DNA of 64,000 bases, from the NCBI GenBank assembly GCA_965644295.1, contig CBFFRP010000204.1, positions 1-64,000 on the forward strand. Direction: 5' to 3'. The translations under genes and the position numbers were made by a program. The DNA comes from Paraphysomonas bandaiensis. Taxonomy: Eukaryota; Protista; Chrysophyceae. The stretch's first letter is position 1, and each line of letters opens with the position of its first letter. This document shows, in pieces, positions 1 through 64,000 of this stretch. The notes beneath the pieces were generated by a model, which was not told the origin of the DNA, did not search any database, and worked only from the letters and a program-made list of their open reading frames with translations.

Positions 1-340
1 GTCTTGTGGAGAGTGCTTCCTCAGTACGGGTGCACACTGCCTGACAGTCTGTGTGGCTTCTTATGTGTTCGGGAATGCGTGTTGAGAGTATAAGCCCCAT
101 GGCTGTGCCTATGAGTTCATATGCGTATGAGTCCAAACCTGGCACATCACGAAAGGGTGTATCTAGTCGTAGTATTATGGTTGTACCATCTTCCCAGGCA
201 TTTTCTGGGGGTAAGTAGACGACCGCTGCACCTCCTCGGTGTGTCCATCGTGTTCGCGGATTGACATGAGTGAGGCGACGCGTGGAGAGCGCACTGGCTG
301 TGTATGATCCATCTGTGAAGATTGCCTTGAAAGTATCTGG
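1..340 (-). other. RNase H domain of the non-LTR polyprotein (partial)
   Basis: Manual translation gives KAIFTDGSY...GGAAVV...SYAYELIG...HTDCQAV, the D-E-D catalytic triad. Absent from the ORF track because the frame runs off the window. Confidence 0.88.
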
Positions 341-3300
341 TTGGACGCTATTAAGGCCGAGTTCTTGTTTTAGATTGGTCAGCATGTGTTCATCCTGTGG
401 TTCGGGGGGCTCAGGTTGCTGAAGGGTAAGGCCCAATTCCGTTCCCCATTCCCTGAGGCTGAGAACATAGTGGTGGTATTGGGGCTGTGGCTCTGTTGTC
501 TGAGTGAGTAGAAAATGTGCTGCTTGACCTGCTTCTCCCCCGAGGGTTATTGCGCGCTGTAGAGATCCCCATTTTTGCTCCTGCGCCGAGTCTGAGAAAC
601 GTTTCATACCTAATCCGTTGTGCTTGAGTGAGAGGTAGATCAGTTCCGTGGGGTATCCAGGGCCTAGACTGAGGGCCTTTCTGTAGAGGGTTGCGCAAGC
701 AGCGTCAATTTCTCTGTACCAGTGTAGCGGCCATGAAGCTTTGGTGGCTCTATAGAGCAAAGTCGGTATGATTTGGGTCTCGATAACCATGACTTTACAG
801 CCGGCTGAGGCCTGTTTAATCCCTAGGTGTGTGGTCACGACTTTCAGGTATTTTAGACACCAATCATGGGAGGCCTTGTCTGTGATTGTGAGAGGAAGGT
901 CTGCTCCGAGGTAATGTATCGACTCTAGTGATGTTTGGATAGGGACTGGGTGTGGACGCCACGACCAGTCGTAGAGAATGATGTAGCCAATGGGGTCGGA
1001 GGACTTGTTGGAATCTTGTAGGATCGGAAACACTGTGCAAACTACTTTGGGGATAGAGAGTTCCATTCCCGAAAGTACGCAGAACGCAGATATTTGTTGG
1101 GCAATGAGTTGGGCAGCGTGTATGGATTTAGCTATTGTGTTAAGATCATCCGCGAAGGAGATCTTTATTTCGCCGGTAGTCGGAGTCGTGAGTTGAATAG
1201 TTGGTAACGTTGGACTCGTTGTTGACAGTTCAATGTCCAGCCACGTGAGAAGGATGTCGTAGAGTGCCACCCAGGCGCATGTGGATTCTGTGCCCCTTGG
1301 GTGATACCCCTTTCGGCTTCGAAACCCAGACTGAATAGTGCAATGAAGTGGCCGTCTGCGGACAGGAGGTCAAGGAGAGAACGTGGCTCTATGTTGTTTG
1401 CCATGAATGGTGTCCAGGGAAATGTTAGACCGCCGGCATCTAAGTTGCCAAACCAGTCAACTACATCGTCCGGAACGCCCAGTCGTGCCCACGCGAGACG
1501 CATGAGGTTAGGCGCAATTGAGTCGAAGGCCTTCTTGAAGTCCCAGAGTGTACATATATGCTGGTCGCCTTTTCGTCTTGCTTCTTCTGCAGCCGCGAGT
1601 ACCCTTAGTATCGCTGTGTCCGTCCCGTTCCTCCAGCGATAACCATGCTGGGACGGATGCAAAACTTTCTGTTCCTCCCATACGGTAAGAATTCTATGAG
1701 TGATTATCCTTGTTAATATTTTCCTACTGACTTCAAGCAGACCAATCGGTCGGAGATTAGTGAGGGAGGATTCTCCTGGTTTCTTGAGAATGGGAGACAT
1801 TACCCTGTCTCTCCACCAAATGGGCACATGTTTATGTTTCCAGAGAGATCTGGTGAGGATGTAAGCCTCTCGCTGAACTACCGGTGGCCAGGATTTGACC
1901 ATGTTGGAGGAGACCATTGAGGGTCCAGGCGCGCGGTTGAAGGAGAGAGAGTGAAGTGTGCAGTAGAATTCATCCTGGGTGATGTCTTTTGCAAGAGTAG
2001 ATTTGAGTGTGGCTGCCATGGCCGGAGTGGTCTTGGTACAAAGGGCCCGTCGTAACCCCAGTTGCAGGGGAAGAGGGATTTTCGAGCGGGGGTGGAGTGG
2101 TTCCTGGCATGTCGCTGAGCCCGGATCAAGAAGGGATTTCCACCATGTAGGGTCATCCTGGAGCTGTTGTGCTACAGGGTCAAGTCCAGGAGGTTTGGCA
2201 TGATGTTCACGGAAGTGCGCATTAATGCCTTCATGAATGTCTTGCGGTGTTGTGAGGATGTGTCCGTCAGTTGTTTTCACCGTGGTAAGTCGGAGTGGTG
2301 TTTTGACCTTGAGACCAATTTTCTGAAGAATTGCTTGAAGTCTTTTCTGCTGTAGCAGTGCCTCCATCTGATTGGTGCGAGCCGTGAGTCTAGTCCGCAT
2401 TTCTGTCCTGGCTCTTCCATGAAGAAGTCCTCTCAGTCGCAAGGCAATTCGGAGAAGGTTTTTCTTGGTGGCTTGCTTTTCGTTCCAACCCAGGATTACT
2501 CGTGGGTCCGCGTTGCGATGGCTGCACCAGAAGTTGATGTCTGATATGCCTTTGATGTGACCCTGAGAACTCCTGAGATAGGAGTCCCATCGGATGAACC
2601 ATGCAGTGATGATTTCGTGGGTGGGGGTGGTTGCCGGGGCCCGCGCCATCCATGCCGTTTGTATCCGGCAGAATTGAACATCTTTTGGATAATCCGCAAA
2701 ACCATGATCATTCCTTCCTGTATTACTCTCATTTCCGGGGAAAAGCCATTCTTGAACTTTGAGCGTTTGCGCTGACAACGTTCGTGTAGTCGTGTGCTAT
2801 AAGTACATGCAGGACGCTTCGCTTCAAGCGAAGCCTGGAGGGTTATGTGATGGATGGCCGCTAGTCTGTTGGCTGCCACCTCAGGAGGGAGTATGGCAGA
2901 CGATCCGTTGTCTAAATGTGGTAGTTGTGCATGAAGTTGGAGGAGTCTTGCGGTGTATGCCTGTACTTCCTTGGAGTCCTTCGGGTTTACATTGAGACGG
3001 GGGGGGATTCGGAGGTGCGACTCAGGTGGTCGAGGGTCAAGATTGACTGGTACAGTGAAACCGACCCAGACCGGTCGATGATCGAAGGCTGCTGCGAGTA
3101 GTGAGGGGGAGTCAAGGCAGCCAGTGTCCGTAACAGACATGTTCGGAAGTAACGGCGTGTGTAGAATATGATCGATCCGCGATATTCCTTTGTCTAATCT
3201 GTGGAAGGTATGATATGTTTTCCTGGGTAGGAGAAGCTCATGGAGTGGTGCAGCCAGTTGGAGTTTGTCGGCAAGTGGTCGTATGTCTCTGCCTTTCGGA

Positions 3301-6300
3301 TTTGTCTCCATGGAGCCATTGAAGTCGCCGGCGACAATGACAGTATGGTCCTTGGCTCTGGCTTTAGTGACCCATTTCGTAAGGATGTTGCATAGGAGCT
3401 TGTAGGGGTCAGCAGTACAGATACCACGGGACGCTCTCCCTAGCTTGGTCAATTTGCTCCATAATGTGCAAGAGCCTGGCGTGGATGGCTTCGGGGGTAG
3501 ATAGACGCTTATTAGTACTAGGGTGTGCGCCACCGACGTTTTGAACTCTAGTCGGCTCACTAAACCAAGTCCCGTAAAGTCAGCCTTTGTGAAGGCGAGA
3601 CGGCGCTTCCAGTATTCGCTGATTATGACTACTGTACCCCCCATTAGTGGGTCTCTTGAAGTCAGTTTTGGCTGCTTGCTGAGGAAGAGGCATATTCTTG
3701 ATCCCTGGATTGCATCTTCTATGATACGTGTGAAGAAGTTGGCCTGAGTTTCTGTTAGACGGACATCCTGTAATAGGATCACGTCCAATTTTTGCCGCTT
3801 AAAGTGTCGGATGATAGCTTGGACTTTGCCTGTGTGAGATGCCGGATTGCCATTTGTGTTCCATGTGGAGAGTCGGAGTCCCATGGCTGCTCCCGAGGGA
3901 GCCTTGGGGATGCTGCTGGAGGTCTCTGTAGGAGTTCCACTCTTGTCTGCAAGGAGTCTGTCCCATACTGCTTTATTGGCACCGCCTATGTCGCTGTCGT
4001 ACGCAGCCCTGGCTTGGATTAATATCTCAAGTGGCCAGCGTTGATCACACCAGTAATGATGCCCGTAGTTGATGAGAAGTTCTTCATCCTTAGCAATGGG
4101 ACGTATTGTACGGACATAGAGGCGTTTATTTTTCGTGACAAACTTGACATTAGCCATGTTTGTGGCTAGGGGGTCATTAATATACCCAGCTTCGCATGTT
4201 ACACATTGTCGGACTTGGTCAAAAAGCCATCTATTGCGAAGGTACCAGTACTGTCTTGAACTATGTAATCAGAACGCCTTGCAGACTGACTCAGCTTTGT
4301 TAGTGGATAGCGTTTGCCTTTGTACTCAGCAATGATGACGTCTGCTGGGAATGTGTTCTTCGCATAAAGGGATAGTCCTTTGGCAGTGTTATCGGCGTAC
4401 GCAATGTAGAACTTTCTTGACCAGTCCTTGTCCCAGCTGGTGGTATCAAGTGCTGGAGTTGGTCTGATCGTTCGTGTGGTCGTGGATTGGTGTGAGTTGT
4501 GAAGGTTCGTTGGTTGGTCACTTTCATCGTAATTTACGACCTTTTTGGCTTTCCGGGTTGGCTGGCATCGACTTGTCAACGCAGTTTGGGCGTGTTTCAA
4601 CTGCATCTTCTTGTGCGATGGTAGTGCTCCAGGGGTTGAAGCCTGCAGAATCTGTCGATTTGTTCGTGCTAGCTTGGTGCTGCTGGACGAGGTTGTTCTG
4701 GTGCTGGTCGTCTTTGATGTCCTATTGTTGTTCGTGATTGAGTCCGCGGGAAGTGTAGGTGGAGCGATGGGGTCAGACGTTGAGAGTATACTGGTGGCCA
4801 AGGTGTTTTCAAGAGATAGTAGGGCGTTGTCTAGGGCAGTAGAAAGACCGGCAGGGTCTAAGAGGAAGTAGTGAGCATCTTGTAGTATGACATGGTAGTA
4901 ATTATCACGAATAGCGTTCCTAAGTTCCTCCACCTTCCATGCGATGTTATAAGCTACTTTGTCAGTAGGGATACCTACAATGCTGAGATAATTACCATTT
5001 TGCGCCCACGTCGTGCAGGGGTTGATAGTAGAGGCTAAAAGGTGGACCTCTCGCACTGAGAGCCAGTGAGTTATGTCGTCCTCCGTAGTGTATGTTGTTT
5101 TGGCAGGTATTAAAAGTGCGGCCTGTGCGTGATCCAACTTATGTCGTAGTGGCTGAAGTGTGTGATGGGCCATGCACTCCCGTTGCATTGTGTCGAACGC
5201 TTGGGTGCCTAATGTATTTATAAAAGATGCTAGCGTGTGACGGTCCTTGCGTTGTTTGAGGTCTAATTTCAGACAGGAGCGAGTGTGTCGCCTGCTTGAA
5301 GCAAGAATGTGCAGATGATAGAGTGTGCTGTATGCGCAGTATCCATCACTTGGGATATGTTGTTGTGTGCGAAGGGCTGAGGGTCTGAGGGTGAGGCGAT
5401 AGACTCTGCTCATGTCGCACATATGGAGCCTGAGTTGTCGACGGTCCGTGGGGTTCATCTGCCGTAGTAGTTGACGTCGAGCTCTCGGTGACAAGGAGAC
5501 TGCAATTACTTCCCTCTGTTCCTGTTGCTCTCTTTGCTCATGTAGCATAGATGGTACAGTTGACGGTTCAGAAGTCCAGATGATGTTGGTGCTCTGTCTG
5601 GAGGTCTGGTGTTGTAGAAAACAGGATAGCCGCTCCTGAGTTCGTGTTAGAGCGTGCATGATGGAGGTGGGGATATTTGTTGCATTTAGTATGTGAAACC
5701 CATGCTGGCTGCGTATGATGTCATGGGTTACCACAGTGTTGGTAGAAGCGTGCACTGTTAGTGCCTGTCTGGAGAATGGTGATAGCTGTGCCCAACCAGG
5801 CGCCAGGTGCGGTTGAACAGCGTCCCATAGTCTGTATGGTATGGAGAGAAGATCGAGTAGCAGTTGGAAATCCTCCGTGTCTAGATGTAGTCCTGTGTGT
5901 GGATTCGAGGATTCATATTGCATAAGTGTCTTACGGAGAGTGACAGTGGCTGTTGAGGGAATACCCTTTGTCAGGCAAAGGGTCCGCACATGCCTAGATA
6001 CAACATGAGTGGAGTCTGCCCAGGGTTTGTTGCCATTCGCGAGATGCTGGGCAACTAGTAGGGCGCTGTGCGTGGTGTCCAATTTGTGCTCTGGTAGCGT
6101 GAATGATATCATGAGATCATAGTTGTCCGTCCTGGAAGCCTTGGCTATGAATCCTTCCCATATGTCTAAACAGGCAGGGGATAGCATGTGTGCGTATATT
6201 TCTTTTAAAAGGTTTCCCTGTGGGGAGGCAGCAATGGTTTGGGTTTCATCATATCTAACCCAGTTGTTCAGCAGATCGGAGTGAAAGGGCGTGTGACCCC

Positions 6301-7681
6301 GGCCCTCTGTGTAGTGTAGGGGGTATGTGGCAATATCCTTGGGCAGTACATCCGGCCTGAGGTCAGGAGTGGTAGTGGAGAGTGAGGATGGGCCGTCTGG
6401 GGCTAATGCTGGAGTTCCCATGGTGTTCAGTTGAGTAAGGTTGGTGGTAGGTGGCTTCCGTTTGACTGGGAAATAGTCAAATAACGTTGCATACGGTGTG
6501 GTGGCATCCTTAGTGGGTAAGGGTAATGTGTGGGTGGATTTGCTGGGTCCGTCACCGCTGTTATCGGAGGAGAATTCCTTCCCCTGAAGGGCGTGGGAGG
6601 GATGGTTGATGGACCTGGCACGGTGGACTCCTTGCATTCCCTTGGAATGACATTGCAACACATTTTGGAGACGCATGATGACGAGGTCAGGAATTCTCTC
6701 GAGTAGCGCGTGTAGTTCCAACTCCACCGGGTATTTGGTGTCCAGGAAGAAGTGATCGTTGGAGCAAAACACATCATAAGATGGAAGGAATTGAGTTTGT
6801 GGAAGGAAGGAGGAATAGTGGGTGGACCAGTACGCCCAGTAAGGGAGAGGCGATAGTTTGTCTGGGGGTTTTCTAGGAGGAGGTAGAGTGTACTGTGTGT
6901 GTGTATGACACTGCAGTGGTGTTATGAGTGTGTTGGACAGTGAGAGAGAGCTGGTGATGTGTCCAACAGTACAGGTAGACAGGTACGTGGACATGGTGAT
7001 GTGTCCAACAGTACAGGTAGACAGGTACATGGACATGGTGATGTGTCCAACAGTACAGGTAGACAGGTACATGGACATGGTGATGTGTCCAACAGCAGTA
7101 GAGGTATACACGGGATGGTATACATCCTGTAGGACACAGTAGTACAGTAGTCGAGTATACCGTATGCGGAATACAGTGTCTATCCAATGAGATGGATGGG
7201 CTGTGGGGGTGATAGGTGAACAGGGTGAGGGGGTAGCCTGCTGGGTGGATGGACCACAGACAAACCATGTTGGGTTGGGTTGAGTGGGCGGCAGAAGGCA
7301 GCCCTGTTGCACAGTTGAGAGGGATCGAGAGTATTCAGTGATTGCATAGGGGGTCCATGGGGGTCGTTTTCGTGAGCCTGCTCGCACGAGCCATGTTCTG
7401 AGAGGTTGTAGCCGTAGAAAGCGATGGGTGAGACGAAGTTGTCTGCTGAGGGGATAGCACGTAGGTGCGGTCAGCGCTGCATTGGTGCAGGCACGTGGTT
7501 TAACTGAAGTAGTTGAGTAGGGTGAAGGTTGCAAGGCCAGGCAGGGGGGCTTGGAGCGTGTACAACATGGTGTGACAGGTAATTTGTCGGAAGCGTGGTG
7601 GTCAACAAAATGCAGCAGTAAGGGAGTGTAAAAGGCCCTGGGCACACTGATGTGACTCAGCCACAGTCTCAATAGAGACAT
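1..7681 (-). CDS. Retrotransposon polyprotein OTU-SET-APE-RT-RNaseH (>2,550 aa after repairing 3 frameshifts; partial at 3' end)
   Basis: ORFs 4199-7681, 2496-4157 and 1165-2778, plus an open frame from ~1293 to base 1 (translated by hand, no stops), join by three -1 shifts at A5 4221-4225, G-runs ~2623-2640 and C4 1293-1296. Confidence 0.85.
860..1800 (-). other. Reverse transcriptase domain (non-LTR type)
   Basis: LRPIGLLEVSRKIL, QHGYR, WDFKKAFDSI, RGITQG, ISFADDL (1142-1162), HYLG; downstream LIYLSLKHNGLGM motif at ~610-640. Confidence 0.95.
3060..3880 (-). other. Apurinic/apyrimidinic-like (EEP) endonuclease domain
   Basis: LSTWNTNG, DVILLQD, ISVYLPP, VIVAGDFNG, SRIDHIL, FDHRPV motifs. 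Confidence 0.93.
4050..4415 (-). other. SET domain (lysine methyltransferase), split by a -1 frameshift
   Basis: KGLSLYAKNTFPADVIIAEYKG...YIV...AIDG / CEAGYINDP...NVKF...LYVRTIRPIAKDEELLINYGHHYW. Confidence 0.88.
4860..5365 (-). other. OTU-like cysteine protease/deubiquitinase domain
   Basis: HIPSDGYCAY (Asp/Cys loop), WLSVREVHLLA (W-x4-E-x3-LA) and ILQDAHYF (His) in OTU order and spacing. Confidence 0.72.
6952..7096. repeat. 42-bp tandem repeat, ~3.4 copies, in frame in the retroelement ORF
   Basis: Unit TGGTGATGTGTCCAACAGTACAGGTAGACAGGTAC(A/G)TGGACA; encodes VGHITMSMYLSTCT on the minus strand. Confidence 0.95.
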
Positions 7682-7892
7682 TGGGCTTGGAGCTGGTTAA
7701 TAGAGTGAAACTTTATGTTGGACTGTATTTGCCATCGTAGGGCAGAGAATTCTCTGTCCTTTTCTAACTAAATCAAATCATATATTAGTAGCAAGCTCAT
7801 CTTCTCATTATCATTATACTATGCCCTAGATTTCAGTACATAGTACATATATCCAGGAAATTATTGATGTTATATTTCAACAATATAATTAT

Positions 7893-8110
7893 CAGGGCTG
7901 CGTAACCATTTATTGTCAACTAATTGGCGCAGGTTGTCAATTAAAATTGCAATTATTACTTGTTGTCCCAATTTCAATTAATTGCAATTAAACTATTAAA
8001 CTACATACGTATATAGCTATATATTAGCTGCCAACTGCCAGTATAGCTCACTCAATTGTCGATTCATCCCAGAGGCGACATTTCACGCGTAAAAGTATGA
8101 GTAACTCTAA
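7893..8110. mobile_element. hAT terminal relic (same family as 53764-54869)
   Basis: Starts CAGGGCTGCGTA and aligns by eye with 53764-53945, including CCAGAGGCGAC...CGTAAAA. Confidence 0.7.
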
Positions 8111-8645
8111 ATGTACTCTTTCGCAAATCAGTCATACAAATTACAAATATTAGCTCTACTAAATAATCAGTCAACCTTATTCGTTGCGGCATGTAAGTGC
8201 TTCATGCTCCGCCATGATAATTATGTACAAGAACGAGCATATACATTTAAGAGCATAGTATAAAAAATCAAATATCCTTATAGCTGGTTATTACACCATA
8301 AGGGCTCTATAAATCTGTAAATCACTCGTTTTTGCTACATTTTGGTAATATTTCCACGTTCCTGCCACAAACAAATACAGAGGGCTGATGTGATAATATA
8401 CCTATACCATTCAGCAAAATAGTTATTATTATTCATTGCCATCAGAATGGGTAATCCTTTTACGGAGAAAAGACGAATTTAATTGCACATCTTATATAGG
8501 TTTGGAATGCAATGATTAGATAAGACAGCTGTACAACCGAAAAATCCGCACTCGTGTTGATCAGTATCAAAATGACAGACCGAGTGCACAAAATATAAGC
8601 TCTAACTGTTTCATATACACTAATAGAAATGCTTGACTTGAGAAA

Positions 8646-9521
8646 TCATTTAAAAGAGTTTTTCGCTTCACGAAGTGTTCTCATCGTACTAATTGCACAG
8701 TCACACTGAACCAGTCTCTGCGTTTCACTTAACCTACACCTCATAAATAAATTATATTCCAGCTCGGCTCCTATAGTAGTTGGAACGGTAGGTATTCCGC
8801 GATTCCTCATTTCCAAAGCCCGTTGGTAATAATTCTCCACAGCAGTAGGGTTAATAGCCATGAGAAACTTAAGATTAGATAAAGTGTACTCGTGTCCGCA
8901 ATAGACAAGAGTACGGGTATCTAAGTTAGAGAATATATCCATGTTATCAAGCATATCTTCTGGAGTACCTTCGAAGAACCTCCCGCACCCACCTACAAAA
9001 AGGGTATCTCCTGAGAACAATAGCGGTACTGTGTCCTCCATATCCATGCTTTCACTTGTCACGTAAAAACATACATGTCCTTTGGTATGACAAGGCGTGT
9101 GAATGACTCGGACGTGCAGGTCACCAAGGCTGAACGTATCTCCATCACGAACACTAACATCTCTGCCCGGAATACTCTCGTACCCAGTCCCATATACCTT
9201 CACATGTGGGAAAGTTGCTTTGAGTTCATTGTTACCGCCGACATGATCGTCATGTTTGTGCGTTGATAAAATATAGTCAATATTCGCCCCCTGGTCAATG
9301 GAATCAACAAGTGCATCCTTCACACTAGTTGCACACCCTGGGTCAACAAGAGCTGATGTATTCGTACGCCTATCAGTAATTACATAACAGTAATTGTCAG
9401 ACAGTACTGGTAATATGCGGACATCTGCACAACCCTTCATATTCACATCAGGCACCCGATAGGATATCGTTCTCGCTAAACCTAACGGAAATGAAGCTGT
9501 CCTGCATAATCGTGACAACAT
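8646..9521 (-). CDS. HAGH: Hydroxyacylglutathione hydrolase (glyoxalase II), probable mitochondrial presequence
   Basis: DNYCY, THKHDDHVGG, TPCHTKGH, FSGDTLFVGGCGRFFEG, CGHEYT, PTTIGAELEYNLFMR; Arg-rich N-terminus. Confidence 0.96.
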   Translation of the reverse strand: MLSRLCRTASFPLGLARTISYRVPDVNMKGCADVRILPVLSDNYCYVITDRRTNTSALVDPGCATSVKDALVDSIDQGANIDYILSTHKHDDHVGGNNELKATFPHVKVYGTGYESIPGRDVSVRDGDTFSLGDLHVRVIHTPCHTKGHVCFYVTSESMDMEDTVPLLFSGDTLFVGGCGRFFEGTPEDMLDNMDIFSNLDTRTLVYCGHEYTLSNLKFLMAINPTAVENYYQRALEMRNRGIPTVPTTIGAELEYNLFMRCRLSETQRLVQCDCAISTMRTLREAKNSFK

Positions 9522-10037
9522 TGCTGAATTACACGACTCACGGACACTGTATATATATCTTACGCATCTCTGTGTGCATCTGATAGATGCAGCGCATGCT
9601 GTATGGAGTTGTATGAATTCCTACTGCTGTGTATGCGATAGTATACCGTATACATCTGTAGGGGTATACTTCAGGGCACACCGCCTCCTCACAAACCATT
9701 TTCAATTTCAGATATATGATTCGTTCGTCAGCAAAGTATATGGAGACGATGTATATATATATGTATATACATCCCGTATCTGAATAATACACTGCGGACT
9801 GCACTGTCACAGGCTGTGTACGCTCCAATCATAGAACAGCACTCAGCAGCATGGGATCGTCCCTCACCATGCCATGCACAGCCCTTGCCCTGAGTGCAAT
9901 GCCCCGCTAATCTAGTTCTGATGACGACTTCTTCACATTGCAGATAGTTCCAACTTGAATGTTTACATGTCAAGAATAGCCGCCGCCATTTATATTGATA
10001 TGCTTCTTTAGACGCAGTGCTGTAAGCAGAGCTGATT

Positions 10038-10442
10038 ATGAAGCAGAAGAGTCAATCACAGTTCACAACTTTGCTTTCGAGTTCACGAAATGTGACTAAT
10101 GATGACAGATGCAGAATGCGACAGTATGTGGAGGGGTACTTGCAGTCTCGCACCTCTAGTGAGAAACTGTCACAATATAAGCATAGGTTTCCGAAAATGG
10201 CAGCGCGACTGGAGCAGCTGCTTTATCTGCAAGCTACCTCCATGGAAGAGTACATAAACCTGCGCACATTACATAACCGCCTCAAGATGATTGCTTCTTC
10301 AGCACCCAAACTCTCGTCCTTTTGTGGGACGCAATGTCAGCGAAGCTCACTCCGTGTAAACTCAAGGGTTAAGAAAGTCACAGTTCGCATCACTACTGCA
10401 CCGAATGCACCAGTATTCATATGTGAACGGGAAACCTCATAG
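10038..10442 (+). CDS. Small KIX-like (MED15/CBP KIX_2-type) domain protein
   Basis: R..MRQYV..YL...PKMAARLEQLLYLQATSMEEYINLRTLHNRL pattern. Confidence 0.65.
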   Translation: MKQKSQSQFTTLLSSSRNVTNDDRCRMRQYVEGYLQSRTSSEKLSQYKHRFPKMAARLEQLLYLQATSMEEYINLRTLHNRLKMIASSAPKLSSFCGTQCQRSSLRVNSRVKKVTVRITTAPNAPVFICERETS

Positions 10443-10894
10443 TCCTTTCTTCTCCATGATGATATCTTCCCTTCGTGGCTTTTTGTAAGTGTGGTGTGGA
10501 ACCTCCAACAACGAAGAGGGTATGTGAAGAGAATGAACCGATATTTTCTGTCCTTTGTAGGCCAAGTGGCTGAAGAGACAAGTTTATGTAAAGTTTGCCT
10601 GCTGTGATGGAGTACTCCAGATATTGAATTCGTTCTTGCGATACGTTTTGTACTTGTCGATAGCTTTAATTGTTTTCATTTTTATTTAGTCCACTAGGAG
10701 TGGTATGTACTCCTTTCCAGTTGTTGATTTTTACTTAATTTGTAAGCAATTAAAAGCTGTATTTAAGGTTTTTGAAATGTGACCGTTAATTCAATAATAC
10801 AGTAGTTTTCGAATATAATATTATATGAATTTAATGACACGCTATGATCTGATTATATTAATCTGATATTAGACAATCTGATTTTATTAATTGA

Positions 10895-12490
10895 TTATTT
10901 AACAACGCGCAATAAGGAGGCTATGTCGTCCCGCTCTCAAAATGTTTCAACGAGAGCTAAATGCCCGAATACTCCTTATCACTAGGTTAAATTGTAGCTT
11001 AATCTCATGATGTTGAAAACATATTATTAGATTATCCCCTCTTTGTCTCAAAAAGCTTTTTTTGACCTGATTTGGGCTCAGCAGAGCGCTCATATCACCA
11101 CCGGGCAAATATAGACATTCAACTTCAATATACGGTTCAACAGAAGCTCACTTCTATCTTCATTATGATAATGACAGTCGAATGTGAGAAATCGAAATAG
11201 GATTTCCCAACGGATGACGACAACAGCTATTCAAGGTAAGTCGATAGCTTGGCATTAAAGAACAGTAAAAAAGAGCCGTTTCAGATTCACCGGGCAAATA
11301 TAGACATTCAACTTCAATATACGGTTCAACAGAAGCTCACTTCTATCTTAATTATGATATCGGCAGTTATATGTATGCGATTTCATTATATTTTACACTA
11401 TTGTAGAGAAATCACAGTGATGAGCCAACTATCCAAAGCTGATCATCAAACACTCCAAGTTGTATTCCATCCTTTGACTGCTGTAGAAGATCATAATGAT
11501 GTCAGTACAAGCGATCTATCTTCATCACAACAAGTAAAAAAAAGGTGTTTCCTGATTAGAGCATTAAGAAAACAAAAATGAGAATTCATATTGTTTCAAG
11601 TGAATATAGTATGTATGCTGGCTGTGTATGCTTTGGGAATATAGCAATTGCACTATAGATAAACTCAAACAATAAACCCTCAAATTTTATATAGAATAGC
11701 TATAACAAATGCACTCCTACCACAGAAGGATACTGAGTGAATATAGCAAGTGCGAGAAATTGAAATTCTTACATAAGTGTGTGTGATGATGAATGTGACA
11801 GTTGTAGTCGCACGGAAGGCTTTTTATTGCTTTAATTAGTATCATCATCATAATATTTATATGCACCTGCCTTAACCTCTACTAATGCACCTGATTGAAT
11901 GATGTGAGTATGACATGAGGCACACAATATCCTGATAAGCACAATGCAACCCGAACCCTCAAAGAACTGGGTGCCACTGACCTTTACGACCTATACAGCA
12001 TCAGATATGGCACTTAAACTCTCCTGAAACATTCTGAAGTTGTTTCGAAGTCAACTGGATGTCACTGCCCTTTACGACCTATACAGCATCCGATATGGCA
12101 CTTAAACTCTCCTGAAACATTCTTGAAGTAGTTTCGAAGTCCTGGTTATGAAGATAGATCGCTTGTACTGACATCATTATGATCTTCTACAGCAGTCAAA
12201 GGATGGAATACAACTTGGAGTGTTTGATGATCAGCTTTGGATAGTTGGCTCATCACTGTGATTTCTCTACAATAGTGTAAAATATAATGAAATCGCATAC
12301 ATATAACTGCCGATATCATAATTAAGATAGAAGTGAGCTTCTGTTGAACCGTATATTGAAGTTGAATGTCTATATTTGCCCGGTGTATCTGAAACGGCTC
12401 TTTTTTACTGTTCTTTAATGCCAAGCTATCGACTTACCTTGAATAGCTGTTGTCGTCATCCGTTGGGAAATCCTATTTCGATTTCTCACA
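10895..12490. repeat. Rearranged, partly inverted copies of an ~850-bp non-coding dispersed element
   Basis: ~11183-11525 and ~12146-12490 are near-perfect inverted copies; 11100-11170 duplicates 11290-11360; 10895-11033 is the reverse complement of the element end at 63340-63500. Confidence 0.88.
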
Positions 12491-12994
12491 TAGTCTATTG
12501 GAATTTCAGAGCTTATTTTGCTTTCTAATATAAATCTTTGTTTTTGTAGTTACGCGAATTAGTAATTCTTAAGATTAGCATCTCCAGGGCACTCATCAAC
12601 CCAACCAATGGTTAGAAACCTGAATCCTAACCCTAACTAACCGAACACGAACACCGAACTCAAACCTTAACAAATAATTCCATCAATACATTGTGTATGC
12701 AGTACTTTTAAAAACTGCTGAGTTCTTTCAAACATTTCTAAGTAACAATAGTCAATACCATCATACATAAGATACTTCTTCAAAATGACAACTATACAAT
12801 CCCATAAAACTCTAGGGTCTATAAACAAAATCTAAGACACACCATCAGAAATAATCATCCAATTTAGGATCTATTTCACATATCGCATTCAGAACTCTAA
12901 ATTAGATTTGTAGCATGTACAATAGATATGCACTAATCAGGAGACAGTTAAAACCATTGTTGGCCACTCCATCTAGTCATGCGTTTCATCCCAT

Positions 12995-14327
12995 CTATTT
13001 AACAGTTGAATCATAGCTACTTTTACTCTCACTGTCCTGATCTTCATCCGAATCGCTGAATAGCTTTTCAGGTATACTTGGGTCACGCCACGACAGCACA
13101 CCACAAAGCGCATGCATTACTGACTTATGGTGAGAATTATCTCGCTCGGAACCAAGCAAGCACAGGTCCCATACTCGTACAGAGTTGTCATGAGAAGCAC
13201 TGAGAATGAAGGGTCGCGGATTCAGAGTGCCACAAACACTCTTTACAGAAGTGCTGTGTCCGCAGAGATCAAAGGCAAGCTCGCCAGTTTCAATATTATA
13301 CACCCGGATGCGGCCATCGCTAAGCCCCACACATAGTCCCACTGAAGGGGTGTTGAACGTGCCGACAGAGCATACTTGACAGTCAGGATCAAGTATGGTG
13401 TACATAAGGTTTCCAGATATAAGATCCGATACATGAACAGAGTGATCAAAGCTTCCTGAGGCCACTAGTGGTCGATCACGTCGTCCAACGCATACGGAAA
13501 ACACAGGGCCGCTATGGCGCTGCAGTCGACGGCACACAACAAGTGTTTCCAGGTTCCACACTACCACACTCCCATCCATACATCCAGCCAGAATTACTGC
13601 CGGCCGTGTTTCATCCGCAAACGTATCCATTGCACGGTACACACATAGACAAAGCACATCGCACTCGCAATCATCCAGACTCGTAATCAGCTCACCCGTT
13701 TCCAGCAACCAGACGAAGACTTTAGACTTAGAGGCGGAGACTACCACAGGCTTCATCCCTTCGTGCACACACACAGCCCGCACAGGGCCTTCATGATGGT
13801 GTAAGCCGAGCTCGTGAATTTGCATTCCAGTTTGAAGTTCCCATACCTAATCAGACAAGCCGTTACTGTGTAATTGTCGATCATACAATCCCATTTGCCT
13901 TGACTAAACCGTCATGAGACCCGGACACGACCACCGGCAGTGTGAGCGACTCATCCATAGGCTGAGATATAGCAACGGAGTAAACAACAGACGTGTGACC
14001 ATCAATTGTAAAGAGCTTCTTGCCTAGCTCAATGTCGAATATTACCAATGAAGGTCCGCTGCTGCCAGACACTGCGACCATCCTCATCCTCAAGTCATCG
14101 TCGTATTGAGTTCGCAGTAAAATTGGAGTATAATCTGCACAAACACTAACAGAATTAATCCAAGATCTGTGATAGGACAATGTGCGGCAAGGGAGGTGGT
14201 AACGGTCAGGAATAGTTACTCGAGTTATTTTAGCCAAGCGAGATTTGTGGACAAGTTTTTGGACATCCGTAACAACTTGCTCCCTTGAAAAATCCGCATG
14301 TTTGCGGCGACGCTGAGCACGCATCAT
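12995..14327 (-). CDS. WD40-repeat protein (2 exons)
   Basis: SGSHDG, GCMDGSVVVWN, SGSFDHSV, SASHDNSVRVWD; intron 13847-13898 restores DGLVK|VWEL. Confidence 0.9.
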
Positions 14328-14636
14328 TAGAGCGAGCGAATGATGCTACAATATTATGATGAGAGGGTCGCATCACGTGAACATAACGCACTCTCAGAGA
14401 TGAGCCGCAGTAGGAATATGTGTATACTGTAAGGTATACCTGGTATACCTGTGCAGCGTGCAGCAGTATGATGATGAAATACTCTGTACAGCAGCTGTAT
14501 CTGGGGATTATACGTATAGCATGGTATACAGTATCATATACTGTACCATGTAGCTACGTGCCTACATCAGCTCTCTTCTCCTTCACCGCACCCGACACAG
14601 ACACTCCTACTTCTATTGGTGTCGCTGGTGTCAGCT

Positions 14637-17424
14637 ATGAGAGTTGTGTCATGTGCTTTAGTTCTGTTTTTATCGCACTGTCTCTCTGTTGAGCATTCAG
14701 ATGGATCGCATCATCAGCCCTCAGAGGAAGAGCTCTGGCGTGTAATTGAAGATGATGACAGTCATTTTCCAGCCACAGCCCTCGCAATCCGAACCCTTCA
14801 ACACCTTCTATCTACATCTCATAGCACGAGAGGACAAGATGACAAGTATCGATTCGACAAAGCGATGAAACACTTCACTCTTCAGGTGAAAGCTGAGTTG
14901 AAGAAAGGGGAAGAGTTCATTGAGAAGGGATTGCTCGCTAATGCCTCCGACACTTATTATCATTTACTCCAGCATGCTGGAGAGTTGATGGATGACGCAT
15001 CTGTGCGTATGTGCAACGCTCGACTTGGTCATGCTCTGTTCCGACAGGCGCTCGTAGGCAATGTATCGTGGCAAGTGCTTGATGATCACTACTCGAATAT
15101 GTCGTCTACAACTGGTTTGGGGAATTTAAATAGCATCGAGTATTCGTTGAGCATGGCTCACGCCAATGTAGTTAACAAGGCTGTGGAGGAGTCTGGAATA
15201 GATCCAATAATGGTGATGCAACCTGTACCCTATGTCCTGAGGTTTTCAATGCCGCAATATGCACAGACGCCCTCTATTGGCCATTTCGGGCATGTAAGCA
15301 CAGTCCAATGCAATATTAAAATATTAAAATATTTTGTACACGTAGGCAGTGCTTGACGGTCTTTGGCCTTTTGCTCGTGCCTATGCGTTAGGGTCATTTC
15401 AACGGTGCCGTGAAGGCGCCAGTATATACGTTTTAGACATCGGGCTCTACATCCTTCCACTTCTGCGGACAGTGTTCCCATCAATTGACTTCCACCCCTT
15501 CCACTCCCTCAGTTCTCTGCCATTGAAGTATGAAACTGTTGACCTTCACGGCCCGGGTATGGTGAGATTCCAAGAACTACCTGATATTACAGACGACAAT
15601 CCTTTCCATTATGCACCTGTTGTACGTAAGGTAGTCTTCGATCAGTTAGGATTGAAGCCACAAGGACAGTGTGTAGTTCTTCTATCAAGATCCGTTTCTT
15701 CAGCACATCTTGCATCTTTTCACGCGAAACATCGTTTAGACATGAGCCGCGAGGCTCCTGGTTTGCGGCAGTTTCATTGGACAGGGGACGCAGTATACAC
15801 TGCGATGCACTATAGCCCAACCACTGCGCAGGAACGACGCGCTATTTCTAATGAACAGTCCCTATTCCGTCATATAGTGAGGATTTTTAATAGAAAATTT
15901 GGAGCTTGCGTTCAACTCGTGCAACTCGACAAGCTCTCAGTGCGTGACCAAGTAGAAGTGTTTGCCAAGGCCCGCATGGTAGTTGCGCAACATGGTGCGG
16001 GTTTGTCTCTGGCACCCTTCATGCCCAGCGATGGGGTAGTGTTGGAACTGGTTCCACACATAAACCCAAACTTTCAGCTGGCATGTGTAGCAGCCGGTGT
16101 AAAACATGTATTTGTTGATTTACAGGAGTATCGGGAGATATACAGTGCCGGCGACGGACGATTCATCGAAGTTTCGGAGAAAGGGCTATTACGATTGATG
16201 GCCCAACACTTGCAGGGGTGGACACCGCCCATTCTGGGAAAAGTATACAATGGTACAGCAGAACCCTCTTTGGAGACATCCTCTGTGCCTTCTGCTGGAT
16301 TTTCTTCCACAGTGACATGCTCTGCATCAGAAGCACCAACATCATTGCTGGTTATTCCAGAGGTTGCTTACATTGAAATCATGCTAAAGAAGCATATTCC
16401 CTTCCTATGGGTTGACAGCGGGTTTGAAGGAATCTCTGAGGAGGATGGCGGTAGCAACCCGTGGGCTCGGCGAGGGCGCACGGAGTGGGAAGCCTCTATG
16501 CGACGCGTGGTATACGACCAGGGAATTGACGTTCCGCAGAAGATCATGGCATCCCCGACTAATGTGTTTGACTTCTACGATACATTTGTGTATGATGTAA
16601 TAAATCTAAATCCTGGTGAATATTCTCCGGCTATCGCAGTGAACAAGGAGAGTTTAGACGATTATTCCCGCAGATATGGACCATTTTCTAAACACTCTCT
16701 GGCGTTTGTACATTTCGGGAACAGAACTGTTGTATCAGGTATTCCTAGTTTCCAAGCCGTGCAGCGTCAGGTGCAAGGCCCGCCTAATGTACCGTACATC
16801 GGATTTCGTCTTATGGACCACAGCGTGAACCTAAGGCACAAACAACCAATAGTAGCCAGTGGGGAGTCATACTATATGCGCATTAGCGCGGACGAGGGAA
16901 CCCCTTTCTACGATCTTTATGCCCCCTTCATAATGCCTGCTGCTTTTAACAAATATCGCAGCTTTGACTTTAGTGGCGAAATAGCACACACTCCCGGAGG
17001 ATATGCGGATCCTACCTACAAACCTGGAAAATACTCGTACGGTAGCCCCCGTCGGAGGCATAACATAGTTAGCAATGTGAACAGGGTGAGTGTATTTTTC
17101 TCTGAGAAACATGCATTCACAAACCTACACTACGATCAAGTTGGAGAGGGGGCTGTAGTATGTCAACTTAAGGGATCTAAGCGAGTCCAACTCTGGCCAC
17201 CCGGCAATGAAAATATGAATGTTTTCGTGCCTAAGAGCCACCCACACTCTAGACGTAGCGCATTTAATGGTCGCAACCCGCAGGCTTCCTCACACCTTCT
17301 GGCGATGCGAAAGGCTTACGATCTGACGGTAGAAGAAGGTATGTGTGTGTACATTCCGGCGATGTGGTGGCATTGTGTGGAGAGTTTGGACAATGATACG
17401 ATATCAGTTAGATTTTCGATATAG
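14637..17424 (+). CDS. Secretory protein: signal peptide, helical region, GT61-like glycosyltransferase, JmjC/cupin-8 dioxygenase
   Basis: Hydrophobic N-terminus MRVVSCALVLFLSHCLS. Intron 15294-15345 gives HFGH|AVLDGLWP. GT61 motif RRAISNE...LSVRDQVEVFAKARMVVAQHGAGLS; JmjC TNLHYD...GSKRVQLWPP...YIPAMWWHCVES. Confidence 0.85.
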
Positions 17425-18326
17425 AATCGTACATATATTTCACTCAGCCGCATTGAAGTGTTACTTATTATCGTACTGAACTTTAGCGGAATCGCAATGT
17501 ATCATTTTTTCTTTTTTGTACTGCTGGTGTGTTGTTACTGTCTGTAAGTTTCGTATTTATACGTAATCGTTTCAAAAACTGATATGATGACGTACTACTT
17601 CTGAGATATATGTTGACACTATTGAGCTTGAAGCAATACGAAGCCTTCATTGTAATTAATATTACTTGCGCTGTTATATCTATATTCTATATATCTCTCT
17701 CTATATAAAAGTATTTGTAATGTCTTGATATTATTGAGATGGCTTAACTAGCTCTACGAGTCCATGTAGTTCATCGTAAAGAAGGCAACACCAGTTCTGG
17801 TATGAACTGTGAAGTATAGAAGGGTACACACTTGTGTGAGAGCGCTTTAGCATACTCTCCTTGTCTTTTAATGGTCTCACGGAAGGAAAAAAGAGAATTC
17901 CGTAGAAATATGGGATTTCATGTTGTAATTGTTCGAATTGGACATTTCACTGAAGTTAACTTTGTTCTACACGTAAACCTTAACCTTGCTCTGTTGAACA
18001 CAACGCACTTTCAAGTAAGAAGTTATAATTATTATTCTGAACACTTCACTACATATTCGTGTAACATATGTTGAAACATTTGTTCTTAGCAACATCTGTT
18101 TATCATATGTTCATCAGTCAGTTCTATATCTTGTATAGTCACACATCAGTAACTGAATTTAATTCCTTTGTAACTATAATCACCCGTTACACCTATGAGT
18201 TGACTTTACCTATTGCAACACTGTTAACTCACTTCAATTGCACAATATATATCACATCATATTGCAGAACTCAACACTCCCACTTAATTGGATGTAGTTA
18301 ACCATTCTAAAATTTGTGAAGAACAT

Positions 18327-20852
18327 TGCTATCGGATACGCAACCACCGAACCTCCTAGGACACTGGTGGACGTATGACTCCGCTGGTATAGCTAGCTCC
18401 CACCATTCATTCACCTCTAACTAGTTACGACAAACTCTCTTTACCTTGGGTACCTCTGCGATAATTTGTGCAGTAGTCTTAAATTTTTCCCCAAGATTTC
18501 GCTCCCTCTGCTCAATGAATATTGGACCACACAAAGCCTTGGTATATATGTATATATATCAGCCATCTGTTGTCGACTGCTCACATAAATTAATTTCGCT
18601 GTATTATTAAACTGTTCGGGATCCACATGCTCTCTAATCATATGATACTTAATCTCAATATGTTTCGATCGTTGATGTTGCACTGGATTTTCCGATATAT
18701 CCTGAGCACTTTGACTCAAGGAATAATGGTGTGGGCTCGTCAATTTTCAACCCTACTTCTCCAGTCACCCCCCGAGACCATATCATTTCCTGTAATCCAT
18801 TATATAAGCATTGATACTCTGCTTGCATAGTCGATGTAGCTACAGTAGACTGAAGTTTGGAACCCCACGATAGTGGTCCACCAGCTCCAAACATAACATA
18901 ACCTGAAGTTGATCTCCTCGTCAACGGGTCACCCGCCCAGTCAGCATCCGTGAACATATGAAGATCAAAATCTTTCCCTCTATATTGAATGCCTTTTTCC
19001 GTAGTACCTCGTACATACTGCATTAAATGTATCATTAGTTTACATACAGTGATATTCACTTTCGTTGAGAATCGTGACAAATTATACTCCCACTGCATAT
19101 GATATATCCGGCCTTGTATTCATAGATAAATAGAGTAACGCTCCTATTAGTGGACGATAGGGAAAATTGTAAACTAATTCCTGCTCTTCAGTCGAATGCA
19201 CATGTTCCACTCCCACTTTGATCCTATCCATGACATCACTAGGTAGTGGGTATCGCCGAGTCTTGTCCCTTGGACCCAGAAAATCCACATACGTCGCCAA
19301 TATCTTTTTGATGTGTGCACTGTCTGGTCAAGTTTGAGACAATTCGGAGTTTCGTCACTCTCACGTACAAAAACTGGCCAATCTCATTCATATCTGTAAC
19401 ATCGAACCTTTCACATACTCGTCGCTTAATTTCCAAAATAATACTCGTATCTCGACATGCTATCAGCATATCATCTACATATATTACTAACAGAACGAAT
19501 TCACCCCTGATCCGTGTAAAATATAAACATGGGTTAAGTATACATGATATAAAATGCAAGGACTTAATAAACTTATTAAGACATTTATACCATGACCGTG
19601 GTGAGCTTCGAAGACCATATAAACTTTTCTTCAGTTTAAAGCAGTGTCCTGGTGGTAATTTAAAATCTGGTGTAGCATACATATACACATCTCCTTGTAT
19701 ATATCTGCATACAAAAATGCATTAGATACGTCGAGTTGATGCACCACCATATTCATAACAAAAGCGATAGCTAAAAGCAATCTCACTGTTACCGCTTTTA
19801 CCACTGGAGCATAATTGTTGGCTCTAACACCTTCATGGTCTCCGCATCCAAGTACCACAAGTCTTGCCTTATATCGTTGAATCGCACCCTCTTTGTTGCG
19901 TTTCAAGGCGAAAACATACTTAGATTTCAATGGAGTGGCACCGGTAGGGGTAGGCTTTTAAATTCCATGACTCCCCTACACGTTCTAAACCGTCACGTTC
20001 AGCTTGTCTTGCTGAACTCCATTGCTTCCGTTCCGGCAACTCCAAGGATTCGGAATATGTCTGAGGCACCTTAGGTCCCGCTGACGAGCACCAGATGGAA
20101 TCTGCCTCCTGTAATAGGCTGCGCTCGTCTTCGACACATGACGACAATAAATGCATCTCACCCAAAACTGACACATTCGTCACCACCCTTGGAGCCCTTG
20201 CACGCCTGCCCCTTGATGAGCGATCTGGTGGAGCTTCCTCTCCCGGAGCACTTACGAAGTCAGAATGGGATGGAACCGTCCCAGTCAACTGCTGTAATAA
20301 ATGTCCGCTGGTCCCGTCTTCACGAGATCCAGAACTTGCAGATACTCTTGTTGCAAGGTCTTCACTCATCCGCTGTATATCGGCGATGTGAATAGGAGTC
20401 TTATCTTCCACTTGCTCCGCACCACCAGACAATAGGGATCTATACCCAACAATCAAACCATTTCGAACCAATATTCGTGTGGTCTTGTATAGGTGGCCGC
20501 CATCTTCATGGGTCTTTCCGATTAAGTAATCGAAGTCTCTAATATTTCTTTCCTGAGGATCCACAGCAACCATGGCCTCGTCCATTTCTCGATAATAATC
20601 CGCCGATCTCTCAGGCACAGATTCATCGAATAAAACATGCACAGACGTAACTATAGTATATCTCCAATCAATACTTGGTATCCCATTTGCTCCTCTGGGA
20701 ACCCTACAAAGAATCCAGTCTGTGCTTTTTCTTCCCAGTCTTTCCTGCGATCTGCTTTCGGGATGAGAACGTACGCCTTGCACCCCTATTTCCGAAACCA
20801 AGAGAAATCTGGTACCTTTCCTCCAGGAACACACTCGTAGGGTGACATCCAC
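18327..20852 (-). mobile_element. Degenerate Ty1/Copia LTR retrotransposon (integrase C-terminus, RT, RNase H, possible short 3' LTR ~18327-18432)
   Basis: YKARLV, HQLDVSNAF, LKKSLYGLRSSPRSWY, IYVDDML, TRPDISYAV, FTDADWAGD..TRRSTSG, RSKHIEIKYH across frameshifted ORFs. LTR limits tentative. Confidence 0.93.
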
Positions 20853-21329
20853 CCTCTATAGGTCTTTGTGGGTAATCTCCTAGGTCGCCTAAAACATGTC
20901 TCAGTTAACATCTATTGACGAAGGTAATAAAGCTCAACTTACGCAGAGGAGTTTTACTGCTGAAATGTATAAGTTTCTCATGCGTGTGCTTTGAAGAAGT
21001 TTCTTCGTTTGTTGGAGGAAGATTTTACTCCCTTGCCTGACGATCCTGCCGAGTATTCGATTATGGAAGACCGCAGTCCTGATCCCTTATATCGGACATT
21101 GAATGCTCTTACTTGTCCAGATACACTGGATGAAATGATTCAAATCGTTACTAATATTCGCCGCAAGAGAATGGATATTTTAAACGAGCAGCAGCATGTG
21201 GCGGCTCGAACAGCCGAACTGGAGACTTCACGGAATCATGACCATCTCACTGAAACCAATTCATTTCCGTCGGCTGATTTAACACTTCTTCCTGCATCGT
21301 CTGTTTTTACTTAGTGTAGCAAAATTGGG

Positions 21330-21899
21330 TATGACAAGTATGGGTGATTTAGGAGGTTGTTATGTCTGAAGAGTAAGATGAAGTGATGTAGGTTGTAGTA
21401 TGAGATGAGATGTAGATGGTAGATAAGATTAGATTAGAAGATACGAGTATTAAGGCCAGATATAGGGTTGGAGTGTACCGTGACTATCCGTATATACGGA
21501 TGTAACGGACGTTTATGGTAACCCGTACAGTGTTATGATGGTATACGTAGGTATTCTGTAGGATGATATAGGAGTAGATAGCAGGATGTTAAGGGATTTC
21601 TATATGATTATTTCTGGAAGTAGAAAACTAGCTATTTATGGCTGGGAAACCACTTCTAGAATTAACTATATGGGAATATAGGTAGAAGGATATGGAGTTT
21701 TAGATATAATAGTGAAAGTTGATATCGTAGTTGAGTTGAAAGTTAAGAAGTAGCGAAGTAAAGAGTAAGAAGAGGAAGTTAAGTGAAGAGTGTTGTGAGA
21801 AGACTATCCTACCCTACATCACCTGTGCACATGGACAGGGATGATAAGACCAGCAATGTTAGTCATGATAGCGAGGTTCAATCACCCGTAGTCGTTACA
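21330..21899 (+). repeat. Putative LTR (ends ...GTCGTTACA) following an ORF remnant at 20991-21314
   Basis: Purine-skewed block ending in the canonical CA; start not resolved. Confidence 0.4.
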
Positions 21900-22163
21900 T
21901 TAGTAATATTTTTTACCATCTGTTCCTTAGTAATTTCTTAGTTTGTTCCATTTCTTACATTAACTAACATTCGATACTTAGTAACACTTACATTCGACAC
22001 TTAGTAACACATTATTAAGTATTATATATAGCAGAACTCCAAAATATATCTGGACTTCACATTACATGATGGTATTCAATTGCAGTTAAGTGCGTAAATA
22101 AGAAAAATGAATACACGACTTGTGATATAATAATTATTATACTTCAAATCTTACATTTAATAA

Positions 22164-22800
22164 TCAAATTAGTCTGTCCGTACTCATATCGACTTCCTTT
22201 TTATCCGGACACACTTCATACGATTTGTGTTTGCATACATATCCGAAAAAATTAACTTTCTTAAAACCAAGCCAGCTCTTAGCCATTTTCAACTTGATGT
22301 TTCTCTCCAGACATCTGTCAATAACTCGTTCCAACTTATCATAAGCATCCTGGGGATCGTTGGCTAGTATTAGCATATTATCAAAGATAACGATAGCCCA
22401 GTCTGAAAAATCGGCAAATATCTCCCGAACAACCTCTTGCAGTACACCAGTAGCAGGCGCTATACCCTCTGGCATGAAATTAGGTGCAAACTGTCCCCAT
22501 GGCGTTTGAATGGACAATTTTTCGGAAGTTTCCTCATCTAAAGGTATTTGATGAAACGCATTTGTAAGATCTATATCCAAATAATATGGAAAATTAATGA
22601 TCTTGTCAAGTTCATGTTTGACATTGGGAATAGTGTAGTTTCCCACATGCATATATATGATCATTTATCTTAACGTAGTCCCCAATCGAATATAAGGAGG
22701 TGTAGCCTTGGGCGCTACTACAAGACAAGAAGCCCATGGCGATCTACTCTTCCGGTAAAAATACCCACACAGACGACGAAATTCTTTCTCTGATGCTTCC
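22164..22800 (-). pseudogene. Ty3/Gypsy reverse transcriptase fragment
   Basis: SPWASCLVVAPK, DIDLTNAFHQIPL, TPWGQF..FMPEGI, IVIFDNML, KLKMAKS..GF..VNFFGY. Confidence 0.9.
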
Positions 22801-22846
22801 CATTATGCACAAACCAGACTTGCGGGTTTGCTCCCAACAAAATATA

Positions 22847-23277
22847 TAATAAGGTGTGAGTAAACACTTATTATTACTGTTAAATCACCCAACACGGTCA
22901 ACGATATCCGCTAGATAACGCCGCGCAGTATTCCCTCTAAGAATAAAGATCGCTGTTAAGACAGTGTCAAGTAACTTAAAACAATGACATGCAAGGAATA
23001 ACATATAGAATGGTACGCATCTACAGAATGAACCAAGTTCATTTTATATCACACACACCACACCGCATGCATTCTTGCATACACCGTGTATACCACACGT
23101 ATTATGACAATAAAACAAAACTGAATAACAGCGTATGAAACTGAATAACTGCGCATAAAACTGAAACTACCTACATAGCATAAAACTGAAATAAAACCAT
23201 AGTGATAAAACTGAAAAACAGCTAACTAAAATGAGTAACGTAATACCGTATTCGCTGATAGTCTACTGCTCTTATCA
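22847..23277 (-). repeat. Putative LTR (~430 bp)
   Basis: Minus strand begins TGATAAG after purine-rich TTAGGGAG and ends CTTAT(T)A; internal degenerate AAAACTGAA repeats at 23117-23220. Confidence 0.5.
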
Positions 23278-23793
23278 TACTCCCTAAACTCATATAAAAC
23301 TTATTGCATCTTTACTCTCTCTATATATTCCTCTTTAAGCCACACGCTTGCCATAATAGCCACCCACTATGCCTGCTTAGCAGCATCACCATGCATAGCG
23401 TCTATAGCATGCTCTTGAATGGTCCTAACTCCTGCTCATCTCCATATCCAGAGCACCATTAAGTCGGAGGAAGGCGATGACCAGGTCAAATGGTCAAAAC
23501 CAGGCCAAATAAGCTATTACCTAAAAAATTGTATTTTATGTGTCTAGATTCTTTCTAACATGTTTGTAGCTTGTTTCTACTGCTCAAAACATTATATTTG
23601 TTCATTATTTACAAAATAAAATTAGCGATACAAGCATTATAATTACCAAAATATATAACTATTAACTATAATATATATTATACATATAACAATATTCAAC
23701 AGTTAAATCATAATATATATATAGTTAATAAAGCGTTTGAGAATTACTCAAACATACGAGCAGTACAACTAATCCAGGATACAAACAACATGA

Positions 23794-25375
23794 TTACATA
23801 GGCTGATACTGTGGGGGATACTGGAGGGGATAGTTAGGTGGTTGCATGGGAGGCGTTACCACGTGTTGCTGTGGCTGCATACTCAAGATGAAAGCCTCAT
23901 ACGTTTGAACCTGCAGCTCAGCTTCATTCCAGCGTGAAGTACGTTTACCTTGATTAAGAAGAGCTTGCGCTTGCATGTATTGCAAAGGAGAGGAAAGGGT
24001 AGAAGAGCAGGGCCCAAGTGTCATTTGTTGTGCCGTTGGCTGCATGTGAGGGGTGTATGTGGGTGTCACAGGTGGATACCCGCCAGTGAATTGTTGAGAA
24101 GGAGTCCCAACAACTTGAGGAGTTGGTACAGGAGTGCTAGGCGTACTTGATGATGCGCTACGCTGCAGCAGCTGGTCCTCAAGCAACTCATACTTTCTCT
24201 TTTGCTCCTCAAGCATCCGAACAAGATCTTTTTTCAAGGGAATTTTTGACTTCTTGCTTGTTGGTAAGTCATTATCAGTCCCACCGTCTTCTACCACACT
24301 TTCGTTCTTAACCTTCTTTTGGTCGTTCTTAACAGCACCCTGCTTTGATGCTCTCGTAGCAGCTGCACGCTTCGCTTTTGCCTTGCCCCTACACTTCTTA
24401 TCATTGTGGACTGCTATTAGTGTGGACACCAGTGGTTCATGCTTAGTGTTTCTTTTCGGATTACGCCTCTTGCGGACCTTTTCGTTAGTCGCTGCAAGTT
24501 GCCCTTCGACAATTGGGTCAAAGCCATCAACAATTAGGTGGCCCTGCTCATCCTTGTTTGGTCCATTCTTCGAATCCCAGAATAAAGGTGTCAAGAACTT
24601 CACTAGATGAACTCCCATTTGGTCAGAATCAACTTCTTCATCAAGCAAATAGTCCAATTCGAGTACATGCTTACTGATTCCAGTCCACAAAATAACAACT
24701 TCGCTGTCGACGTCCCAAAGCACGACGTCGTAGCGAGGCCTGGCGCTCTTTGTCCGAAGGTAGCATAAGATAACGTACTCCTTTCCAGTTTTATAGTTCC
24801 GAGTGCGGACCATAGACAGGTGAATAATCTTGGTGCTCGTATTGAAATGAGCACCAAGGACATAATAGTTGAAGAGCGGCGGGATAGACGCCATGACTTC
24901 GGGGTTTACGAAGAGTCGAAGTGTAGCTCCATCCATCTGAAACTTCTTCCGAGCGTAGCAGTGACTCCTCCCTGAGTACTCAATCGAAAAGGAAGCTTCA
25001 GTGGTCATAAAATCGTCAAGGAATTGATGGCCCCTGGTATTGCTCCTACCTTTCTTTGCGTCTGTTTTCTTGTTTGTTTGCAATGCATATGATGAATCAC
25101 AAGCTGTGAATAAAAATAAGATCATTTGTTTGATTTCACTCACTGCACGACTCACCATCTTCTGCTGTTTCTGTTTTATCATCATCAAATTCATCAAGGA
25201 ATGCTGCAGCTGCATCCATAGCACACTGGGAGCACATCGAGGAGCTTACCCCTCTATCTGATGACCTAAACGTTTTGTTGCAAGAAGTGCAACAGACAGG
25301 ACCCGCCGGCATTTCCTGAGAGCCACCACTGGAGTACATATCTAGAGTGTTGGAATATGAATCCAAGTCATCCAT
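23794..25375 (-). CDS. TIR-element gene A: N-terminal CxxC...CxxC, unknown globular core, basic region, coiled coil, Q/P-rich tail
   Basis: A 52-nt GT-AG intron at 25104-25155 joins ORF 25136-25375 (CTSC...CSQC) to ORF 23794-25224. Confidence 0.7.
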
Positions 25376-25502
25376 TACTTTAACATGTATGCTGTATATA
25401 TGTGTCTATATATGTGTATATGTTTATATGTTTGTAGTGTATGTGTGTGATATCACTGAGAGGAGTGGATTTGATGACAAAACAGCAACTCAACTCAAAA
25501 AA

Positions 25503-26869
25503 ATGATGGAAGAAATTCCGAATTCCGAATACGATCCTCTTTTTTTAGTTCAACACTTCGACTTCACTTCACTTCGACCTCATTCATCATCATCACATGC
25601 ATACATGTATACATACATATATATTCCACTCATCCATAATATATACATACATACATAGACTGAGACCCAAAGGTTGAACGTTTTGCAAAAGAGGAATGGA
25701 CTCAACTGCAGTTCATTTTTGAAAGAGTCGAGCCCTCGGAGAGGTATGAGCATGGCGTGAAAGCTACTTGTCGGCCGTATGCAAAAGATGAAGTGGTTGA
25801 GATTGTGGATGACCCTGACCAGGATTCGATCACCGGGCTGATCCCTCAGCTTACCAAGGTCAACATTCAACCTGCAGATGAAGACCCTCCCTTCAATTTT
25901 TTATTGCGGTTACCACGAGAGGCTAAAGTATTTAAGCCGGAGCCTTTTGTTGCGATGAGTAGACAACATGCATTAGTTTGCTCAAATAAGATGATTCAAT
26001 CCTACACTGGTAAGAATCCTGCTGTGGTGGAGAGTTGGACGCGGTGGAGAGACAGTGTGTTGCCACAGTCTGATGATGCAGATGAATACGTAGCCGAGCA
26101 TCCCATGTACATTCCCTTTAAAGACCAACTCTTCTCTGGTAATCCAGCTCCAGAGAGGAGTTCATTGGAAAGAGCAGATCATGCTACAGCCCTTGATGGC
26201 GTGACTCTTCCGCCAATGAGAGTTGTCGAGAGTACAACAAGCAGTCTGTGTCACTCTGGGAAGCCCAAACCTTCTTCCAAAAAACACGAGACACCTGCTC
26301 GTCTTGTAGTCCGTGAGAGGGATGGTTCTGTGCCATCTCAACCAAAGGAGGCCCGGGCAGGAATTATTGTTACCCAGAAGACTCCAAGAAAAACGCAGAC
26401 GAAGAAGGGGTATTCATCTGGCAAGAAGAAGGAGTCAGCGACAAAGAAGAAGGGCTCTTCTTTCAACTCTGACATGATTACTAGTGACGATATTGATGGT
26501 TTTGTTGCGGAAGTCGAAGACGAGGAAGAAGAGTCAGAATATGAGGAAGAAGAAGAGGAGGGAGTTCGAAACTTTGAACTTGGTGCTGTGATTCAGAACA
26601 TGCATCGCCTGCGCGGGACTATCACAGCTTGTCATGACGATGGATCCTATGATGTGAAGTACAAAGACGGTAGAACTGATGAGAATGTGTCTTGGAAGTT
26701 GCTGTTCCCTCCTCCGGCTCCTCGAAAGAGTACTTCTAGCAAGAAAGGTTCGTATGAAATGATGGTTGTTCCGGATGACTACAAGTGGGTGGATACTGGG
26801 GCTGTTTCTTCCGCCATTCACTCTGTATCCGGCAAGCGCAAGCGATCGAATGTAAATTATAAAATGTGA
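25503..26869 (+). CDS. TIR-element gene B: low-complexity protein with a C-terminal Tudor/Agenet-like domain and NLS-like tail (start uncertain)
   Basis: FELGAVI...RGTITACHDDGSYDVKYKDGRTDENVSWKLL at ~26572-26706; acidic tract; GKRKR. The frame extends 5' of 25757. Confidence 0.68.
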
Positions 26870-27154
26870 ATTGGCTTGGGACTTTTGTATGATTATATGA
26901 TATTATTTAACGTGTTTTATATATATGAATTTTTACGTATATTATTATAGTTAATAGTTATATATTATGGTAATTATAATGCTTGTATCGCTAATTTTAT
27001 TTTGTAAATAATGAACAAATATAATGTTTTGAGCAGTAGAAACAAGCTACAAACATGTTAGAAAGAATCTAGACACATAAAATACAATTTTTTAGGTAAT
27101 AGCTTATTTGGCCTGGTTTTGACCATTTGACCTGGTCATCGCCTTCCTCCGACT

Positions 27155-29170
27155 TTAGCACAACCATCACATAGGCCACCCGGTAAAGAAGTAGCATTCA
27201 TCTCCGACTTCGTTAACTTAATACCCGTTACTAATTTTGACTGTACAGCTTTCTGTATGAGTCCAATTGAAGAATGTGCCAATCTCTTATGTGCTAGGGT
27301 TGCGAGTGGGCCTGAAGCAGTTGAAGCAAGGTGGGATTCGTCAATAGGAGTACCGAGGTCTGTTAACGGAATTTCATATAGGCCTCCAACTCTCTTACCC
27401 TTTGATAGCAGTATTTCATCTTTATATATCTCAACTGATTGGTTTCCGAACAAGATTTTATACCCTAGGTCATCTAATTGGCTGATGGACACGAGTGTCC
27501 TTGAAGCATGGTCCACGTGCTTGCACTTGGGGATAATACCAAGTCTTCCATGTCCTGAAGAGGTCATAGTTGATCCTGACTTAGCTGTTTGAATGTCGGT
27601 GAGGCATTCCTCATAATTGGTGATGTATCCGGCTTCAGGTGTGATGGAGACTGTGCAGCCAGAATCAAGGGTCCCCATTCCGGCTTCTTGATCAAAAACG
27701 AAGTTCGTTTCGTCGTTTGTTGGATATCCGACTCCTCCGAAGTCTCGTCCTTTCTGTTGTAGTGGACCACTGTCTTCATAATCTGCAAACTGGTCGGATT
27801 CGTCGTTTTCAGTGCTCTGGTGGGTCTGGAATCTAACTTTTTTGAATTTCCTACTGGTTGATTTGTTTCCAGAGGAATTCTTCATCTGTTGGATTCTTTC
27901 CCATGAGTGTTTGCATTCTGAAGCGATGTGTCCTTTTCCATCGCATCGGAAACACTTAATGTCCTTGTCAGCTCTCTTGTCATGTTTCGGTTTATTGGAA
28001 CGGTTTCTGAAAGATGTCCCCTTTTTGCGCTTGGAATTCACTTTATTTCGGGAAAATGGGGGTTTTGAGGCTGCAAGCTGAATACTGTCGGTTTTTGTTT
28101 CTTCGTTGCTTGACAAGAGCATTCCAACAGACGAGCTTCCTAATCCGCGTAGTCTGCGTATGAGTGTTTTGTAGTCATCGATAGGGTGCATCTGCAGGTT
28201 GATCGCCAGTTCACGATACGTCATATTTTCTTTGGATACCAGGCCTTGTCGAATGCGTGATATGAGATCTTGGTCACTTATCCGATGACCATAATTAATC
28301 AGCTTGTTTCGGAGCTTTTCGACAGCGTCAAGAAAGTTGATTATCGACTGACCTTTTTTGATTTTTATGCTCTGAAACTGGCCAATCAGATCGGTGATTA
28401 CATCGTTAGTCGTTTTTTCTTTGAAGTGGTTGAGCAAGTCCGTCCAGGCGGTTTTACCGTCTCCATCGGGGACGTTCTCCAAAATCCCCTCAGCCTCTTC
28501 ATTCTGACCAATGATAGAGCTTGCAATGACTGACCATAGGTAGTTATTACCTTCATCATAATATCGTTTCGCATCCTGATACTGTTCGAGTCGATACTGG
28601 TAGTCCTCGTCATCTGAGTTTTCTCCTGCTTCAGGCTCAATTGGGTGATCGTTCTGTAGAGTATAAACGATCTTAGGCTTGCTGATAGAACCATGCACGG
28701 CACTTCTTCTGCCACCTGGAGAAGTTCTTCGCATCGAATTTTGGCATTGAGTCCTTTCGCTTGTCGGTTGTCGAATCCGAGTCGGTTGAGTCGTAACTTG
28801 TAACTTTAACTGACATCTCGCTACCAAATAAAGAATTGATCTTTATAATAGTAAAACAATGTTGTGATTATTAGAGTGTAAGTAATGAACACGATAGAGT
28901 GAAAATTATGAATAACAATATAGAACGTACTATCATGCACAACGGAATAGTTAGAAGTGTAACTGATAATGACGACGTTATGATGACGATCACGTATCTT
29001 CGACAGATACTCTCTCTAATTCAGTTCATGGTATATTTCATTGAACATTATAACTCACAGATACAATCATGTGTTAAGCTGAATCCTAATACTATGTGTT
29101 GCCACAGTTATTCAATGGATGTACATTATTCGTATTGAGTATGTATGGATAGTTATCCACATTCCAAACA
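27155..29170 (-). mobile_element. 5' half of a Ty1/Copia element (LTR ~28827-29170, PBS, gag, protease, GAG-pre-integrase), truncated at the TIR element
   Basis: PBS TGGTAGCGAG 28817-28826 directly followed by ATG; DGKTAW, zinc knuckle CFRCDGKGHIASEC, LDSGC, LVSISQL, HKRLAH...CDGCAK. Confidence 0.93.
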
Positions 29171-29439
29171 CTCCTTTTTCGAATTTCCATTACCACATTA
29201 CTACAACACACACATAATAGTATCCAACAAGAAACTTATTATTAAAACGAAAGTGCATTGCAGGATAATGGTGGCGAATAAATACAAATCTATATACAGA
29301 GATGCTTTGTATAACACATGAAATAATGGTGTAAGACGACAGCACAAAGAGCGCACGGAGCAATTGTTATTCAATGGTCAGATAATGAAAGAGATATGTA
29401 CAATCATATATAAAACACATGTCATCGTGTCAGTACGAG

Positions 29440-29930
29440 TCACTCGGAGTCGCAAATAGGTCCCACGCCTACATCGATGGATAGATAGTCGGAACACAAT
29501 GGGTTTCCTGTGCTCCCATAGCCTTCATTTAACCCTTCGTTCATATCTGATGTTGTATACCTTCTCCGTCTCGTCGGCTTATTCGCAGCAGGAGGATATA
29601 CAGTGGAGTATGACTCCATGCTGTGTCTTCTGGTTAGCTTATTCTCAACAAACTTATGTCCGTTTCGAAGAACCTTAGAAGGCGCAAATGACAAGTGCAA
29701 AGTTTCTTTTTCTTTCAGTGTCGCAGATTTCTCCCCTGAAGAGTGTGGAGACGTGAAATCAGCATACTTACTACACCACATCGGATAGTGGAGGTGTTGA
29801 CTCTTAGAATTCTGGCTCATAAACACTCTCTATTTCCCGATGGCATTCAGCATCAGTGAATTAATCATTCCTAATATGGTTCAATTATTATACTGCCCTC
29901 CTCATCGTCTCGTGGATCTCCAGCATCACT
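29440..29930 (-). CDS. Hypothetical protein (last exon; upstream structure unresolved)
   Basis: 128-aa ORF, coding-like composition, no recognised motif. Confidence 0.35.
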
Positions 29931-30208
29931 GTCAGATACACACACACAACAGTGACGAGTGCGGAGTTCTAACAAAAACGTACATTCCGGATACATGAAA
30001 AGAACATCCAACATCTGATCCGGATAAAGTTCAAGAACAGTCCTGCCATCACGAGCAGCAGCAAAACACCCTTACAAACAAAAAAATCGACCCAGCATAC
30101 TGCTGTGTACTGTGTACGTCCCACCATCTCCGGGCGGATAGTGTATATATAGATATATAGTATATCTACAGCTGAAGGATTGTCATTCCTGTAAGGCTTG
30201 AGTTACTT

Positions 30209-31039
30209 ATGTCGTGGTTGAGCGGAAAATGGATATCGACATATGCTATACTCGTTATCCCCATTTTATCGGTGGTTGTGTACTTGTGCACGCAGGATGT
30301 TGCTACAGACATGATGAGGGAGCCGCACCCTTCCACAGCCGCTGTTGTGCAGTTCTATGATTTGGTGGGAGGTATACTGATGAACGATTACTACCACTGG
30401 GCGTTTGAAGAGAAGGCTATGGATGAAATGATCGAGCACTGTGGCCTGCGTCAGGGACAGACTATCCTGGAGGTGGGTCCTGGAAGTGGATTTCTAGGTC
30501 GTAAAGTTCTCCAGAATTTAACCGCTGAAATATCCGAAGGAGACAACAACGTGACGTATATTGGAGTTGATATGAGTAGGACGATGTATGACATTGCGAC
30601 ACAGACATTGAAGCCATATATTGACGCTGGAGTCGCAAGTTTGTACCTCACGAATGATACGTTTGGGTTTATATCGGACTCCGATCTAAAAGTTGATCGA
30701 GTTATTTTTACTTATGTACTTGATCTGCTCCCTACCGCTGTTATTGATAAGTTTGCCTCTTTATGGTATGAAAAGCTGCAGCTTCATTCCACTTCGAAAG
30801 TTTGCGTTGTCAATCTCACATACGGTCAGACCTATTTATCTAGGTTCGTGACGAACGTATGGCTAGTGCTGTATAGAGTTTTAGGAGGAGAGTATGTAGG
30901 AGGATGTAGACCGATTAGAATTCTTGATTTCTTTCGTGTCTCGGATGGCTACCAGGTCGAGTACAAATCTAACGTTGTGAGTTTCGGACTACCTTCTGAA
31001 GTTGTTGTTCTTTCGATACAATCTTCAAGCAGGCAGTGA
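30209..31039 (+). CDS. Class I SAM-dependent methyltransferase with N-terminal membrane anchor
   Basis: ILEVGPGSG, YIGVDMS, DRVIFTYVLDLL, GGCRPI; hydrophobic N-terminus. Confidence 0.88.
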   Translation: MSWLSGKWISTYAILVIPILSVVVYLCTQDVATDMMREPHPSTAAVVQFYDLVGGILMNDYYHWAFEEKAMDEMIEHCGLRQGQTILEVGPGSGFLGRKVLQNLTAEISEGDNNVTYIGVDMSRTMYDIATQTLKPYIDAGVASLYLTNDTFGFISDSDLKVDRVIFTYVLDLLPTAVIDKFASLWYEKLQLHSTSKVCVVNLTYGQTYLSRFVTNVWLVLYRVLGGEYVGGCRPIRILDFFRVSDGYQVEYKSNVVSFGLPSEVVVLSIQSSSRQ

Positions 31040-31659
31040 CTTAAATATTTGCCTATTATGTATGGGATTTCATTTACACATATGATCGCAATAGTAAGTA
31101 CACAGTGATGATAGAGAATTCTGTTTCTTTTGTGTCTCACTGCTTGATTATAATCCTAAATACATGGATGTTATATCTTTCATGTAATTTCTCTTGTATC
31201 TTTGTACGAGCTACAAGTTTCTCTTCTTATCTGAATAATTTTAGATAAGTTTTTTTCTCCACAAGAGATATGTACAACAGTTAAGTTATCAATTACTACA
31301 ATGTGGTACGTAAGTAATAAGTGCTTGACCATTAGAGAAATAATATAGGTTATAGTACTTCAGACAGGGCAAAGAGGAAAAATATTCCAAGAGACGTTCG
31401 CATACTTCATGACTTTGCCAAAATATTATATACAAATTACTACATCTAGCTCTTCACCAGTCCTTGCGATTTACTATCTATTACTTAGAAGCAAAGCCCA
31501 TGCTTTATGCTTTATTCCAAACATACTTGTCAAAAAACTCCTTAGAACGTATCCTTATGACTACTCCTCTCTTTGGTTAAGAAATCAGGATATAATCCGG
31601 CAACACCATTAATATTACGTGATTTCTTCTGTCAACAATAGTAATATAATTAACTTTAC

Positions 31660-33800
31660 AGATTCAATACAGCCATATGCTGCGTCCCTACGTCAGCACA
31701 GTTCCTATTTTATCAACCAACAGTCGTGCGACTAATTCCTCTTGCCGTTTCATTCGTTTTTCCAATCCATCTAAACGGACCTGTGAACACACGATTATTA
31801 TGAAGTTGAATAAAATAGTACAATACGAACCGACCTCTATACTCTCCCTCATCGCATTTACTGCGTCCAGAATTCTATCCACCGCAGGATCTCCCATCAT
31901 TGCGGATTTACTACTTTGTAAAGCTCGATCATCTTCATTCGAATGCACAGGCTCCTGTGTAAGAGTTCCAACTACTGGCTCATATAAGAGAGTTGTACGG
32001 AATTTTCCAGAAGTAGAGGCAGACGCCTGAAAGTAGCCATGAGTAAGACATCTAGTTGCAAAGTGGTTCAGTATTCAACAAAATATCAAGGTTATCGCAA
32101 ACTAAGGATGTTTAATATACCAGATGTGTGTCAATAGATTCTCCAGAGAGGACGAGCAATACAATATCTGCTGCAGTACTGATTTTAGAGTCTACTCCCT
32201 TTCGCGAATGGAACGCTAAACCTTTACACCTCCCCTACTTTAGGCATTACAGTTAATATGAAATACTAAAATAAAACCTTTTCTTTCAATGAAATCACTC
32301 GCTCTCTTGTTGCTTTCCAATCCCCATTACCAATACCAGAGGGGTAAACTCTGTAGATGGCAACAAGGGGGCTACAAGACGACCCCACTGCTATCCACAT
32401 CTCTTCCGACGGGACACTCACTGACGTACAGGCCAAAACATCCGGTCTTACAAGAGGCGTCGAAACTGAGACCTGGTTATCAACATCGCATAGTTCGGGT
32501 GCATCGCGCAAGTCCAAGGTAAACGTACACAGAGGGGAAAACACCGGCGGTGAATTTGTGGAAGACCGTTGAACAGACACAACACACACAACCCCACTTG
32601 ATCCTGTTGACTCCTTTTCCTGTATTACGCCGGAACCAAACGTATTCGAGGCATTTGGCCCGTTGTGTATTGTTTTCAGGGTGGAAAGGGGAGATTTGTT
32701 GAAATGAAGGGGGCCGTTAAAGTGTTGGACATGCAGTGCTTCCGCTATCGGCGTTCCTGGTAAAACATGTGGGAATGCACCACGGGTCCGATCCAGCTCA
32801 AACACACTTGAACTGTCCTCTTTTTCGTTCTCTCCTTCTTCACTAGCATCCAAGGGGTTGTCGACAGAGTCGATCACTGATATCAACGGTTGGCCGGCTG
32901 TCGGGGCTGTGGACTGGACAGAAGCTGGAAGTGATATCTCGATAGTGTCCGGGCAGGACAAAGAGAATGCTGGGCTCGAAAGGCAAAGCTCAGATTCATA
33001 AGCAAATACACATACCTCATCGGGCATATTTAAGTCCTGCACACACCACGGACAGAGAGAAATACTCCTCGGTACGTACGTACGTTGAACATTGGAAATT
33101 AATTTGTCTTTGAGTCCAGTACTCACTACCATTTCTCTACTGTTTGTACAGTCTATGGCGCGGGCCCCGGATGGCGTACCGTGTAAAAGGGTTTGGTGGG
33201 ATGATGCCACAATACCTCCAGAACCCGGTTTGCTTAGAATCTCACTGATAGCACCCGTAGTGATTGAAACACTTTGCACACCTCTTGGCGACGCCACCCA
33301 CATTTCATCAACAGATACACTGCTCCACACCAAACACACCACAGGTACAGTCCTCCCAAATTTGATTGTTTCGTGTAAGCAGGGAGGACATTGAGTGGCG
33401 TTCCACAGCTGAATGCAGTCGTCACAGCAGATGGCCAAAAAGTCGGCATATTTTTCACACGGACCCCATGCTAAGTCGTGAATTGTGGATGTAACGGGTA
33501 TCACTGTCTGAAGTACATTAGTACCACCGCCAATATTAACTTTATCTAAATCAACTCCATCCTCGTCCACAACAGCCACTCTCCCACGCAACGATACAGC
33601 TGCATGCACCACATTATATCACACCCTCCCGCGCCATACACGAACCATACCTGATCGAAGGTAATTGCAGGAGAACTTCCTCAGTGTGCAGCCTTTGCTT
33701 AGCTCCATTGCACTTGACTCGCACCAGAGGAGTGGACTGTGAGTGCTGTATGGCTAAAGGAGTCTCACTGGATGTGGTCACTACGATGTACAGCATTTAC
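31660..33800 (-). CDS. WDCP: WD repeat and coiled-coil containing protein (WDCP-like), multi-exon, ends approximate
   Basis: IHDLAW; LVRPDVLA...IAVGSS...VAIY; next exon GRCKGLAF...LLVLSG; C-terminal coiled coil. Recalled similarity to the WDCP family, not searched. Confidence 0.6.
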
Positions 33801-34120
33801 GTAACTTTACACTCGAAAACCTCAGTAAATTATTTGTAAAACCTACTATTCAGGTTTTCCTAGAATTAAAACCACTGATTTCCTAAAAAGCAGGCAAAAT
33901 ATCATTCTTATTTTATTCAGAAGGTACTGTGAACTGTGTCAAACTATTCTGCATCATTTTTTCCAATCAATAACTCTCGGAGTAAAATGATTAGTCCACA
34001 TTACGTTCTAAAGTTGGAAGAGAATCGAACAGCTGGAAAGCTCTGTTTGTAGATGACTCCATCACTCCACCCCAACCAGTCGACACAACACATCTGATAA
34101 AGTAAACGGACTAAGGAATA

Positions 34121-35471
34121 ATGGATTTTGTAAAGGAAGCTGGAAGAAAGTTAAAGCATGCCTTGCATATAGACAGCAAAAGGGTGTATGATTTCGAAGA
34201 GGGAAGTGAGGACAAGAAGCTATTCGGGATGAAAGGATCGGCCCTCTGTGAGTTAAGTAATATGAAATTACCAGTTCCCCCGGGTTTCATTATTACATCT
34301 GATAACTTTCTGGAATACCTTGATCATGGTGAAGGGCTCAGTGATAAGCTCAAGGCCGATTACCGGCTACACATCCGTAGGCTTGAAAACAAAACTGGAC
34401 GCGTTTTCGGAGGCGCGGCCTCTGATGGAAAAAGCTTGCCACTGCTACTATCTGTTCGTGCTACTGCTTCCATTATTGTTCCGGGGTAAGTTTCTGAATG
34501 ATCTGTGCGAATCTTTTGTCCTCAAGATTCAACTCTGATAGAATAATGGATACTATTCTGAATGTCGGGATGAATGACAGCGTCGTAAGCTACCTTGTGT
34601 CCCTCAATCAAGGATATATAAAGTTTGCATTGGATCTTCACCGAAGATTTTTATACATGTTTGGAGTTTTGGTACTTCGTAACAGTACAGTAAAATATGA
34701 GCGCGTAATGGATACTGCAATGGAAATGGACAACGCAGATACTGTAGCCCAACTTTCCTGCCAGAGCCTGACATATGTGGTTGGCGAATTTAAAAGGTTT
34801 ACTGCCGCGCCCAATGACCCCTACGAACAACTAGATATGGTCATAGAAGCCATGTACCAGCATTCCCTGTCTCCCAGGTTTTAAATTACAATACCTTCAA
34901 TGTGTATCGTTACCTAATAACTTGTATGTAGGGTATCTGAGTACTTGGACTCTTATGCGACATCTATTCCTCAGATTCCTCGATCCTTGGCTGTTATTGT
35001 CCAAATGATGGTGTACGGAAATCTAAACAGCAACTCAGGTTGTGGGGTGGCATTCAGTCGACCTCTATCACAAGATAACGATGCGGATGGTCGACCTGTG
35101 GGAGAGTTTTTGGCTAAAGCGGAAGGGAAAGAGGTCTTGGAAGGAGATAGAAACGCAACACCCATTGAGGTTATTAAACGTTCTATCAAAGTTATTTCTT
35201 TGACATAATTTCTCTACAGGACTTTAGTTGTACAATGCCAAAATCGTACAGTGATCTCGAGAAACATATGTCGGTCCTTGAAGAGAAACATAAAGCTGTC
35301 GAATATGTGGAGTTTACTGTGGAAGACGGTGTACTGTATGTACTTGAGACAAGTGCTGTAAATTTACAGCCTAACAAGAAAGAAGCGCGGTTTGTTGTTT
35401 ACTATGATCTACTCCGCAAACTTCAAGAAGAGGAAGAAAATGAAGAATGCAAGGAGCTGCTCAATTCGTAA
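34121..35471 (+). CDS. Stand-alone PPDK N-terminal (ATP-grasp) domain protein, 4 exons
   Basis: GMKG..L.EL..MKLPVPPGFII, PLLLSVR, PG|IMDTILNVGMND, VQMMVYGN, SGCGVAFSR, VEFTVEDGVLY. Introns of 56, 54 and 50 nt. Stop before the His and PEP domains. Confidence 0.85.
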
Positions 35472-36433
35472 CTAGAAGCAGAAAAAGTACGTGCTTCAAA
35501 ATTACGTTTCAAGGTGGAAGACAGGAGAATTCACATGTTATAAACTCGTCTATATAGACTTCTAATATAGAGTAAGATGTTAATAATTCTAAGTGTAGCT
35601 ATGGTGTCAATTTCTTGGTGATAGTGATGATTTACGCTTTGCATCCATGATATTGTCACGATATCTAGCAGTCTAACACAACTCAGCAAGTATTCTGTCT
35701 TATAAAACTCATCATATAAATTTCGTTAACAAATACACACAACCGCTACCAATTGACGACTTAAGAATTAAGCACCACTCTAAGTTGAAGGGATTTTTGA
35801 AGCACGCGTGTACTGTGCAAAGAGAGCTATGAAGTTGTGGCCTAGAAATCATATCGCAGATGAATATATGAATGAAAATAGATATAATATAGAATATAGA
35901 TGTCGGAAATATACTAGTATCTACTAAACTTATTCGACATTCCTACAAAACTAAAAGAGTCATTTTGCGGAAGAACCTAATCAATTGAAACTTTTTTTCA
36001 GGAATTCCTACTGAGTTAATTTTATCATTCTACTAGATTTCAATACGGCTCAATTTGCCAATTGCGTAGTTACAACACGTACGGTATATAGAAATGAATA
36101 CATTATTACGAGTGTCGTTTTAGTGAATATAATACAACTTACACGGCAAAGGGGTTTACAAATTTCAGATCAGAACTGGAGTTTACAACGCCAAGATAGC
36201 CACAAGCTTTGGGTGATCATTTCCAAAAATATACCTAATGTACTCCATACCCATGACATGGAAGTATTCATATGGCGACAGCTTATGTCGGCGATGCCGA
36301 TAGATTCATAACATAACATGGCAGCAGCGGTATTAACACAGAGAAGAGTTAAGAGTATAGACATCAATATTCATCAGTATGCACAACATAATATAGAGAT
36401 ACAATAGCATTATGGCCAGTAATATGATACATG

Positions 36434-38436
36434 TCACCGTCTATCAGAGGTAGCTGAGGAGAGTATATCACTAATCATAACCTTGGAGAAGTTCGATATC
36501 ACATTTCCATTGAATTCCTCTCTTTCTTTCTCTTCTCCACAATTGTCCTCAACCCTACAAGGGCCCTGACTTCCCTTCGGAACGCTTGAATTTCCTAGTG
36601 CTTCCTCCCCATCATCTAGAGGGCTGCAAGGGCATGAGGAATCCAATGATCGGAACTCCCCCTCTTCAATGTCAATGGGAGACTGTCGGGGTGGGCAGTT
36701 TTTGTGATCTTTACCCATCCTCGATTCAGTGTTGGCACTGTTGGGCCGAGATCTCCTTACATCTCCACCTAGGATGAGTGCGCCATCAATACCCTCAGAT
36801 GGCAGTGCAGCTGATCCTGTTCGCTCCACTAGTACATCTGACATTGAACTTGAAATTCCACCTTGATTAGCGTCTGCAATGACGGCGGGGGGCTCAATTG
36901 CTCCTCCTGACATGTGAGAGTTCGCACGTGACAGAGCAAGATGAGCCCCATCTGGTCCTGACGACACCTCATCAGGTACGGTACGGATAGACTTCGGAAT
37001 ATAGGGAGGGGCGAGGGCCATCACTTCCTGAAGCTCGTCCAGAGATGCCGTACAGGGGATGCTCTTCGGTGCCCTATGGAGCGCTCCCTTGATCATGGCA
37101 GAAAGTGATCGTCGAGCTTGTACAGCGAGAGTTGAACGACCCATTCGAAGCCGCACAGTCTGATTATTCAAGAGCGGTAAGGGGCCCTGAAGATATACCA
37201 TTGTACCATTGCTCGACCTCGCGTCTGATACAAAGAATTGCCCATTACGGTAGCTGAGTTTTGCGTGCACAGTCGAAACCGTGCGATAGTCAAGAACCAT
37301 GTTGCAGACACTGGAGCGCCCAATGGTCAGCTCTGATGGAATCAGCTCAGGATCATCATTTAGTTGCTGTTCACCAACACGATACCCAGGGCCAAAATTA
37401 AGCCGAAACTTCGTATTGAAGAGACCAGGAGACGTATCGTGTCGAGTTACAACAACAAGTGATATATAAGGCCCCGGGTGATCCACCTCAAGTAGACTAG
37501 TCTTCACACCGTTCGAACGAAAGGCACTTTTGTAGGCTGCTCCGCATATTTTGCATGCTGGGGCCCCATTTCCGGTAGTACGAATTACAAGCGCTCGGGA
37601 GCCACAAACAGAACTTTGATACCATTTCTGCAGGCACTGCACGTGTAGGTAACGCGTATCACCTTTGCAGTCGCAAGGGGCGACTAGATGGTCCTCAGGG
37701 GTATCGTGGGTCTCATAACACATGTAGCAGAAAGGAGCCACGGCATCTCGTTGTGTGCTCCCACCCTCGTCCCGGCTCCTTTTATCGGAATCTTCCTCCG
37801 CAGCCAATGCGGCCTCGTCCTGGTCACCCTCAAATGCCAGTGCCTCTTCTCGCAAATACTGTAGCCTGTTTGTGTCCAGCCTTTGTTCCACACCTTTGTC
37901 AGTCTTCAATTCAGAGACAACTACCCCAACAGACCCAAGACGAAAACAGTCGCCGAGTTTGATGGGATAAGGTTTACCGGGATTCACACGGTCGCCAATT
38001 ATAATACAGGTGCCAGAGTGTCTCGAGAATATTTCGGGAGAAGATATGGCGTGCCAACCGTTAGAATATGTAATCAGTAACTGATGAGCCCGAGAATCGA
38101 GGAGAGGAATTTCTTTCGGGTAGAGCTTTGCCTTGGCTAGCTCTACAACATATCAGTTAGGCAGAAGCCTCACTCCGAACACATTCTCTTACCTTTCATA
38201 ATGGCCGGAGAGGCGGAGGAGGCACCGTGGAATATTCCTCCTTTGCCTGTGACCACGATATCATTCTGGTGCTCGGGGGTGTATCGAACATTAGCGGTTA
38301 ACCATGACAACTTTACAGAAACAGATCCAAGATGAGCATATTCATCGTTATCTTTCACACAATTGTTGGTGTTATTAATATTACTGGGAACAGGTTCCTG
38401 TTCCGAGGTGCTGACTAAACTCCTTCCTTGACCCAT
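36434..38436 (-). CDS. FHA / RING-CH (C4HC3) / FHA E3 ligase-like protein, multi-exon
   Basis: CYMC...APCDCKG..RYLHVQCLQKW...CKIC; IGRS...TVSTVHA...SSNGT; probable MGQG start. Confidence 0.88.
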
Positions 38437-38921
38437 ACTAATACCAACACTATCAGATAAACACAAGCCAGACCTCTTGAATAAGCACCCACACTTTATA
38501 TATAGATAGTGAGGAGGCCAAGCGAGTGCCAATATATGGGAACAGCCCCCCTGTCAAGATTGAGAGGGAAGGGCAGTCGATGTGAACTCATACAGCACAT
38601 CAAACATCAGTCGACACCTAAACTGCAAGTACATGTGTACGTATGCCAAAAAATATGTACGAACTGAACCGGAACTAAAAATTCTGACCAAATCTTGATA
38701 CAGTGCTGTACCAGTGTACCATGGTGTACATCAACATATCTTCAACAGGTCAGGCTGAATACGAATACATGAATACAGTGGTATTCCTGGTATTAGTGGC
38801 ACGCATGATAATTCTCATAGCTTGCTGTTGTTTCTGCTATTCTGTGCAGAGGGTGGCCATGTTGAGGGAGGAGCAAGGGCGTAGCTCGAGGACTATATTG
38901 AGTAGTAGTATTGTTGTTGAT

Positions 38922-40008
38922 ATGGACCTCAAAGTGACAGATTTTTACCCTTTTAATGCAGACTTAAGCGGAAAATTTTTGACATGTCTCGACCAGCAGT
39001 CTCTGAGTGGGAAATTTGTGTTTAATCTACTCCTGTTGAAATACTTGACAGAGAAGCGACCCGTACATATAGTGTCCTTTAATTCGTCTCGGAATCATTT
39101 CGACTCGATTTTGCGTAAACATGTACAACTTCTGCCTTATGAGTTGACATGACTAACACATTTCCTGATATAGAGCTTTGATTGTACCAAATTGGAGCAG
39201 GCTGGCTTACTCAAGTTTTACTTTAGTGATTCCAACTGCGCTTCTCTCACGGAATCGCTTCAATATGACGAAAATCTGGCTGAACGTGATGTGCCTTATG
39301 CTACGGTTTCCTTATCGCACGATTCCTCCATTGAACAGGTGTGTACACCGATAGTAGTATTATGTTTGCACCGATAATTATATGATATAGGAAAGGCTAT
39401 TGTGTGTGGTTGATATTCTCAAATCGCTTATTAGCACCCTTAGTACACCAATTGCTAAGTCTCTTCTTCCTGTTGTCTTGGTAGACGATCTGAACGCTTT
39501 CGAAACCTTGTTTTTACATCGCAGCTATATGCGTGGTTCTGACCATATCGAATTTGGTCAAAGCTATATTTCTGCCTTGCACACTTTACTCTCTGTGAAT
39601 AAGGTATATACACTATCATTAAGTCATAATGGTAGTACTTAAATTGGCTTTTATTTCCAGATACACTCTCTGGTATGCTATGGCGAAGATTGCAGCGACG
39701 ATAATACCTTTAAGCCCTATTCACTTATGGAATACTGTAAAGCGAGGTATTTTATCTTCATTCTTATATACCTGTAGTATCTTGCTTATCAAGCATGTGG
39801 TACTAATGTTGTTAGCTTTCGAGTTTGATATTAATTCTTTCCTGTAGGGCAGATGACACAGTAGTTGTGGCCTGTTTAGATTCTGGATTTTCGAGTGAGG
39901 TCCATGGGCAATTGGTAATGTCATCTCAACATGGTTTGACTTCTCAGAGGCTATTGTTCAAAGCCATGGACACAGGAATTAAGTGCTGTGTTTCACGGAT
40001 CTAGATAA
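38922..40008 (+). CDS. ELP6: Elongator complex subunit 6-like, multi-exon
   Basis: SGKFVF..LL..YL....VHIVSF...NHF..ILRK, VVLVDDL, LDSGFSSEVHGQL. Confidence 0.7.
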
Positions 40009-40429
40009 AGTACTGTATGATATATATACATATGGAGATCACTGGATGAACGTAATAATATTGATCGTGGTGTTATTCTATGTGCTCTTGTTGTGAAGAG
40101 TGAAAAGAGAAAGTGAAATATGCTGCTTTAGGTAATAGGCGAAAGACGAACATTTTTATGTCTCTACTAATTAGCTAGGCTGTAGAAAATATGAAACATG
40201 TTATTCTCGCACGCAGAATATAGATACTGGTAACACGGTATATACGTGGTATACACCTGGTCACCTGGTATACCATACTGTAAACTGGAGTATTGACATA
40301 GCATACACAGAAGCGTAGCTGGAGGCAGAATACCTGAGGGGATCATAACCACCTGTAAAGAACCAGGCTTACGTAAAATGTAAAATTAATAGGCAATTAA
40401 TTGCTGACACGTGTCGACTCCCTCAATAG

Positions 40430-40870
40430 CTCAACAGTGGTCGGACACGAACCGTTTCGTGGTGTTCTTGGGGATAAGTACCGAAGATATCTATCCGGGA
40501 AACTAATGCGAGCCTTATATTATATAATCAGCAGATATTGTTCTGCCCTCCCATGGTACAATGTACAATGGACACTAATATAAGTGTCACTTGTGTTGAC
40601 GTCTTTGGGCTTGACGAATAATCAGGCATCCGGGGTATTGGGCTACCTGCTGAAGTCAAGCACCCGGGCTATTCACCGATTTAAGGTAGCAGGTGTCAGG
40701 TGTATCAACATTTTGCTTGCTCATTGCGTTTGCTTTGAGTGACAGAGAAAAAGTAGTTGCACCTTGGTGCTTGCGGTGACGCACAAGCAGCTTTCGTAGC
40801 ATTAAGTAGTAGGATATTAGAGTTAAGCACTAAATTAGTTCTGACTCTCCAACGCATGTTGCTAATAATA
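40430..40870. repeat. Dispersed ~450-bp unclassified repeat, copy 1
   Basis: Shares long blocks (GGGGATAAGTACCGAAGATATC; TTGCGGTGACGCACAAGCAGCTTTCGTAGC) with 48015-48535 and 48660-49050. Confidence 0.85.
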
Positions 40871-40984
40871 ATAGATTTACTACTGGTGTCCAACAACAAT
40901 AATTGCAATTATTAGCCAAGTATCCAATTGTTGATTATTATTGGCTTAGCTATTAATTGGCTATTATTGTAATAACATTCTGAA

Positions 40985-41238
40985 CTATAATAATTATTAT
41001 GATTCAGCTTAATACAAGATTGTATCTGTGAGTTATAATGTTCTATGAAATATATTATCAACTGAATTAGAGAGAGTATGATCATCATAGTGACCGTCAT
41101 TATCAGTTATAATTCTAACTATTCCGTTGTGCACGATAGTTATGTTTTATATTGTTATTCATAATTCTCACTCTATCGTCACTTTCCACTCTAATAATCA
41201 CAACATTGTTATACTATTACTAAGATCAACTCTTTATT
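40985..41238 (+). repeat. Solo/partial Copia LTR (family of 28827-29170)
   Basis: Reverse-complement match to 28827-29090; ends GATCAACTCTTTATT. Confidence 0.82.
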
Positions 41239-41914
41239 ATAATTAAATTTTATCGCTTTTAAAACGAATTAATTTAATTGTTACGCAAGCCGACTAGGAA
41301 TAGTGCTAATGAAGGTGTAGTCGTCATATACATCATTGCTGCTCCAGCGGTGTTAACTTATAAACCATACTTCCAAGTTATATGCAAAAATATCGAAAAT
41401 AGTGATAAAACCAATGCAAATTTATATTATGAGAAATCGTTTCCATCCATTGCGATTGTAGTACATACTTCAGACTTATACTGAGATGCAAGAGTATTTT
41501 TGTAATAATGTTTTTTGGGTAATAAGTGATTGTTATGAGAAATACAATCTTGGCGTACATCATGCTTGATATATATATAGTGTCTTGTACAGGGGATCTG
41601 TTGAGTGTTAAAAAAATCTGGCTTGTAAGCAAATTCAGTATATTCATTCAGAGTCAAGTTGTGAAAATACTCAGTTTGGAACCTAAGTTTGTACCACAGC
41701 ATAAGTCTAACAACAAATTCAACTTTGTGATTTTAAGGTTACTGAGATTTTTACCGATGTTGACTGGGCTGGTGAGATTATAACTCGAAGGTCAACAATG
41801 GGGCACATATAAGCTGCACGGTTAACATCATCAACGAAACGTGAGGATGTCGGAAATGTGCTCTATTCCTCATGGATAGACAGAGTACAAGGTATAATAA
41901 AGCACTTAGCGGAC

Positions 41915-42030
41915 AGTATAATATATTATGGTATTATATCTAATTTAAAAGCTAGTAGGTACTAATGGTCATTATAATTGCCATTATAACTGGACTACCA
42001 TTAATGGGCCATTAATGGTTATCAGGCCCT
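41915..42030. mobile_element. Partial hAT MITE (family of 58203-58416)
   Basis: CTGGACTACCATTAATGGGCCATTAATGGTTATCAGGCCCTG end. Confidence 0.75.
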
Positions 42031-42722
42031 GCGGTAGATGGTAGATACGGAGAGACCGTTCAAAACCTCCTGAAGTGATATACCTGGTTTTAAAGAGGAA
42101 CCTCTAAGAAGGATTGAAATAATCATATATATGTTTATCGATTTTCCAGTTTGTGTTTTCGTGGTTGTGCATCTGGTAGTTTTGCCTCGTTATTATACGG
42201 AATCAGATGAGAGCAAATAGAAGCTGTAATATAGTAGTTATGTATTTATAAACAGTATGCATGATAGTGATTAAGTGTTATGAATATGTACTAGGTAAAC
42301 TGCAATATAGTGACTGCATAAGACCTTCACAATGTAGAATTGTAACTGAAGCCATTATGATATGAAGCAAGTTGCAATTAAAGATGAGAAATCGTTATAA
42401 CAATGTTAATTGAGTGTTGTTCTTACTGTGTTCAGTTAACTTCTTTATGTACTGCAAACCAAGCTTAATGTTAAGGTTGTGAGATATTACGACAGTAATA
42501 TATATGTCCATGAATATTGTTATACATATTAGAGCTTCAGTTTCGTAAATGATAACATGAGTACATGCATTCTCAACACCCAGGCCGCATAGAAAAGTTT
42601 AACGCCGAGTAGTTTAGATTCGTTTACATTAGACCAGTAATTACACTCGATTATTCATAACCCCACATCGCGCTTCTCCATATTACTAGCATTGTGTCTA
42701 TATATCCACCCATGTGTCTACA

Positions 42723-45700
42723 CTAAAGTTCATCATCATGAATGGTATCGAAACCGTCATCCTTTATGTCCTCATTAAATTCACTCTCTGTTGCATTGCC
42801 ATCATTGACAGGATCCATGTTCTCATTCTGATCACCTTGTTCGACAGTAGTGGTATTAGTTTCATTGAGAGAAGCAGTGACGTTAACCTATCACAAACTG
42901 TTATCGTATGGATAGCGAAGATGCAAGCACTTAATCACAATTATCTACAGCACCTTTGGAGGAACCGGTTTCGGCTTCTTCAGCAACTTCTCGAATTGCA
43001 GAGTCAATGGTTTCATCTGAGCAGTTACATCCGCCGAACTGAAAGCTGGAGTTTCGTGTGATGATAATTCAAGCTGGGCTTTTTCATTATCGTCCAGCCA
43101 CGTCTCAACTTTTCCAACGGTATTCAGTAATTTTTCTTTTTCCTCTTCAGTAACATGTGGTAGACTCTCAGACCACTCCGCTACTACCTTTCTCACAGTT
43201 GCAAGCTGTGTGCGAGCCTTGCGAACAGCCTCTGGTCTAGCTTTGTGCTCCTTAAACCGCTAGAAATACGGGTTAGCCTAACGAAGAAACGACCTGATAA
43301 ACATACGGATTACCTTGAACACTGCGTCTGCTTTAACTTTAATAGCGTTCTGTCTCGCTTTGTATACAGAAACGTCTTGATCACGGCCATCACCATAGAG
43401 CCAATCCTCAACATCATCGCACATAGCGATAATATCTTCTCGTTGCTCAGCAGTAGAAACAGCACCAAGCTTGTCATCTCCATCTTCTTCTCGAAAGCGT
43501 CCACGGATCTTATACACAAACGCCTCGAGGTCGTTCAAAGCAGCGGCCTTGGCAAGTCTTAGCTCATCGGCTGCATTCAAGTCTTCTAAACGTCTTCTGG
43601 CATCGGCTAAGAGCTTTGATGACCACATTGCCGGACGAAGAGCGCCAGTGTTCGCATCAATGGTGAGGACTTGACGAAGAGTGTTATCCTTTTTCGATTT
43701 TTTCGACTTTTTGTTCTTGGTTGACTTGTCATCTGAACTCTCTTTTGGCGTCGGTTCTTCGACTTTAGTATCATGTGCCGCCTCATCGAGAGGGACACTT
43801 TCAGCAGAAGACTCGTTGCTCTGGGTTTCAGCAACACTTTCCTCTTCTGTGGTGGATGCGCTTTCTTCCGTCTCTGCCGGTAACTCCAAAGTGGCTTCTG
43901 CTTTGGACAAATACACCATTCCACTTGCATCCAGAGTAAAGCTTAAATGAACCTTTGGTGTCCCTAAGCCACGCTCCGATGCCATTTTTGCAAAATTTGA
44001 AACCCCAGTGACATTGTACAAGGCAATCATGTGATCAGTGCCCTCCGGTAATGGATTGCTGTCATCACGATCATACTCAACTTTGCAAAGAATGTCCTGG
44101 TCATGGTGAAACGCAACAGTCTTCGTTTTTGAAGGAACTGCTGACCCTGCAGGATACAGTGCCGTGTGTTTAGCCCATGCCTCATCATTAGCCGCATTAT
44201 CGGCGGTATTCGTTTTACCAACAAGCCATCCAAACACACCACCATCAGAGGCGGTTGGAAGTGACTCCAAATTGATAGACACACCGAACTTCGAAATGTC
44301 TGACATACCAATCTGAATATTACGAATTAGCATTCACAAGAATACGAACGATAAACTATGCACATCTTAACAAACTGTTCATAAAACAACAATAGATTGT
44401 AGTTCTTACCTTTCGAACCCTAAAGGCGGTGCTGATATTCGCTGCTCTGAATGCTGCACCCAAAGCCATAGCTTCATCCCCGTTGAGATGGGCACCAAGC
44501 TCAAGATCACCAGCTCTGAAGTACGCCTCAAGGTTTTGCTTTACCTAATGAAAGGCCACGAGTTAGCTTTTGAGCATTCAAATCAAACAACAGCATTTCT
44601 ACCTTAGGCATGCGAACTCCACCACCAATTAATTCAACCGCATTAATATCCTTTAAGGTCATTCCGGCCATCGCAAGCGCTTCGTCAATAGGGTGCGTGA
44701 CGCGATCAAAAAGATTACCACATGCTTCCTCAAACTCTGACCGGGTAATCTGCGACACCATTACAAGCATAGAATATAATACACTATTTTAAGCTCACTT
44801 TAGTATGTAAATCCACATCTGCGTGCAGCTGCTCCACTTTGTAAGGAAATTCATTATTTGCTGACAACACTTCTCTGATCTTCATCGCCTCCATACGCAA
44901 GCGAGTCATAGGTCTCACATGGTCACGAATATCCTGTCCCTTCCCTGACTTCTTTTTATGCCAATTAGCATTGAATCGGTCAGCAAGAATTTCCGCAATA
45001 ACCACATCAAAATTAACGCCCCCTAACTGGGTATCCCATGCCTTACCAATAACTTGAAATTGACCAACTGTCTTGTTCTTACCGCCTTCCTTTGTCTCAT
45101 ATGAACTGTATGTTACAATTGATACCTATAAAATATATTAAGTATTACATCAGCGACAATTTGGCACGATAACATACTTGAACCATACTGGCACCCATGT
45201 TGTAAAATAAAACCGTGTGAGAATCATCAAATACTCTGTCTATTCCGAAGTGCAAAGCTGCAGCAGTATTTTCCTCCATCAGCGACAGAACATTAAGATC
45301 GGCGATATCAGCTGCTGCATACATTGCAGCTCTCTCGTGCTGAGTGAAGCTGGAAGGCACTGTTAGCACGCAATCCTTAACATTTTTCCCGCCATATTGC
45401 TTAGTCATTTCTTTGGCGTGCATCATCATCATAGCCAGTAGTTCCTCTGGGGTGAAGTATGACTCTCCAAACTTGATGCTGAGACAGAAATAGAGTTATG
45501 CAAACGCAAAAAAAACTAAACTACACAAATACCTTGTTAACCCCGTGGTTTCGTTTGCATAAACAACGTACGGGAAGTACTGCTTCTGTAAGGATGCTAC
45601 AAGTGGGCTGTCATGGCTTTGACCCAATATTCGATGAAACTTGGTAAAAGTTAATTCCGGCTTTCGTGCCATTAACGCGTAGGAGTCTGCACCAAAGGAG

Positions 45701-45945
45701 CGCTCCCCATTATAAAAAGTAATGGAATTGGGTGTCCGGCGTTTCGATTGAGAATTTGTCACTGCACATATGTACCGTTAGTCTCAGAATGAATCTATCA
45801 GATCAATATATTAACGACCTATGTCAAATTTTCCAGGAGACACCAATCCCACTTTCATATTATCACTTCCGAAATCAATGCCAATTACGTTGGCTGTTGC
45901 AGTAGCAACAAGAAGAAGATGAGGAAGAATGCGAAGTGCCATCAT
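42723..45945 (-). CDS. HYOU1: ER Hsp70-family chaperone HYOU1/GRP170, multi-exon
   Basis: Signal peptide + IGIDFGS, TNSQSKRRTP, ENTAAAL, FYNMGAS, ELIGGGVRMPK, HLNGDEAMALGAAF, C-terminal HDDEL. Confidence 0.95.
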
Positions 45946-46595
45946 TTCACTGCAGTCAAAGTGCTAGTGTCAGAGTGTTCGATATCACCGCAATCAATTC
46001 TATGGACCCTACACAATATTAGGTGTGTAAAGGAATAATGTATGCAGGTGTGTTGCACAATGGTTGAAACTGAGGTGTGTTCTATGTGTGCATAAATAGT
46101 GCCTAAATTCCGCAGCCACACATCCTGTGCCTATATTTGCTTAGCAGTCATCTTTACGTAAAACTATATAAGAAGTCACACGTAAAAAAACAAATTCTTT
46201 CGAAATATATTTCTGGAATTTTACACGTGTCACCAACATACGGTTTATAGTGTTAACAGAAAACGCGGTTACAGGTCAATTTTTTGACAGAAAGCTACAG
46301 GATTGAAAAACTACACATTTCGAAATATTACATTGCTAAATCTGGGAATTATTTTATAGGAAGATATACAGAAAAACTGAACCTGTAACTTAAAATACAG
46401 AGATGATGTTTTTTGCACCACTGCTTTTTTTGGTTCAGCAGTATACCCTGTAGTTCCGATATGTATACGTATGATCAAAATGATACCAGTGCAGCAGTAC
46501 ATAACTGTATAACTGTATGGAGATTTTTATAGTGGGATTCGATTCACTCAACAACTCAACAACATTAAATAGAAGAAAGGGGTTGAGTTTACACG

Positions 46596-47400
46596 ATGCT
46601 CCGTTGTACGAGTGCAAAGTGCTTACGTTTTTCTATTGTTTTTCTCTCATATATAGTGAGAGTGTGTGATGCGTCAACGGTTTCCCTGGATTGGGGACTT
46701 GGAGTAGGGGACCAAGGCACAACCGTAGTGTCTACTGGAGATTTTGTTCAGTGGGTCTGGGTGGACAGTGGAATCCCACACAGCATTTTCGCAGTAAATG
46801 GGGATTTTTCAAACTCAGATGTGAGCAGTACGAAAGGTTTCACGCATACTGTCCAGTTCCACACGGTTGGTACATATAACTATATATGTGCTGTTCATGG
46901 AACAGCAATGAAGGGAATCATTTCAGTGGTCGCGAGCACATCATCCGCTTCACCCAGCATGTCCCCGACATTTTTTCCAACTGTGAGTCCGACTAAGAAG
47001 CCAACGCGCAGCCCCACTGTTAGCCCAACCATGATGCCGACTTCACATGACTCACAATTCCCATCATCGCGGCCAACCTTTTCTCCAACTGCGATGCCTA
47101 CTAGGATTCCCACCCGGCTACCAACGAAATTACCTAGTGTATCACCAACTTTCTCACCTACTTTGAAACCTACAACTTTGCCAACTAAGGTACCGACAAA
47201 TGCTCCAATATCGACGCCAACAAAGGCGCCAACGAAAGAACCTACGAAGACTCCGACATCAGTGAAGCCCACTTTGTCGCCTACTCCAATCCCAGAGAAA
47301 TTGTGTAAATGCAACAGTGTTCATCGCTCTTATCGCTAATATGTCGGTAGCTTATGCGACGACATCTGTATTTACTTATTTATGAAAAGCATTCGTATGT
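46596..47400 (+). CDS. Secreted cupredoxin (type-1 Cu) domain + PT-repeat mucin-like stalk; 3' end uncertain
   Basis: Signal peptide; PH...YICAVHGTAMKG (H, C, H, M ligands); many PT/SPT repeats. Confidence 0.8.
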
Positions 47401-48014
47401 TGTGGTCATGCATCTTCTCTTCCTTCTATATATCAATGGGTCGAAGTGCTGATTCAATAAATGATACTGCATGTGCGGTCCTCACGCTGTACGTTTTCTG
47501 ATTTATGTCCCTGCATTGTGGAGTTAATAATTATACTTATTTCTTAAATATGTGAAAGGATGTCAAGTTTATGTCTTGCTTTTGTGGAATAAAGAATTAC
47601 AGATGCTCAACAATAGATGAAAATTGGACATTGTTTTATGCTTATTTTGTGATTGGTAGAACCAAGTGATTAGTTAAGTCAATAATGAACATAATACTAA
47701 ACACCCATAGTTTAGTAAAAAATTGACAAAAACACAAAATCGATAGCGTGAAGTGGTTATTCCTTAAAAAAATGTACTATTCAATCTTCAAGAGTGCGTA
47801 AATAGAACAAAAGCATAACAATCAGGCTTGCGTAACAGTTAAGAAATTTTCAATTTATTGGCAATAATTGCCAATCATTGGATTGTGAATTAAATTAATT
47901 GCTTTTAGAAGTGATAATTTCAATTATTTTTATTGGTAAATGTTGCCAACTAATTACCAATTAATCGCAAGTAATTGACTGACTTAATTATATATACCAT
48001 CTTCTCTCAGCAAA

Positions 48015-49050
48015 GTCCGGACTCGCACCGCTTCGTGGTGTTCTTCGGTTCTTGGGGATAAGTACCGAAGATATCTCCGGGAAACTAACGTAGGCCGTAT
48101 ATTATATATAGTCAGCAGGTATTGTTCTGCACACCCATGGTACAATGTACAATGGACACTAATATAAGTGTCACTTGTGTTGACGTCTTTGGGCTTGACC
48201 AATAAACAGGCATCCGGGATATAGGGCTGCCTTCTGAAGTCAAGCATCCGAGAATGAGAATGAGAGAGAATGAGACCACCTCAAGGGCAACGGGGGTATT
48301 GGGCTGCCTACTGCCTCTACAAACAGTCGGGCTAATTCACCTAAGGTTAAGGACAGAGGTCAAAAGTGGTTGCACCTTCTTGGTGCTCTTGCGGTGACGC
48401 ACAAGCAGCTTTCGTAGCGTTAAGTAGTAGGATATTAGAGCTAAGCACTATTTAGTTAAATGTTTTGCTACATTAATTAGTTAAATTCTAAACCTTATAC
48501 GCCTATTATTGCTAATAATAAGACATTCACTACTGATCATAGAGGTACAAACTCATTATCTACTAGCATAGAGGCTTGGATGTAGGTGCACAATCACTTT
48601 ATTATTATTATTTATTTTTCTAGTCGTAATTGTACCTATCTACAATATACTCCCTCAACAAAGTCGGACTTGCACTTTTTCGTAGTAAGTACTGAAAAGA
48701 TTTCTTCGGGAAACAAACCTGAGTCACATATTATATAGTCAGCAGATAACATTTGTGTAGACGAACAAACAGGCAACCAGGAATGTGCCCACCTGAAGGG
48801 CATCTGGGGTATTGGGCTACCTTCTGAAGTCAAGCATCCGGGCTGTCCACCTACTGAAGTTAGCAGATGTCAGGTGTATCAACATTTTGCTTGCTCACTG
48901 CGTTTGCTTTTTGAGTGATAGAGAAAAAGTAGTTGCACCTTGGTGCTTGCGGTGACGCACAAGCAGCTTTTGTAGCGTTAAGTAGTAGGATATTAGAGTT
49001 AAGCACTGACTCTTAAACGCCTATTGCTAGAAATAAGACACTCACTACTA
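48015..49050. repeat. Two adjacent diverged copies of the ~450-bp unclassified repeat
   Basis: Aligns by eye with 40430-40870. Confidence 0.85.
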
Positions 49051-49587
49051 TCTGCAATAATAAAAGGATAACTTCAGTGATACGTACGTAAAAACTTAAC
49101 AAAGCATATATAATAAATTAAAAGTTAGTGCTTATATCTAATATGTAGAATAGGGGTGGGCCCGCATTAATACCAATCCCGACAGGGGAGGAAATCCGCT
49201 ATTGGTCATCTTATCTACCACAATCCACAAGTACTTTGCCTCTAGAGTTCATAGTTCATATAAAGGTGCACACCTTGTCGCATCATAATGTTTATAGAGA
49301 AGTCATAGCTCTAACAAGATCTATACGACTCTAGCTGCAGTGATCTACTCTTTTTATAACAGATCTCTTTCGATTCGACATAAATAAGTACATTTATATT
49401 TTGATACTTCCAACAACACAGTTTTGCACATTACAAACCTACATTACTAGAAGGTGTTAGGTCTACACAATCAAGTCAAACGAAAGTAACACTTCACAAA
49501 TAGGCGTCGATGAAGCCTCTTACATACTCTCAGTGTACTAAATACCAGAATTTGACATATCTCCATATAATACTCACACTAGACACT

Positions 49588-50964
49588 CTACGGATCCAGA
49601 AACCGTGCGCTCATTGTCTCACATCTAACTCTTTGTTCCTCTCCCTATCAACTCAATATGAATAAAAGTGGATAAATACGTGAATTTAGAGACAGAAAGT
49701 CAGCGGGCTATACCTGGTCATCTGTAGCTACAAGAGTATATTCTACAGTTGCAGGCATACCAACCGCATAATTAGACATATATCCCAGGCTGAAAAAAGC
49801 ACATGCGACACCTATTCCGATGCCAGCTGAACACGTTGAGTTAGAAAGAATAGACAAATATGTGCGACAGTTATGCGCTGGGTTTGTACTTAACATATAC
49901 TACATGATGTTAATGAATTACCTATAACATCTTCAGGGAAGTGCCAGTAATCAGATATTCTTGTAGAAGCCACCCAAATGGACAACAAAATCGGAACGAT
50001 AGCTACTTGAGTCAGGTAAAACGCCGTACATCTATACATGTGACCATTCTTTCCTGTACTGAGGGTGGTACTGCTAAGCCACTTCATATCAAGAAGCCAC
50101 AGAAATGATACATATCCCATCGGTGCCATTGTACTTGAAGAATGCCCAGATGGAAAAGACAAATGGGAGTTAGCTGTAAAACTAAAGAGTTATACAATTG
50201 AAAACATAGTGCAGAACATAGCACAATTACCCTTGAAGTCCCCCCTCGAGCTTGCGTGAACTGAGGCGTATATTCTTAAAGCATAGTATATAGGTCTTGG
50301 TGCACCAATGGTATACTTCAGGAACCTTGTACATATCGCACTGTATAAAAACGCTGCCGCAGCTCCAATAACAGAGTCCCAAAACACGAGCATCCAATAT
50401 TGCTCACTTATTCGTCCATTAGAATATTTGGTCACATACCTCCACATCAACACTCTGCATAACAAGTACACAAAACACACAGAAATCGCTAGTGCAACAC
50501 CCTCTATCGTTGACACACTTTCCACAGGATTCGAATCAATGTCATGTAACTCATGGCAGCATTTCGTCACCGAAACCTGGTCTGGGCTAGTAATACACAG
50601 CTGTAAATCTTGAGGCCAACAAAAAGAGTTATCGAATTTGAGGGGATAACTGTATTGCGTGTTGTTAGCAATCGTTATAAAAGATGTTCCATTGGTGCTT
50701 TCAACATCAGGAATTAGCATGTTGGTATAGTCACCCAACTCAATCACACTAATCAATACACCTCCTAAAATCAATAAAAAGGAGATGTCTGGCACTCTCC
50801 ACACGAATAGCCTAGTTATAAGGAATAAACAAGCCGACCCTAAGTATAATCCAATCCTACCTGTCACACAGAGATTGTGCAGCCCAAAACACATCATCGG
50901 TCAAATGAGGATGAATCAGCCTGTGAGGCCCCCATCCCATAGAACTCTTATGAATTGCACCCAT
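49588..50964 (-). CDS. PAP2 / lipid phosphate phosphatase, multi-exon
   Basis: KYTIGAPRP, SFPSGHSS, STRISDYWHFPEDV, several TM segments. Confidence 0.9.
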
Positions 50965-51372
50965 TGACTATACCAAAGCACTGCAGAACAAGTTGTCAGT
51001 TCTATAATAGGGGCCCCTGTGATGATAGGGCAGTGCATAGCAGTAGAGTGTACAGTGTATACCCTGAAGAAAAGTATTCATCTCCCCTACATATATATAC
51101 AGCATACAGAGCAAAAAATCTGGCTGTACATATTCATGCCAGCACAGAGTTAGGTACAGAGTACAGCAGCAGTACAGAAGTACGGGAGTAGTCCTCCTGG
51201 TACTGTACAGTGACTCCTGCATTTTATTGAAGAAAGTTCAGTTTCTCCTGCTGAGTGTTAAACTGCACGTCGTTGTGTATTAAGTTGCAGCTGTGGTGAT
51301 ATTCATACGTGTACACTACTTCAATTCAATAGACATGAAGGGAGATTGAGGTCGTAAGAGTGTGTTTCAGGA

Positions 51373-53631
51373 ATGTCCGACAAAGACGAGAGTGAAAGTA
51401 ACTCTCCTGATGAGACTCCAGTTCTCTCGACATTAGAAGCACACTCACCGCACATAGTAGAGGCCACTCTTCGCAGTGTCCTTGACCAGGATAAATTTGA
51501 AGATTTCTTTCGACTCAACTGTCGAAGATTTGAAAGGTATCCGCTCCATATGGAACATATGTGGACCTGAGTGTAAGCGAGCTCTACTCTGCAGATTTCG
51601 TCAGCGATTTTGCAACTCGTCTGGTGATAAGGACTTTGACCTTCATATGACAGTAGCCCATAAGTAATACGTTGTAGCGATATTTTAAATACTTTACACT
51701 GATTTTGTGCCAGTGAATTTCTCTTTCTTCTTCAAACATGCGCTAGTCAAAAGCTTAGTGAGATTGGTATGGTCTGAATGTTAGACTGTCATTCACATCT
51801 TATTTTGTATCAGGAGTGAGTGAAGAGGCGTTGGTGTTGGCAACGAAGTATGGTAATGCGAAATCTGATTCGGTTTCTGGGAATCTAGTCCGGTGTATTG
51901 CTGAGTGAGTGCCTAACTATTTCAATTGTCTGTCATCTCATTTAATATATAGGTACTGTGATTTTATGTGCTTTGGCAAATTGATGGAAGACAAGATTAA
52001 GCAGTACTATTGCAGTCATCGGCCTCTACAACCTGTGCACGGTAGGGGTGCGTGTGGTACACTGCGTCATATGACTGAATTCTAGTGACAATATTTTTGC
52101 TTATGGATACATTGTTTGTAAGTGTATTGTTGATAGCAATCCGTCGTCATGTGCGAGTTTTGTGGGATATTGAGAATATTTGTGTCGGCCGAAATGAAAA
52201 CGCCTTCGAATGTATCACAAAGCTACAAAGGTGACATGCGAAGTGATGTGATACGTGCTGTAATTATTGAACCAGGTTTCTAGAAGCGCAGGACATGCAC
52301 GGTCCTGGAATAGATTGTAGGATTACAGCGTTCTTCAGACCCGATAGTAAGTCTGTTGGAAGAAATGTGGTACAAGATATGGACAAATGTGCAGTTGAAT
52401 TAGTTTGGGTTTCAGGAAAGCGAGAAGATGCCGACAGGAAGCTTTCAAATAGAATTGCACAAGAAATACAGGTTAGCGTATATTAGCGATCGAAGGGTTG
52501 TAGCTGTAGATATAAGAATCATACATAGGTGCTGAAACCTGAAGACACTAGCTTTGTTATAATTACTTCAGACCAAGATTTTCGACATCATTTTCTGCAG
52601 CTGCGAAATTGTGGATACTATGTGTTGGTTATACACAATGCTCTACCTGGGAAATGGATGCAAGTTAGGTAACCTATATACGTGTTACAGAAATGTCACT
52701 GTTCTGTAGAGCTTGGAAATGAACGCCTCATTGGGCTACCGATGGTCGGATATTATGGCTAGCTACGGTGTTGACAGAGTCTCAGATGGGTGAGTAAGGT
52801 TTGCGTGGACAGAAATAGTTAGTTTATTAATTAGTAACCGTAGAACACCTAAATCAGTGCCTGACAAAACCAATTCAGCATTACAGTGTAATACTTCCAA
52901 CGTAATCAAATTACCATTGACTATGCAAAATGGTATGTAATTATATATTGTCTACTTGTATACTAAATGGCCATACATATAGGTAATAGTACTACTCAGC
53001 AAGGTCCGATTTTGTTCAATAAAAAACATATTAATGCTTACTTAGATAGTACCATCGTGGATGCAGTGGTTGAGAAAACAAAAGTGCCTTCAGATGAAAA
53101 TATGGAGTGGTATAATGGTATGCCCTGAAACTAAGTTCTGTGTGTGTTATCGAAATGCACTGCAATAAGTTAAATAGTTGTAATTTTATTTCTTTTTATG
53201 GTGTTTACCTCACAGGAGTCTGCTTACGGTGGAAGGGTTCATTCGGCTTCGCTAAAGGTAATGGTTGTATGTTTCAGAAGTGTATGAGTAATATTTCTAT
53301 GAGCAGCCTTGGATTCCACAGGGATACAATTTCAAGATACTCCACGACATGCTTATTCTAGTAGAGATGTCTTCATTCACAAGGGTGTACTTCCTATGTC
53401 GTGCAGGGGTTTTTTAAAGGTTGGACAAGCGATACAAATGAAGGTGCGTCTAAGACCACTGAACTTCAGTTTGTGCCAGTAATTTGGACTATGAATCAGT
53501 GCATATGAATCAGTACTCATATTTTGTATGGTGTTCACGTGGGTAACGATATATTATTGGTACAGATACTCTCTGCAGAAAAGGGGCTTCAAGCATGTGC
53601 TGTTAGATTAAATATCGAATTGAATAAGTAA
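51373..53631 (+). CDS. Multi-exon protein: BART-like N-terminus, NYN (PIN-fold) domain, cold-shock domain
   Basis: VLWDIENI, GKREDADRKL, IITSDQDF (NYN); GVCLRWKGSFGF...DVFIH (CSD). The N-terminal helical assignment is weak. Confidence 0.75.
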
Positions 53632-53763
53632 TACTAGTTAATATCACTCTATATCATAGCTCAGCAATTTGATCTCTTGAGTGGAGTTAACAATTTCAAA
53701 GTATAAGCTTGGATACTCGCATGGGTTGCAGGTGAATGTAGGAATCCGCAATCATATTTTGAC

Positions 53764-54869
53764 CAGGGCTGCGTATCAATTAATTGACGCAGGTTTTAGT
53801 CAATTATAATTGCAATTATTACTTGCTGTTTCAATATCAGCTACTGCAATTAATTTCTTACTAAACTACATTAGCTGCCAATATATAGCTACCTCAACTG
53901 TCTTTTCATTCCAGAGGCGACGGTTCATGCGTAAAAACATCAGTAACATTGAATCTTCACGACTGCCTTTTCGAAAGTAGCGTTATGAATAATAGCGGCG
54001 TTGCTGCCCAGATGGCGCTCGACAATCGGGTGCCTAATGATGTATTCGTCAAACAATATGCGAACGTCGTGGAGGTCGAGCTGGTGTTCACCTCTTCCTT
54101 CTGTAATTGTATGGACACTGTTGAAAGAATTCCAATTCCTCCCGTAATTTAGCGAGCTTGGCATACTCCTTTTCCCTTGATATTAGACTTAGCACGTCGG
54201 AACCAAACTCGCAAATGATTAGATAGATGCAAGTAACGGTCAATCATTGCAAATGAGGAGCCCGATATGCATTGGAAGATTGCTTTGATCCTGCTTTCGA
54301 CCTCTAAGTCCAAGGCTTCCATATACTTCATCAATGTTGATCTCGAAATATTTTAATCATTTGGTGCCCTTTCGTGTCAACGGTTTCTCCACAATAGTAA
54401 AAGGAAGATCATCCATTATCACCCACTGTAACCAGTGATACGCATTCCACGGTTGAGGTGATACTTTACGCTCGACATATTTATTCATCGCACCACCACC
54501 TCGCTGGGCAGCCAAAACTTTCTCTTTCCATCCCTCGTGTTTGATGGCATGCTGCGACAGGTTGCTCCACTCATAACCCTTCTTTCGCTTCAGAACAGCT
54601 TTTCCTAGAACACTCGTGCAATGACTTCTGGTACCAGTAAATCGCTCATATTGCTAATTAAGTAAATGAATTACAATGTAAGATAATCCTATTAAGAACG
54701 CTAACCCTAACCCGTATAGTCTTTCTTCGATTTTTTCAATAAAAAAGCCGTTTTTTAACAACATTTTAGCATGAAAAGGTGTTTTTTTAATATCAATTAA
54801 TTGAAGCAAGCTGGAGTCAATTATAATTGCAATTATAAATGTCACAATTTCTATTATTTGCAAGCCCTG
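53764..54869 (-). mobile_element. Internally deleted hAT transposon
   Basis: Ends CAGGGCT...AGCCCTG; perfect 8-bp TSD ATTTTGAC; transposase relics (WLQWVIMDDLPFTIVEK, FEKAVVKIQ, LMFLRMNRRLW). Confidence 0.92.
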
Positions 54870-56469
54870 ATTTTGACACATTGACCCTTTAATGAAAGTA
54901 ACGGAGCACTCAATTAGACATTCGATATCAGATAGTCACAATCTTAACCTGGCCTGGGAACGATTGGGTGCCCAGTTCCCGGCAATTATAATGGCTCAAA
55001 ATATATATACTAGATAGTGTGGTGTCCCATTATTACTAATAATATTATATAACAGACTACGAATCGGAAATACACATCAATATTCTACTCGCACTTCTGT
55101 GGCACATCAGGATATTTTTGCGAGGCGTCATATGGAGAGTTTTAGCACTCCACAACCAGGGCTATTTATTGAAATTGCAATTGGGCATCCAACTATAATT
55201 GCAATTATAATTGACTCCAGTTAACTTCTATTAATTGATCATAAACTACCACCTTTTTTTAATTAATTAAAAACGGCATATATTTTCAAACGTCCAGTTT
55301 ATCGTATGAAAATCGAAGATGAATAAAAACCTATAATATCCATATTATAGTCTCACATAATTATTCATTTAAATAACTGACGAAATGAATGATAAAACTG
55401 GCACGAGTGTTCTTTGCAATAATAAATTATAACAACTGATAGCAAGTTAAAAAACTTTTTTCACGATGAGGATGACAATGAGAGTCTAGTTCAGAATGAC
55501 GGCGCTGAGCAACGTAAGATTCATGGTAGCAGGCAACGGAAGAGAGCACGGCTTAATCAGCAAGGGTTTCATAGCAGTAGGCGTTATGCGGTGAGATGAG
55601 TGTATTTTGACCATTGTGTTGGTCCATTGGTGTTTCGGCAATTGGTCCATTGGTGTATTGGGTTGGGGATGTGAGTCTGTACTTTTGTGAAATGTCATAG
55701 GTATGTGGTGGGTCATCGTGGAGTGTTAGTTCAGAGCTGATGTCATTTAGTGTGGTTTTGTATAGAGGCGAATGCCAAGTTGTCAATCTTCTGAAGGAGA
55801 TGCGAAGCTCGTTGCAGGAGGGTGTGAGCCTCTGACCTTGGATGTCCGCCGATTGCAGTTGCCCGTTGTAGTGTGTGCCACCTTTGGAGTTGTGTATGAG
55901 AATTTTCGTTGTCCAAGTCCCTTATATGTAGTATTTGTTGTAAAGTAGGGTGGGTAGGACTAGTAGTTTGCAGTCAGGCATCATCATAGAGAATGTTATC
56001 TCTCCCAGGGTGGATAGACTCTCAACACTACCTATGTGAGCTTGCATCTTACACACATTGGATATTGAATACCCAGAGTGGACACATTAGTCACAACTTA
56101 TTTTATTGTATATGATTCAATTCAAAATAGTTCATCAGAGGATATTAGAGAGGAAGCAGTGCAAGGCGATGTTCAACCTCTTCCATATAAGACGATAATA
56201 TTTACAATTAAGGATTAATGAAGTTGGGGTTATGTTGTGGTATGCTGCTGTGTTAACGCGTTTGCTAGTTACGACTAGATCGCTTCAGCAGGTCATTCTC
56301 AACTAGACACTCACTGGTTATTTACCAGTCATTGCCAAGTTTCTATTGCAACCTCTTCGATATTATCATTTTTTTTCTGGTACAATGACTTATCAAACAA
56401 ACTCCAAGAGAAGCTCATCTAATACACCATTCTTTGACTGCTGTTAGTGTTAGTGCAAGCGATCTATAT

Positions 56470-58015
56470 GATTATTGGAGTGTAAGTAATGAACAGGATA
56501 GAGTGAGAATTATGAATAACAATATTGAAAGTCTTATTATTTAGCAATAGGCATTAAAAACTTGTTTCAATATAGAACGTAACTATCATGCACAACGGAA
56601 AAGTTAGAAGTGTAACTGATAATGACGACGTTATGATGACGATCTACATTTTTTCTGGTACAATGACTTATCAAACAAACTCTAAGAGAAGCTCACCTAA
56701 TACACTATTCTTTGACTGCTGACAGTGCAAGCGATCTATATCCAAAACCAGGACTTCGTAACAACTTCGAGAATGTTTCAAAAAGTGCCATGTAGGTGCT
56801 GTATAGAGAGTTCTTTCAGGGTTTGAGTTACACACATTGTGTCCAATATCACACTCACACCAATCAATGCCACAGATGTCTGTAATCGAGATTGCCATGA
56901 AATAGGACAATTAACTATGAAGAATGTAAATGCTGAAGTGGACAGTCTAGTTGGGTGATATTGTGCCCAATCGCTATCGTAGTATCCTGACAATGTATGT
57001 GGGATACAGAATATATCAATCCTTGCTTAGCAGTGCCTTTGAGATACCTAAGAACATGTAACGCAGCATTAGAGGTAGTTAGATTGGCATATCAGAACAC
57101 CTGGCAAGAGTATTGACTGCGTCAGCAATATCCGGTCGAGTGCATACAGCTAGATACATCAGTCAGGGAACCTATGAGCTCCTTGTAGGAAAATAACTTT
57201 GATTTGATGCTGAAAGATGATTGTATTCATGTAAATCATAGTTGAAGGAAAGTAACATAGAGGTGTTGACATATTGAATTTGTCCAACAGTTTGTTGACA
57301 TACTGGTCCTGACTTAGCAGTTTGAATGTCGGTGAGGCATTCCTCATAATTGGTGATGTATTCCGGCTTCTTGATCAAAAACGAAGTTCGTTTCGTCGTT
57401 TGTTGGATATCCGACTCCTCCGAAGTCTCGTCCTTTCTGTTGTAGTGAACTAATTTTCCTACTGGTTGATAGTCCTCGTCATCTGAGTTTTCTCCTGCTA
57501 CAGGCTCAATTAATTGGGTGATCGTTCTGTAGAGTATAAACGAATCTTAGACTTGCAATAGAACCATTCACGGCACTTCTTCTGCCACCTGGAGAAGTTC
57601 TTTGCATCGAATTTCGGCATTGAGTCTTTTCTCTTGTCGGTTGACGAATCCGAGTCGGTTGAGTCGTATTTTGTAACTTTCACTGACATCTCGCTACCAA
57701 ATAAAGAATTGATCTCTTTATAATAGTAAAACAATGTTGTGATTATTGGAGTGTAAGTAATGAACACGATAGAGTGAGAATTATGAATAACAATATAGAA
57801 TATTGAAAGTCTTATTATTTAGCAATAGGCATTAAAATCAATATAGAACATAACTATCATGCACAACGGAATAGTTAGAAGTGTAACTGATAATGACGAC
57901 GTTATGATGACGATCATGTATCTTCGACAGATACTCTCTAATTCAGTTCATGACATATTTCATTGAACATTATAACTCACAGATACAGTCTTGTATTAAG
58001 CTGAATCCTAATAAA
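56470..58015 (-). mobile_element. Highly deleted Copia copy (LTR 57700-58012, PBS, gag scraps, RT/RNase H scraps, partial LTR 56472-56645)
   Basis: Near-identical to parts of 27580-29090; YDSDWA...STS...PISWQSRLQTSVA, TRPDIA. Confidence 0.88.
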
Positions 58016-58029
58016 ATGTGATTATGATA

Positions 58030-58665
58030 AAATAAGAAGCCTTTCGTGCGACTACAACTGTTTACATTCACCATCACACTTACGTACGAATTTCAACACC
58101 TCACAGTTGCTATTCACTCAGTATCCTTCTGTGGTAAGAGTGTATTTGTTGCAGCTATTCTATATATAAATTTGGTGGTTCATTGTTTGAGTTGATCGAT
58201 AGCAGGGCCTGGTAACTATTAATGGTAATGGGCCATTTAAGTACAAATAAGTAATTTAGGGAGCACAACACTATCTATTATATGAGTGGTGCTATCTACA
58301 TTAAGTTAGTAGGTATTAATGGCCATTATAATTGCCGGGACACTTTTCATTAATGCCATTATAATTGCCGGGAACTGGACTACCATTAATGGGCCATTAA
58401 TGGTTACCAGGCCCTGATCTATAGTGCATTGCAATTTTCCCAAAGCATACACAACCAGTAGACATATAATATCATTCATTTTTCTTAATGCTAATCAGGA
58501 AACACGCATTTCTTATTACAGCAAGCAAGCTACTAGTAGCTATACAATCTAATATTAAGTTTTCAACATCATGAGGATAAGCTACAATTTCTTTCGCCCT
58601 CGTTTCAAAAGTTTGTGCCCGGGACGATATAGCCTCCTTATTGCCCGTGGTTAAATATAACTATT
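58030..58665 (+). repeat. Partial copy of the ~850-bp element, interrupted by a hAT MITE
   Basis: Ends GGGACGATATAGCCTCCTTATTGCCCGTGGTTAAATATAACTAT as at 63465-63508. Confidence 0.82.
58203..58416. mobile_element. hAT MITE (214 bp)
   Basis: Perfect 14-bp TIR CAGGGCCTGGTAAC; 8-bp TSD ATCGATAG/ATCTATAG; empty site in the paralogous copy at ~11650-11670. Confidence 0.92.
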
Positions 58666-59039
58666 CACCAAACTTCGATTATTGTGTTCCCTATAGCCTA
58701 TAGCCCTTCTAAAGACCATCCGGAAATGTCAAACATTGCTCCATATTAAACAAATCAGTTAATATTCAAAGCCCAAACGAGAGCATTAAATAAGTTAGCC
58801 ACCTTTAATTAAAACTCAACACTCTTGAAAAATGACCTAAAATGTCAATGGGAGTGCTTGGGGGTATACTTAGTTTACTACAGTTTACATTGACTATCCA
58901 CATATATGTGATGAAAAAAAACATATAAGCGTAGTATTTTGCAACAGTAAGGGAAACATATACTTGTACTACACCATCACCACTGAATGAAATTACGAAA
59001 ATATTCTCGGTTAAATTGTTGGTCCCACTGTACTCTATT

Positions 59040-61159
59040 TCAAGCCGGCTCCCATTTACCTACATACAAAAATCAAGCCACATGAAATCATTACAATATT
59101 CTCACCACTAATGAGGTTATACTTTCCCTTTCCTTCTCCAGATCTATCCAAGCCTTTACTGGATCCACCCCTATGTCTGCCCTCAACACCTGAAACACAC
59201 TAAATAAAAAGCATACTAGTTCGTAAAGTACATATTCATCCGCCGTAAACTTCTATATCTGCAAGAGTAATATATCCTAAACATAAATATAGAGGTGCCT
59301 TACTGCACCTATGCGAAAATCTCTAGACTTAGGGGAGCTTTTATGAAACCAGTCACTAGCCTCCCCTTCATTTTTGCAACCCGGCGGCTTCATTGGTGCT
59401 GCTGGAGTTGTCGAAGGACGAGACGTTGGTTGTTGAGGATGAGATTTCTGTGAAGACGGGGAGAACAGTGCGTGATCTACTGTAGGCTGCTGAAACACTT
59501 TTCTGGAAGGGGTTGAGTCAAAGTACGGATCCTGGTAGTGTAACTCCAACACATTGGACTGTTTCTTACCACTGACAGAACCTTCAGCACTGTGCACTTG
59601 TTTTTCTATGTGCCGAACGCTCGGATTGGATCTTTTAACACCATCAGCATTACTTAACGGCGATATTCCACACCTGACAGAAGGCAGATACATGAATAAG
59701 TACAGCAACTTAGAACCACTAACACATAATACACAAGATGATAATGTCACCTACCTGACAGCATCTTCAGGCTTCATTTTACCATTCTGTTCTAACGCTG
59801 CTTGAATTACGAATAGGATATCTTGGCACTTTTTTATTTTCTCATCCAAATTACTGTAGCTCGATGTTGTGGCACTGGTGTTGGCAGTGTGGGGTCGTGT
59901 GGATTGATGGGCAGACAGCGGAGGCAAGCTATCGTTGTCAGAAGATGCCAAAGTTTTAGTCTGAAGAAATTTTCGAAGGATATTTTTTTCCCTCCTTTCT
60001 AGCACCTGTAATCTCTGAATATCAACAAGAACCCAACCGATTGTGTCGTGCGGCTGCACTACTTGCTCACAGGGAGCCTTTTCATGTTCACTCTGGCGAT
60101 ACTCGTCATGTACAGACCGTCCCACTCTGGGTTCACGCCTGGTAGAGACATCCTGACATTTCTCAATTTGCTCTCGCTGGAGTTCACTGTCGTCTTGGAA
60201 AGACTCACATTTCCTTGCCAGTCGTGGTTCCTCTTTACTATCATGAAGTGGCCCGACTGTTGGTCCCCATAGTGGCTCCCGGAAATCGGATGATAGGTGG
60301 GTGGCTACACGTTCAACAACTTGGTTTATATTTGGTCGCGCGTGGTAATCTTTGGCCAGCATCCATCTAACACACCTGTCCATACTACCCGAATATATAC
60401 TTGGAAGTGGACCTATATGACATCTTCTAATGGCATCAACAAGTCCAGATAGACTGGAGCCACGAAAGGGAGGCTCCAAAGCACACAATTCATACAGTAG
60501 CACACCCAAAGACCATATATCAGTCTTTTCCGTGTACTGTGCACCGTCAACTAACTCTGGACTGATATATAGTGGTGTTCCAGAAAAAGTTTGAAGCAGC
60601 ACTGTGTCCTCACTCATTTGTCTACTAACTCCCAAATCTGCTACTTTTACAGTGCGACCATCTTGACAAAGCAGAATATTCATGGCTTTAATATCGCCTG
60701 CAGCAAAATTCATAATATATTTTATCGAGTCAGTATATACGTACGATGTACAATGCCCATTCGATGCATGTGCTGCACTCCAAGACATATGCTATGAAAT
60801 ATGTACCATACCGCTTCCTCAGGAAGATACTCATTTGTTGATCTTTTTGACTCAATAAATTTTCCAAGGTCACCACACCCACAATAGTCTAATACGATAT
60901 ACACGGAATTATCTCTAACTTCGACGAAATGACCATAACATTTGATACAATTGGGATGGTTCAGCTGGAGAAGGAGAGACACCTCATTCAGGGCAGATTT
61001 GTGTGATCTTTTCTCAGTTAGTTTATGCTGCTTTAGTACGTACCACTGTTTGTCATATTTGAACTGGGCTTTCCACACAGATCCCGCATTACCACGAAAC
61101 AGTTCTTCCGCTAGAACGAAATCGTTTAATGAACATGCTCCGAACTTTTCGAGTCCCAT
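59040..61159 (-). CDS. NIMA-related (NEK) Ser/Thr kinase, multi-exon
   Basis: YVLK, EV.LL.QLNHPN, H|RDIKAMNILL, VADLGVSR, GTPLYISPE, DIWSLG. Confidence 0.92.
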
Positions 61160-62662
61160 ATTCTGAGAATGATCTATATACGCCACAGCGTCAAATATAT
61201 ACAAACAAGTGAATGAAGTGACAAATACTAGCCGCACTCTCTGTCCTGAGGAGGCGCCTTATCTCAGTCTGCTCTCGTCTCGTGTTCTCATCTGGCTGTA
61301 AATTTCAACTCTTCTTCATGCACTCGTGTAGTCGTTATATACACACATCTACTGCTGTATACCGCGTATAAGAAGAATACTCACTATCTACACCCGACAT
61401 ACCGTATACCATATACAGTATACAGGAACATGTAGCAGGAGCTTGTGCTGGATCCACACTATCATGAGCCGAGGTGATGACCCTCACTGCTGCCTGATCT
61501 ATCTATGGTAGAAACTAATAAATAGTAACTAAAGAAGTCAATAGTCCCTGTCATGACTGTTCTTTCCAGTGAGTTTCACCCCTTAGAATAGCGACATATG
61601 GTTTCAGATCCATACCTTAATATATAATATAAGACATACAAGTAGAGACGCCTGAACGATGAGTGTATCGAGTAGAGATACTGACAATTGGTTTGCAGTC
61701 CGGTTGAAACGTAACTAAACAAGCACGAGTGCAATGTCTGTGAATGCAGAAAAGTTCTGTCATTGAGTCATTGGTAGAAGAGAGAAGAGCGAAGAAGAAC
61801 ATACGACAACACCTGATAAATGATGCAGACCTATCCTCAAGTAGACCTGCTCATGGGGAAGTTAAAGCAGATTAGTAATAATAATTCCTGGCTACGTGAC
61901 CAAACCAGTGTGCTACCAAAAAGGGTAACCCTTTTTTAGGTGCACCTCAAGTGGCGTATAAAAACCCTGTTTCTATAATCAAAGACCTACCGGATGCGGT
62001 GACTGATATGGTTTCTACTGCGCAACAAAATTCCGATATCACATACTTAAGTTGATATGTCTAAGTACAGGTTCAGTCATGTGGTCTGTGCTTCCGGTAT
62101 ATGAGAACGTCTGTTCATCACCAAACTTCTATATCAGTGTTGCGCAAAAGTATACATCCTACTACACTTAATATGCTGTTGTTTCTGAAGCTAATCGACA
62201 CTTGTGGCCGGATGCATGCATATTTCAATTAGTTTTGAAGGAATGAATGAATGTGGTGATGATGACTTCGCTGATGATGGCTCAGAGGTTATGTAGAGGA
62301 GAATAATGTTTATCTGAGCTGTAGGTAGTCTTCGCTTGACAGCGTAGTGGGTTTGGTTTATTATGGGATTTTAATGGCTAGTGTTGACAAAGGAATATAC
62401 ACATGTAATTAACTACTGTTTAGTGATACTAATATTGCAATAGTACTGTACTGTACTGTTAGACCGGTTAAAAAAATATTGGAATATTATTGATAGGGCT
62501 CTATCCTCTATCTTAAGATAGTATTGCAATATATCGTTACCTAGCCCGGACATATATTTGTCGGAGACATAATTCAGTAGCGTTATCATATTTTATAGGA
62601 ACCGTGGGACCGTTTTTATAAATGCTTTTCCCATGTGGATGGCACAACTACAACTGACTTAT

Positions 62663-63508
62663 CCCCATTTTGTCTCAAAAAAAGCTTTTTTTTGACTTGA
62701 TTTTGTCTCAACAGGGCGCTCATATCAGCACCGGGCAAATATAGACATTCAACTTCAATATTCGGTTCAACAGAAGCTCACTTCTATCCTAAGTATGATA
62801 ATGACAGTCGTATGTATGTGATTTCATTGTAGTACACAATTATAGAGAAGCCACAATCATGAGCGAAACACCAAGAGCAGATCATCTAACTCCAAGTTAT
62901 ATTCCATCCTTCGACTGCTGTATAAGATCACAACGATGTCAGTGCAAGTGATCTGTCTTCATATCCAGGACTTCGAAACAACTTCAAGAACATGACAGGA
63001 GAGTTTAAGTACCATATCTGATGCTATATAGGTGGTTAGGAGCAGTGGCACCCGTTCTTTCAGGGTTTGAGCCATATCGTGCTTCTCAGGATGTAGTGTG
63101 TCTCATATCATACACACATCATTCGATCAGGAGCACTTGCAGAGGTAAAGCCTGCAGTATATAAATGTGATAAGGCAATAAGAAGCCTCTCTTCACCTTC
63201 AACTGTTCACGTTTATCATCACACTTCAGTATACATATCATTGATTTGAAACTATATGAGTTCTCATTTGTGTTGTTCTTAATGTTAATCAGGGAACATC
63301 TATTTCTTAATACAGCAAGCATGCTACAAATAGCTATACAATCTAATATTAACTTTTCAACGTCATGAGGATAAGCTACAATTTAACCTAGGGATAAGGA
63401 GTATCGTCCCTTGTCTAAATTTTAAAACTCGGGCTTTACGCCCTCGTTTCAGAATTTTGAGCGCGGGACGATATAGCCTCCTTATTGCCCGTGGTTAAAT
63501 ATAACTAT
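62663..63508 (+). repeat. Most complete copy of the ~850-bp non-coding dispersed element
   Basis: Contains in linear order the segments found scrambled at 10895-12490 and partially at 58030-58665. Confidence 0.85.
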
Positions 63509-64000
63509 ATAGACCTAATTAAATGCGATGATTATGTATGTGGATTAGCAGTATAGGTACATAATTTACTTCAGTGTAAAATACAAAGTTTGTTGAACAG
63601 TTGTAGTTGACGTATGCGAATAACATTGTAAGCCGCTATAGGTACTGATATTCAAGTTATTATTAATTGTTACTACAATTAGTTCGCCAGTACAACCAAA
63701 ACCCAGTAGTCGTTCAAGTAGAAAATGCTTCCTAATCCTTAAGAATTTGGTCTGTCAAAGGGTCTTGCCATACAGCAAGTTTACAGTCTACAGCAATGCT
63801 TACCAGTTTTCTTATAAATTGCTAATTTATTCTGAACAATGTTTTCTAGTTCGGCCATTTCGCAATCACGTCCATAACGACCCAATGCATTCCGAAAGAC
63901 GATTAATTATATCATTATAAAATCGATAAAAAATGCTTAACTCTTTAACCAGTATTCAGCTACTCTTTTGACATGCTGATAATACAGCAAAGAGCTTATG

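Follow-up and report, generated by a model that had tools for sequence, protein, structure and literature searches.

The left end of the 64,000-nt stretch of Paraphysomonas bandaiensis DNA analysed here (the window) harbors four open stretches on the minus strand, located at 7696-4202 (1165 codons), 4268-2499 (590 codons), 2796-1168 (543 codons) and 1369-2 (456 codons, running off the window). Together, the pieces amount to approximately 2,560 codons, in line with the sequence-only reading, in which the four frames were joined to one ORF of more than 2,550 amino acids. The first ATG of this giant ORF is found at 7679-7681 (minus strand; 4199-7681 in the ORF listing), approximately 70 nt from the 5' end of the element. 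Collinearity with an intact relative of 3175 amino acids (P0013, residues 451-2705 of which are aligned), a 5' end shared with an independent copy (L007) and the base composition delimit a 5'-complete LINE copy of the W family at positions 1-7750 (minus strand). The 5' end had previously been placed at 7760, whereas the comparison with L007 shifts it to 7750. The G+C content of the element is approximately 0.50 compared to 0.37-0.46 in the flanks, and its sense strand is rich in C and A. The copy is truncated by the left window edge, beyond which the last approximately 470 codons and the 3' UTR are located. Taken as a whole, positions 1-7750 very probably represent a copy of a large non-LTR retrotransposon from a marine protist, in which SET and OTU-like domains are encoded in a single giant ORF.

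The ORF of the window copy is disrupted by three frame breaks, all given here for the minus strand. At 4221-4222, two extra T are present in a T run when compared to a 99%-identical sibling (L006). At 2635-2640, one base is missing in a G/C run in comparison to L006 and a second sibling (L008), and at 1291-1293 the sequence is one base short compared to L008, a break that is also absent from the sibling protein P0137. In L006 (99.0% identical), the first two breaks are absent and SET, APE and the N-terminal part of the reverse transcriptase are encoded in one frame of 1072 codons; L008/P0137 (98% identical) is free of the second and third break. These near-identical siblings (98-99%) come from other samples. 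The window copy was either recently inactivated or is blemished by assembly indels. That it is in reality intact and that all three breaks are assembly errors is possible, if doubtful: each break is a length change of one or two bases adjoining a homopolymer run (T5, G/C runs, A/G runs), none of the four pieces contains an in-frame stop and the breaks are missing in siblings of 98-99% identity, but lesions are also borne by L006 (a stop codon) and L008 (a 28-nt deletion). Since these siblings carry lesions of their own, decayed copies are normal in this LINE family.

The APE-type endonuclease is encoded at 3153-3866 (minus strand; Pfam PF03372 Exo_endo_phos, E 1.5e-10) and the reverse transcriptase at 905-1785 (minus strand), with a match to Pfam RVT_1 at 1468-1785 (E 9e-10) and the end part of the domain at 905-1186. 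In a PDB search, the counterpart of the RT region in P0013 aligned with human LINE-1 ORF2p (E 1.2e-7). Outside the family, the closest LINE proteins found share 22-28% identity with the RT. The first three-fifths of an RNase H-like region are located at 2-319 (minus strand), recognised by motifs only (FTDGS, YELIG and HTDCQAV), with the remainder off the window. To the FTDGS, YELxG and TDC motifs of the window, relatives add SHPE and IADAVA further downstream. Pfam, PDB-profile, hhalign and fold tests for RNase H were all blank. After this region, the ORF of the family ends with a zinc knuckle (C-x2-C-x8-H-x-C-x2-C) and a basic tail.

A minimal SET domain (Pfam PF00856), split by a frame break in the window copy, is encoded upstream of APE at 4062-4420 (minus strand). 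Its C-terminal half (4062-4235) reaches 29.0 bits in Pfam (gathering score 22.4), and the N-terminal half (approximately 4223-4420) lies in the previous frame. As the sequence-only reading had stated, the C-terminal half shares one uninterrupted frame with APE (ORF 2496-4157). Full-length SET matches were obtained with Pfam for P0013 and for the related transcript P0011. Among PDB entries, the SET domain of KMT2D (E 5.5e-8) and vSET of the virus PBCV-1 (E 6e-4) were matched, as were KMT2C/MLL and EZH2, and a weak match to Pfam PRDM2_PR was found (E 0.0008-0.0012). Like PBCV-1 vSET (PDB 1n3j and others), the domain is a minimal SET of approximately 120-130 residues encoded by a genetic parasite, with neither pre-SET nor post-SET region; unlike this free-standing viral protein, it forms part of a LINE polyprotein and carries Asp for the motif His. 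According to an alignment of three families, all families carry Asp at the position of the canonical His in the NH(S/C) cofactor motif, and catalysis by SET is therefore not assured. It is conceivable, albeit unlikely, that SET has been kept as a binding module, serving as a histone-tail or protein tether for integration or RNP assembly, rather than as an active methyltransferase. This would fit the exchanged His, the first glycine-rich motif, which is shrunk to KGLSLYA, the absence of pre- and post-SET regions and the weak PRDM2_PR match, which points toward the PR-domain branch of SET, where activity is low or missing in many members. On the other side, the motif Asn and the Tyr of EELLxNY are conserved in the same three-family alignment, and vSET, a viral SET of 119 amino acids, works as an active enzyme without flanking regions.

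Further upstream, a block at 4856-5371 (minus strand) is a candidate OTU-like cysteine protease with a Cys box (IPSDGYCAYSTL), a His box (QDAHYF) and weak fold matches. The block is covered by the relatives L001 and L002 as well. No Pfam match was obtained even at E 10, nor any PDB sequence or profile match. A structural model of the block (AF2) had a pLDDT of 54. When this model was compared by Foldseek to the PDB (350,542 chains), approximately 40 of the 50 best matches were OTU enzymes from several subfamilies (best E 0.13), and in BFVD (best E 0.029) OTU proteins recurred among the named matches; all matches have E > 0.01 and a TM of approximately 0.3. The fold comparison and the motifs suggest that the block is probably an OTU-type cysteine protease. 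It is rather unlikely to be a conserved domain of a different kind, such as one with a structural role or for nucleic-acid binding, in which Cys and His are incidental. The empty Pfam and PDB searches, the low-confidence model, the low-scoring fold matches and the replacement of Asp by Asn in the catalytic box of L004 speak for such a domain; against it, (D/N)GxCx(F/Y) at a predicted helix start and AH(Y/F) on a predicted strand form the OTU signature, both boxes, (D/N)GYCAY and AH(Y/F), are invariant over four families, and OTU enzymes prevail among the best PDB fold matches. A conserved Gly-Gly site, which would hint at ubiquitin-like self-processing, was not found in the linkers.

The N-terminal part of the ORF comprises a conserved region at 5420-6838 (minus strand), defined by alignment with P0013, L004, P0002 and P0005 and containing the blocks SSDNSGDGP, DYFPVK, ALCLTxG and DFQxxLDLLSIPYRLW. 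It showed no match in a Pfam search and no recognisable domain; between families, its pN is 0.31-0.33 and its pS 0.66-0.70. Within the 5' part of the ORF, which evolves fast, a 42-nt tandem repeat of 3.4 units (6952-7095, minus strand; TRF) encodes the repeated peptide VGHITMSMYLSTCT. The sibling L007 is one unit shorter.

The same architecture is found in several relatives. P0013, located on an 11.3-kb contig, is 70% identical to the window element and shows the same domain order in one intact ORF, with SET at residues 1254-1358 (full model), APE at 1419-1656 and RVT_1 at 2113-2405. In L003/P0006 (70% identity), SET, APE and RT are encoded within one frame, and the collinearity of L004 (34-55% identity) extends over the N-terminal region, OTU, SET, APE and RT. 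The arrangement is thus kept in at least three families that are 34-70% identical at the protein level, with elements of approximately 9.5-11 kb and giant ORFs of approximately 3,000-3,175 codons. Purifying selection acts on the OTU-like and SET parts, whose constraint nearly reaches that of APE and RT. In the comparison of the W and P families, pN amounts to 0.21 for OTU, 0.19 for SET, 0.16 for APE and 0.15 for RT, compared to 0.41 for a linker, at a pS of 0.64-0.79; the dN/dS of 0.15 for SET, like the other values of this kind, is rough because synonymous sites are saturated. A one-off chimera, in which a LINE adjoins or has captured host SET and protease genes and the long frame is accidental, is highly improbable: there is a single such copy in the window with frame breaks between its parts, but the order recurs in the intact 3175-codon ORF, in the 70% and 34-55% families and in the 98-99% siblings, and both additional domains show purifying selection between families. 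Of the OTU-SET-APE-RT-RNase H polyprotein proposed before, the order and the non-chimeric nature thus stand and both SET and OTU-like parts recur in the copies sought, including constraint on either; Pfam returned the expected SET, Exo_endo_phos and RVT_1 models but neither OTU nor RNase H, the former being weakly supported and the latter recognised by its motifs.

In families with 70% protein identity, an approximately 100-nt 3' tail is conserved at about 96% identity. Two further matches to it were found in the window (0 expected), within three short elements. The short non-autonomous element A (40417-40885, plus strand) has this tail of the LINE, and elements B1 (47999-48535, plus strand) and B2 (48649-49049, plus strand; flanks ATCTACAATAT and ATCTGCAATAAT) belong to the same family as A. 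One short element shows a target-site duplication (10/11), and in two of the three no clear duplication was detected. The target-site duplication of the LINE itself is unreadable, because its 3' end lies outside the window. In folding predictions, the tail did not exceed shuffled sequence in stability (z -1.26). With respect to expression, the MMETSP transcript P0011 is 98% identical to P0013, and the culture sample that yielded L001 also yielded a host transcript with 97% identity to the window. Expression and strong purifying selection would also suit a domesticated, no longer mobile host gene derived from a LINE, but such an origin is scarcely credible in view of several near-identical copies with independent lesions, a 5' end common to two copies, an internally deleted derivative retaining both ends, a 3' tail shared with short dispersed elements and a composition foreign to the flanks.

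Neither a published account nor a catalogue entry of a LINE combining SET and OTU was found in the literature outside Repbase. LINEs of the APE type in which RNase H follows RT are known from the I group (I, Ingi, Nimb, LOA, R1, Tad1, Loner, Outcast), plant L1 and Proto1 (PMC4640811). The window family resembles these LINEs in the order APE, RT, RNase H-like region and Cys/His knuckle, in the lack of LTRs and in a specific 3' tail instead of poly(A) that is shared by partner short elements. It differs from them in having one ORF of approximately 3,000 codons instead of ORF1 and ORF2, and approximately 1,300 extra N-terminal codons including SET and the OTU-like block. Dualen/RandI LINEs encode a Josephin-related protease (PMC9977147) and NeSL/Utopia-1_TSP LINEs an Ulp1-like one (PMC4640811). 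Common to these and the window family is a papain-fold protease for ubiquitin-like modifiers (here the OTU-like candidate) in cis with RT in a single polyprotein; in the window family, however, the protease is OTU-like and located upstream of APE, SET is present, and a restriction-like endonuclease was not recognised. OTU, SET and APE are all carried by Helentrons: an OTU-like cysteine protease, SET (in proto-Helentron-Pi) and APE are reported for Helentrons and the Phytophthora proto-Helentron (PMC4067079; PMC6431247). The likeness concerns the kinds of accessory module combined in one transposon type. Helentrons are rolling-circle DNA transposons with Rep/helicase, in which OTU and SET are separate ORFs, whereas the modules of the window family are fused to RT, and a Pfam search detected no Rep/helicase in the window element or P0013. 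Writers or readers of chromatin marks kept by selection in mobile elements are likewise represented by DNMT-carrying retrotransposons of dinoflagellates and charophytes (PMC5890265), MBD-carrying Copia (PMC6673714) and chromodomain Gypsy; unlike in the window family, the carriers are LTR or DIRS-type elements and the module carried is a DNA methyltransferase or a reader. Grau-Bove et al. counted SET-TE gene-model fusions, which they name solely as a class, using SETMAR as their check; a LINE family combining SET and OTU is not described there (10.1101/2021.11.30.470311).

The element would move by target-primed reverse transcription, with APE setting the nick from which RT is primed. Recognition by the RT might rely on the conserved approximately 100-nt 3' tail instead of poly(A); this would account for the short non-coding elements with the same tail in the window. 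As a deubiquitinase-type protease, the OTU-like domain might cut the polyprotein or remove ubiquitin-like marks from proteins of the element or the host. SET might benefit the element by methylating a lysine of a histone or of some other protein in chromatin or the RNP, and its effect could lie in anti-silencing, self-limitation or target choice.

The LINE copy at window 1-7750 (minus strand) is read in four open stretches between 7696 and 2, located in sequence at 7696-4202 (1165 codons), 4268-2499 (590 codons), 2796-1168 (543 codons) and 1369-2 (456 codons, continuing past the left window edge). The four pieces were searched individually, with P0013, a relative whose ORF is naturally intact, as reference for the whole protein. 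A SET domain (Pfam PF00856) was detected at 4062-4235 (29.0 bits, curated cut-off 22.4), corresponding to the C-terminal half of the domain, followed by an Exo_endo_phos (APE) endonuclease domain (PF03372; 3153-3866, E 1.5e-10) and a reverse transcriptase (RVT_1; 1468-1785, E 9e-10), the C-terminal end of which lies at 905-1186. The domain coordinates and the total of about 2,550 codons proposed in the sequence-only reading agree with the ORF listing and with Pfam, and the APE does share a single unbroken frame with the C-terminal half of SET, as had been stated there. The 5' end of the element was placed at window 7750 because L007, an independent copy with an internal deletion (96% identity), begins to match the window copy at that base; the first ATG is located approximately 70 nt downstream. 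The four pieces align end to end and collinearly with residues 451-2705 of P0013, so that nothing but the 3' UTR and the last ~470 codons is missing from the window copy. The LINE block has a G+C content of about 50%, with a C- and A-rich sense strand, compared to 37-46% in the flanks. A 42-nt tandem repeat (3.4 units, window 6952-7095) is found within the 5' part of the ORF, with one unit fewer in L007.

The contig is not human. The genes neighbouring the LINE are ordinary eukaryotic ones, for a glyoxalase II, a WD40 protein, a JmjC/glycosyltransferase protein and a RING-FHA protein; a copia gag is also present. The best matches of the glyoxalase II do not exceed 52% identity, the named ones being from stramenopiles and apicomplexans (44-49%). 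The WD40 gene (12554-14348, minus strand), only a part of which is covered by the ORF 12995-13825, is 97.1% identical to a culture transcript (L009); the alignment contains 52 gap positions, which, if they form a single block, may represent a short intron. The ORF at 27136-28827 (minus strand), containing a copia-type gag, a zinc knuckle and a pre-integrase domain, is an LTR retrotransposon, either a remnant or a copy. Directly upstream of the LINE 5' end, a dispersed AT-rich repeat unrelated to the LINE is found (7909-8105, 72-76% identical to 45576-45747 and 46586-46663). No Rfam match was obtained anywhere in the window.

The order of an OTU-like block (window 4856-5371) and SET ahead of APE and RT, as interpreted from the window copy by the sequence-only reading, is supported by its relatives. 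With the SET-APE piece as query, P0006 (70% identity; a single protein with SET and APE) and P0007 (48% identity; APE and RT) were retrieved. The cluster of P0006 includes P0013, an uninterrupted protein of 3175 residues encoded on an 11.3-kb metagenome contig (L005), in which SET (1254-1358, covering the whole Pfam model), APE (1419-1656) and RVT_1 (2113-2405) follow each other. In a more distant relative, L004, protein identity is only 34-55%, but collinearity extends from the N-terminal region to the RT, with the OTU-like block, SET and APE in between; two further diverged versions of the OTU-like block are found in L001 and L002. The architecture is thus a trait of a family and not a chimera confined to the window copy. 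Several further copies of the LINE were found outside the window. The N-terminal and OTU part gave only five short matches among 1.84 billion representatives, and scans of JGI metagenome contigs with OTU peptide patterns or with the exact 3' tail yielded no further relatives. L004 (PBSN01000010.1 of GCA_002726235.1), bearing SET, APE and RT, is filed in a 'Nitrospiraceae bacterium' genome bin; it is evidently a eukaryotic LINE of the same group as the window element, contaminating the bin. On L005, an ORF of 349 codons (568-1617) is located directly upstream of the 3175-codon ORF and shares its strand composition. Neither a Pfam match nor a counterpart in the window copy was found for this short ORF, which may be either an ORF1 of the P0013 family or flanking sequence.

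The frame breaks of the window copy could be compared with two siblings. L006 (99.0% identical to window 5211-1376) does not contain the two extra T of window 4221-4222 and possesses the base missing near window 2640; with neither of these breaks present, SET, APE and the start of the RT thus lie in one frame of 1072 codons. In L008 (98.2% identical to window 3474-1), no base is missing near 2640 or at 1292, and the product of L008, P0137, spans from the RT to the natural stop. Both siblings carry lesions of their own, a stop codon between the OTU-like block and SET in L006 and a 28-nt deletion in L008. All three breaks are private to the window copy. Homopolymer runs adjoin each of them, and they may be real mutations or assembly indels.

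Codon comparison of the window family with the P0013 family was carried out region by region, at synonymous sites that are near saturation (pS 0.64-0.79). The lowest pN values were obtained for the RT (0.15), the APE (0.16) and the RNase H-like region (0.17), closely followed by SET (0.19; dN/dS 0.15) and the OTU-like block (0.21). Values for the conserved N-terminal region (0.31-0.33) and the OTU-SET linker (0.41) were higher. The OTU-like block and SET are thus kept nearly as strictly as the transposition enzymes.

Over the full Pfam model, SET scored 34.4 and 36.0 bits (cut-off 22.4) in P0013 and in its transcript relative P0011, respectively. Matches in the PDB include KMT2D (E 5.5e-8), KMT2C, MLL, EZH2, SETD7 and PR domains, as well as the 119-residue vSET of chlorovirus PBCV-1 (E 6e-4). 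The domain is minimal, pre-SET and post-SET regions being absent. Three motifs, KGLSLYA, GYINDPL and EELLINYG, are found in the three aligned families. Compared to the cofactor motif NH(S/C)xxPN, GYINDPL retains the Asn, but Asp occupies the position of the canonical His in every family; EELLINYG retains the catalytic Tyr of the ELxxxY motif. Judged from these residues, methyltransferase activity is plausible, albeit not assured.

For the OTU-like block, the Pfam profile PF02338 gave no match at E values up to 10 with the versions of the window, P0013, L004, P0003 and L001, and searches against PDB sequences (phmmer and a family profile) were blank except for a chance lectin-repeat match. The motifs and the predicted fold point to an OTU. 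Two boxes, (D/N)GYCAY and AH(Y/F), in the order Cys to His, are invariant in the window family, P0013 and L004; of the other family members, P0003 has the His box and L001 the Cys box. Both correspond to the Cys box (D-G-x-C-x-aromatic) and His box (H-aromatic) of OTU cysteine proteases. In the predicted model, which is poor (pLDDT 54), a helix begins at the Cys, and the His lies in a strand of a C-terminal sheet. About 40 of the best 50 fold matches among 350,542 PDB chains are OTU enzymes from several subfamilies (best E 0.13, TM 0.29-0.35), comprising the nairovirus vOTU, otubains, OTUD2, yeast Otu1 and OTUs of Wolbachia and Legionella. Fold matches in BFVD (best E 0.029) include, among the named ones, OTUs of giant viruses, botybirnaviruses, nairoviruses and tenuiviruses. 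The earlier OTU-like assignment is therefore backed by motifs and top fold matches but not by profile searches, and the block is quite likely an OTU-fold protease. Outside the APE, RT and RNase H-like bodies, linkers included, the families share no conserved Gly-Gly, and therefore no particular self-cleavage site is indicated.

In P0013, the RT matches RVT_1 at E 1.2e-14, and its best PDB matches are to LINE-1 ORF2p (E 1.2e-7), as expected of the LINE-type RT of APE-type non-LTR retrotransposons. The APE is located N-terminal to the RT in a single frame in L006, P0006 and P0013, which is the arrangement of APE-type LINEs. Outside the family, a word-indexed search returned three unnamed LINE ORF2-like proteins (22-28% identity) and otherwise family members only, and the RT is far from everything else found. 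The RNase H-like region (window 2-319) contains the motifs FTDGS, YELIG and HTDCQAV, to which the relatives add SHPE and IADAVA; the order and spacing of FTDGS, YELxG, TDC, SHPE and IADAVA fit the D-E-D-H-D pattern of RNase H. The region had no Pfam match at E 10 and no PDB profile match, hhalign against an RNase H-bearing LINE protein gave a probability of 0.14, and a fold search (model pLDDT 45) gave matches without signal. RNase H is thus a putative identification at the level of motifs. The C-terminus of the relatives consists of a C-x2-C-x8-H-x-C-x2-C knuckle followed by a basic proline-rich tail.

Three short non-coding elements of 400-540 nt are located on the plus strand of the window at 40417-40885, ~47999-48535 and 48649-49049, each with approximately 100 nt of the LINE 3' tail as known from the 3' UTR of L007 and L005. 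The LINE 3' tail recurs twice in the window with at most two mismatches, with none expected, and the three elements stop at the same base, ...CACTACT(G). The window LINE copy's own 3' end falls outside the window. The element at 48649-49049 is flanked by ATCTACAATAT and ATCTGCAATAAT, a target-site duplication with 10 of 11 positions identical and the single clear case. No tRNA-derived head was found in the short elements, which are probably non-autonomous partners of the LINE. Identity over the final ~95 nt of 3' UTR that were compared (L007 1447-1528, L005 11210-11291) is about 96%, the proteins of these families being about 70% identical. This conservation suggests a cis-acting RNA element, although the predicted fold of the tail is no more stable than that of shuffled sequence. 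We infer that the LINE RT may recognise its own 3' tail, with the non-autonomous partners alongside. L007 (1745 nt), P0004 and P0010 represent a deletion derivative, in which the first 1.2 kb continue in frame into the last ~30 codons, followed by the 3' UTR; both element ends are retained. With regard to expression, the culture transcript P0011 shares 98% identity with P0013, and L001 is an element transcript 88.5% identical to L005, from a sample which also yields a host transcript matching the window at 97.1%.

Helentrons and the Phytophthora proto-Helentron, which are rolling-circle DNA transposons, contain OTU-like proteases, a SET domain and an APE endonuclease (PMC4067079, PMC6431247); the window pieces and the 3175-aa P0013 have no Pfam match to Rep (HUH) or helicase and possess an RT where Helentrons and Helitrons have these two. 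Dualen/RandI elements combine APE with a restriction-like endonuclease and a Josephin-related cysteine protease (the latter described in PMC9977147). Neither a second endonuclease nor Josephin was matched by Pfam in the window pieces or P0013 segments, and the C-terminal part shows a Cys/His knuckle only, although a degenerate restriction-like endonuclease may escape inspection by eye. Of the other features, RNase H downstream of the RT is known from the I group, plant L1, Proto1 and Dualen, and a Ulp1-like cysteine protease from NeSL and one Utopia (PMC4640811). The window element is classified as a non-LTR retrotransposon with a set of accessory domains not described for LINEs. In the full-text literature (Repbase and its reports lay outside the search), no LINE with SET or OTU was found. 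SET-TE fusions were counted as a class across 172 genomes in one survey (10.1101/2021.11.30.470311), in which no such LINE is described. Other transposons provide precedents for the capture of chromatin and protease modules, and among retrotransposons some bear DNA methyltransferases (PMC5890265) and others a methyl-CpG binding domain (PMC6673714).

The functional ideas for the SET and OTU-like domains are ones that we infer. It seems unlikely, taken jointly with the donor step mentioned below, that a marine-protist LINE lineage sets chromatin state by an active histone-lysine methyltransferase and a deubiquitinase of its own; the state concerned would be that of its insertions or source copies, by which silencing would be escaped or controlled. 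In a further step of the same reading, Helentrons may have received their OTU, SET and APE modules from such a LINE, or the latter may be a sister to these modules, and the co-occurrence of the three bears on the source of these modules. On the practical side, a contig of a public 'Nitrospiraceae' bin is shown to be a eukaryotic LINE.

LINEs are usually described with what is needed for copying only, i.e. a chaperone, an endonuclease, an RT and sometimes an RNase H. Here, a domain of the chromatin-writer type and a probable protease of the ubiquitin-system type were kept under selection while the members diverged to 34% protein identity. With this family, lysine methylation of the histone type would join the few epigenetic functions carried by retrotransposons (DNA methyltransferases, methyl-CpG binding domains and chromodomains), and the family provides a compact system, in a gene-dense genome, for asking how a transposon manipulates host silencing.

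Follow-up and report, generated by a model that had tools for sequence, protein, structure and literature searches.

What is a compact SET domain doing inside a protist retroelement, is its reading frame really interrupted by a frameshift, and where did it come from? These questions are raised by one end of Paraphysomonas bandaiensis contig CBFFRP010000204.1, the first 64,000 nucleotides of which form the stretch analysed here (the window).

The element and its frame breaks

Judging from the order of its domains, a copy of a LINE-type non-LTR retrotransposon occupies positions 1 to 7751 of the window on the minus strand. Its 5' end lies near 7751, where contigs from the sequencing runs X7 and X15 end or diverge and beyond which depth drops; its 3' part extends beyond the start of the window. 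The sequence is covered by four overlapping open frames on the minus strand (4199-7696, 2496-4268, 1165-2796 and 2-1369). Pfam detects SET and APE endonuclease domains in the frame 2496-4268 and a reverse transcriptase (RT) in the frame 1165-2796. With an X inserted at three breaks, the reading frame of the element continues for 2564 codons without a stop to the window edge. The element is a LINE with one long ORF that carries an OTU-like protease domain, SET, APE, RT and RNase H. The 5' part of this ORF contains a 42-bp tandem repeat (6936-7095, minus strand, family D7). Further along the same strand lie a degenerate first OTU-like repeat (5783-6289; 28% identity to residues 208-405 of the relative P0001), the OTU-like cysteine protease domain (4802-5404), the SET domain, the APE domain (3066-3878; PF03372, 41.6 bits) and the RT (896-1935; PF00078, 39 bits), the last being interrupted by a frame break at 1292. 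The start of an RNase H-like domain (2-319, minus strand) is cut by the window edge; it scores 70 bits with a profile of relatives and has an FTDGS motif, and this piece has no Pfam RNase H match. With an APE endonuclease that precedes a LINE-type RT, the element has the arrangement of APE-type non-LTR elements.

The initial annotation had reported a SET domain split between two frames, and this is what the window contains. The ORF ending at 4199 closes with the N-terminal half, KGLSLYAK...IAEYKG...AIDG, and the frame 2496-4268, offset by -1, carries on with DQVRQCVTCEAGYINDP...ELLINYGHHYW. Two overlapping frames with a -1 offset and a T5 run at their junction are consistent with a programmed -1 ribosomal frameshift, through which only some ribosomes would make SET-APE-RT. 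However, other copies of the element do not share the break. Seven of the 24 listed sequencing runs were compared, namely five DNA runs and the RNA runs X15 and X16. In the contigs of X4, X7 and X9, two bases of the A5 run at 4221-4225 (plus strand) are missing at full depth (2158.4/2158.4, 16.3/16.3 and 24.2/24.2, respectively). The same two bases are missing from X3 contigs at a depth of 94.1 out of 100.4, the remaining 6.3 corresponding to a 59-nt contig that ends within the A5 run. The X1 contigs, which are short and indel-rich, show the deletion in 4261 of 11092. The RNA runs cover little of the SET domain, with zero coverage at 4221, and are uninformative on the break. Since the two bases are absent from the contigs of other copies, the two SET halves share one frame there and the break is not programmed. 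Moreover, the canonical slippery heptamer XXXYYYZ does not occur within the frame overlap, and the overlap is kept neither in the other copies nor in the relatives, both of which are continuous in one frame. Minus the two extra bases, the junction has, by eye, the same length as in P0001.

The same copy is broken in a similar way in the RT and in the linker between APE and RT. At 1292, contigs from X3, X7 and X15 have one more C at full depth, so that the break is absent there. Near 2640, within a G/C run (2630-2645, plus strand) where the second break falls, the contigs of other copies differ from the window by one substitution and one gap. At 5464, the window copy has three extra bases that are missing from X3, X7 and X15. 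The frame break in SET is a private defect of the window copy and not a control switch; programmed frameshifting, given the intact copies and the lack of a slippery heptamer, is rejected as highly improbable. Thus, the earlier description of a SET domain hidden by a frameshift is correct for the assembled window copy only, the other copies being without the break. All four sites (4221, 2640, 1292 and 5464) fall within homopolymer or short tandem runs or adjoin them, a pattern that points to a consensus error of the long-read type in homopolymers as the most likely cause. Contigs lose rare variants, and a real mutation in the single window copy is possible. In the host genes that were checked, overlapping frames look like short GT-AG introns and are useless as a control for assembly errors.

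The element is present in many copies. In X4, depth is 2039-2343 across most of positions 3850-4750, as against 31.4 for one junction contig. This suggests some 70 near-identical copies, a rough figure, depth being no copy count. The junction contig departs from the element at 4643, which suggests a 5'-truncated insertion, and a 776-nt contig of the same run shows zero substitutions. As estimated roughly from contigs, depth exceeds that of the flanks and rises toward the 3' side, in keeping with dispersed, 5'-truncated copies. The element occurs in marine metagenomes and in runs labelled as two single organisms. These run types and apparently intron-bearing genes make a marine protist the probable host. 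The LINE family is young, many-copy and intact.

Relatives, layouts and the OTU-like domain

Searches for longer homologues returned 2 proteins out of 7988 candidates and 4 out of 5485. The relatives P0001-P0005 have a single ORF that encodes OTU-like, SET and APE domains and then, if complete, RT, an RNase H-like domain and a Cys/His knuckle, the last being recognized by eye at the C-terminus. Such an ORF, in which APE is preceded by SET and by OTU-like repeats, measures 2,500-3,900 aa, and the Cys/His-motif domain upstream of SET is present in up to three copies. P0001-P0004 are intact SET-APE(-RT) proteins. P0005 has the same layout, its SET domain being too diverged for Pfam and detected by the family profile only. 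The Pfam SET score of P0001 is 37.8 bits, and a search of solved structures with P0003 retrieves L1 ORF2p (E about 1e-6). Like L1 ORF2p and APE-type non-LTR elements, the element has APE before RT in one frame, many copies and a 5'-truncation junction; unlike them, it has OTU-like repeats and SET before APE, plus RNase H.

A second layout is found in P0016 and P0032, where RNase H, APE and RT come first and SET, OTU and Ulp1 lie behind RT. The same SET clade is therefore kept in two positions. Among the 61 other members of the clade that contains the window SET (from the best 150 of 3968 matches), APE is found on the same protein in 10, one of them weakly, Ulp1 in 3 further ones and an OTU-like repeat in another 3, most of the others being fragments. 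Another SET relative, P0131, is fused to PRMT5 and DOT1 domains. A metagenome scan gave 1 confirmed locus out of 172 matches. In scans of viral contigs, the element's own ORF gave 7 pattern matches and the SET-APE alignment 67, with 0 confirmed in either case, and neither P0104 nor P0199 retrieved anything. The alignment of SET alone is nowhere conserved strongly enough to serve for such scanning. Of the clusters to which 30 proteins belong, 2 bear an organism name and 1 has an MMETSP source. The P0156 cluster is labelled as a Nitrospiraceae metagenome-assembled genome (MAG) and is probably mis-binned eukaryotic DNA.

The domain upstream of SET is a predicted OTU-like cysteine protease that would remove ubiquitin. 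Its Cys-loop and His-loop motifs can be aligned, with the Cys codon at 5338-5336 and the His codon at 4873-4871 (minus strand). A motif scan found this single Cys motif in the long ORF and none in the first OTU-like repeat. The domain model (pLDDT 76.6) retrieves OTU domains in all top 10 Foldseek rows, the best at E 0.018, and in the top 13 rows of a VIA search, where the scores are middling (best Z 7.3, rmsd 3.5, 142 residues aligned). Both loops and the structural rows thus agree with an OTU fold. When the repeats were compared with Pfam-supported OTUs by hhalign, the match was not significant (probability <1%).

Probable activity and ancestry of the SET domain

The SET domain spans 4414-4050 on the minus strand, that is 121 codons if the two extra bases are discounted, and is compact, as had been noted; vSET of the chlorovirus PBCV-1 has 119 aa. 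The N-half (4226-4414) contains motif I (KGLSLYA), EYKG, SDY and IDG. The C-half (4050-4220), which alone scores 29 bits with PF00856 (Pfam cut-off 22.4), contains a conserved Cys, NVKF, YIND (Asn codon 4178-4176), ELLINY (Tyr codon 4067-4065) and YW. Foldseek likewise returns SET and PR domains (E about 1e-5), and PR-domain profiles match weakly. The reported lack of pre-SET and post-SET Cys clusters was confirmed in the regions flanking the window SET. What the window SET does have is one family-conserved Cys and, beyond its C-terminal end, a helical flank (3960-4049, minus strand) common to the retroelement clade. This flank was delimited from the alignment and from the predicted model of P0001, in which the helices are residues 139-148 and 154-167.

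Judging from its residues, the SET domain probably acts as a lysine methyltransferase. The window copy has what we take to be the catalytic Tyr (in ELLINY), the cofactor-binding Asn, the Tyr of EYxG that would line the lysine channel and the aromatic lid YW. The retained Tyr and the replacement of INHS by INDP had both been pointed out from the window alone. We also take a Phe to occupy the product-switch position. A quick 154-row tree, from which P0098 and P0134 were excluded for their shortness, places the window SET in a 62-row group with an SH-aLRT of 91, which is below the starred level. This tree was built from the best 150 of the 3968 proteins found at E up to 0.001 with a profile of five SETs. 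In the 62-row clade, still among the best 150 of 3968, 61/62 rows retain the catalytic Tyr and 61/62 the cofactor Asn, making activity likely; the W of YW is kept in 59/61, the Y of EYxG in 52/58, Asp at the His position in 56/62 and Phe at the switch in 42/62.

Could the SET of this subfamily instead be a non-catalytic or weakened binding module, reading SAM or histone tails and kept for targeting? Motif I departs from the canonical GxG, its second Gly being Ser in the window and Ala in the closest relative, P0001, where a Cys also replaces the EYxG Tyr. The second Gly is present in 47 of 52 clade rows (best 150 of 3968). The window SET also has Asp in place of the His of NHS, and the weak PR-domain matches point in the same direction. 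Yet the Asp is the family norm (56/62, best 150 of 3968) and is common to Bacteroidota, algal and virophage SETs, and the window retains the Tyr, the Asn, the EYxG Tyr and YW. A binding module is accordingly regarded as distinctly unlikely. The predicted SET model (pLDDT 60.7) falls below 50 at residues 85-97 and 126-138 and lacks the quality around the active site that would let it bear on this point.

Conservation also speaks for an enzyme. The identity of SET follows that of the enzymes APE and RT and not that of the linkers, as comparison of relatives indicates. P0003 and P0004 are identical at 100/136 SET residues (74%), as compared with 40-48% in the upstream linkers, 86% in APE and 88% in RT. 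The window and P0158 share 47% in SET and 30% in the linkers. The wild run X9 shows 8 differences, all of them outside SET; of the 7 that are absent from X3 and X4, 6 change linker residues. By our own arithmetic, the chance that none of these 7 would fall in SET is about 0.03. Taken with the residues kept throughout the clade, a SET so much better conserved than the linkers supports the earlier proposal of probable catalytic competence, the Gly-to-Ser change in motif I calling for caution.

The domain had been likened to vSET and to bacterial nucleomodulins, a likeness that the data do not support. With solved structures, the family profile scores best with yeast Set1 (37.8 bits) and SETD7 (32.7 bits). 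The match to vSET reaches 23.1 bits and covers only profile positions 90-135, the C-terminal third, and that to the nucleomodulin LegAS4 22 bits, which does not indicate a close relationship. PBCV-1 vSET (PDB 1n3j) resembles the element SET in its length of about 120 aa, its lack of Cys-rich flanks and its YG..YW end. However, it is described as free-standing and dimeric and retains NHS (in the passages of PMC7019647), while the element SET is embedded in a polyprotein and does not have the vSET signature (EEC, NHS). Nor is the YG..YW type of ending restricted to viral and bacterial SETs; the eukaryote transcript P0124 (MMETSP) has one as well. A Foldseek search of viral proteins retrieved SET proteins of 11-24% identity, none of which stands out. 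In the ESM Atlas, look-alikes, which serve as leads only, include giant-virus and Bacteroidota SET clusters (0.93) and an OTU-bearing cluster (0.90).

The SET belongs to a broad family of compact SETs with a YxND motif that, judging from the sequences retrieved, extends across viruses, bacteria and protists. The best-scoring labelled relatives on the clade profile are L085 (117.6 bits), from a contig with Sputnik-type virophage major and minor capsid genes, and L088 (98.9 bits), from a Polinton-like contig with two A32 ATPases and a primase-helicase. Both were found by scans with two unlabelled groups that themselves score 89-116 bits. Eight Bacteroidota loci score 83-93 bits and seven rows of an algal/Pontiellaceae group, which includes a transcript from MMETSP and a protein from Pontiellaceae, 77-100 bits. 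The values drop to about 38-61 bits for SETs from giant-virus-like contigs, and to 38.5 and 27.3 bits for the phage SETs L002 and L004. The phage SETs stood in for vSET, which is the best solved match of L002.

Trees of 40 and 48 rows support the retroelement subsets at 98/91 (13 of 40 rows) and 92/92 (13 of 48 rows). In the best of them, the retroelement clade is sister to the virophage group, with weak support of 53/79 and 79/76, respectively. In AU tests with 40 rows, none of the vSET-like (p 0.34), Bacteroidota (0.30) and algal (0.49) placements is rejected, the algal group being tested with this tree only. With 48 rows, Bacteroidota sisterhood is rejected narrowly (p 0.040) and the vSET-like placement is not (p 0.19). 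Sisterhood with the vSET-like proxies L002 and L004 is absent from the best tree in either case, and the vSET-like rows are without the IDA..C..YIND signature. Retroelement SETs share SDY, IDA and Cys-xx-(R/G)YxND with the virophage and Polinton-like ones. The Cys before xxYxND is found in 11/13 core, 6/6 near and 9/9 virophage-group rows, as opposed to 0/5 algal-group rows and 1/5 rows of Bacteroidota plus phages.

These data suggest that common ancestry with the SETs of virophages and Polinton-like viruses is most likely. That link, in which transfer in either direction is possible, is our best guess on origin. An alternative, a real possibility that falls somewhat short of even, is that the SET derives from a compact SET of the host (algal-type) or of bacteria, or that the viruses acquired theirs from the retroelement. 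The algal/Pontiellaceae and Bacteroidota scores are high, the profile-profile scores are close (142.5 vs 132.5 for Bacteroidota), the 40-row AU tests reject none of the three groups and most close relatives have no taxon label. Against it stand the best tree, which points to the virophage group twice, the rejection of Bacteroidota sisterhood with 48 rows and the Cys that is mostly absent outside the retroelement and virophage groups. Of the giant-virus or bacterial source first proposed, a viral link survives in changed form, with virophages and Polinton-like viruses in the place of giant viruses, whose SETs score much lower, and with a donor that the trees leave unsettled.

The SET genes of L085 and L088 differ from the fused element SET in being free-standing (157-188 aa) in AT-rich DNA viruses. 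Retrotransposons inserted in endogenous virophages have been described in Cafeteria (in passages of PMC8547959), and insertion of this kind may offer a route of transfer. SET is also listed for MELD viruses in a figure legend of PMC8502044. The main-text passages covered of Paez-Espino 2019, Roux 2017, Bellas 2021 and Ustyantsev 2017 do not mention a SET domain; material in their supplements or in Helentron Fig. S6 could affect what is said here on virophages and on novelty.

A possible role at insertion sites

A LINE polyprotein binds its own RNA, its APE nicks the target and reverse transcription takes place there. The polyprotein of this element would presumably act in the same manner, and its SET would thus travel with the insertion machinery and could place marks on chromatin proteins in or around new insertions. 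With SAM as methyl donor, SET would modify histone lysines, probably adding more than one methyl group as suggested by the Phe at the product-switch position, and the OTU-like domain would remove ubiquitin. Through both activities, a new copy may land in chromatin favouring its survival or expression. A cis-acting chromatin kit of this kind, read from the domain content, is the explanation that we hold with about even confidence. A broader version assumes that a widespread group of giant protist LINEs took their SET from virophages or Polinton-like viruses, which reside in protist genomes and may harbour retrotransposons, and that, with OTU and Ulp1, it forms a shuffled kit through which histone methylation is written, and ubiquitin or SUMO removed, at every insertion. 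In this full form, the proposal is unlikely.

An active SET might also modify proteins other than histones, for instance that of the element itself or a host factor involved in silencing, and the protease may free it to act in trans. SETD7, one of the solved structures that match best, has substrates of this non-histone kind (TAF10 complexes), and the element SET is without a pre-SET or post-SET region. In addition, SET shifts its position in the polyprotein, repeatedly near proteases, and it has relatives in Bacteroidota, which do not have eukaryotic nucleosomes. However, the co-occurrence with OTU and Ulp1 and the PRMT5/DOT1 fusion in P0131 indicate chromatin, and no cleavage site was identified in the polyprotein. 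We therefore consider non-histone targets rather unlikely, and histones at the insertion site remain the preferred substrate.

Several mobile elements offer precedents for parts of this arrangement. SymbioLINE-Dnmt is a LINE with a cytosine DNA methyltransferase (de Mendoza et al. 2018, PMC5890265, in the passages on this element). Like the element described here, it has its own epigenetic writer, in its case under purifying selection; it differs in that the DNMT is a separate upstream ORF while the element has a putative protein-lysine SET fused into the RT polyprotein. Helentron and proto-Helentron members also carry SET and OTU-like domains (PMC4067079, relevant passages). These are, unlike the element, rolling-circle DNA transposons, with a separate SET ORF of about 153 aa that was compared with Clr4. 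A ubiquitin-family protease in the RT polyprotein is shared with the Utopia/NeSL non-LTR elements (Ulp1-like, PMC4640811) and with Dualen (Josephin-like, PMC8557442). They differ in having a restriction-like endonuclease, alone or with APE, and the cited passages contain no SET. Dam has been reported in LTR and DIRS elements, with SET unmentioned in the part cited (bioRxiv 10.64898/2026.05.21.726589). The full-text literature searched contains no SET-bearing LINE; Repbase reports and subscription journals were outside its scope, and a prior description may exist.

Retrotransposons with DNA methyltransferases and SET in Helentrons were thus known already, and what is apparently new is SET inside a LINE insertion protein. 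As far as sequence can tell, this is a young LINE family with a conserved cargo, namely a putative protein methyltransferase and a predicted protease. At 121 aa, the SET is a small candidate enzyme. With many intact copies in single-organism runs and in seawater metagenomes, its substrate and its effect on silencing are directly testable. The virophage link, if it holds, would mean that genes have passed between two types of parasite living together in protist genomes. A histone-type writer combined with predicted ubiquitin and SUMO erasers in a LINE insertion protein would, if true, extend the idea of a retrotransposon that brings its own epigenetic enzymes to protein marks.

Relatives with other domain layouts

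Two giant non-LTR open reading frames, P0016 and P0032 (3923 and 3532 amino acids, respectively), carry an N-terminal RNase H domain, with SET, OTU and Ulp1 domains placed after the reverse transcriptase. SET domains are also found in multi-enzyme fusion proteins. P0131 (2700 amino acids) combines PRMT5 and DOT1 with two SET domains, P0141 associates PRMT5 with two SET domains, P0037 joins DOT1 to SET domains, and P0060 a kinase to SET domains. Several members of the 62-row SET clade (P0048, P0041, P0043, P0072 and P0033) terminate in GIG or GVG at the C-terminus, and RDG is the terminus of P0003 and P0004, two of the intact SET-APE relatives. These endings possibly represent a common C-terminal signature.

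A compact SET gene lies at positions 13-483 of L085, a Sputnik-type virophage contig. At 2479-2687 of L001, which derives from another metagenome, a relative carries a separate frame break near the start of its APE domain. P0156, a fragment in the cluster of the intact relative P0001, was deposited as a protein of a Nitrospiraceae metagenome-assembled genome; this label is probably a binning error.

Repeats elsewhere in the window

An inverted repeat at 11182-12491, whose 347-nt arms are 99% complementary and spaced by 616 nt, has related copies near 62700-63050. A second, perfect inverted repeat of 213 nt (23461-23673 and 26943-27155) adjoins a copia-type gag-protease frame at 27136-28842. 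Pieces related to this 23461-28842 region occur near 57300-58020.

The 5' part of the element

At 6840-6841, contigs from several runs enter or exit the element with other sequence, over 255 nt in DNA run X7. An RNA contig spans the same position. Some copies of the element may thus carry an insert or an alternative 5' part at this point. In the poly-A RNA library X15, contig depth is 57-198 over 6300-7750 versus 0-5 over SET and APE, a measure unfit for ranking expression of these parts. There may nevertheless be short transcripts of the 5' part, or elements derived from it. Beside the 5' end lies a short, AT-rich, partly palindromic dispersed repeat (7936-7990) that serves as a junction point for many contigs of other loci.

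Variant copies and a probable related LINE family

Contigs from DNA runs X3, X4 and X9 share only the APE start with the element and, at 3850-3881, pass into one common divergent sequence; the depth of the diverging contig is 412.6 in X4. The organism thus probably harbours another LINE family related to this one, from which these contigs derive. Another X4 contig, of low depth, exits the element at 4643 and suggests a 5'-truncated copy. Compared by eye, the sequence beyond this exit resembles the dispersed repeat D19 (41988-42031 and 58373-58416), which perhaps hints at a preferred insertion target.
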